Assembly (NCBI GenBank): GCA_020536535.1 | Contig: JAHLWZ010000791.1 | Span: 249,017 to 313,016 of the forward strand | Source of the DNA: Pelomyxa schiedti | Taxonomy: Eukaryota; Protista; Evosea | Length of the DNA: 64,000 nt | Direction: 5' to 3' | In this document: piece by piece, positions 1 to 64,000 of the stretch | Layout of the letters: the number at the start of each line of letters is the position of its first letter | Numbering within the stretch: the stretch's first letter is position 1 | Made by a program: the position numbers and the translations under genes | Notes under the pieces: model-generated | Told to the model about the DNA's origin: nothing | What the model saw: only the letters and a program-made list of their open reading frames with translations | Database searches by the model: none

Positions 1-537
1 AACATAAAGTGCGTCCATGAAGGACTTGCCATCTCCCTCTGTGCAACCAGACTGTTTTCTGAAGTCCGCAACGATCAAAGGAGCACCACCGCCCAACCTC
101 TGCGCCGTGTCTTCCAGGGACTCGACATGATGGATAGTGGAATTGTTCATCACTGCGAGAACCACAGCGCCCTCAGCATTGGCACACCCAGGCCCCAGCA
201 TGCCACTGCCGTCCCTGTGGAACACAACACAGCTGACACCACGTCGCCCTTTCCCTGCTGGTGCTGCTGCTTCCGCGGCCGCCACCATTTGCCGCTTCGC
301 CGCGGATGACGTCATCGACCGCGCGTCATCGGAAAGCAACTGCCGCAAGTCATCCGCGGCCACGGTCACGGCCACGGGGTCGAATTTCGAGGGCCGGACC
401 TCCTCGGCGGGCCGTGTCCGATTCCCAAGCGCGGCAAGCAGCTGGCCAGCCTCCTCGTGCGAGTAACCGAAATACTCGATCACGTAGCAGTTGACCGTCT
501 TGCTGTTGTTGCTGCTGTAGTCGCCGTGTAGCAGCAT
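1..537 (-). CDS. Hypothetical protein, 3'-truncated by the window edge
   Basis: ATG at 537, open frame to position 1 (MLLHGDYSSNNSKTVNCYVIEYFGYSHEEAGQLL...KSFMDALYV). GC-rich codon usage. No family recognised. Confidence 0.55.
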   Translation of the reverse strand, partial: MLLHGDYSSNNSKTVNCYVIEYFGYSHEEAGQLLAALGNRTRPAEEVRPSKFDPVAVTVAADDLRQLLSDDARSMTSSAAKRQMVAAAEAAAPAGKGRRGVSCVVFHRDGSGMLGPGCANAEGAVVLAVMNNSTIHHVESLEDTAQRLGGGAPLIVADFRKQSGCTEGDGKSFMDALYV

Positions 538-846
538 TTTCGGGAACTGACACCAGATTCGGAAAGATGCAGTAACAATCCTACCGTTTCCGCCATTGCG
601 TTGTGCTCTGTCCTACGGATCGGCACATTGTGGGACCCTTTCAATTCGTGCTCCTTGAATAGAGGCAATAAATTCCTGCTTTTTGATCAGGTAAGGTGTG
701 CAGTGAGGTACCATGGGTTATGTTCCCACACTTGACTTTCTCTGGTTTTTTACCAACCCCTCATAGACCAACAACGATGCCTACTTGCAACCGAGACCCT
801 GAGGCTCACTGCCGACGGGGACTGGGCCCACGCCTTCTCAAATTGC

Positions 847-1798
847 ATGGCTCTACTATGTCCCATTATTGATGCTGCGGCTGCTGCGCCATCTGGTGCT
901 GCTTCGGTGAACAGCACCAGACAAAATGCCAACAACGGACAAGTCCTGACGAGGCTGTTCTGCGGGGTCCCGGGACGAAAACCCCTCGTCACAGATTCAC
1001 TCGTCTTCGTGCTGCTCAGGTTCATCTTCCCAATGTCGCCGGGTCTGTTCCCTCCCACAATGGTGTGGGTTCGACTCCCTGCTGGACAAATTGAAGAAGT
1101 GCCCCAAGTCATGCCACGACTTCGCCATCAATCTGCTGGTTGTTGTGACTGGGAATCCCCAAGTGGCCGACCCTGCCAACAACAGGCTGGTGTCTCTGGC
1201 CCTTGTAATCCTTGGGTTCTTCAATCACATGGGGATTGGGCTCAGGATTAACCTGGCCGCGGCTGTGCAGTGCTTCAGGCGAAGCCAAGAGCCCCCCTAC
1301 AGCAACTCTTTCGCTCAGTACTTCCTGGGAAAGTGCTACTACACCGGCGAGGGAGTGGAAGAGGACAAACTCGAGGCATACCACCTGTTCGTCAAGTCGG
1401 CGGCCCAGCGCAACCCATTGGCCATCCGAGGCGTCGGAATGTCCTACGATAACGGGACAACAGACGCCGGGGTGCCTGACCACGATTCCGCCATCAGGTA
1501 CTACACACAAGCCTCCGAAGAGCACAACTGGGCCTCGGCACAGTTCAACTTGGGGTGGATGCACCTCGGCATGGGTGATCAGGAAAAGGCCGCTGCTTGG
1601 TTTTTCCTGTCAGCGAGGCAAGGCTACGACTGCGCACAGTACCAGGTCGGGCTATCTTACTTCCAAGGTTATGTTCCGGGCCATATTGACAAGCGCGAAA
1701 GCAAGAGGTGGATGCTCCTTTCTCATAGTCAGGGCTATAGCCCAGCCACAGTACATTTAGACACCTACTTCTTGTGGTACAACAGGGCAGCGTATTGA
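847..1798 (+). CDS. Sel1-repeat (SLR) protein
   Basis: ORF 1091-1798 has repeats such as AQYFLGKCYYTGEGVEED, AQFNLGWMHLG and AQYQVGLSYFQG. The N-terminal part (847 onward) is in another frame and is probably joined by a short intron near 1060-1096. Confidence 0.85.
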
Positions 1799-1902
1799 TT
1801 TGTATAATAATATGACTCAACAAACAGAAAGAATGGAGGAATTTGCTATTGTAATAACAAACAAAGTTGTGGCATTTGGGGAAGTTTATGCTGTGCTGGA
1901 AC

Positions 1903-2753
1903 CTAGACTCTTTTTGGGTGGGAAAAGAGTTGGTGCCTTACAAGTCCCAGAGAAACAAAGGCATAGTAGACAAGGAACGTGTGAGGTATGAGAAGAAGCT
2001 CGATGACAAGCATGTACCAGGGCCATGGTCCCAATAAATCAAACAATGACGATTGAAAGGGTTTATGGCAAGTAAACATGTAGTTTGCACCAGGGATGAC
2101 CAAGTTGAACAGTGACGAGACCACTACAAGGGCATTTCCAAAGGCAATATGTTTCAGTGTTGTAAACAATGCCTGTTGAAAGCTAGGAGAAAAGTATGGC
2201 TGCAAGCTTGTATCTGTTCCATAGGCAATATATGGCGAAATGAAAGTAATGCCATGACATAGGACATAGTTTAAGTATTCGCAGCTGGGGAACCAGGTCT
2301 GCACTGACGGAGTGAGAAGACCATGGAACGCAAGAGGGGAGGCAATCAGTGCCACGAATTCTTGAAGAGATTTAGGTGAGAAAATTTCAGACTTGAGGCA
2401 TACCACACAAGAACTTTCTTGTCTTCGATTGTTGACTGGTCAGTAAAAAATACACCGCCGCCCAAAGGCCGTAATCACAAAATTGAAGTGGCAGACAAGT
2501 GGCCATAGACCTGGAATGAGTAGGCAATAACTCGGCTGGCGTAAAAGTGCAACCATTTTCCAGTGTAGAGCCTGTTCATTTGCGTAACCAATTCATTGAC
2601 CATCAACACGCTCCCAAAAACGAGCCTTGCTCTGCGACCAATATCTCCCCTCCTTGCTGTAACCACTCCACCCAACAGCGAAAAAGCGACAGCGAGACTC
2701 AAAGCCAGGCCAACGCACACACAGTGAACGATGACGGTGTCTGACGGCACCAT
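1903..2753 (-). CDS. TIGR02206/YwaF-type integral membrane protein, intron-containing
   Basis: Spliced reading gives LPLQFCD (family motif LPLHLC) and GANYMFTCHKP...SLFDLLGPWPWY, with several hydrophobic helices. Confidence 0.75.
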
Positions 2754-3134
2754 TGCGATCCAGATTTAATAACTAAATGGATGATTTTGACACATTAACG
2801 TATACGTATTGACAACTCCGCAGGGAAGTAGTGTCATCTGTCTCTTCTCGGCCGATTTCAATATTTTTTTTCCTTTCCGTTTAGTGTTTTCTCATTTCCC
2901 TAAAAAAACAACGAAAACCGACACGGGAAGGTGCCACTGCGCGTGGGGGCGATGCTCTTTTTCTGTCCCGAAGATCTACGACGTTGTTGTGAGGCGTCTG
3001 CCACTGCATCTTCCAGTCCGTTGAGGGGTTCGGGATCTGGTGTCCTGTTGAATGCAGCAAGTAACTTGCCTCCGGCGTTGTCTTTTGGAGACCCGCTGGC
3101 GCTGTCTTCGTTCGGCGTCACCTTGTACGAACTT

Positions 3135-6100
3135 ATGGCGCGCCCACAGACACCGCAGAACCTCGAATTAACTGAGATCGACAAAGATCCCACTCCCCCA
3201 CCCACGCCTTACACGCCTCCTTTATCTTTACCCTCGCCACCAATTCCCTCAAAACTACCAGTGACACCCTCGGCATGCGTTTCTTCGCAGGAGGGTGGTG
3301 GGGCCACAGTCACAGACGTTACCCCTCTGTATCCCGTCCTTTCAACAAACACTGACCCCTTTTGTCTGCCTCGCCTCCAGTTTCCGCCGCAATTACCCCA
3401 GTTACAGAAATTACTGAATCAGCAACTTCAACAACAACAACAGAGCTTGCACCAGTGTACACCTGTTGTCATCAATTCACTGTATGACCTAAAATTGATG
3501 TCAAAGTATGCTGTCAAGTCCGGGCCAACAATACAGAGAACTTCGTGCACTACAATTTCCGTTACTTTGGCTAATAAAGCTGTACTCCTTCAATTGAAGA
3601 AAAACTAAAAACTAATGAAGATGTTTCTGTAGTTTACTGTAACAATACAAAGCTTAGTTGGAGAATTTCTACTAAAACGGATGCCTGCATGGAAGCAATC
3701 AATAGCGCAAACACAGCCCACGTATCAAGAACCACTGCCAACCTCTCCACAAGAAGAAAGCTATATTCCTGAGCAACCACTGACCACGGCATCCCCCAGC
3801 ACAACCACAACTGCAGTGGCACAACAGTTTATAGTTATACAACCAACCGGGGTGCAAGGTACTCTATTTTTAACGAACTTCAGAGTTTTGTTTGTCCCCA
3901 GTGTATGCTAACCATCCATTTTAGCAATTGTGTATTCTCACTTGTTTTTAGATAGGCCGCGATATTGTCGACATTCCTTTGACCATAATAAGTCGTATAA
4001 CAAGCTTGGGTGGTCAACCAGTAGGAGCAATGGAGAGACTATTTGGAGCCCGGGAAGGCAAGCCTGATGACTACATTCTTGATATTTCCACAGTAAGGTG
4101 CAATGTTTTACCACCGGCCTAATATTCTCAAGAGTCCGTACTATATGGATCTGCGGCACCCAACAGTTAGGTTCGCCTTTGACTCAGGATGCAAGTATGC
4201 TATGGCATCCTTCTGAATGAATACGACAACTCACTTTTCTTGAAGGGATTTGTGTCAACTCATGATCCAGTTTGCCTTCCCAGAATCGCGATCAAGGCAA
4301 GCTTTCTCCTTTTCTCCTCCCTGTACGTGCACTTGCTGCTGCTGTTGCGCATGTACCTGTGTATCGTGCTGCGAGTCAGTTCACAGTGTCTCGCTGAATT
4401 CTAAGCCCTCAACCTCGCTCTGGTTTACCGTTCCAGTATTTGTCCTAAATTCTGCTCGTGTGGTAATTCTGCTCTAGAGAATATTGAACGGCAGTGATCA
4501 TTGCCCGTTTTGTTGTCTATCTGTTCCATCCAGCTTTTCACCAACTTCTGAATTAAGTTCCAAACCCTGGATTTATGACGAGTTTACCGAATTCACACGC
4601 CAGGGAGTCAATCTCCGCGATGGAGAATGGAGAGTGACTACAGTAAACAAGGTAAGTGAGTACCAAAAAAGAAGATCTCATGTGTCACAGGACTACGCAC
4701 TATCCTCAACATACCCACCCGTTCTTGTTGTACCTCAATGCATCGATGACGACAAACTGAAAGTTGTTGCAAACTTCAGATCTAAAGGCAGAATACCAGT
4801 TTTAAGCTGGATGCACAAATCTGGCGCCTCAATAACTAGAGGTTTAGTGCCCAACCTGAATAAGCTCACTTTCTTTGCAGGTAGTCAGCCACAAAGTGGG
4901 ATTCTTACCTCTAGGTGTTCAGAAGATGAAAAACTGCTTAACCAGATTGCTCTTCTTAACCCCTCCCAAAAACTCTACATTCTCGATTCCAGACCACTGA
5001 GTACTTCCTCCCTTCAGAAAAAAGGCTACTCATAGTACATTTTTCAGGTAATAGTGTGTTTAATCGAGCACTTGGGGGTGGCTACGAATGTTCTGAGTAC
5101 TACGGGTGTCCTGTTGAGTTCCTTAACATGCCTAATATCCATGTTGTGCGAGACAGTTTCAATCGGCTCCATTACCTTTGCCTGTGTCTTACATCTGACC
5201 CTACCTGCCAAACTTGGCTATATCAATTATCAAGTACTGCCTGGCTTGATTACATAAGGTAATTAAGGGAATCCAAGTTCTGCAAAATAATGTGCTTACT
5301 TAGACTTGTTCTGTCTGGAGCAAGGAGAGTTATTAATTTGGTTAATGAAGAAAAAGCTTCAGTGTACGTTCACTGCAGTGATTCTTGGGATAGAACATCA
5401 CAGGTGGGCTTCTCCATTTGTTCGTTCCGTCATCATTATGTGTCAGCTGTGTGCACTTGCTGAGCTGTGTATGGACCCCTATTACAGGACTTTCGAGGGC
5501 TTTGTTGTTTTGATTGAAAAGGTTTTTTTGTACTCCAGTAACTCCAAATAACTCCATTTAGGAATGGCTAAAAATAGGTCACAAATTCGGTGATAGATTG
5601 AGGGAGCAATCTAATGCCGGTGCGGTAACAGAGACATCACCAATTTTTTTGCAGTTTCTGGATTGCGTCTTTCAGTTGATGATGCAGTATCCAACGGCGT
5701 TCCAGTTTAATGACTCTTTTCTCGTATCAATCATGGAGGTTCAGCTCACTTCTCCTGGCTAATTAGTACTTAAATTATGCTAAGGAAGCTTTAATTGCAA
5801 GGTTCGGAACCTTTTTAGGCAACTCCGACAGGGATCGTTCCCAGTTGCCACACCCAGTGGTATCCCTTTGGACCAATTTACACCACTTGCAGCACCCTCA
5901 GAGATCACTTTCTCAACGTTTGCGGAACTCCGCCTCCCTGTCTAACAGTACAAGCACATCTAGCAGCACTGGGGTTTTCCATTTTCTTCCTATAGTTAAC
6001 ACTCATGCCTGAGGCCAGGGAAGCTGTAAATGCCCGGTTTTCCCTTTCGTGAATCCATACTATGATGCAGTAAGTCAGGACACAATCATTCCGCTGGTAC

Positions 6101-6405
6101 TAAATGAAACCAGTAACTCTCCCAAGTTCTAACCTATTCTCCCTCAGGTTGGTGCACACAACTTACAGCTTTGGACAAACTACTATTTCCGGCTAATGCC
6201 GGAAGGAATAGATACGATGTCCATAGCAAATGACCAAAGAGTGCACAAGTTCATGGAAATGAAGACTCTGGTAAGGGACCTACAGCAACAAGTCACATCA
6301 CTCCAGGCGCAGCTTGAGGCCACTCACACCACACCCACCACGAGCACAAGCACAATCCCCACACCCACAACTCAGCACAATTTTGAGCCTCAGACAGGTT
6401 TGTAG
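3135..6405 (+). CDS. Myotubularin-related phosphoinositide phosphatase (PH-GRAM, PTP-like domain, short coiled coil), multi-exon
   Basis: GTLFLTNFRVLFVP (GRAM); TYPPVLVVP, FRSKGRIPVLSW and SQP motifs; P-loop VHCSDSWDRTSQ near 5365-5400; LCMDPYYRTFEGFVVLIEK. Confidence 0.9.
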
Positions 6406-6463
6406 TAATTGTAGTAACCATCACGAAATCAAATTTCCCCGAATCTTGTCTTTCCCTGTTGAC

Positions 6464-7435
6464 ATGATGCGTTTTGCACATATTGGAATTGTTGCATGCT
6501 CAAGTGAAGGTGCCGCTCTGTGTTTCCGGTCTATATGCTCTCAGTCTGCGGAGTTCCCTGGAAACACACACAGGCACCATCATCCAGGTACTCCCAACTG
6601 ACACTAGTAATGTTGGGTGAGTTCACTACTGAGTTCATTGGCCTGTGTAATGACTTGTTGGTATTGTCTGACACCTCCTCTTGCTAGAGGTGTCAATGCA
6701 CTGTCCCTCCTTACAGCGCTATGTGGATTTCCTGGAACAGGGTGACTTACATGGCGTTGCAGGACTGACGTTGGAGTCATCGAGGTTTGGTTTTCCTTTC
6801 ATCTGGAATCAAACTTTATACCTAACATGGATAATTAGGAAATTGGCTGCCATGGGAGCAAGGTTCTTGATATGCCCTGACAACACCATCCACTCAGCTT
6901 TTCACTTGGTAGAGAGGGATTCTCCTCTTCCTTGGCTACATATTGCGGCTGTTGTGGCCGACTCTGCTGCATCCCGTGGATTCAGAAGAGTTGGAGTAAT
7001 GGGAACAAAATGGCTGGTGGAAAGTGAAGTTTACCCACAGAAACTTTCAGCAAAGGGAATTGAGTGTGTAAGGTATTTTCCTTCCCGAAGGTTGAGTGAG
7101 AGCCGTTTTATTGTGTAACAAGACCATCACCAGAGGACAAAGAAGAAGTATCTCGCATTATAATGCAAGAACTAAACCCCCTGAATCTCCTGCCTGGGTC
7201 AGTTGGTAAACTCAGAGCAGTGGTGGAAAGATTTCGTGAGCAGAACTGTAGTGCAGTTATTTTGGGCTGCACAGAGCTTCCACTGGTTAGTCTATCCATT
7301 TGCACACCGGAACAGATATTCTCAATTAACCAAAAATAGGTTCTGTGTGATTACAACTGCTGTATCCCCACACTGGACTCCACCAAGCTTCTTGCCGCCG
7401 CTGCTGTTCATCACTCACATTCCATGATGACCTGA
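6464..7435 (+). CDS. Aspartate/glutamate racemase family protein (bacterial COG1794 type), intron-containing
   Basis: HIGIVACSSEGAALCFR N-terminus. Both catalytic Cys motifs present (LICPDNTIH and ILGCTELP), plus C-terminal LDSTKLLA. Confidence 0.85.
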
Positions 7436-7653
7436 CACATACCTCGTTGACACAACAAAAAAGTGTCTCATAAGTATCTGTTTTACTCATGGGTTATAGT
7501 TTTGTTGCTTAAATTTATCATCACCGACCCTGGTGTCGTTGTGCCTTGCAGGCAACAAAACGTGACAGCTCCCTCCCGCGCTGTATACTTATGGGTCTCT
7601 CTGATGGTTAATGGGGAAAAGAAAAAAATAGCATAATATTGATCTTTACGGTG

Positions 7654-9823
7654 ATGTGGCAGGCGACACCGGCGCACTTCTTAAGTGCCGACGAGGAACT
7701 AGGAAAGGTTCTGGGCACCCCGAAAAGCCGCAGGTCCGTGGGCGACGGGCGACGCCGGGGCGCGAACGGGTCCCATAATTGCTGCTGGCGGCGCTTCCGG
7801 GCTTCCCGCGCGGTGCCGATGGCGCTGGTCGTTCTTGGTGCCGGGGGGACGTTCTTGCTGCTGTTTTGTGTGTCTTTTGGCCTGGTCAGCCTTCCTGGTT
7901 GGGGCAGCGACGACGCGCCGGGCGCGACGCCGGAACCCGTCGTTCCCACAATTGGGATAAACCCCCAACTGCTGGCCCCGAAGCCGAGCGATTCTTCTTC
8001 CAGTGTTACTATCCCGGGAGTTGATGTTGATGTTGATGTTGATGTGGACGTGGACTTGGGAAAGGGGCTGGATGATGGAGTAGGGAGTAAGATTGGCGTA
8101 GAAAAACGAAGCAAAAGTGAAGATATGGGAGCTCAAGTTGCGACTCTGACTGCCGACCATCAGAGCTCTGTGGTGGCTCCAAATTCTGGACAGGAGCATA
8201 GTACTCAATATTTATCTGGACCCATGGAAGTACAGCCGTCTTTACCCGAAGTCAGTGAAGACACGCCTGTAGCACATTCATGCCCACATTATGCTGGAAG
8301 AAACTATTACAAATACCCTGTGGTCATCCACAAGGGCATTGATCAGTTGTTTATCAATATGGTAAAGAACCTTCGTCACCTCTTTCCCTCTCAAAATTTC
8401 ACAGACCAAATGCGATATTCCTTGCGTAGTTGCTTCAAAAATAACAGCATTTGGCTACATTGATGCCCACATGACCCGCCTTCCTGGCACCAATGTTGGT
8501 CATTCACCTAAAAACTGTGAGCATGTCCAAGACATTTTCTTTTCTATGGAGAGTGCGCAACAATACCCTGCTTGCCAATGTATGTCAAGCGGATACCAAT
8601 ATGATTTTTCATTAACGTTAGTATTCTGACAGTGGATGTTGCAAGGAAAAAGTATGATATTGTTGCTACATACGATCTTGATTCAGACGTACCTGCACCT
8701 TATTTTAGCTGGGCGGAATATGATTTTATGGCACCCCTGGCACCCAAGGTAAAATATCCTTTATTATCTTTTTTATTTTGAGAACGCAATAAGAATGCCC
8801 CAGCTATGGCAGTTGCCCTGATCTCCAACTGTAACGCAAAGAACAACCGTCTTCAATATCTAAGTGCTCTTATGAGTGCGGGAGTCACCGTTGACTCCTA
8901 TGGAACGTGTATGAATAACAAAGAGTTCCCTGCAAACCTGCACACTGGTAACTACTTTGCTGAAAAAATCGCCTTGACCCGAAACTATAAGTTTGCTATT
9001 GCATTTGAGAACTCCAACACCAAGGATTATGTGACTGAAAAGCTCTTTGCAACTTTTGTTGCAGGAGCGGTTCCAAGTATAATGTCTTTTTGCCTTCCTG
9101 TTCTAATATCGCACAGTTCACATGGGTATAGAGGATGTGCACCGCTTTGGTCCTTCACAACACTCTATCATTTCGGTGCACGATTTTGGGTGCCCTATCC
9201 GTACCACATTTGCTTTTGTGGTAACCCTGGAAAATTAGGTCCCCTGTCGAACTCGCCCAGTACTTGAAACTGTTGGATAGTAATGATACTTTGTATCAGG
9301 AATATCTCTCCTGGAAAATAACAGGCTACTCAAAGGAATTCAAGGCTTTAGTCGATTTAGCCAATGTAATTCTAACTTTTTCCACTTTGCATTCGAGCCT
9401 AAGTGTTCTTAGGTTCATTCAGCATGCCGGCTCTGTATAAAAGTTGCTGACAATCAAAGAACCCTCTTTGGGGAACCACAAACACCGCTCCAGTTCCGTA
9501 ACTACGCCGACGTCGTATCTGCGGAAACAGAGTTTTTGAGTACCCCTTCCTTCCACCGAACAGTTTTGTCTAATTCTTTTTCTACTACAGGATTTCGTGT
9601 TCGTAACCGAGGAACCTTTTGGTTCCACAACCTACGCCTCCCCCTCAACGGCCTAGAGTTCTCCAGCCTCACTAATAAACTTAGCAGTGCACTACCACAC
9701 CCACAAGGCACAGAACTGTGGGAAGTCTACCTTGCTCACAACCAAACAAACAAAATAGCCTGTGACAGTGATGTCCGGACTCTGATGGTGGATGGGGTGG
9801 AATTGGAGGCATACTTTGTGTAA
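7654..9823 (+). CDS. Alpha-1,3-fucosyltransferase (GT10), type II membrane protein, multi-exon
   Basis: N-terminal TM helix ([21 protein letters not shown]) and GT10 motif [30 protein letters not shown]. The start codon could instead be the ATG near 7819. Confidence 0.85.
8020..8055 (+). repeat. Coding (GATGTT)n/(GAYGTG) hexamer repeat encoding [10 protein letters not shown] in the fucosyltransferase stem
   Basis: Directly visible tandem repeat. Confidence 0.8.
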
Positions 9824-9906
9824 GTGAGTGATTGAAGTTGTTGGCCAAGTGTGATTGATAGTAAAATATCTTTCTTCTTCACTACAATAGTATCTCTATG
9901 TTTCAT

Positions 9907-11650
9907 TTAGTGCTTTTTGGCTCCCAGCTTCTTCCTAGTAGCGGGATTTGGTCTTTTGGATTTGACTCCCAGTCTCCGGCCTCCTGTATTTGGTGATTTG
10001 GCTGCTGCAGTAGGTGGTTTTTTGCTAAACTTTTTGCCTCCACCATAACCACTTTTCCCACTAGGCTTCTCCTTAATTCCTCTCTTTGGTGCTTTGGAGT
10101 GTGTGTCGCTAAGATGGAAATCCTCTTCCCCCTTTCCTCTACTCTTTCCTTGTCTGGGGAGTGCTATGAAGTCATCGGCGGTACTCTTCTTTCCTGGCCC
10201 TTTGCTCCTTCTTCCGTCATTGTGCTCAAGGGTTGGGTCTGTCCTTGCCCACTTGCTGTGAAAGTTAAGTAAGAATGTATCTACGAGGGGAAGTAGTGGC
10301 ATACTCCATTGTTGGTATGGCACCAGGGGGCAGTGCACCTGCAGGGCGTTTCCTTTTGGACAATGCTTGTTTTGGAGCTGGCTTAGACTCCCCAAAATTT
10401 TTTTCTAATTCAATGGCAAAATCCTTTGCGTCGTCCTCTTTGTCTTTCCTCACTTGAAAATCCAGGTAAGTTACCTAAGTTTCGTACATGCATATAATTA
10501 CCTGATCTCCACTTCTTCAGCTTGTCCATGTGCTCTTTTTTTTGCTTCATTTTTTCAAGCTCTTTTTCATGTTGCACTTTTTTCCCGAATTTTTTGTTTT
10601 GACGTTGTTTTGCAACGTATTCCACAGCATGTAACTTCTTCTTTTCAACACTGAGATTTTGTTGTATCTGTGGCCCTTTGTTAACCAGCAGTAAAAGTCA
10701 AAAAGTAAATACCCGATGAAGGTGTTCATCCGATTTTACCATCTCAGCAAAATAGTCCTCAGGACGGCGAATTTTTATCTGGTACTGTTCACAGAGAGCA
10801 AATCCTCTTTTCACAGCATCGAGTGCTTGTGCATAACTGGAAACAATCAACTAAACACATTACTTTGCAGTGGCGAGGGAATAAATTGCCAAAACAACAA
10901 ATGCATAGTAAAAATCGGGGAAAAAAAAGAAGAAGAAGAAGAAAGAAGCAGAAGAAGAACATATAGCAACGAATACACAAGACAAAAACAGAAGTAAATA
11001 ATTGGGACAAGGTGTGTGATAGTGGCATACAAAGTGAGCTCTCTTTCCTGATCGTCGTCGATCCGCTCCACCTTGTTTGGCGCCTCCGAAGTCACAACCA
11101 AAGTCTCGCCCCACGGCGCCCCCTCTGATATCGACATCTCCCTCAGCGTCTTCTTCAGCCCCTTCACGTTGTTCACCGTCCTCGGGTCAAAGTCCCCCTC
11201 GCCGCCCGCCGAGTCGCCGCCGCCGTGGCCGTGGCCGTGGCCGTAGCCGCCGCCCTCGTCGTCGTCGCCGTCGTCGTCGTCGTCCGCGCCGGCGCCGGCG
11301 TTGGCGGAGTTCATCTGCCTCAGCATCTTGTACTGCTCGGCCAGCGAGGGCACGGGCTCGCCCGTCTGCTCGTCGATGAACCTGCCGTCCGCGGTCATCG
11401 AGGCCATGATGGTGCGCGTCACGTTTGAGCTCTCGGACGGCGTCGACGACGGCATTATGGGAGCCGCCCTCTTGAGCGCCGCCGCGGCCCTCGCCGCCGC
11501 CGCCGACGCCTCGTCGTCGTGCGACCTGCGCGCGGGCTTGGGCACCACCGTGCGCCGCTTCGTCGTCGCCGCCGCCGCCGCCGCCGCCTTCGACGTCGGG
11601 GCGCCGCGCTGGCCTCCTTTCATCTTCCCTACCTTGTTCCCGAACGGCAT
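9907..11650 (-). CDS. EBP2: rRNA-processing protein EBP2
   Basis: PWGETLVVTS...DDDQERE, RPEDYFAEMVKSDEHL, basic C-terminus. Multi-exon. Confidence 0.9.
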
Positions 11651-11997
11651 CACCCTGCTACTCTTGCGCCTTGCTTTTTGTAATTTGTTAAGGGCTCAAT
11701 TTATCGGCGACATGCAACTGCTTGGATAGGCGAAACGGAACAGATCTGGTGGGAGAACAGGAGTGAACTTTGAATAGAGCATGTTGGACTGCTGTGTGGG
11801 AGTATGTGCTGGTGATTGAGTGTGTTGAGGACCAGAGTAGGTGTCCAATCAAAAAGGGTCTCAGAGATTCAGTTGCAAATGAAGTTTTTGTTTTCCTTGT
11901 CTTTTCATTCCAAGACAATAAGCGCCCCGCGACACCACGGTCGTCATTTCGGGTACAGTAACAGTACACACAACCAAGGCCTTCGATCTAGATCACA

Positions 11998-14900
11998 ATG
12001 TCTAAGTTTTGGGCGACGGAAAACGGCTCCGACGAGGAAGATCGCAACGAAGAAAATGAGGATCGCAACGACGATGGCGGTGAAGAGGAAGAAGAGGATT
12101 TGATGGGAAAACGTTCCGCAACTCCGTCTTCCACTCGCGTCGAGGAAGCGAAGCCAAAGAAGTACGTGTTACGGGGAACACCCTTTTTTCCCCCTCTCCC
12201 CCTTTTTTTGGGAAGAAACTATTGGGTTTTTTTTTTCCCCCAAACAATGGCATTACCTGCCCAAGTATGTAATTTCCTGCACAGGTCTATGTTCTCCGTT
12301 GAGGACTCTGACAGCGACGAAGGCGAGACGAGACGCGTTGTTGTAAGTCACGCGCAGAAGAAAGTTCAAGAGTTCAAGGCTGTTATCAAAGCCATTGGTG
12401 CGCACGCCAAGGCGGACGCATGGGGTGAAGTGTCTAATGACTTGGATAAACTTCTAAAAGTAGAAGCCCTCACCAATGAATGCCTTCTATTGATCCCACA
12501 CTTTCTCTTTCTTCTACAAAATAGCTTGGGGCCAAGCCCACCAACTCTTTCAGTAAGGAAGTATGGCCTCCACGTGATCTGCTTCATGGTTTGTCCAAAA
12601 TTCAGTTCTTGTACACCACCAGAGAGCAAGACACAGATACAAAGCTTCCAGGCCAGTGTGTCAAGTAAGTCGGTTTATTTGAATGCCACAATAAGTAACG
12701 TGCCTTCAGAATATTCCGAGCCATGAAAACACGCATGAAGAAGATTTATGCCCCATTTGCTAAAGATCTTGCTCTGTACAACGCAGATCCTGACGAGTCT
12801 GAGATAGAACCCGAGGAACCCAAAGACTCCGATGTTGATGAAAATGAGGACGAATCCCCAGAACCAATTCAGAAAGAGCCTGAGGAAGATGAAGGTGAGA
12901 CTGAAGAAAAGCCTGCTCCTGCTGGTAGAAGTAAATGGACCAAGAAGGCTAAAGCAGATAGCGAATCGAGTGAAGATGAGCAGAAGGATGAACCTGAGAC
13001 TAGTGATTCTGATGACTTCATGAGGCCAAACAGGCCTAGGACACGTGAATACTGGCTGAAAAGACCAGCTAAAAAAGAGGTCGAGGTCAAAGCAGACTCA
13101 GAAGTAGACGAGCCTGAACCTACAGACGAGGTTGATGAACTACCCACTGAAGAAATTGATGAGTCTGAGTTACCCCCTGATGAGGAAGTTGAAGTTATTG
13201 ATGAAGAAGAACAACAGAGAAGAGACGAGGCAGAGGCCCGCAGAAAGCGGAAAGCTGCTAAAGCAGAAGCCAAGAAAGAAGAAATGACACCAGATGCCAT
13301 CCTCAAACAACTTGAAGAAATATGTTCGTCTCGAGGAAGGAAAGGTGTGAAGCCGTTGTTACAAGCTGCTAGGCTTTCGCGTTACCTCAAGCATGCTATT
13401 CAAATTCGAGATTGGAAGCTTGCTCTCCGCTTGTCTGTTGTACTGACTGCTGTAGAGTTTGATACAACTCCCCGTAGTGCAGAGTTCATGCTTACCAGTG
13501 AGTGGAACAAGTGTGTGTCCACATTGATCAAGGTGTTGGACATTCTTGATCAAGATCGCTCGTTGGTTGTCCAAGAAGGTAGTAACATAACTCTAACGGC
13601 TATATGGTCTTCTAATTTTTTCACAGAAAATGCGCCAGTAGCAGAATCTCAAGAGGGGGAGGCTGGGATCACCAAACTCAGCATTCTTACTTTCATTGAA
13701 CGATTGGATGACCAATTCATCAAATCTTTGCAACATTTAGATCCACACACATCGGAGTATTTACAACGCATGAATGATGAGCCAAGCCTGGTTTCATTGG
13801 CACAACATGCTTACACGTACTACGTCCGTGTAAAAAATGCCCGTAACGCTGCCCGATGTGCACTGGTGGCACTACAGCATACTTATTACCGACGCCCAGC
13901 AGCAAATCCCTCTCCGACTACTATAGCAGCCGAAGCAAAACAGCAAGAGCTGGTGCATGAACTGTGCTCATATATTATTAATAACGGCGAGGATCGTATT
14001 CGTGCTCGTGCAGTTTTGTGCCGTGTATATTATGATGCTCTCCATGATTTATTTTACGAAGCCCGTGACCTGCTTCTCACGTCTCATCTACAAGAAGTTA
14101 TTTCCGATATGGACCACACACATCAAGTATTGTTCAATCGTTCCATGGTTCAGTTGGGTATGTGCGCGTTTCGAAAAGGTCTTGTCTATGAGGCCCATGG
14201 CTGCCTTCAGGATATGTATTCAGGGACCCCCATAAAAGAGCTTCTTGGCCAAGTACATTTCTTTTCTTCTTCCAGCTTGAGTTAACACTATGAAGGGGTT
14301 TTCACAACAACTTACGCGAATGCAAGAGAGAGACCCTGTTTTAGAACGGATAGAGAAAGCTCGCCAAGTTCCTTATCATATGCACATCAACTTGGAGCTT
14401 GTGGAAGCATGTTACCTTCTTGCAGCAATGCTTATAGAGATTCCTGGCATGGCTGCCCAGCTACACGCTTCTCACGGCGTTCCTGACCCAAGCCTCCGAA
14501 AGAGACAAGTAGTAAATAGAAATTTCCGGAGACTCATCGAGGCTGCTGATAAGCAACCGTTTTATGGACCACCACAGTATGTGAGGGAGGTGGTAGTTGC
14601 AGGTGTGTTCCCTCCCACCACACAACACACGTCTGACGAAAATAACAGCTTCACGCCATCTACGATCATGTGATTGGAGAAAATGCACCGATCTAGTGCT
14701 TGGTCTAAAAGCATGGTCCTTCATCACACCAGCAGCATCATCTGCAGCACTGAAAACACTTCTGAAGTCAAAGATCCAAGAAGCAGCCTTCAAAACATTC
14801 TTATTCCACAACTCCCGCTTCTACACTTCAATCACTCTCGCAAGACTCTGCGAGCTGTTTGACCTTCCACAAAACATCGCACACAGCATCCTATGCAGGA

Positions 14901-15275
14901 TGCTTAGCAACGAGGAGCTTATCAACGCATCGCTAGACCAACCATCCAACATACTTGTGTTCCACCCACCCCCAACACACACCCAAGCAGTGTCACTAAT
15001 GCTCGCCGACAAACTCGCATCGCTTGTGGAGAACAACGAGCACGTGTTTGAGACCCGCACCGCGTCACTTGCACCACCACCACCCCCGCAATCATCATCC
15101 ACAGGCTCGTCCTCATCATACTTTGGAGGCTACAGAGGCAGGCAATCCAGAGGGGAAGACCAGAGTGAATCGGGCAGCACTGGCAGGTATGGAAGAGGCA
15201 GAGGAGGAGAGAACAGATACAGAGGAGGGGCAACACAACGGCCCGGCCGACTCCCTGACAACTCATGACCAATGA
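11998..15275 (+). CDS. EIF3C: Eukaryotic translation initiation factor 3 subunit C
   Basis: MSKFW..GSDEED N-terminus; LFNRSMVQLGMCAFRKG; RQVPYHMHINLELVEACYL; C-terminal PCI domain and RG-rich tail. Confidence 0.93.
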
Positions 15276-15466
15276 CCCTTCACAGGCAGTAACAAACAAC
15301 AAAAAAAAAAATTTCAGGCTAGGCAAGTGTTGGTCTTTTTTTTATTCTTTGTTTTTGCTTGCACAGAGGTTGGGTGGTTTTTGTGGGAACACCACAGGTG
15401 CTTGATACCAACAGTTTTATTTTTTTTTAGGGTGTTCCTTTGCCTAGTTCTTTCTCATACATCAGA

Positions 15467-16123
15467 ATGGCTGTGTATGTTTGCCACGTGATAGCAGGAT
15501 CGCGCAGAACATCACCACTTATTCCAGCCTTATTGGTGGCACAGTGAGTAACAAATGTCCTCACATCCCAGTTGTTGTCAGTGGCTACCTATTTGGGTGT
15601 TGGTTGTTAGGGAATGTAGTGACCTGCAACACAGAAGGTGTTGGGGGATGCTTTTTCACTAATTAGTGGAAGGAATTTTCACCTGAGGAAGATAGGTGCC
15701 ACTACGCCAGCCTTTGGTTACAATTATACCATGTTCACCTACGCGGACTTGGCGCAGTGGATCAATAATCTTAACTGGTGGTGTCAGAACTGAGATACAT
15801 ATATCTATTTGGTTCCTTAAAGAATTGGTTATTCTGGGGGTTACATATTTTCTATTTGTCTAGAGACACACGGACACAAACCTGAATTCTTGGCTAGAAA
15901 TTTTCTTGAACCGATCATCAGAGAGTGTTTCTACAGCCCTGGATTCAACAACCTTTTAGAATTCAATAAAAAGCCCATTTCCTTCTTTGCTACACTCTAT
16001 TCAATAGCTACCTCATACAAGGGCTCGTCTGGGGTAAAAATCCCAATACATCCCCTTAAACGGCCATCGTTTTCATATGTAACAAAGCACCCTCCACATT
16101 GCCTGTCCACTCCTAATCGCTAG
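15467..16123 (+). CDS. Possible small multi-exon hypothetical gene
   Basis: Short open stretches separated by GT..AG candidates (e.g. FGYNYTMFTYADLAQWINNLNW). No homology recognised. Confidence 0.25.
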
Positions 16124-16484
16124 CAAATTCACCAAGTCAGCAAAGGAACCGCCAACCAAAAAGGCCACCGAAAGCAACAAAAACAAAAGCCCATAGGCAC
16201 ACTAAGAAGTGACTCCAATAACAAACCACTGGGGGCACACCCTGGCCTGAGCCTCGAACGATGGAGTGGGGGTGTGATCCAAGTAACATTGTGCTGCTGT
16301 ACGTGCAACGTAGAGCAGGAACCTCTTCTGTTCCTCGTTGAGTGTCAGTGACATTGGGGGATTGGCTTGGGTTAGACGAAAATTGAAGGGTGATGAAGAG
16401 TATGAAGGCTCTCTCGGGAATTGGGGTATATTTCTTGTATTGCATTGGGGCTTTTTTTTTCCCCTCCATTACTATTATCCGTCA

Positions 16485-17398
16485 CTAGGGTTTCTTGGCT
16501 ACTCGGCTTTTCTTGGAGGATGGTGCTAGTTTGGGACTTGCGGTGGTTGTGGTTGTGGATGTGGATGTGCTGGCTGAGGGTGGGGTCTTCCTTTTTTCCG
16601 GTGCTGATTTCTTGGTGTCTGTTTTGGGGGGTTTGATGGCTTTTGGTTTGACGGGTGCTGTGGCTTTCGGTTTGATGGTTTTTGGGGTGCTTTGTTTGGT
16701 GGTTGGTTGTGCCTTTGAGGCGGTTGGCTTCTTTACCTTTTGAGTTACGGCTGTGGTTGGTGTGGGGTTTTCGTTTGTTGTTGGATTTGCCTCTGGTGTT
16801 GGCTCTGCTGTTGAATCAATTTCTTTTTCTGTTGTGTCAGATGAATTCGTATTTTGCTTTCCGACTCCGTGTTTTATAAATCTTGCAGCAGCTTGCTGGT
16901 CGATTCTCGCAGCTGGGAGTAAATTGATTAAAAAAGATTGTATTGGTAGGTATGCCTTTGGCCCTGTTTGTCAAGTCCTTCAATTTCTCGAAGTACTCTT
17001 TAATTCTCCCCTGACCCAAGAAAATTCGCTCAATTTAAGTCATTACAATAGAGAAAGCTGTACCATCTCGGCTACTACTGGGTGATTTTGGGTAGATACT
17101 CCTTGAGTCTTTAAAAACACTTGACGAACGTAAGTAATAGCGAAGTAGTGAACAGACAGGCCGCAGAAGCAAAGAATTAGCTCGAAAAAGATAAAAAAAA
17201 AAAAACCGAACTGTAAAACAGAGAGTTGATCGCGTAGGCCAAGGTCATGTGCAATTTTGCTTGGTCCACAGGTTGTAGTTTTTCTTTCAACTCTTGCAAA
17301 GACACCTCAAACAGAGGCTCCAACTGGGATTCCAGTTTAGAGATTGTGTCATCCACCTCCGTCAGCGTGTGCGTCACATCCTCCGGCACAAGGTCCAT
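16485..17398 (-). CDS. C1D: C1D/Rrp47 (Sas10/Utp3/C1D domain) exosome cofactor with K/P/T-rich tail
   Basis: LEPLF...QAKLHMTLAYAINSLFY..YLKTQG..HPV, RIKEYFEKLK, and IDKQAAARFI motif. Confidence 0.85.
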
Positions 17399-17625
17399 CC
17401 CTCCGCTTTATTACCTACAATCAGATCTACACTCTGCAATTACCAAATTCCGCTACTGCAGGCAACGAGTGCCACATGACAAACCGAAGTAATTGGGCCA
17501 GGGCCCCATAATCTTGCCCAAGTGCGCTCTCGCTCGGTCCTCCGGCCCAGGCCCCAGCCAGGTCCGGCTCGATCAGATCTGTCAAACACCCGAACGGCAG
17601 CAGATCAGATTCGTCTAAAAAGAAA

Positions 17626-20600
17626 ATGAGTGCCGCTGCGCTGAGAAACTCGGCGTCGTCGCCACCGCCGCCCATGACGAACAAAACAGGCGGCAATGTG
17701 TGGGAGCCAGTGAGGGTGAGCGGAAGTGCGTCCGGGCCGTTGCCTCGTTCTTGGCATTCCGCTGTGTCACTGGGCTCCAAGATCTACCTCTTTGGTACAC
17801 CTTTTTTGGGGGTTTTTTTTTTTTTTTTGGGTTTTGGCTTTTGGCTTTTTGTTTTTTGTTTTTCCATCTCGTCTGGTTTTGGAGGTTGATGAAATGTAGG
17901 TGGTATTCGTGATGGCGCGGTGTGTGCAGACATGCAGATATTGAATTTAGGTTTGCATTGTGTTGGAGAGTACTTCTTGAGTTAAATAACATCTGGACAC
18001 GTTTAGAGGGACTTTGTGGGTGGAAGACACCGTCTTTCACTGGGTCAACCCCGAAAGCACGTTGTGGGCATACAGCTACATTAGTACCACGCAACTCCAT
18101 GCTTGTGTTCGGTGGTGCAGATAACCCCAATGGTGACGAACTGGCTCCACCTGATATGAATGTCTTAAATTTAGACACATTTGCATGGGGAAGACCAAGA
18201 ACCTCTGGTATGCTTTTGACCCCAGGCTTTCTTGTGTCACAGAGAAAATATAGGAAGTCCACCTGACCCAGTGTGTCACCACACTGCAATTTTTGTTGCA
18301 ACCAGTGGGAGTGTATTCTTTTTGTGTGGGAAAACCTCCAAGGGGCCAATTAATTCTTTCTACACCTATTCCACAAGTACACTTGTACACCATATTCATT
18401 TCAATTCACTTCTTTTTAAGATAATAGAGCATGGGCAGTTCTTCCCAAGCCCCCTCTGGCCCCACGGTACCATCACATTACTGTAGCAATGGGCAGTAAA
18501 CTGTATACTTTTGGTGGGACTGATGGAAAGATAATATTCAATGACTTCTGGTCCTATGAGATTGGTGTGCACATACTACAGGTACATGGTTGCTGATGAA
18601 GATGTAGGCTCGTCGCACTGGATGCAAGTCGCAGTGGAGGGAATCTGCCCTCCTCCACTTTATGGACACTCTGCAATTGTTGTAGCAAATCGAATCTTAG
18701 TTTGGGGTGGCCTCTCTGAACAAGGCCCGAATGAGAATATGTTCGCATTTGACGTTAATACTTCTCACTGGTTTCATGTGACCCCAGCATCGAGAGGGTT
18801 TGGAGGAGATTTTCCTGGTCCTCGAATTGGATTTGTGTGCACTGAGGCCAATCGAAAGGTTTACTTAATAGGTGGAATCCCCCCAAATGGCCCTTGTACG
18901 GCCCCGTCACTTGCCACACCTTTTGTTCTTTCTGCAGGTTAACAGCTTGCTTACTCTCCCAGCTGACAGGTTTTAGGCAAACTGGAATATCTTCCCATTT
19001 CTCCTCGTCCGGATACGAAATTATTATGTAAGCACTCACATTACTGTCATCACCTAACTTATTTTAGCCACTTCCTCAGAAACTCTGCAGGTTAATCCCC
19101 GCTTTAATTTTTTCCACCCTCCCTGTTTCTCATTTGAATTGTTTGTGTGAGTATTAATTCCACATTGCATGACTACAGTCCAAGACTCCAGATCTTAGGT
19201 CAACCTCGTTGACTACCTCCACCTCCCTCATGTAAGTTGCTGTCTTTTTGGAAGGTGTATAACACTACCTTTTAGTACCGAGCCAGCATCTGTGAGGCAG
19301 CAAACGCCTCCCCCGCACCATACTTCCGCGCAACTCCAAGTTGAGACCCATCCACCCCCTTCACATTCTCCTCAGATTCAGCGTCCTCTTCCACAACATC
19401 CACCTTCCTCAAAGCAGTCCTTGTCAGTGGTCAGCCCACCTATTCTCAATGAAGACAAAAACTCAACAGTTCTCTCCAAGTCAGCTTCCTCACCCACTGT
19501 GGCAAAAAAAGACATCCCAGAGAAAACCATTACAAATGTAATAAAACCAGCAGTAACGGGAACAGACACATTACCGCAATTGGATCTCCATCCCCCCACG
19601 AAGTTGGAAGTACAACCTATCAGCTCTGGGCCTAATGAAGTCGAGTTACTCCGAGCACAGTTGGTAGTAGCTCAAAGTGTCAAAGAGAATTTAGAATCCA
19701 GGCTTGCAAATATGCAGACACAACTGCAATCACTGGAACAGATCAAACTAGAAAGAAATGGCTTATTGGAATCAAAGGGATCTGCTTTACATACAGTTGA
19801 CACACTAAATACTGAGAAGGAGAAACTTCAGAAGCAGAACGCAGCACTTGAAGTAGAGAAGAGTAAACTAAGAGATGATTTTTCTGCATTGCAAGGAGTA
19901 ACCAACAGTTTGAAAGCCGAGTTTGCAACCAACAAAACTTTGTGGGAAGGAGAAAAGGAGAAGCTCCAACAAGAACTGTCGAAACTGAGCAAGGAATTTG
20001 CAGAACAGGCATCCTGTCTTACAAGTCTCTCCAAAGAGAAGATACACAGCGAGGCAGAGCTGTCCCAATTGAAGCTGCAACTCCAGTCAGAGAGCACTCA
20101 CACTCAAGAAGAAATAAACAAATTGCAGCGTAAACTTTCAGAGGAAGGTGCAATGCACACAGTGGAATTGACCAGACTCCGAGAGCAACTTACTCAACAA
20201 TCTTCCAGTGTGCCTTTGGATACTGAACACAAATTGACCTGCCTTCAAGCAGAAGTTGCACAGTATAACCAGCAACTGGCTTGCGAGAAAGAAGCTGTGT
20301 CAACATTATCAAAGCAGTTGTCGGAAGCAAGAGTACAACTTAGTGAGGGAGAAGACAAATACCGGAAACTCCTTGACGAGAAGACAGTGCAACAAAAGGC
20401 GTTGAAAGAGGCCGTTGACAATTACACTGACCTCACAACCAAGTTTTCTAATCTCAAGACACTGCAGGAAGTTACTTCAAGGGACCGGGATGAGTTGCAC
20501 ACCCAGATAGCACTTCTGAAGGAAGGCCATACCCTCCTCACACAGAAGCATAACAGTTGTGAAACTACATTAAAAGAAAAACTGCAGCTCATTGAAAAAT

Positions 20601-23600
20601 TAAGAACAGAAAAAGAACAGATAGAACGAGACCGGGAGATGGAAAAAACCATTTTGCCAAGTGATGCACAGCAAAGCATTCTTTTAGAGCAGATGCAATC
20701 ACAAGCTGTTCAATTGACTGAGCTCCACCTCCGACTTGGGGATGTGGAAATGGAAAAAGATCAACTTCAACAAAAATATGAGGTGATGTTACTCACTCAA
20801 GGAGAACCGAATTCGAAGCTAAAAGATCCTGGAAGTGAAAGCATCTCTCAAAATGTGGCTTTGCACCGAGAAAGTGAGCTCCAGACTCAACTTGCTGCTG
20901 TTGAAAAGGAAAGAGACACCCTCAAGTTGGAATTATCCAAAGCGCAGGAGAAGTTGCTTCATTCTGAAACAATTCAGAAAGAATTAAATGAAGCGTTAGT
21001 AAAGGAAAAAACCTCCCATAAACCTGAAGACCCACCAAGCACTGAGCAGCTTGAAAGGGTACAACGTCGTCATGAATTAGAAGTCTCCTCACTTCAGATC
21101 AAACTGGATGAAGCACTAAATACCATTTCAAAGCAGGCTTCCACGGTCTCGGAAACAGAAATGGAGCTTGAACACCAACGCCACCAATGTGAAGAGCTAC
21201 GTGGTACTGTAAGTAAACTAAATAGCAAAATCCAAGAAAATGAGAGCAAGTTGAATCAAAATGAAGCTTCAGCTTCACGCAAAGAGCTGGAAGTGATGCA
21301 CACCTTATGTGACCTACTGCACACCAATGCCGATTGTCTTATCGACAATGTTACAACATTACAGAAAGACATTCAACAAAGGCAGACATCTTGTGAAGAG
21401 AAGGATGTACAATTAGCGAAGCTCACTGACGATATTGTTGCACTTCGCAATACTAACTCATCACTTGAAGGCAGAATGAAAGAACTCACTGTTTCCGTTG
21501 AGGAGAATAAGCAAATACTTAATCAACTGGAAACAGAAAAAATGGCATTTGTGAAGCAAGTTGCTGACCTCAGTAGCCGAACTGATGAATTGAAAATACT
21601 CTCTCAAACAATGACGGTGGAGCGTGAGAATCTTCGTTCAGAGTTAGCTGATCATATTAAGTTGTTCAAGGAAAAGGAGGTGGAATATGCTAACAAGGTT
21701 CTTAAGTTATTGTTGTGACGTTCCTAACGCCATTTCAGCTAACAGATATGAAAAATGCTCTTGTTACTTCACAAGCTGAAAAGAAAAAATTGGTTTTTCG
21801 AAAAGGAATAGTAAAGTGATGTTAACCTAAATTTAGGAAGCCGACCTTGCTCGCCTTGAACAGGAAAATCGAGCAATCAAGGTTGAGGAGAAACATAATA
21901 AAACGAAAATGGTAATTCAACTTCGCTTATTGTCTAAAGACAGATGTTGACCGCGCTGTGACGAGAATCTGCCAAGTGACAACTGAAAATGTACCATCTC
22001 ATTGGCCACCCGTAAATAACCTTTTGTTTATTAACAGAAAGGCCTTGAACACTCTACTAAGCATCTTCAATCACAATTTGACGAGGCTTCTGTCGAGAAG
22101 CTTGACTTACAGACAAAGTTGGAGAAGCTTACAGTAGAACACTCTGAAAAGCTCAATGAATTGAAGGAGCTTTCTGATAGCCGTGAACGAGAAATTTCTA
22201 CCCATAAAAATGATGCCCAAGATCTACAGACCAAACTTGAGAAGGTTGAGTCAGACTTGACTGTGAGTGCTACCACAATTCTGTCTTTGCAGCAACGAGT
22301 CAAAGAACTGACGGATGAGCTTCTTCAGTCCACTTCAGAACATACAGCAGCTCAGGAACTGTTGCAATCTCATATAACCCAGCACAGGGTGGAGCAGCAA
22401 GAGTTGCAGGCCAAGATAGATAGCCTAACCTCAAATGGTGCATCTGAGAAAAATGATTTAGATCTTCGGCTATTGCAGTCAAAGATAGAGCAACTGAACA
22501 CTGAACTTCTTTCCAGAACTCAAACATATGAAACAGAAAAAGCTAATATGCAACTGCAAATAGACAAACTCTCAACAGAGCTTAACAACTCTGTTTCTGT
22601 GAATGAAAATGCCAAGATATCCTTTGCTTCTCAGGTATCCGAGCTTAGGACCGAATTGGCACAGAAGGTCGAAGCTTGTGATGCCGTGAAAATTACTACA
22701 CAATCAACAATTGACCAGTTGACATCTGAACTGAGAGTCTTTCGTGCTGCAGAAAATACTTCCCATGATCAGAACAAAGAGCTCAATGAACGTCTCCACG
22801 CTATGGAACTGGAGATGGCAACGAAGCTAGAATCATCCGCTTCACAAATTCAGAAAATTACCGCCGAAAATTCTCATCTTAAGGTATTCAAAAGTGACTG
22901 TGTTAAATATCAAATAATAACCATCAACAAGGCGCAACTTGAGTTGTTGAACCAGACCAAAAAGGAATCCGATGACGCTGTTTCCACACTTCAAAAAGAT
23001 ATTCAAGACAAACTGAATGAGTCATCAGAGGAAGTTAAAAGACTGCAAGCTCGAAACACTGCACTCCAGGTTTCTTTTGTGTGCATTTAAACCAAAAGAC
23101 GTAATGTTTAATAGTCACAAATTGATGGATTGCTTCAGTCGAATTCTAAAGCTAAGGACGAGCAGGAATTGCAAGAAAGAAAATTAGAAATTGAGAATCT
23201 CGTCTTGAGTAATGCAGAGCTGCAGGCAATTTTCTTTTCCTGTTGAGTTCGTTAACATATTCTTTTTCTATCAATGTTTAGGAACAAAGGGACCTTTTGA
23301 AAAAGACCTTGGAAGAACTCGAACAGAACACAACTATATTCATGACTGAACTTGAAACTCTAAGAACAGTTGCACATCTACAAATCCAAAGCGTTGTTGA
23401 TCACCCCACAGGAAAAAAAAAATCATGAAGAAGAAGTTCTGACACTTCGCAATTCCTTAGCAACTCTTGATGAAAACTGCAAGCTACTATCCAATGTATG
23501 CTAACACCAATTCACTCCTCTAAGGATTTTCTAGGCACTTTCTGATCTGCAACAGCAACAGCAACAGCCTTCCGGAGGAAGTGTTGAAGTAGAAACACTG

Positions 23601-23840
23601 CGGCAACAAATCGACGTCCTAACACAAGAATTCAACAACCTACAAGAGAACCGCGACCAGTGGAAAGCAGCCGCCGAGGCAATGGAGCAACTAGGAAGGC
23701 AGTCAGCAGCAGAGCGCGATTCCACAATTGCCGAATTGACAATGCAAAAAGAAAGACTGGAAAACACACTAGCTTCCGTCGAGCAGAAGAACGATTCCCT
23801 TGACCGCATGCTCAAAAAGCTTGCTAACCTCAAAGTCTAA
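17626..23840 (+). CDS. Kelch-repeat N-terminus plus Pro-rich linker plus very long coiled-coil protein
   Basis: Kelch motifs PRSWHSAVSLGSKIYLFG, ARCGHTATLV..SMLVFGG and PPLYGHSAIVV..ILVWGG. E/Q/K/L-rich heptad exons follow, including an 808-aa open stretch at 19292-21718. Stop TAA at 23838-23840. Confidence 0.75.
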
Positions 23841-23945
23841 CAACATACACTACACCCACAAAACACCTGTAACAAAAAGAACTTTAGATTTTTTGAATAA
23901 GAAAATTTCCAAAATTTCCTTCTGTATTATTAACAACGAAATTAA

Positions 23946-26900
23946 ATGCAGCGGACGACATTAGAAACGAAGGTTTGCAGAGTGACACCCTTGCATTTTT
24001 TGTGTTAGGCCTTTATCTCATTGTGCATTAGTACCAAATTCTATTGAGCCAATTTGAACAGGTTTCTTTACCTTCCTGTTGTTGTTGCTTAAATGCTGCT
24101 AGTTGAAAGAAGACTTTACCTACAACCTCAAGTATTTTTTTTTCCTAACCGTACAAAACTGCACCTAATTACAAACAACATTGTGCCCACTATTTTCCCA
24201 TTTAGACTTCTGGAAGGAAGGGATGCCGAGCTCGAGTCGTATGTCACTTCTTTGCAGCAGTACAAAGAAGCACTAAGAGACAGAGACGTTGCCATATCTG
24301 ATTTGCGAGTTCATGAATCACAACTTGCTGAACGAGTGACACGAGCAGAGGGTGTGGTTTCCATGCAACGCTCGGCGCAGGAGGATATTTTGAGGCAGTT
24401 GAGTGAGCAGGCAGAAGTAAAACTTCCTGATTCTCCAATTTACTTAGTCATGACTGAAATCCCACACTTAAGACACAAGCTCGTCAAATTAAGGCCCAAG
24501 CTGCTAAACAAATTGAGGATTCAACTTTGCAATGGCAATCAGAGCGGTATTGTCATTCTTACAATTTTTTTTTTCCCCTCAGATAATGGTATGAATAATG
24601 CAGTGAGGCACTGGAAGACCGTATCCATGTAATGCAGCAAGAACATGACATGGTACTAAATGATCTGAGAGCACACGCAGATCACACAGCTGGACAGTTG
24701 CACATCGCAAATGGCAAAATTGTGGCTCTGTCCAATCAGATAAAAAGGTGTGGGCAGAATGCAACGTATCAATCTTGAGCTCATGGACTCTAGATTAGAA
24801 TCCAGAGTATCAGAATTACAAGAACTACTCAAAGAAAAAGAAAGAAAGCTTAAGGAGCGTACATGGGAGTTGGAGGACTCCAAGCAATCAGCAGCTGCCA
24901 CGGAATTCCATTTATCTGGGGAACGGGAGCAAGTAAGTAAAGTATTTCTAGCCTATCCTTTACAGTGCTTCATAAGATACAAGAGCAATGGGAGCATTTA
25001 CAAACTGAATACCAAGCAAAAGTATCTGAGTTGCATATAAAGTTAGACACCGCCCAGAAGGTGTGTTGCTTAAAAATATATCGTTTCGTTCTTATATTAT
25101 TTTAGAGCTTAGATCTTCTCCGCTCAGAGCAAGAAATAGAAAATCAAAAAAGAGAGGAACATGCAGCAGAGCAGCATAAATCCTTCCAAGAACAATCTCA
25201 AGTAGGTCGATTTTACTCACGTAATCGTGTCAATTTCTTTAGAAACAATTAGAAACTTTCAAGTCCCAACTAGCAGGGTTACAAACTGAATGGAGGGAAG
25301 AACGGGATAACCTTAAGCAACTCAAGTGGGAGGTAACTCAATTTCAACTATTTTGCCTATTGAACGAAAACGAGGCAGAACATTTAGCAGAACAATTGTC
25401 AACAGCGCTGCAAGAAGAGATCTCTAAGCGGGCAGCTGCTACCTCTCAGGCAGAACTCAAAATATCATCTCTTTCAAATAAGGTTTGGCTCTTAAGAAAT
25501 CGAACCCAACCTTATATGGCTAAGCTTTTAGAAAAAGACCAAGAAATTGGAAATCTTCACAAACGCTTGGATGCCCAATCCATCAAAGTTGATACAACTC
25601 AGAAACTGAATGACAGCTTAAAGCTGGATATTGAGAAGTTGAAACAACAGCTTCTTGATTCTACTAACAAGGAGTCCCAGTTGCGAAAGCAACTACTCCA
25701 ACGTTGTCTTTACTTCTTTCTTTATTTGTTTCCCGTAACAATACTTCCAGAGCAATTGGAATTCGAAAAACAACTTGAAGAATTTGCCAAGTCCGCTCCA
25801 GGAGATAATCAAACAGACACCCAGTTGATCCTATCCTTACATAGGCAACGAGACTGCGCATTAGCATCGTTAAAGGTAATACCGTTGTGCCGTCTATGCG
25901 ATTGCAACCAATCTAGCAACAAGAAGAAGAAATCACAAGGCTTCAGTTAGAGTTAGAACGTGAACACCAAGAACTTCAACAAACTCGAAACAGTACTTCA
26001 TCCCAACTACAAGCCCAAGCACAGCACCACGCAGAAGAAATCAAGATTCTCCAACAGGATGTCTCGCGTCTTAAAGCAACCAGGGATGGTAGGTACCTCA
26101 CCTCCATGTTCCCTTCCTTGAATTACTACAGATATCGATGTACTCCAGAAACAGCTTAAAGAAAGTTCGGATTGCATTGCCCAACTAGAAGCAGAAAGGC
26201 AACAGCATATCTCGCAACTTAGAGACTTAGAAAGCAAAGTAACGCCAGAATCTTCACTACCCATTTCCCTTGTGCTAAAACACAAATAAAAAGAATGAAA
26301 GACTGGTTCTCGCCATGAAAGAAATGAGGCTTGAACTTGAACGTATCAACACCACGCCTCACCAAGGGGAGGAGCCAGAGCCTTATGTCTCCCTTTCCCC
26401 CCAGCTTTACGAAAAATCTCCGTCCGCATCCCCACACAAACAGAACGCGGCAGACAATTCCGCGTCTGTTCTAAATGATATCCAACAGCAGCTGCATTCC
26501 CTGAAGGAAATAATCTCTTCCAACCCACCACAGCTTCCGCACCCAGAGAATCCCGCAGATAATGGGGACCTTCAGTACCAACAACAGCAACGGGAGTTCG
26601 AAATTCCCAAAAAAACCCCAACAACACACAACCTCAGGTTACGGAAAAACTCAACACCATCCCTTATAAACAAAAACAACAACAGCCCAACAAACAACAC
26701 ACTCAACACAAGTAACCTTGTGGTTACTGGCCGTCAGCTCTTTCCCAACCCTAGACTCAATTCCCAACACAAAAAGTCCCCCACTAAGCCAGTAGTTCCA
26801 CCAACAACAAATGCAACTGCACCACTACCAACGCAAACAAAACAAACAGAAATGACTGCTCCCACAGAAGATGGGGAGAGAGAAAGACTGAAACAGCTGA

Positions 26901-26977
26901 GAAGACAGCTTGTATCTAAAATAAAACAGCAACAAACCACGAATAAGAACCCATCCAGTTTGGGGGGTCATAGTTAA
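23946..26977 (+). CDS. Coiled-coil hypothetical protein, multi-exon
   Basis: ATG at 23946 after an AT-rich gap; E/Q/L-rich heptad exons; N/T/P-rich C-terminal exon ending at 26977. Confidence 0.6.
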
Positions 26978-27101
26978 TTCATCTTGTAGAAAAAAATGAA
27001 CTAAAACGAGTGCTTCTACACAAAAGGGAGGACAAAAAACCTTTTCTTTAGTAGGGTTTGTTTGTTGAGCTCTAACCAAAATCAGGAAATATGTATTGCC
27101 G

Positions 27102-28852
27102 TCAGGATTGCTGTGAGGCGGTTTTAACGACTTGCAACAAACCGGCAAGTGAGTTTCTCCACATTTTGAGGTCCTTGGAGAGATTGTTCCAGTCTTCTGG
27201 ACCAAATGATCTAGTGATAAGAGTCCTGTGTATGGAAGATAAAGAACATGAGAAAACACTATGAAGAATCAGGAAAGAGAAGACACACTGAAGTGCGACA
27301 GTGTTGTTTGCTTGATTGATTTTGCATGTGATTACATGGGCCCCAACTCCACGCAACAGCCAGTTCTCCACTTCAGAATCTGGAACTGCGATCCCTTGAG
27401 CTACATCCCTAATATAAGTGAGATTTTCCATTTTCCATCCTGTATTTGAACCTGAGAGAGAGAGTAGGGCGTGATGACGCTAGCTGGGCAAGCTGCAACA
27501 ACCTCATTTTTTCTTCACACACTTGTCGTGAGATTCCTTGAAGATTATGTCAAACTTCAAGGCAAAGAATGCTGGAAAGAAACCATGTGTATCGAAGACA
27601 GGTTTGATTCCATCAGCCAATGAAACGAAATCAGAGTAGCTGCCAGATACAAACACCTTTAGTAACCCCAGTAATCCAGATTGGGCAGGATTGGTGCTGG
27701 AAGCGAGATGTTTCACAACGTCCAAGTGCATAATGTCATCCATCTCGAAGACAGATGGTGAAGATATTTTGGATACCTTGTACAACATGGGTATTGCGAA
27801 GAATGGTGGAGAAAGTTTTACCACTAAAGCAGTAGTTTCAGTGGCAGCAAGTTCGAGTTGATCTGGGGGACACCCCTGGAATGTCTGAAGATATTTCATC
27901 ACAAAACTTTCGCATTCTGATCTGAAAAAAGTTAGTTTTGTTACATGCCTTCCCGTGTTAGGAATTAATTAAGTTCGGGGCACTTGCTTGTGTTGGGTTT
28001 TTAGGAGATCAATTGTGACTTGATAGAAACGGCGTTTTTGGGTGAGGTCCCAACCACTGGTAGAAAGAAGGCTATATTTCGTCATAAATAGAAACATTTC
28101 TGGAATGGTATACTTTTCGATTTGTTCCATTTTTGGTGCGATGATATCCACACGATTTGATTTTTTTGCAAGATCACAAATGATTATGACAGTGTGGAAT
28201 CGCTCTATGGATGTATGTGGATAATAGTTGAAGAAGTTGTTAAGCCTGGAAACTATTAATAACATAGGAAGTACGCAAGCTGCATACATTCGTAGTCTTA
28301 GCAGTGCTCGTTCAGTGGACGAGGCTACTTTGTCCCGTAGAGTTGTTGCAAGGGAGGGGTCCAATTTCACACACAGAGTAAAGAGGATGTTAATGCAACC
28401 CTCCACCTCTTTAAGGAGTGAGAACAGCACACGGAAAACGAAACAAACAAACAAACCAACAAACAAACAAACAAAAAACAAATAAAAAAAGTAACACAAC
28501 ACCAACCCCTGTCAACATTCGACTCCAAGAAGATATCAGAGTGCTCCATCAACCTCCCTACTGCGGTTTTAATGTGTTTTGAGCGGGTGTCTGCTGCCTT
28601 TTCAGCCCTCCACGCCGCGGCGTCCCGCTGGCATTCCTCGTACAAAGTTGTTGGAAAACTCGAGTCCTTTTGCTTCTTCTTGCTTACTACATATCTAAAA
28701 TAATAAAAGACAAAAGAAAAATAAGAAAATAGGGAAAAAAAAGCACGCGAACATGAGGCGACAAAGGGCAACAAAAAAGGGTGGTGTTGTACGCACTTTG
28801 CGAGTTCGACGACTTGGACGTCCTCCGTGTGACCCTCTACCACCGCCGCCAT
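27102..28852 (-). CDS. EIF3M: Eukaryotic translation initiation factor 3 subunit M (PCI domain)
   Basis: VFEMDDIMHLDVVKHL, LLKVFVSGSYSDF, ITCKINQ, TRSFGPEDWNNL..LKMWR. This matches the eIF3m/COPS7-like pattern. Confidence 0.8.
28438..28490 (+). repeat. (AAAC)n microsatellite inside an eIF3m intron
   Basis: aaacaaacaaacaaaccaacaaacaaacaaac visible directly. Confidence 0.8.
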
Positions 28853-29338
28853 AGATCTACACCGACACAGGGCAAAGAAAATAATTCAGATATTGATCCC
28901 CTTTCCGCCATTCAAACACGTGCAATTGCAATCAACAAATGTCTCTGAGACTGACAAAGCCCAACGAGCGGCTGGCCAACTCACAGCATTCGCACCCAAC
29001 AACACCCCACTCTGAATACTGGATACCGTTGTAATGCCAGAGTCCAGATCTCCCTCGTTCCCAGAAAGTCGTTTCTGAAAAGCACGAAACCCCGAGGATG
29101 ACGGTTCGTTTTTCATAGCAACGCAACCGCCTTTGTCGTACAGCGACACCCAATCTAACTTCTTTTTCTTTTTATTGGTTCTGGTGCTGTTTGCTCTCTC
29201 GATTATTCACTCACAAAAAACACCCCCCAGTCCCCCGACAGCTTAGACGTCACCACCAACCGCGTGACATCTAGTACCGTCCTTAGGTGCATCACCTGTG
29301 CCCAGGCCCTATGTGCCTTCGAGGCTAACAATTCCACC

Positions 29339-32300
29339 ATGGTGGGGACGCCCCCTGCCCCCCTCCCTCGGCCCGCCTCCGGCGCCCCCTCCTCGAGTCG
29401 CGGGGGAAAGGCCGCGGTGCCCCTGCGGGGCTGTGTGCTGAGCTGCGTGGACCTGACCGCCGAGCGCGACTTCTTGGACAGGTTCGACCCGGCTGGTGCG
29501 TACATCATTGGCGACTGCAGGCTCCCTCAGGGCCTGACCGAGGACCAGCTTGTCGCCAAGGGTGCCATCGTCATCAGGCCGAGGCTGTCCACCGAGGAGG
29601 GATTCGATCCCATAAGGCAGGGGCTGTACACCGTGGAGGAGCTGAAAGCCGTCGACGCCAAGATGTACGCTTTCGTGAGGCGCAGGGATCACACGCAGCT
29701 TGACAGGCTGTGCGAGTACATCCACGACGGCCTGGTCCTCGACGCGCTCAACAAGGAGATAGAGAGACGCTCCATCGTGGGCATTATGGGAGGCCACTCC
29801 ATGACGCGGAATTCCGAGATCTACCGCGAGGTCGCTCGCCTGTGCCACCAACTTGCCAAGTTGGGATTCACAATCATCACCGGCGGGGGTCCCGGAGCCA
29901 TGGAAAGCGGGAATTTGGGCGCGTTCATGGCCGACTGGCCTGAATCTGACCTGGACTCCGCGCTCAAGGCCCTTTCGGACGCCGGAGACGAGAGCACCGA
30001 GGCCGCCGACGCCCTTTTGGCCAAGTACGGGAGGCCCGGCGGCGGCAAGTTGTCACTGGGCGTGCCAACTTGGCTGTACGGCCAGGAGCCCACCAACAGA
30101 TTTGCGTCGCTGCAGGCAAAGTTCGTCAGCAACGCCGTGAGGGAAGATATCCTGGTCACAATTTGCAACTGCGGCATCATCTTCACGGAAGGCAGCGCTG
30201 GCACGAGGACTGAAATCGCTCAGTACGCGGTGCCAAATTGCTACGCTTCTGAGAAGGATGGTGACACGTCGAAGCCGATGATTTTCTTCAAGAATGTATG
30301 GGTTGAAAATTCTGTTTACCAGTCCCTCTGTGCTGTAGCTCAAAGGGAAGATGAAGCAAAATCCAAACTGGATGGATATAGCAAACGCATTTATGTTCTA
30401 TCAGACCCTGCCGAGGTTGTGAAAGTGATCCAACACTTCCAAAAGGTAAGAAGTGCTGTGCCTGAACCATCACCAGCTCCAGTTGTTTCTGATGTTATGA
30501 CCCTGGAACAACAAGAAGAGAGTGCCAAGCAAATAGCTGCATATGCTGCTGTTGACTACTGGGTGACAAAGGATGGCATGACTGTAGGAATCGGTGGCGG
30601 GAGCACTATCAAATATGCTATTGCCAGAATATCAGATATATGTAAGTTAAATAATTGGAGGATAGTTTGTGTGCCTGGGTCTCTACAAACTCGAAAACTT
30701 CTATTGGACCACCATCTATTAGTAAGTGACTTGAAGACAACACCCTACGTCGATGTTGTTATCGATGGTGCGGATAGATGCGACCTCTACTTGAACCTGA
30801 TAAAGGGTAGAGGTGGATGCCTTCTACAAGAGAAAATCCTAGCATTCAGTACCGGTGCCTATGTGGTTATTGGACATTGGGAAAAAGATTGCGAGACCCT
30901 TTCTAGTGGTATAACAGGTCCATTTCCTGTACCTCTTGAAGCATCCCCTCTTGCTGTGGAGCGTATTATTCGCTCACTCCAGGAGCACTATGGTCCAATC
31001 AAAACAGAATTAAGGACAATCCCTCCTAGTGCAGATACCCTTCCAGATCACCGGGTCCCATTTGCTACAGACAATGCCAATTACATAATAGATGTCACCT
31101 TCACTGAGGAGCATTTACATAATCCCAAGAAGCTAGAGGCATCTTTGCATTTGATTCCAGGGGTGCTTGAGGTTGGGCTATTTACAAGTAATGTTACTAT
31201 GGCCTTCTTTGGAAAAAAGAACTATTTACCTGGGGAACGGCCCTTCTACACTCGTCGTAGAACAGAGGTAGGGTTGAATCCAAATGTTTCTCCTAGTCAA
31301 CAACATTCCGCTATTGAGGATGTTCTAAATCAAGTGAAAGCAATTTCTGCAACTAATGGTAAACCAGTTGTAGAGATAGACCTGGACATGTGTGGGCTTA
31401 CACCATATGAGCGCATTATATTTGGATTGAGGAAAGCCGGCGCAGACTGGGAAATTCCAGAATTTAGCACTGACCCAATGCTATATACAGGAGGAATTTT
31501 GCCAGGTCTTAGCCTCGGAGCTTGGAAATCATTCCTTGTTGAGATTTCTTTTGTAAGCGGCTTCTTTCCAGAGAAATTCTTGCTAATACGCTTATAGATC
31601 ACAAAAAATTACCCTGACCTTCCTTGGATTCCTACAAATGAGGAAGCAAGGTGGAAATCCAAACCCGAACCTGGGAGTAGTGTGTGGTCTTCCTTTTATA
31701 GTGCCTTCTGGAAGAATGACTTGATGGGACATGATATCCCCACATCCGGTTTGAGGGAGTTCATAAAAAAGGTTGAATACAATGGGGGAGTGATTGTCTT
31801 TTTGAGTTCTAGATGGAAAGATACACACCTCGCCCCAACACAGGTAGTTTTACATCAAATAGTAATGGGTAAAACTCCAACCTTACTCTTTGGAAATGCG
31901 GACCCTTTCACCACAACGGACTGGAAAAACAAAGTGGAGAAACAACAATTGATCAGAGAAAAAAATGGCACCCCTGTTGCCGTTTTTGATTCCGATGCGG
32001 ATTCCCTTTCACAAATCAATAAAGCTTGTGGAGGAAAATTAATTTGTGTTCAAGTTGCATTACCAGGATACTCTTGTAATAGAAATATCAGTAAAGCAGC
32101 AAGAAAAATTTCTACATTTGACTACAGTGAAGAAGCTCCGCACAGTGTTGGAACAGTCTTAAAGCAACCAATTCCTCAGCTGCCAGCACTTCTCCCCGTT
32201 GAACCATCAAGGCAGCCAGAACATCGCATCCGAATAGCCACATTCAACTGTGAGAACCTTTTCCTCAGATTTAAGTTCAAGACAGCAATGCCACATAACC

Positions 32301-33336
32301 GCAGGGATGGCGGCTGGTCAATGAACGATACCAACCTGAGCATCTTTGATGAAGTGGAGAAACGTCTAACAGCAAATTGCATCCGAGAAATAAACGCTGA
32401 TGTCATAGCACTAGAAGAAGTGGAAGACCTTGTTCTTCTTGATATGTACAACCGCGAGTATCTATCCAAAATGTACCCTCACCGGATTCTCATCCAAGGC
32501 AATGACCAGCGCTTCATCAATGTTGGAGTATTAAGCAAATATCCTTTCCAGAATGTAAGGACCCACAGAGCCGAGACGAATTCAGCGGGCTCTCCCCTGT
32601 TCTCTCGTGACTGCCTGGAAGTAGACGTAAGTGTGGAAGATAAGGTGCTCCACCTGCTTGTCAACCACTTCAAGTCCATGCTGGGTGGGCGAGCTGAGAC
32701 CCGCAACACCAGGCGCGACCAGGTCAACAGAGTCGTGCAGATAATAGAATCCGCTTATGGGAGCAATGTGGAGGGCAATGTTGTGGTTGTAGGCGACTTC
32801 AACGATTACTGTGCCGGCCCAACAGATAATGAGAGTGGTGTGACACCCCTTGTTCACCATCCCAGGTTGGAGAATGTGCTGGCCAGGGTGCCTCCAACCG
32901 AGGCCTGGACACACTACTTCAAGAAAGGGAGGGAATATCATCAGCTTGATTATCTACTGCCCTCAAGGTCTGCTTAGTTTTTCTGTTTTTTTTTTTTTCT
33001 TGTGGTTTTTCCTGTTTTTGCTTTTGTGGCTCGTGCTTTATTTTTGGATTTGGAAACCTGGCTCTCCTTCGAGATATAACACTGGCGATCTCTAATATTA
33101 TTAAACAGGGCACTGTCACAATCACCAGCGAACCGGGGCACGTTGCCGGTTGCATTCCGAAAGGGCGTCACAATATACGCATCAAGATACGACGGTCCTC
33201 GCTACTCCACACAGCCGTATGTGTTTTCTTTCATTGTTGTCCCGCCCGCAGACGTATCTCAACGACTTCACCAAAACACAGGAGGCAAGAGGCAAGTGAC
33301 CATTGTCCGTTATATATGGATCTTGTCCTCCTATAG
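29339..33336 (+). CDS. Four-domain fusion: LOG/PpnN-like nucleotide hydrolase, ribose-5-phosphate isomerase A, HAD-like domain, EEP nuclease/phosphatase (about 1,250 aa, about 3 introns)
   Basis: LOG: VGIMGGH...ITGGGPGAMESGNLGA...GSAGTRTE. RpiA: VGIGGGST, DVVIDGAD, NLIKGRGG, FATDNANYIID, IPGVLEVGLF. HAD: VEIDLDMC, FLSSR, VFDSD. EEP: IATFNCENLF, DVIALEEVE, NHFKS, VGDFND, LDYLL, ASDHCP. The single in-frame TAG at 31595 lies in a GT..AG intron (31553-31597, 45 nt). Confidence 0.85.
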
Positions 33337-33493
33337 AACCTTGTTGATGGAAGTCACCAGATTCGCAGGTAGAAAACAGTTACCGAATCGGCCCACGGCT
33401 TGTGACACCAATGCCCTGCTGAAAATTAAAAACGAAGATTTTTATTCTTCTTTTTTGTTTTTTATCATTTTTTTCCGTAACTTAGGGGCGACG

Positions 33494-36400
33494 ATGCAGG
33501 GTGCGCCGGTGGGAGATGGTGGCGGTGTTCCGGGTGGTGTCGCAGTTACGTCGTTGAGGAAGAGGAAGGAACCAGCGCCACCTGACGACCAGCTAGAAAT
33601 AATGCCACTCGGTGCTGGTGTGGCTGTTGAACTGTGAATCTCAAGCTATTTGACCGGTTTTGTTTTTTTTTTTTGGCTAGGCAATGAGGTTGGCAGGTCA
33701 TGTGTGTTGCTGAAATACAAAGGCAAATCTGTGCTGGTACGGAATAGCCACTCGCGACTGAATATGCTGCTTTAATCACCATCTATACAGTTCGACTGTG
33801 GTGTCCACCCTGCTTTCAGTGGGGAAAGTTCACTACCATTTTTTGATGCCATTGACCCTGGAACTGTGGACCTTGTACTCATTAGCCAGTCTGCCCTCCC
33901 TTTTCTTCCTGCTATGGAGTCTTGTGTAACCTTAATGACAGTTTCCACTTGGATCACTGTGCTGCACTGCCTTATTTTCTTGAAAAAACCACATTTAGAG
34001 GGCGTGCATATATGACATATCCAACTAATTCCATATACAAACTCCTCCTGTCAGATTTTGTAAGAAAAAGGTACAACAGTGATTCCTATCCCTTCAATCT
34101 AATTTTCAAAAGTAATTCCCCAGCTGATGAAATGTTATATACAGAACAAGATCTTCTTCATAGCATGGAGAGGATAGAGAGGATAGACTACCATGAAGTA
34201 CGATTAATTTGTTTTTAAAATATATAGCATCCCTCCTGCTCTTATCCTCCTGCAGGAATTGGAGCACAATGGAATAAAATTCAAATGCTTAAATGCTGGG
34301 CATGTTCTTGGAGCAGCCATGTTCCTTGTAGAAATTGCGGGAGTGAGGGTATGCATTCAAACACTGGGACTCACCTCAAGAAAAAACCTAATAAATATTC
34401 ACAAAAAATATAATCAATCTTTACAACACAAAACAAACACAACACAACACAGCATTACATGAACCTCTGAACGAATTTGGGCAAAAGGTTCTATATACTG
34501 GTGACTTTTCCAGACAAGAGGATAGGCATCTCATGGGTGCTGAAGCACCTTCTGGTAATTTCGTGAATGAAGTTTTTCTTAATAACCTTTTCCACAGTTT
34601 CTGTTGATGTGCTCATTGTTGAGTCCACATACGGTGTTCAAACACATCAACCCAGAGAAGAAAGAGAAAAACTTTTCACAGGTTTGCATTGCTTTCTTAC
34701 TTGAGTTAATGCCAGGAAAGGCTACGTACATGAGATTGTCACAAGAGGAGGAAGATGCTTAATTCCTGTTTTTGCCTTGGGAAGAGCACAAGAACTCCTT
34801 CTTATTTTAGGTAAGAAAATGCATTAATTCTCCTCCGAATACTTTCTGATGAAATCCTAGATGAGTTCTGGGATGAACACCCTGAGCTTCATTCCATCCC
34901 AGTGTATTTTGCTTCTACTTTGGCAAAGAAATGCATGACTTTCTATCAAGCCTTTGTAAATATGATGAACGAGGTTCAAAACTTGCACTCTGTGATTGCC
35001 TTTTTGTTAAAAAAAAAAAAAAGCACATCAGAAATAAGTTTGCTATCTCAAATCCCTTCCGGTTCAAATATGTCGCAGAGCTTGACAATGAAGTTTTTGA
35101 TGATAATAACCCTTGTGTAGTGATGGCCAGGTTGCACAAATCCTTCTTATTTCTCGTACTAACTTTTTTTCAGCCCTGGCATGTTACAGGCAATCAATAT
35201 TTCTTTTCTTTTTCATCCGTTGACATTTTTCAAGAATGGACTTTCCAGAACTTTGTTTGAGAAATGGTGTTCAGATAAAAAGTCTGGGGTGATTCTGCCG
35301 GGGTACTGCGTGGAGGGTACGCTCGCTAAGGTGTGCTTCTTTCTAAGTAGGTCAAATGTAACCTTATGGCAGAAACTCTTGACAGGCGAACCCAAGACAA
35401 TCCCAAGGTACATTTACTTGTAATTTCATTTACTGGTTTATTTAATTTCTGTGGCACAGTGGCACTCATCCAGGAGTGGAGTTGGCCCGAAATTGCTCTA
35501 TAAAATATATTTCATTTTCAGCACACTCTGATTTCAAACAAACGTCGGAATTCATTGATATTCTCTTCCCATCTTATGTGGTTAGTTGAGAAACTCATTG
35601 TGACGTAAATAACAACACTAGGTACTTGTGCACGGAGATGGCAATGAAATGGGTCGCCTTAAGCAAGCCTTAACTCAAATTTACGAGAAAAAGAGCATGG
35701 AAGTCTTAATGCCCGGAAATACACAAGTGGTTTCCTTGCAATTCCATGGAGATAAAATTGCCAAAGTATTTTACCTATTTCTATCTCTTTCTCTAAACTC
35801 TTTTACAGGCAATTGGCAAGTTGGCCTCAGAACCTCCCTCACAGCGAAGACGATTGTCTGGAGTAATTGTTCGTAAGGACTTTATGCATAGACTACTGTA
35901 TGGTCAGAGTTGTGATAATGCCTTCTAAGATTCTACAAGGGACCCATCAGAACTGCACACTTATACACAACTACGAACCAATCAAGTTATGCAGCATATG
36001 ACTATTCCTTTTCACAGTGACTTGGGCCCACTTGTTCAGTGCTTACAGCAAGTATTCAGTGATACCACAGGATACGATGCCTCAAATTCCGCTTGTGTTG
36101 TGCGGGTAGGGATTCTCCTTACTATTACATCTTTAAACTAAAATAGGTACATGGTGGTGCTGTAGAATTGAGCATGCAATCTCCTGGTGTCTTGCTACTA
36201 GACTGGAACTCAACACCACTTTCCGATATGATATCAGACGCCATTATCTCAATTGTAATGAATATAGAAATGAATCCTGTTGCAGCATCCGCACTTCTTC
36301 CAGGTTCCTACACAATTTTCCGTCAAATCACTAACAAAATCAAACAGCAGTGAAACCGGAGGCCAGTGCACCACCTGCCAAACCCAAAGTGGATGCCTCT

Positions 36401-36646
36401 TGCGTCGTTGGTATTCTCACCAAGCACTTTGGCGGTGCAGAAGTGGATCCAACCAAAGAAGGCTATGTGAATGTCAACTGTGATGGCGAAGCAGCAACCA
36501 TTTGTCTTGCCGACATGGTATCTTGTTGTGCAATATTCCTCCCCTTATTTATTATCCAGACTGTGAGTAGTAGCAGTGAGGTACTGCAATCTAGAGTGGA
36601 AGGGGTACTTGTCTGGCTCAGGGAGACCTTACTTCCAATTGACTAA
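33494..36646 (+). CDS. CPSF3: Cleavage and polyadenylation specificity factor 73 kDa (CPSF3/Ysh1) endonuclease
   Basis: [60 protein letters not shown]. Canonical introns. Confidence 0.95.
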
Positions 36647-36810
36647 ATAAAGAAGAGCTGAAAATTTTTCCAAAAAATGTTTCTTTTTTCTTGTGTATTG
36701 ACAAGTGAAATGATGAATGGTGTACTCGCTGTGCCCTTTTCTCTTACTAGCATCTTTCTGACAAACTCTCCTCTCAGACACACTCGTCCCCTCTCTCTAC
36801 CATAATTATT

Positions 36811-38105
36811 TTATGGGATGTATTCTGTTTTGGTTGTTGTAACGTGAACGAGGACAACACCAGAGAGCACATCACACAGAAGGATCCTCTGTGGTTCACC
36901 AGTTTTCGCGTCACTGTCTGGAAAGGAAGGCATGACCCCTGCATAGTTGCCGGGGAACCCGGGGCCTGTACGAAACTGGCACACAAACTCACGTATGGGA
37001 TGGGAAAGGTCTGAGGAGTGGTACACGTCCATCACAAAGGCATTTTCTTCCGACGGGAGGGCTTCCACCACACCAAAATGGCCACGTCTTCCAATAGAAC
37101 TCCCGTGACCACAACGTGACAGAAGAGTCATGCCTGTGGCTGTGTCATAGAGTGTGAAACCGCCAAAGTTGTTCTGTAGGATGCAAAGTGAGCCATTGGG
37201 CTGCAATATCACGTTGTTGTGCCCCATGGGCGACAATATGTCGCAGGGGAACTCCAACTTTCTCAGTGTCACAAGTGACTGGGTTTCGAAGGTTCTCTGC
37301 AGGTCAACAATATCAGCTACTCCATGTGTTGAAGACAACTTGTATTCCAAATAGAACAGAACAGCAATTCCACCAGCAGCAGCGGAATCGCCGCAGAAAC
37401 TCCCCACAGAATAATCATCAAAGAACTTTCCGGCAGAAACTTCGGTCTCAGTTCTGATTGTCACACAAGGCTCCCTTGGCTTTCCTCCAGTCACCTTCCT
37501 AAGCTCAAGGATGCGGAATAGAACCACAATCAGCCACTGGGAATTCGCCATCACAAAATGAAAGTCACCCGCGTCGTATGAGCTGATCCTCTGCCTGCAC
37601 CTCCCACTTGAATCCCACCTGCCAACACCAGCCCTGACCTTCGAGAATCCAGACACACTGGTCGCAATGAATGAAGCCAGGCTGTCACCAATCCACGCCG
37701 TCACACTGTCATCAAGCCCTGTTGTCAGGCACCCACACTTCACAACCCCAAGTGTGAATGACACAGCCACGTAAATACAGGATGCTGATGTTTTTGGTCT
37801 TTGAGCTTCTTTTCGATAAGGCAGGGGATACACTATCCTCCTCTCAATTGACATGACCCACGATTTACCTATCTCATTCACCAACACACTGAGTGGCACC
37901 ATACTCACTGCTGGTTGTAGTAGGACATCACTTCTTCTCTCCCTGTTATGATGAATTTGTGACAATAGTCACATTACGACCCACTCTTGGAATACCTGAA
38001 GGAAGTTGTGCCTGCGTCATCATTGTGGGATGCCGTCAGCACCGAACCACAAGCCAAAGCAACAAACTGGTCCCGCGATGAAATGTCAGTCCGCACCGTC
38101 GTCGT
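36811..38105 (-). CDS. Lineage-specific paralog A of a tandem pair; the start codon position reads ACG (possible pseudogene)
   Basis: High similarity to 38254-39562 throughout (SRDQFVALACGS, EIGKSWVMSIERRIVYP, GKFFDDYSVGSF). ACG at 38103-38105 aligns with the ATG of paralog B. Confidence 0.65.
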
Positions 38106-38253
38106 TTTTGTTGTTTTCTTTAATTGAAAACAAACGTTAAAATGGCTGAATAAAAAAAACACCAGACCGATCCTGAGCGACGATAACGAAAATTACAGCG
38201 TTGAATATTTGATTCGAATAAAATATTCCAAGTTCAATTTGTTGATTGGGATT

Positions 38254-39562
38254 TTATTCAACGCTGGTTGTTGTTGTAATGTCAACAAAGACCACCCCAG
38301 AGAGCACATCATACAGAAGGATTCTATTTGAGTCACCAGTTTCCGGGTCAATGTCCTTAAAGGAAGGCATGACCCCAGTTTCGTTGGGCAGGTATCTATT
38401 GCCCGTAGGCCACAGGCACCCAAACTCACCTACGGGATTGAGACAGTCTGAGGAGTGGTACACGTCCATCACGAAGGTATTGCCTTCACACGGCTGCAGT
38501 TCCACCACACCAAAGTAGCCACGGCGTCCAATGGAACTCCCATAACCATCACTTGACAGAATATATGTCTCGCATGTCACTGTGTCATAGAGTGTGCAGT
38601 TGGTGTTGAGATTGTTGTCGAGAATGCACAGTGAACCATCAGGCCGCAAAATAACAGAAATGCGGTCAAGGCCCGACATGGCCGGGCTTGGGAACTCAAC
38701 TTTTCTCAGTGTCACAAGTGACTGGGTTTCGAAGCTTCTCTGCAGGTCAACGAAAGCGGCGAAATCCTGTGTTTTAAGAACCTTGTATTCCGAATAGAAC
38801 AGAACTGCAATTCCACCCGCAGCGGCAGAATCACCGAAGAAACTCCCCACAGAATAATCATCAAAGAACTTTCCGGCAGAAACTCCGGCCTCAGTTCTGA
38901 TTGTCACACAAGGCTCCCTTGGCTTTCCTCCAGTCACCTTCCTCATCTCAAGGATGTGGAACGGAACCACAATCAGCCACTGAGAATTCGCCATCACAAA
39001 CCCAGATTGAGTTAGAGGGCACGAGCTTATCCTCTGCTTGCACCTCCCTGTTGAATCCCACCTCGCCACACAAGCCGTAGCCTCTGGGGCGCTGGACACA
39101 CTGGTCGCAATGAATGAAGCCAGGCTGTCACCAATCCACGCCTCCACAGTATCATCAAATCCCGTTGTCAGGCACCCGCACTTCACAACCCCGAGTGTGA
39201 ATGACACAGCCACGTAAATATTGGAAGTGGTTAGTGGCGGTGGCTCTGAACGATCCTCGTAATGTCTCGTAGGGGGTTTGTGCCGAAAGGGATACACTAT
39301 TCTCCTCTCAATTGACATGACCCACGATTTACCTATCTCGTTCACCAACAGACTGAGTGGAATCATGCTCACTGCTGATTGTAGTAGAATATCACTTCTT
39401 CTCTGCCTGTATGATGTGATCAGTGTCACAACGCATAAAAGTCAAGAAAAAATGCCTGACGGATGCAGTACTGGCATCATTATGGGAGGATGGCAGCGCC
39501 GAACCACACGCCAACGCAAGAAACTGGTCTCTCGATGAAATGTCAGTCCGAACCGTTGTCAT
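38254..39562 (-). CDS. Lineage-specific paralog B of the tandem pair, unknown function
   Basis: ATG at 39562 (MTTVRTDISSRDQFLALACGS), a probable short intron, then an open frame to 38254. Confidence 0.7.
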
Positions 39563-39680
39563 TTTTATTCTTTTGTTTGTTTTTTGTGTTTTTGGGTGTA
39601 CGTTCTTTTCCAAAAAAACAAAGGTTTAGCATAAATAGGGTGAAAGGTTTTTCTTGGGTTGCCGAAAATTTTGTGTGCAC

Positions 39681-50066: not shown

Positions 50067-51799
50067 ATGGAAGGTTCACTAGTGAGGGACCCTCCCGTCG
50101 TTTCGTCACCAGGCCGGCCTGGTGCCTGTGCCCATAATCAGAAGCACCCACGAAACTGTATGATGATGGAGGCTCTTTTTCAGATGGAGCAAGGAAACAC
50201 CCAGAGCGCAATTCTTCTGGTTTCAGATGCCTGCAAACTTTTTGAGAACTGTTGTAAAAGCATTGGTCTGTGTTTCCTTCGTCAGAGATGTCATATAGCC
50301 CATGCTTTGACTTTACTCAAAGCAAAAAAGGTAAATGGCCTGAACCATTGCAGGGACCTGACTTGTGTTACCTCCCTGGGTTGCTTTTTATTCGCGGTCT
50401 GGCTCTTCTCTCCAATGATCAAACTGCATTGAACCGTTGTATGCCTCCGGACCTGTCAAGCTCATTTTCACGTGTAACCTCCTCTTCTGCTCTTGAACTG
50501 AGAGCCTATTGCCGTAATGTGTTGCTGTCAGCAAATAGCGTGGTGGCTCCCTTAACCGCACAAATACACCAAAATGAAGAGATAGGAGAAGGGGAGGCTG
50601 CAACAGTGAAAATGATGAGGATTACCGAAGAGTGGAACGCCCTTTTTGCAGCCGCGTGTGATGGCGCCGCTCTTGATTCGCGTTCTCCGGTGGAGCAAGA
50701 ACCTATTAGCACTCAGATTGATACTCAACAGGAAGAACAGAAGCGACCATGGGCATTCACTTTGTTTGTGGCTTTGTGGACAACTTTCTGCTTGGAGAAT
50801 ACTTCGTGTGAGCCCTTTTGGTTAGAACTATCAGCTTCAAGAACCAATTGTGGTCAGAACGATACAGCGCAGCTCTTGCCATCTTCTTCGCTGTCACTCC
50901 TTGGTGCATGCTTTCTTCATGGCATTGGTGGATTGGACCAGTATACCAACCGGGCTGTGTCACTATACCAGAAGGCCGCAGATGCCGGAAATGCTGTGGC
51001 ACTAAACAGTCTTGGTGTGTGTTATGAAATCGGAAAGGGTGTTGACAAGGATCTTCACAAGGCCGTGTCACTTTACGCCAAGGCTTCTGATGCCGGAAAC
51101 AACAAGGCCATATACAACGTTGCCTTGTGTTACAAAAATGGGGAAGGCGTTGAAATGGACCTCAACAAGGCTATTTCGCTTTTCAGGAGAGCTGTAGATG
51201 CTGGAAATGCTTCAGCAATGCTTAAGCTTGGTATGTGTTATGGGAGCGGCTCCGGCGTTGACAAGGACATGAACAAGGCCGTGGAACTTTTCAGGATGTC
51301 TGCCAATTCTGGTGAGATAGATGCACTAGTTCAGCTTGGTGTGCTGTACAGAAATGGCAGTGGTGTTGAGAAGGACCTGACCCAGACTGTGTCACTTCTC
51401 AGGAGGGCTGCAGACTATGGGAGTTCCGCGGCAATGTTCTACCTTGGACAGTGCTACCACATTGGCTTGGGTGTTGAAAAGGACCTGGGAATTGGAGTGT
51501 CATTTTACAGGAGGGCCATGGATTCCGGCTGCGTTCCAGCAATATTCAGCCTTGGTGCCTGTTACCAGAAAGCATGGGGCGTTGACAAGGACATCAACCA
51601 GGCAGCTTCGCTTTACCAGAGAGCTGCCGACGCCGGGGATGCATCAGGGATGTACCACCTCGGGGTGTGCTACCAACACGGGCGCGGGGTTCACAGGGAC
51701 ATCAGGGTGGCCGTATCACACATCAGGAGGGCAGCCAACCAGGGACACAAGCACGCCATACTCAGACTCGACCGCCTCTTAGCTTCATGCCGCTCATGA
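50067..51799 (+). CDS. Sel1-repeat protein (about 9 repeats) with unique N-terminal region
   Basis: Tandem 36-aa repeats such as ALNSLGVCYEIGKGVDKDLHKAVSLYAKASDAGN. Probable intron at 50331-50353. Confidence 0.92.
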
Positions 51800-51909
51800 C
51801 GGCGTGGCGAGGTGACTGGGGCGAAATTGGCGGCCTTCTCAGTTTTTGATTAATTATAATTTTCCCCATCATTTTTTCGTCTCTCGCGAGAGCACAAGAG
51901 ACAAGTAAG

Positions 51910-53070
51910 ATGAGCAAGAAGGCGCTTGGGGAGGCTATTGTGAAGTTGGTGCACGTGAGTAAGTCGTACTCGATCGCCGGACGCAAGGACGGGGTGCAGG
52001 CTCTCAAGGACATTCACATGGACGACGATTCCCCGTTCCAACCCATAAGGAAAGGCGAGGTAGATTTTACCTTGTTGTTGTTGCTTCCCCCCCTTTTTTT
52101 TTCACTCTTATATTCTGTGAATGCCTGTTGCCTTGAAGATGAGTTTATATCTGAGAGTTATTGCCTACGGCTATTGCTATTGTTGTTGTTATTGTTTTTC
52201 TTATTGTTGTTTTATCTTATGTTTTGCGTTTGTATGGAATAGTTTGTGATACTGAGAGGGCCTTCTGGAGGAGGTAAAACAACACTGTTGAACTTGATTG
52301 GTACTTTGGATACTGCCAGTGCTGGGACTGTCAATTTGCTTGGGAGGGACCTCGCTGCTGACTCAAAGGATTCAGGTTTTTTGTTAGGTACTCATTATGT
52401 TGTTGACAAATGTCTTAGAACTCTCTGCTTTACGTCTTACCAAGATTGGGTTTGTTTTTCAGACATTCAACCTACTTGCGACTATGTCTGCCTATGAAAA
52501 TGTTGAACTGCCAATGACTATTCTGGGCAAACTTAGTGCCTCGGAAAGAAGAGTAATTCCAAATAGTAACTTCTAACGTTTTAAAAACAACCACCAAAAA
52601 ATAAAACCGCACCCGCCTAGTCAACCTGATAATACCTACAATAATCATGTCAACAGGCCCGAACCCTTGAACTTCTGGAACTTGTTGGTCTGCAAGACAG
52701 AATGGGTCACCTTCCTTCTGAATTGAGTGGGGGTGAACAGCAGAGAGTTACAATAGCCCGAGCTTTGGCAAATAAGCCTGAACTTCTTTTGCTTGATGAG
52801 CCAACTGGAGACCTGGACACCAAAAATACCATCGAGGTCATGGACTTACTGCTGAACCTCAACAATGAGCTGGGTACTACATGTGTCATGGTAACACACA
52901 ACCCAGATGTAGAATGTTATGCAGATAGGATCATATACATCAATGATGGCCGTATTGTGAAACAAGCAGTCAATGTTGTTCAATCCCCTCTTATAATGTC
53001 TGACTATATGGCCTATTTGAGCTCCCTAGAACGGCCTGGTGGGAAACCCACAACCACCCAGCACTCGTAA
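51910..53070 (+). CDS. Stand-alone ABC ATPase of LolD/MacB-like type (no transmembrane domain)
   Basis: Walker A GPSGGGKTT, GFVFQTFNLL, signature LSGGEQQRV, Walker B LLLLDEPTGDLD, H-loop VTHN. Confidence 0.9.
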
Positions 53071-53139
53071 AAATAAAAAAACCTTGAATAGAATTTTGTT
53101 TTGAAGCCAGCCAGCTTTTGTATTTTACAACAAAAAAGA

Positions 53140-56100
53140 TCACAGTTCATAGAAATTATTGAAGTTGAGGTTGAGGAGGAGTTGGGCCAAATGGGAATAC
53201 TTCCGTTGCTGGTAGTTGAGTGTGTGGAGAACTTTGAGGATGTGAGAGTGGAATAGGTTCCTTTTGAAAGGAAAAAAGAAATGGGAGAAAGAGTGCGTTA
53301 GAGGATTCCTGGGTCAAGAGAAAGTAAAGTTCTACCCAAAATTCATGACCGCTTGTGATATATGAAGGTCCAACTGAGAATGCATAGGTAGAACTGCGGC
53401 AAGTGTGTAGTAAAACTGCAGTACGGTTTCCAAAGCTTGTTGGAGTAACAGATGAAACTTCGCGGCTTTTTCATTTAAGAAACACCTAGAACAACAAAAA
53501 CTTAGGTGGAGAAAACGGTGCTAAGATAAAATAACCTTTGCAATAATATGGAAAGGTAGTCATCCAGTACATTCTGTAGAGCCTCGAGAGAAGGTACGGA
53601 AGGCAAACATTGTATGTATTTAGCCCACAGCTCATTCATTTGTGTTACGACATATTGCTCCAGCATTTTCACGAAATGATCCATTTGGTCCCTTTGAAGG
53701 TGAAAATGGGGTAACCAGATTGGAGGTACCTTAAAACACCAAATTGCCTCATGGTTTTCCAAGAGTGGAGGGAATTCACTCGTTTCAATGGAAGCCACAC
53801 ACTTCTTTGATGGAGTCACTATCAAGAGATGTGGTAATGAAAGAGATATACCGTAGACAACAGGAGATGTACTTGATTTTAATAAAGAACCGAGATACCT
53901 TTGTGAAGCTTTCGAGTCTTGCAGGAGTAACTATAACACCCAGAGGCCACGGGTGTGCTTGATAATGTATGTGAACCTCCTCAACACATGATAGACCTAT
54001 GGTTTATCAGCTTTGTGCACAAAAGAAAAGGAACTCCTTACTTCGTTTCTGAAAGGGCGGTCTTTCAGACACAGAGGGTGGTAAGAAATATAAATTTGAG
54101 GCGTATGAGTCTCCATGAAGGTGGCACGAATGAAGAGCAGCAGTTAGGCATTCTTCAAGCTCTTGTTGCTTGAGATGCTGCTGACGATTTGCTTCTTCTA
54201 TCTGGAAGGATTAATACAAGTCTCAGTGATAGATTTCTACTCACTTTCCTCTTTAAGGAAGAAACAAGTGCATCAGCAAAATTTCCATCCAGGAGGAGGA
54301 TGTAACGGTGAATGCAACTTAAATGACTATAAAGGTGGAGGTGATTGAATAGGAGATCCATAAGTTGGGCATTAGTGTAGTTGTACCTTTCATGATGTTA
54401 GTTTACAAAAAAAAAAGGACATTAGAACTACTGAAGTGAGATAGAGTCCCTGAACTCCTGTAGGAGGTTTACAATAGGAAGATTCCTGGCATAATGTGGC
54501 AAGCTGTTATCAGAGCAGTTCTCACTGTGGGAGTAAAAGAAAAATAACATATAACTGGAACTTTACATTGGATCCAAGCCTAGCGTAACGTGATAGGGGG
54601 ACTGAGGGTCCACTTTTAAAAGGGAGGTATCTGACTGCAGATATTTTGACATGAGCAAAAAATGATGACTTTCATGATACCAGAAAATGAGACATTCTTG
54701 GAATCCCCTCTAATGTGTAATTTTGGGTCACAGAATCAAGGGTGGAGTCTGAAACTGCATCCTCCATTATGGAATCTTGCACACTTGTAGTTGGTGGGTG
54801 CTGGTGGGATTCTAGAGTTGGAGCCGGATGGTTGGAGGTGGGTGCAGTTGACTTGGAAGTGCCTCCAAGTAAACAGAGTCGGAAATGTGAATTTTGTTGT
54901 GCTATTTTATCTTCGTTGTAGTGAAAGGAGAGCTGCACAATGTGTGTGTAACAAACAACCTATGTTAAGGATTTTTTTGTGAACAAACGGTTTTGGGAAA
55001 GGATATTGAAGGCAAGTCCTCCATAGAAAACTTTTGACTTCAAATCTTCTGTGAGGAATCGCGGAAGAAAAAGAGCATCTTTTTCCTTTTATTCCTTAAT
55101 GGTTTTAAATAACATTGTAAAGTACCAGATAAGCTGTTGTACAATAAGAACTGTCTAAAGTTGGATTTTTGGCAGGTTCAATGAAAAACTCACCAAAGGG
55201 GTCTTCTATTACACCCTACAGTGGTTAATATAGTCTAATATTGTAGATGAAACCTTCAGCATCCACTTATGAATAAAGTCAATGTAGGGCTGTGATGCAC
55301 ATTCGAGCAACCACAGAAGATAGGTTGGAACACAGCTACTTTCAAACTAATTCTCAAATTAGTTTCTGGTGGGAATATGTTTCCTACCTCGCAAAGAGAA
55401 TAAACAAAGTTAATCAAATCTACACCCTTAAGTGCTGATGGGAATAGCAATGGCTGAGCTAGCAGTTCTATTTTAATAGGGGAAACTGAAGGTCTAGTGG
55501 ATTCCTTGGAGATCATTATAAGAGGGGTTAAATAATTACTGGGATGCAAACCATGATCTGATGTGCAAGACGTAGTCTACTGATGGGTTTGCTGTGCCTT
55601 ATAAAGAGTAGAATGTTGAGTAATGTTGAATTGGAGGAAGTATCAGTGGATGGGGTGGCCGTGTTTGATGCCAATGAAAAGGGTGGTGAAGCAGGAAAAT
55701 GTGATTGAGTATGAAGTTTGTTGACTTTCCCTCCTATTTGTGAAATGATAGCATTCACCTTCTCCCTAATAGGAGTCAAACAAAAATACATCAGTTAGTA
55801 AGGGCAACTCGTTACCTGTACCACATTAGAAATCTTTCCAGTCCATTTGAAAAAGACTTTGCAATAATTCCCCCACTAATGCAACAGGTGAAAAAAGCCA
55901 AAGGTAACAGAAATCGCACTGTGAGGCAGAACAGGAAAAGCAGCAAGAAAAAGTATCAAGTGCCCTGTACATGCTGCCAAGCTGAGTGATCTCATGCAAC
56001 ACAGTTCTGACAACTGGTGTACTAGCAAAGATTATTGCGTGCATGTATTTTTTCTATAGTTACCTAGTCGAGAGTAAAATGAAACTGGGAGAGAACGAAT

Positions 56101-57764
56101 TGTTGTTGCTGTCATATGTAAAATATCTTGATTCAATTCCTGCCAAAACTTGGGTAATTGCCTATGGGACTTAACTGGCTAGTAACATCTTTTTTTTTTT
56201 ACCTGACATAAAACAGACTCCTCCAAAAGAGGGCCCATGGGCATTGGCGCAGGGTACAATGATATTTCCTTGACTAAAAAGAATAAACCAATGAGGGAAT
56301 GAAGGTATGATGATACATTTGTCTGATGCTGTATGCAGTGGATTTATGATTGACTGTTTTGATACACTTTCGGCTACAGATTGAGATTCTAAAGCAAATC
56401 GAGGTAATAATGGATGTGAGTGCTGGAATCGTAGTGTTGGCATGTCTGACGGGAGCGTTAAGGGTGGTATTGTTATGAAGGCATAATTGGCTGTAGGAGA
56501 GTGAGACAAGCTTGTTTCTGTCTACTGTGAGAAATATAGTGTTTTGTGGGATGGTATACGAAGATTGTGTGGATTCGGCTTTACATTTGCACAAATGGTT
56601 CCAGGAGGCAGTGGTTTTGGGAGTGGTGGTACCCTGCTTCTATTAGAGCACAATAGAGTTTTGATCAAACCTTATGAAAGTGTAGGCCTTGCTGTTTACA
56701 GTAGGTTCTCGCAGTGCAAAAGAATTTTGAGGAAATAACATATAATCACTGAATTTGCCGATTAAAGGGGAGTTGCCATACTCCAGCCACACAGGTCCCA
56801 TTGATACAGGCTCTGCCAACAGTTATCATGGAATTACTTGGCATGCAACTTACCACTGCTGAGGAAAAACGTTGGAGGAATATGCTTTGTGTATTCTTGC
56901 ATGTGGGTGATGCTGCAATCAAGGGCAGTATCAATACATCTTGGTTCTCTTAGTGGGCATATTTCCTGAATACAGTTACACACACGTGGGAGACACATGA
57001 CCGGCCTGGAAACGGTCATTTGCGAGCTTAGCTAGCATCAAAAGAGCAGTCATAACAGTGTCCCTGTCCTTATTCCTTAAGTGTGAAGAGAGAAAATGAC
57101 CAAAAGAAAAGTAAACCTGAGTTTGATTCTTCTGAAGCAGTTGACAACAAATCAGGTTTACAGCCGTCAAGCACCTCATCCTACCCTCGTCACAGGGACC
57201 ACCACTGGAGTTCCCATAATACCTCAGGTTTGCACTTCGCAGCACCTGCTCCACAGCCTCCCCCAGCACTGAATTCGGTCCAACACCCTTTGATTTGCCG
57301 GGCAGTGTGCCTGCCTCCAGTACTCTGCCGCAACCGTCGTCGTTATTCGTCCTGCGTCTCTTCCTTGTCCCTGCTTCAGTCCCATCCTCATTTGTCCCAG
57401 AATCATTCTCAGTGGCATTTGTGGTGGTGGTGGTGGTGGTCAACATTCTGGCCCCACTGACATCAAACAACAAGTACTCAACAGCCTTGAAAAAAGTAGC
57501 CCGCACGTCTCCTGGATTTCGCGCCGCAGCCCCGAAATTCGGCGGGATGACGTCACCGCCTCCGAAACTGCAACTGCCGCCCGGCGCGCCGCCGCAACAG
57601 CAGCCAGCGCACGCGGGGGTCAACGTCGGAGACTGTGCGTGCGCGGACGTGATCCCCTCGCGGCACCGTCCGCCGCCGCCGTCGTCGCGTCCCCTGCGCG
57701 CGGCACACACGAGGCGCCACACCAGCCCTACGACGCTGCCACCGAACATTGGTCGTTCCTGCAT
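53140..57764 (-). CDS. Gamma-tubulin complex component (Spc97/Spc98 family, GCP5/6-like), multi-exon
   Basis: HRYILLLDGNFADAL, QMDHFVKMLEQYVVTQ, LQNVLDDYLSILLQRLF and C-terminal FNNFY. A long S/T-rich insert between the GRIP domains suggests GCP5/6. Subtype is uncertain. Confidence 0.75.
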
Positions 57765-57888
57765 TTTGATTTCGGAGAAGCACTCAGCAGATCTTGCAGA
57801 TCCACAAAAACTTCTTCTTCCCTTCGAGGTTGCAGTTGCAGGTCGGTAATTAAGGCGGGGGGCAGATCTCATCACCAAATGGCGAGCG

Positions 57889-58074
57889 GGGCGCTGGGTA
57901 GGACAACCAAACATTTCTTCAACGGATGCAGAGAGTTCAGGATGAGGGTCGCGTGCGCCGCGCTGTCGCAAAAAGCAGTTAGGATTGAGAACATACGCAC
58001 TGGGGAGGCATCCCCAGGCGTTGCGGGTACTCGCCCTTCCCTCGCCTTGTTTGAATTGTTGATACAAAAAAATC

Positions 58075-58111
<37 letters not shown>

Positions 58112-59611
58112 NNNNNNNNNNTGTAAGCAGCTATCTTCTTTGAAATTTATGTGGTAATAACTTCTTCAGTTACTCTTCACGTGCCGTATCATATCCACCT
58201 AAGTTTGTTACTTGTGTCCATTGGTGACAGTGATTGTATTTTTTTTTTTGGAGCATCATAGTTGATTGCAACTTAAGATTTTGAGGTGTGCTTTTTACAG
58301 CTCATGTCAAAGGTGTCAAATGGCGCCAGGTTTGAAATCACTGTAACGGGTAGGGCTCTTTTATCATAATTTCTGTAACAGACTTGCCTCTAATATTTCA
58401 CACAAGGCACAAGTATCCTTTTCGTTCCGGGAATCTTAACCGGTGGTATGTAAAAATGTTGGTGAAAGAGAAAGTCCAACCAGTCCAAGGTAAAATTGAG
58501 CATGACTGCGGATTGAGTAGAGGAATTGGTTATTTTGCTGAATACCTGATACTCTTGGCTCCTTTCATGAAAGAACCACTTGAGGCTCGCCTCACTGGCA
58601 TGACAAACACCAATGAAGATCCTTCGGTAATAAAAAAAAAAATACAATCACTGTCACCAATGGACACAAGTAACAAACTTAGGTGGATATGATACGGCAC
58701 GTTTCGATTCCCAATTTGATGAAGTTTGGAATACCAGAGGGATTTGAATTGAAGGTACATTACACCAGCCTTTAATCCCTCTCATTTGAAACTGCAGATT
58801 TTAGGAAGAGGAGCTCCCCCTGAGGGAGTGGGTGAAGTAGTAATTTCGTGTCCTATTGTAAAGACTTTAACTGCGATCAATTTTGTCAATATGGGTTCAA
58901 TAAGAAGAGTGCGAGGGGTTGTGTAAGCAGCTATCTTCTTTGAAATTTATGTGGTAATAACTTCTTCAGTTACTCTTCACGTGTTTCCCCTCTAATGGCA
59001 AATCGGGTTGTTGCCTCATCTCGTGCAATCTTAAACGAATATGTAAGTGACGTGTATATAACCAGTGACCACCGCAAAGGCCCACAGGCTGGAATGTATG
59101 TGCACCCTTTTTATTTGCTTGTTTGGTAATTGTTTAAAGGAGCCCAGGCTACGCAGTTCTACTTGTAGCCGAAACCACAACGTATACAGAAGTTACGATT
59201 GTACTACATCTAACCATTCACAGGGAAGGCGCCATCAGTGCAGAGCTTGCTGCAGGGCCTGGTGATGTCCCTGAAGATGTGGGGAAAAAAGTGTCAGCCA
59301 TGCTCCTTCTCGAAATACAGCGACGGGGATCTGTTGATTTGCTTCATCAGTTGCCCATGCTACTGATGATGACTTGTTGCCCAGAAGATGTGTCCCGAAT
59401 TAGACTTGGTCCTCTATCACAACAAACGTACTTTTCTTCCCTTCTTCCACATGTATTGGAATTCTAAACTCCACAAAGGATTGATGGCCTCCGGCTCATT
59501 AAAGATATGTTCGGAACCACATTCAAATTTGTTCCAGACCACGCCACTCACACGGTCGTCCTATCATGCCTCGGCAACGCCACACAAAACATCGCCAGGA
59601 GAATATACTAG
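57889..59611 (+). CDS. RCL1: RNA 3'-terminal phosphate cyclase-like protein RCL1 (interrupted by an assembly gap)
   Basis: FNGCREFRMRVACAALSQKAVRIENIR, HDCGLSRGIGYFAEYLILLAPF, LTGMTN, RGAPPEGVGEV, LVMSLKM/DVSRIRLG region. Confidence 0.88.
58122..58183 (+). repeat. 62-nt exact duplicate of 58922-58983 next to an N-gap (probable assembly artefact)
   Basis: Identical sequence 800 nt apart; the first copy immediately follows a poly-T run and 10 Ns. Confidence 0.8.
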
Positions 59612-59802
59612 AGGAAAAAGAAAACCAACTATTTCCATTAAAAGAATAGAAAAAACCCCTTCTTCTTTCTATCCTGCAGTTGCTTCAATTACAAATGAAG
59701 ATTTTCGCGGCGCGGGCCATTTTTTCTGATTATATTTCCCTGCGTTCAATCGCGCGACCGGCCGACGTCGTCCCTACATCTTTCACGACAGCGTGACGCC
59801 AC

Positions 59803-59808
59803 AGATCT
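59803..59808. promoter_or_regulatory. AGATCT palindrome upstream of RPS15 (one example of a recurrent start-proximal motif)
   Basis: Also found at 11742, 17423, 17575, 28853, 57789 and 57864, each within about 0-90 nt of a start codon. Confidence 0.45.
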
Positions 59809-59820
59809 AGCAACATAATA

Positions 59821-60685
59821 ATGACTGAGGAAACAGCCGCCGCAGCAGCACCCGCTGCCCCAACTGAGCCAGCCGTCCCAATGACAGAGGCCGAGGTTGT
59901 TATCGTAGTTATTTTTTTTTTTTTTTTTTCGTTGTAGAGACACTTGAGAGTGTTCCTTGTATTTGTATTATTATAATAATTGCAATGTGGTACCTAGAAT
60001 TATTATGATTATGTATGCACCCTGCCTTAACCTTGTTTGTAGTCCCGAGAGGCACGTGAACTTAAAAAGAGGTCATTCAAGAAATTCGAATTCAGAGGGG
60101 TGCGTTTTTTTTGGGAAGTCAGTCAACTCTTATTGAACCCTTTTCTGCGGTAGGTGGACCTTGAGCATCTCCTTGAGATGAAGGAGTCTGCAGTCTATCA
60201 ACTCCTCAACGCACGCCAACGCCGCTCCCGAACACGTGGTGTGAAACACAAACACATTCAACTCAGCAAGAAACTCCACAACTCGGTATGGCCGTCCCTT
60301 CGCCCCAGCCCTCCCCCGTAACTTCCTCACACCGCCTCTAACCTCACAAACAAACACCAGAAACTGCACCTGGCAGTTGGCGAGAAGCCCAAATGCGTCA
60401 ACACACACTGCCGCGACAAGGTCATTCTCCCCGGAATGATTGGCAGCGTCGTTGGTGTCCACAACGGCAAGACCTTCAACCAGGTCGAAATCAAGCCCGA
60501 AATGATCGGCCACTACCTTGGTGAGTTCTCCATCACATACAAGCCCGTCCGCCACGGCCGACCTGGTATTGGAGGTACGCAATCCCCATAATTCCCCTTC
60601 CCCTTTCCCTTTCCCCGTCCCTTTTCTTTTTTTTTTGACTTGTTCTTCAGCCACCCACAGCTCTCGCTTTATCCCTCTGAAGTAA
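59821..60685 (+). CDS. RPS15: 40S ribosomal protein S15 (uS19)
   Basis: [70 protein letters not shown]. Confidence 0.97.
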
Positions 60686-60797
60686 AACGTGTAGCGTATC
60701 GGGTTGGAAACAACGAAAAATCAATAAAACAAAAAAGAAAATTCATCAAATTGAACGTCTTCTTCCTTGCTTTTCTTTTTTTCGCCGTACAACATTT

Positions 60798-62191
60798 CTA
60801 GGAGCCATTGTAGGTAAATAGCCAAGGTGTGTTCTTGAGGTGTTCAATTGGCCATGGGGAATCTAATACACCTGCTTTGATGCAATAAGGAGGGAACACA
60901 GAAGTACACATGGTGCCAATCACTCCGTTTCGGTAACGGCACGAAGTAGTCCTGGCAATGTGCAATGATGGAGCACTCCCCGTATCGTACACAAACAGGG
61001 CAACATGCCTCAAATGCCTCGCCATAATACTCTCAATCAAGACTGGGATATCCCCCTCACATCCGCTCTCGTGCCAGATGTTGTTCAGTCCACATGAATG
61101 GAAGATAAGATTTTCAGGAAGTACCCGGAATATTGGGAGTTCACTCAGCATTTTAAACAGCCAAAAGCATTGGCACTAGTAGAAGTTAGGGTTTAATCTT
61201 GCGGACATGCTTTTTACCTCCACTAACCGAAAGGCAAATACATTGACTTGGGCACCTGCAGTTACCCTTCCATTGCGCTTAAAAACGTAATAGGCTTGCA
61301 CAGCTGAGTGGGGGTATATTTTTTCAATCTCAGAAACCATCACATGGCCCCTATACATTGCCCTCAGATTTTCAACCATTACGTTGTAGTCGCTCTCTTC
61401 AAGCAAATGTACATTCGAGTTGAACTGATAGTATCATGTTTTATGCAGCCGTTAGAATATTGGAGAATACCTTTGGGTTCATAAAAGAATATGCAGTCAC
61501 TTGAAGCTGTCGCGTTGTTTCCAGGAAGTGCTTTGAAGCTCCCATTGATGGAAAATTTTCAACTTCAATTATAGCGAAAGCAATAAGAGGATTTGAGCCC
61601 CTGGTAGCATGGCGTGCATGCAAAACTTCCTTTTGTTTCTCCAAGAGTAAACGTGCCACACCACTTTGGCGCCAGTCGGAATGTACAGCATAGCATGTGA
61701 AGTAAAGGGTTTCAAAAGATTTCCCATCATAAAATCTGCTGTAAATGAAACAACTACAAACCAAAAAGACGGGAAGTACCCACTCCCATACAAACCAGCA
61801 AGGAGTCCCACAGTCCTACCGTCATTTAAAGCTTCTATGACTCGTGTGCTCGGGGAATCCAACAGTGGAGCTACCCCAATTAATTGTATTCTAGCAGCAG
61901 CAGAACCATACGCAATCTGTTTTTTTATTTTTATGTAAATCATCTTTAGGCGTCACACAAACCACGAAGTCGTACACTTTCTACGAAGTTAGAATGTGAC
62001 GAATGAACAAGCGTCTCCACCAAGTTCAGTGCCGTGCACGACTTGATACTACACCTTTGTGCTGCCGTTACGGGGTTGTTTGCATTCCCAGTAAAAAGAA
62101 CAAACCTGCCAAGATCTGACGCCCTACGTCTACGTATCAACAAAAACGCACCCAAAACGAGTAGCCCACAAACCACCAGCACTCGATACAT
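60798..62191 (-). CDS. Membrane-anchored GNAT-like acyltransferase, multi-exon
   Basis: N-terminal TM helix followed by RRRR; GNAT motif A-like YAVHSDWRQSGVARLLL; ENFPSMG motif. Confidence 0.6.
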
Positions 62192-62388
62192 CCGTTTTTT
62201 TTTTAATTTGTTTCTTTCAACTTGTCAATCTCAGAAGGGCGGGCCCCATCAAACGCAAATTTTCAATTTTCAGTGTTTTGACAGCACTTGCCTGCTGAAC
62301 CATCACGTCGTTCGATAGTCACAAGAACAATATGTAGCTCTTAATTGTGGTCCCCTTTGGGCATTTATGCAAAAAAGTCGTTGTTGGA

Positions 62389-64000: not shown

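Follow-up and report, generated by a model that had tools for sequence, protein, structure and literature searches.

Type II LOG proteins (TT1465, those of C. glutamicum and S. coelicolor, and Neisseria YgdH) and E. coli PpnN have a common Rossmann fold and carry the motifs GGGPGxMEAxN and GxGTxxE. [quoted passage not shown] The EEP superfamily comprises ExeM/NucH-type enzymes (PF19580), Nocturnin, the LINE-1 endonuclease and APE1, and also takes in non-nuclease phosphatases and lipases. The archaeal AMP and pentose-bisphosphate pathways channel nucleotide-derived ribose into central carbon metabolism, using a phosphorylase, ribose-1,5-bisphosphate isomerase and RuBisCO or aldolase, without LOG, RpiA or EEP enzymes. 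In a 64,000-nucleotide stretch of Pelomyxa schiedti DNA (the window), we found a single intron-bearing gene for a predicted 1286-aa enzyme with four domains: LOG, RpiA, a C1-capped HAD and EEP. All four enzyme families were already known. Their fusion recurs in several protists, and a corresponding gene cluster is present in an archaeon and across many bacterial phyla, which points to an apparently unstudied route from nucleotides to pentose phosphates.

The gene occupies positions 29098-33336 of the plus strand, with five exons and four introns (Table 1), and is spliced to a 3861-nt CDS. The translation is identical to a 1286-aa NCBI protein of P. schiedti (P0001) that is annotated there solely as "ribose 5-phosphate isomerase, type A". 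This identity bears out the preliminary description of the locus, which had placed four domains in one polypeptide and had held that the reading frame was broken only by removable GT-AG introns; all four introns indeed begin with GT and end with AG. The start at 29339 given in that description needs correction, as the deposited model begins at 29098 with a 6-nt exon; an in-frame ATG at 29336, just before 29339, is a second possible start. The last exon is read in a different frame from the three other large exons. We assumed a cytosolic protein because a signal peptide was not apparent by eye.

Intron 2, which interrupts the HAD domain, contains an in-frame TAG at 31595, and this codon could be taken to end a LOG-RpiA gene, leaving HAD and EEP to a separate downstream gene. 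Such a break, however, would separate HAD motif I from motif II. At its ends the 45-nt stretch carries the canonical GT and AG, and the Pelomyxa paralog and four orthologs (three of them transcriptome-derived) are colinear at 31553-31597 without an insertion. Once spliced, the HAD domain also folds confidently in an AF2 model (pLDDT 87.3, with 96-97 over the splice junction). Because the intron splits the HAD domain and the spliced domain is modelled so well across the junction, we treat the locus as one unit and find a gene-model artefact scarcely credible.

Table 1. Exons, introns, domains and motifs of the four-domain gene (positions in the window).
Feature	Position	Strand	Remarks
Exon 1	29098..29103	+	ATG ACG; CDS equals P0001 only with exon 1 included
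Intron 1	29104..29230	+	127 nt, GTTCGT...CCCCAG
Exon 2	29231..31552	+	LOG and RpiA domains and start of HAD (motif I, DLDMC, at 31379)
Intron 2	31553..31597	+	45 nt, in frame, GTAAGC...TTATAG; TAG at 31595-31597 inside
Exon 3	31598..32967	+	Remaining HAD, linker, majority of EEP domain
Intron 3	32968..33108	+	141 nt, GTCTGC...AAACAG
Exon 4	33109..33216	+	From spliced CDS
Intron 4	33217..33281	+	65 nt, GTATGT...ACACAG
Exon 5 (last)	33282..33336	+	EEP catalytic SDH motif; TAG stop 33334-33336
LOG-type (SLOG cluster 4) domain	29432..30544	+	aa 70-440
LOG motifs	GGGPGAME 29882; AVRED 30134; GSAGTRTE 30191	+	Align to LOG motifs
RpiA domain	30587..31324	+	aa 455-700; GIGGGST, DGAD, KGRGGCLLQEK, Lys of HWEK
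HAD phosphatase domain, C1-capped (predicted)	31367..32194	+	aa 715-975; split by 45-nt intron
EEP domain	32252..33333	+	aa 995-1286, across two introns
EEP motifs	within 32252..33333	+	FNCEN, ALEEVE, NHFKS, GDFND, QLDYL, SDHCP

The LOG domain was compared with the LOG/SLOG superfamily (Pfam PF18306, LDcluster4, and PF03641). Its match to PF18306 was borderline (26.8-28.7 bits, cutoff 26.3) and its score against TIGR00730 was 21.8 bits (cutoff 96.35); among PDB sequences, a profile of the LOG family matched type II LOG with E=2.4e-16. An AF2 model (pLDDT 87.9) has a Rossmann-like LOG fold, for which the best Foldseek matches were TT1465, YgdH, type II LOG and PpnN, with probability 1.00 (E=1.8e-8 and target TM-scores of 0.73-0.78). 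P0001 retains 47 of 47 conserved LOG-family positions. Its GGGPGAME, R-E-D and GT..E motifs correspond in alignment to the motifs for nucleotide binding and catalysis in LOG proteins, including the two shared by type II LOG and PpnN, and the Archamoebae LOG domains have Glu in place of Pro in the PGG motif. Unlike type II LOG and PpnN, the window domain has an insertion of ~75 residues between the two motifs, with PTW.YG.EP...AKF.SNAVRED, and an N-terminal extension of ~100 residues; it lacks the flanking domains of PpnN and scores far under the TIGR00730 and PpnN cutoffs. Identity with PpnN was rejected because the score with the PpnN model (NF038390) was 21.8 bits (cutoff 450), over a match of only ~75 residues; the target TM-scores for PpnN structures were only 0.36-0.40. 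Thus, of the earlier reading as a LOG/PpnN nucleotide hydrolase, the LOG fold stands by profile and by AF2/Foldseek, and the assignment to PpnN falls. The same reading had likened the domain to a bacterial subtype, in agreement with a Streptomyces protein (P0010) that is 38% identical to it. No enzyme assay of any member of the SLOG cluster 4 clade was found in the literature.

The RpiA domain is, to judge from its sequence, a true member of its family. It matched Pfam PF06026 at E=1.5e-41 (142 bits, cutoff 26) and passed the equivalog model TIGR00021 (171.1 bits, cutoff 126.4), and it fell slightly under the cutoff of NF001924 (168 bits, cutoff 192). Sequence matches in the PDB reached E=1.7e-31, with the active-site motifs aligned to those of solved RpiA structures. 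The active-site set is complete, comprising the phosphate loop G.G.GST, DGAD, the K...E of KGxGGxxxxEK and the later Lys. In contrast to the typical stand-alone isomerase, this domain sits within a multi-enzyme protein of 1286 aa.

By fold, the third domain is a C1-capped HAD phosphatase, with predicted activity. Foldseek returned 120 matches at E<=0.001 for the AF2 model, and all 50 listed were HAD-superfamily structures, the best being CbbY, phosphoglycolate phosphatases and AphA. The CbbY xylulose-1,5-bisphosphate phosphatase, phosphoglycolate phosphatases and class B/C acid phosphatases (AphA) share with the window domain the HAD fold, a helical cap and the order of motifs I-IV, but their identity to it is just 9-16%, and the domain scores under the Pfam cutoffs of PF03767 and PF25109. 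Subfamily IIIB acid phosphatase (PF03767) was accordingly rejected as an assignment (16.5-18.1 bits, cutoff 27). Motifs I-IV are conserved across the family, and D719, D721, the motif II Ser, the motif III Lys and the first Asp of motif IV are invariant and present in P0001. Of the 38 conserved positions the window copy retains 31, with 7 altered; Cys replaces Thr in motif I, and motif IV reads DS instead of DD.

The EEP domain exceeded the cutoffs of both PF19580 (50.9-53.7 bits, cutoff 27) and PF03372 (34-35 bits, cutoff 24.5). P0001 retains 36 of 37 conserved positions, and the catalytic N, E, H, D.N, D and DH are present, so that the metal-binding and catalytic residues conserved in the superfamily are all found here. 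A family profile was needed for structural comparison because the P0001 domain alone matched nothing in a sequence search of the PDB; the profile matched EEP chains at E=2.3e-14 and additionally Nocturnin and sphingomyelinase. The domain represents a distinct subfamily of ~310 aa, mostly stand-alone bacterial proteins with ~45% identity. An extracellular DNase of the ExeM/NucH type (NF033681) was considered and rejected (40.6 bits, cutoff 300; signal peptide and accessory domains not apparent). The domain is a putative phosphodiesterase or nuclease. Taken over the domains, the motif checks support the earlier statement that the catalytic motifs are intact.

We then compared the gene with its eukaryotic relatives. 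Longer proteins with the order Ndom-LOG-RpiA-HAD-EEP are encoded by a Pelomyxa paralog and in Mastigella, Cavostelium and the diplonemid Rhynchopus, and de novo transcriptomes contain the full chain in a single ORF (1976 aa in Mastigella, 2001 aa in Cavostelium and 2138 aa in Rhynchopus). In a tree, the window copy grouped as sister to the long Pelomyxa copy (99/98 support), with Mastigella outside, and a tblastn search upstream in the window found no Ndom remnant. Judging from these comparisons, the window copy arose by a Pelomyxa-specific duplication of a five-domain gene and has lost the N-terminal, barrel-like Ndom. The preliminary description had gone further than these data allow on two points. 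It had proposed assembly from laterally acquired parts; the architecture was not put together in Pelomyxa but came down from the longer protein, and its counterparts in bacteria are the clusters and a four-domain gene. It had also tied the use of the protein to a phagotrophic anaerobe; Cavostelium and Rhynchopus are aerobic organisms and carry the architecture, which is therefore probably not tied to anaerobic life. Its statement that no protein of this architecture had been described holds only as "no study found", because P0001 was already deposited; literature searches found no papers on the four-domain architecture or on the bacterial cluster.

In Peribacillus butanolivorans, EEP, Ndom, LOG and RpiA-HAD (WP_116821981.1) are encoded by adjoining genes, and the same gene set occurs in a Bacillota MAG (L007), Clostridium, a Thaumarchaeota MAG, Sphingomonas and others (in high-GC loci, genes were taken as stop-to-stop ORFs with profile matches). 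One bacterial gene (P0047) encodes Ndom-LOG-RpiA-HAD in a single ORF. The domain families and their order in the cluster and in P0047 match those of the eukaryotic proteins. Bacterial RpiA-HAD and Ndom are 32-38% identical to their eukaryotic counterparts, and the Pelomyxa EEP domain shares its subfamily with the bacterial EEP genes adjoining Ndom (34-37% identity). In most bacteria, however, the parts are separate genes, and in some the LOG subtype differs. An additional domain, Y/Z, is often present in the clusters but absent from the eukaryotic proteins, and the window copy is also without Ndom. On this sequence evidence, the five-domain eukaryotic gene is a fused version of the prokaryotic gene cluster, and it appears to illustrate clearly how an entire bacterial cluster entered eukaryotes as one gene and was later duplicated and trimmed. 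The ancestral system has two more conserved parts, Ndom and the His-rich Y/Z domain, both of which recur with LOG, RpiA, HAD and EEP across phyla. Neither the Ndom nor the Y/Z profile matched any PDB sequence and Y/Z matched no Pfam family, which flags them as two conserved domains without known relatives.

On balance, we favour the view that the four-domain protein acts as a catabolic chain from nucleotides to pentose. EEP would cut phosphodiester-linked nucleotides, either oligonucleotides or a dinucleotide-type metabolite, to 5'-nucleotides; LOG would hydrolyse the N-glycosidic bond to give base and ribose-5-phosphate; and RpiA would convert ribose-5-phosphate to ribulose-5-phosphate, feeding the non-oxidative pentose phosphate pathway. 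Such a chain leaves the HAD domain without an obvious job; this domain may handle a small sugar phosphate or bisphosphate adjoining the RpiA step, in a role that would be drifting in the window copy. This proposal draws support from other fusions of the LOG clade to which the window domain belongs. Members of the clade have been joined independently to an RNB (RNase II-type) exoribonuclease domain, to an EEP domain, in a LOG-EEP gene that adjoins PGI, and to the C-half of transketolase, and known RNB members release 5'-NMPs. The coherence of the nucleotide-to-pentose logic, asserted at the outset from the domain set, is upheld by these fusions and by the PGI neighbour. The fusions also yield a direct, testable substrate prediction for SLOG cluster 4, a large LOG clade.

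Because the EEP superfamily includes enzymes that are not nucleases, the HAD domain has no obvious job and is altered at conserved positions in the window copy, and the ancestral Ndom and Y/Z are also conserved, the pathway may differ from simple nucleic-acid salvage. One possibility, which we hold to be unlikely but worth weighing, is a pathway devoted to a particular ribosyl or phosph(on)ate metabolite rather than bulk nucleic acid, in which EEP and HAD would act on small phosphoesters, the ancestral Ndom and a metalloenzyme-like Y/Z would supply the defining chemistry, and the window copy would represent an offshoot of it. The recurrence of Ndom and Y/Z across phyla, their lack of sequence matches to solved structures and, for Y/Z, of a Pfam family would fit such a pathway, as would the fusion of Ndom, in cyanobacteria and Rhizobium, to a domain of the PhnD type that binds phosph(on)ate, a weak similarity of Ndom to 4-HFC-P synthase (E=0.0085-0.039), the capped, small-molecule type of the HAD domain and the match of the EEP profile to Nocturnin. 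The independent fusion of the LOG clade to an RNB exoribonuclease domain and to central pentose-phosphate enzymes, however, fits general nucleotide breakdown, and in the window copy LOG, RpiA and EEP are under strong constraint although Ndom is gone. In another reading, to which we likewise give only a minority share of our confidence, the window gene would be the fused, shortened eukaryotic form of a widespread, undescribed prokaryotic pathway of Ndom (a TIM-like barrel), Y/Z (a His-rich enzyme), LOG, RpiA, HAD and EEP, in which ribose-5-phosphate released from nucleotides would be converted to ribulose-5-phosphate and then enter new reactions downstream, for example a cleavage or the formation of a furanone-type product by the barrel.

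Two further readings appear less compatible with the data than a nucleotide-to-pentose chain. In ThsA and in TRPM channels, SLOG domains sense ligands, and the deposited protein name is that of RpiA, so the protein might be mainly a housekeeping ribose-5-phosphate isomerase with LOG as a nucleotide-sensing regulatory module. The full retention of the LOG-family positions, catalytic-motif residues included, and the conservation of two further hydrolase domains make this improbable. SLOG families were also first described in nucleotide-centred conflict systems, and a phage-integrase gene lies ~4 kb from the Peribacillus cluster, as might be expected if the gene derived from a bacterial conflict or defence island and conferred immunity through nucleotide depletion and a nuclease effector. 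We rate a defence origin as very improbable because PADLOC gave no significant match for any protein of the Peribacillus cluster or for P0001. The system is, moreover, linked to RpiA, transketolase and PGI, and it is stably retained in free-living eukaryotes.

Database search with the first exon as query gave a 100% match to P0001, a protein of 1,286 aa from the anaerobic amoeba Pelomyxa schiedti that NCBI lists as 'ribose 5-phosphate isomerase, type A'. Mapped back onto the window, P0001 is encoded in five exons whose spliced translation is identical to it, and all four introns are GT...AG (see table). The four-domain polypeptide (LOG-RpiA-HAD-EEP) that the preliminary description had read at 29339-33336 is thus correct, although the annotated start lies further upstream, in a 6-nt first exon. 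The TAG at 31595, suspected of splitting the frame, is removable, as it sits within intron 2, which interrupts the HAD domain between motifs I and II. At this site P0001 is colinear with its Pelomyxa paralog and with every ortholog, none of which has an insertion there, and three orthologs are single complete ORFs in de novo transcriptomes. The sequence evidence argues that the locus is one gene, not two. Within the CDS (29098-33336), GC3 drops strongly, from 0.79-0.85 in codons 1-300 to 0.29-0.62 in the 300-nt blocks that follow; the next, intron-rich gene is also GC-rich at its start (from ~33497), so a GC-rich 5' part may be common among genes of this genome.

Features of the window gene, its relatives and associated loci
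Feature	Location or protein	Strand	Length	Remark
ORF 1	29264-31597	+	777 codons	same frame as ORF 2
ORF 2	31682-32977	+	431 codons	
Exon 1	29098-29103	+	6 nt	
Exon 2	29231-31552	+		
Exon 3	31598-32967	+		
Exon 4	33109-33216	+		
Exon 5	33282-33336	+		
Intron 1		+	127 nt	GT...AG
Intron 2	31553-31597	+	45 nt	GTAAGC...TTATAG; holds TAG
Intron 3		+	141 nt	GT...AG
Intron 4		+	65 nt	GT...AG
Downstream gene	33497-35300	+		by eye, metallo-beta-lactamase, CPSF73/Ints11 type; 11-residue motif in ORF 33922-34218
P. schiedti second gene	P0043		1903 aa	Ndom-LOG-RpiA-HAD-EEP
Mastigella eilhardi	P0042 / P0187		1976 / 2030 aa	Ndom-LOG-RpiA-HAD-EEP
Cavostelium apophysatum	P0189		2001 aa	Ndom-LOG-RpiA-HAD-EEP
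Rhynchopus euleeides (diplonemid)	P0045		2138 aa	Ndom-LOG-RpiA-HAD-EEP
Mastigamoeba balamuthi	P0048		672 aa	LOG-RpiA
Y/Z domain	L024:3213-4313			alignment A8
Y/Z domain	L025:11767-12957			alignment A8
Y/Z domain	L019:11875-13134			alignment A8
Y/Z domain	L014:11838-12740			alignment A8
Y/Z domain	L027:12706-13632			alignment A8

The preliminary description knew of no described protein with this architecture, but it is not unique: among all 1.84 billion representatives we found several relatives longer than P0001, in other protists and in a second P. schiedti gene, with the same chain preceded by an N-terminal domain (Ndom). By tblastn the window encodes no Ndom, and when the RpiA-HAD region is placed in a tree, the copy in the window pairs with P0043 (99/98 support) and Mastigella falls outside. 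The gene thus arose by a duplication specific to Pelomyxa and was shortened by Ndom loss. P0002 is a third, broken copy. The HAD domain of the window copy has changed at 7 of 38 conserved positions, with Cys replacing Thr in motif I and DS replacing DD in motif IV among them. All 36 of 36 are retained in the long paralog, so this domain is drifting in the window copy. In the same tree, unrooted and thinly sampled, Rhynchopus groups with a bacterial fusion and not with the amoebae, which hints at more than one transfer into eukaryotes. An ENA contig (ctg9094_6x_l; L004:4515-10808) has the full five-domain order split over five ORFs, probably by frameshifts of a low-coverage long-read assembly or by introns; its source could be either a bacterium or a eukaryote.

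RpiA is unambiguous in P0001 from sequence (Pfam E=1.5e-41; TIGR00021, 171 bits, cutoff 126): its matches to solved RpiA structures reach E=1.7e-31, and the phosphate loop, DGAD, KG.GG....EK and a later Lys align with them. The EEP domain exceeds two Pfam cutoffs and retains 36 of the 37 positions with 90% or higher conservation in its subfamily, the catalytic residues (N/E, H, D.N, D, DH) among them. Single-sequence tools gave a weak signal for LOG; a 24-sequence family profile matched type II LOG structures (E=2.4e-16), and structures matched by the AlphaFold model (pLDDT 87.9) are TT1465, YgdH, type II LOGs and PpnN, the best at a target TM-score of 0.78. With 47 of 47 conserved positions kept, the domain is a member of the SLOG cluster 4 clade. 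Of the initial LOG/PpnN assignment, LOG therefore stands and PpnN is rejected (21.8 bits against 450 for the PpnN model); the proposed resemblance to a bacterial, largely actinobacterial, subtype held, as stand-alone clade members include Streptomyces proteins. The HAD domain falls under Pfam cutoffs, but motifs I-IV are kept across 20 relatives and its model (pLDDT 87.3, and 96-97 where the splice junction falls) has HAD-superfamily structures alone among the matches listed, headed by CbbY, a sugar-bisphosphate phosphatase, and phosphoglycolate phosphatases. Judged by HAD cap types, its helical cap marks this domain as a putative small-molecule, not polynucleotide-end, phosphatase.

The same parts are neighbours in prokaryotes. 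Peribacillus butanolivorans has adjacent EEP, Ndom, LOG and RpiA-HAD fusion genes, the Ndom 38% (E~1e-90) and the fusion 34-37% (E~1e-84) identical to their eukaryotic counterparts. About 4 kb away from this cluster are a phage-integrase gene and several small genes that lack annotation (L001:13696-14346), so the cluster may be on a mobile island. Scanning one genome per species gave 40 Ndom loci in many phyla, with partners recurring, in several fusion states, in a Bacillota MAG (L007), Clostridium, a Thaumarchaeota MAG, Sphingomonas, Massilia/Duganella, Rhizobium, Sulfidibacter, Acidobacteria, Planctomycetes and Verrucomicrobia. The EEP genes adjoining Ndom in the two MAGs belong to the subfamily of the Pelomyxa EEP domain (34-37% identity), one bacterial contig has a single Ndom-LOG-RpiA-HAD gene, and a Desulfobacter Ndom-LOG gene is cut off by the contig end. 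These clusters and fusions indicate that the parts were already linked, and partly fused, before they entered eukaryotes.

Ndom (~400-600 residues) has no PDB sequence match by profile search, and its similarity to the TIM barrel of 4-HFC-P synthase is weak (E=0.0085-0.039). In cyanobacteria and Rhizobium it can follow a PhnD/SsuA-type phosphate/phosphonate-binding domain (PF12974; proteins including P0214, P0216-P0218, P0220; loci L009, L010, L011, L018, L026), which hints at a phosph(on)ate as the ligand of Ndom. A sixth recurrent domain of the bacterial clusters, Y/Z (~300 aa, His/Asp-rich), stands alone or is fused before LOG or after HAD and is missing from the eukaryotic fusions. It matches no Pfam family or PDB sequence, and with its many invariant His, Asp and Glu (for example, H..HD..D.H..HH..H) looks like a metal-dependent enzyme.

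Because three of the domains are hydrolases, the chain would be catabolic: a phosphodiesterase or nuclease would yield 5'-nucleotides, LOG would split these into base and ribose-5-phosphate, and RpiA would turn the latter into ribulose-5-phosphate for the pentose phosphate pathway. The HAD domain, capped and fused to RpiA in bacteria, would probably act on a pentose phosphate or bisphosphate. Other fusions of the LOG clade fit this chain: it has independently joined an RNB exoribonuclease domain, an EEP domain and the transketolase C-half, and a LOG-EEP gene adjoins that for glucose-6-phosphate isomerase (PGI). Known RNB enzymes yield 5'-NMPs. These fusion proteins (P0023-P0030, 626-628 aa; P0008, 954 aa; P0058, L005:2640-4946) carry transketolase pyrimidine-binding and C-terminal domains, an RNB (RNase II/R) domain or an EEP domain. 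A serious rival to such general salvage is a pathway devoted to a particular ribosyl metabolite, favoured by the match of Nocturnin and sphingomyelinase to the EEP profile, by Ndom and Y/Z as two further conserved parts of the ancestral system, and by the PhnD-type domain.

PADLOC gave no significant match for the Peribacillus cluster proteins or P0001, and neither the LOG-RpiA-HAD-EEP fusion nor the bacterial cluster turned up in searches of the literature. P0001 is already deposited, named only as RpiA; the fusion and cluster are real and conserved. The window copy is itself a shortened paralog with a drifting HAD domain, and fusion and cluster together offer a good entry point to a putative, apparently unstudied nucleotide-ribose route.
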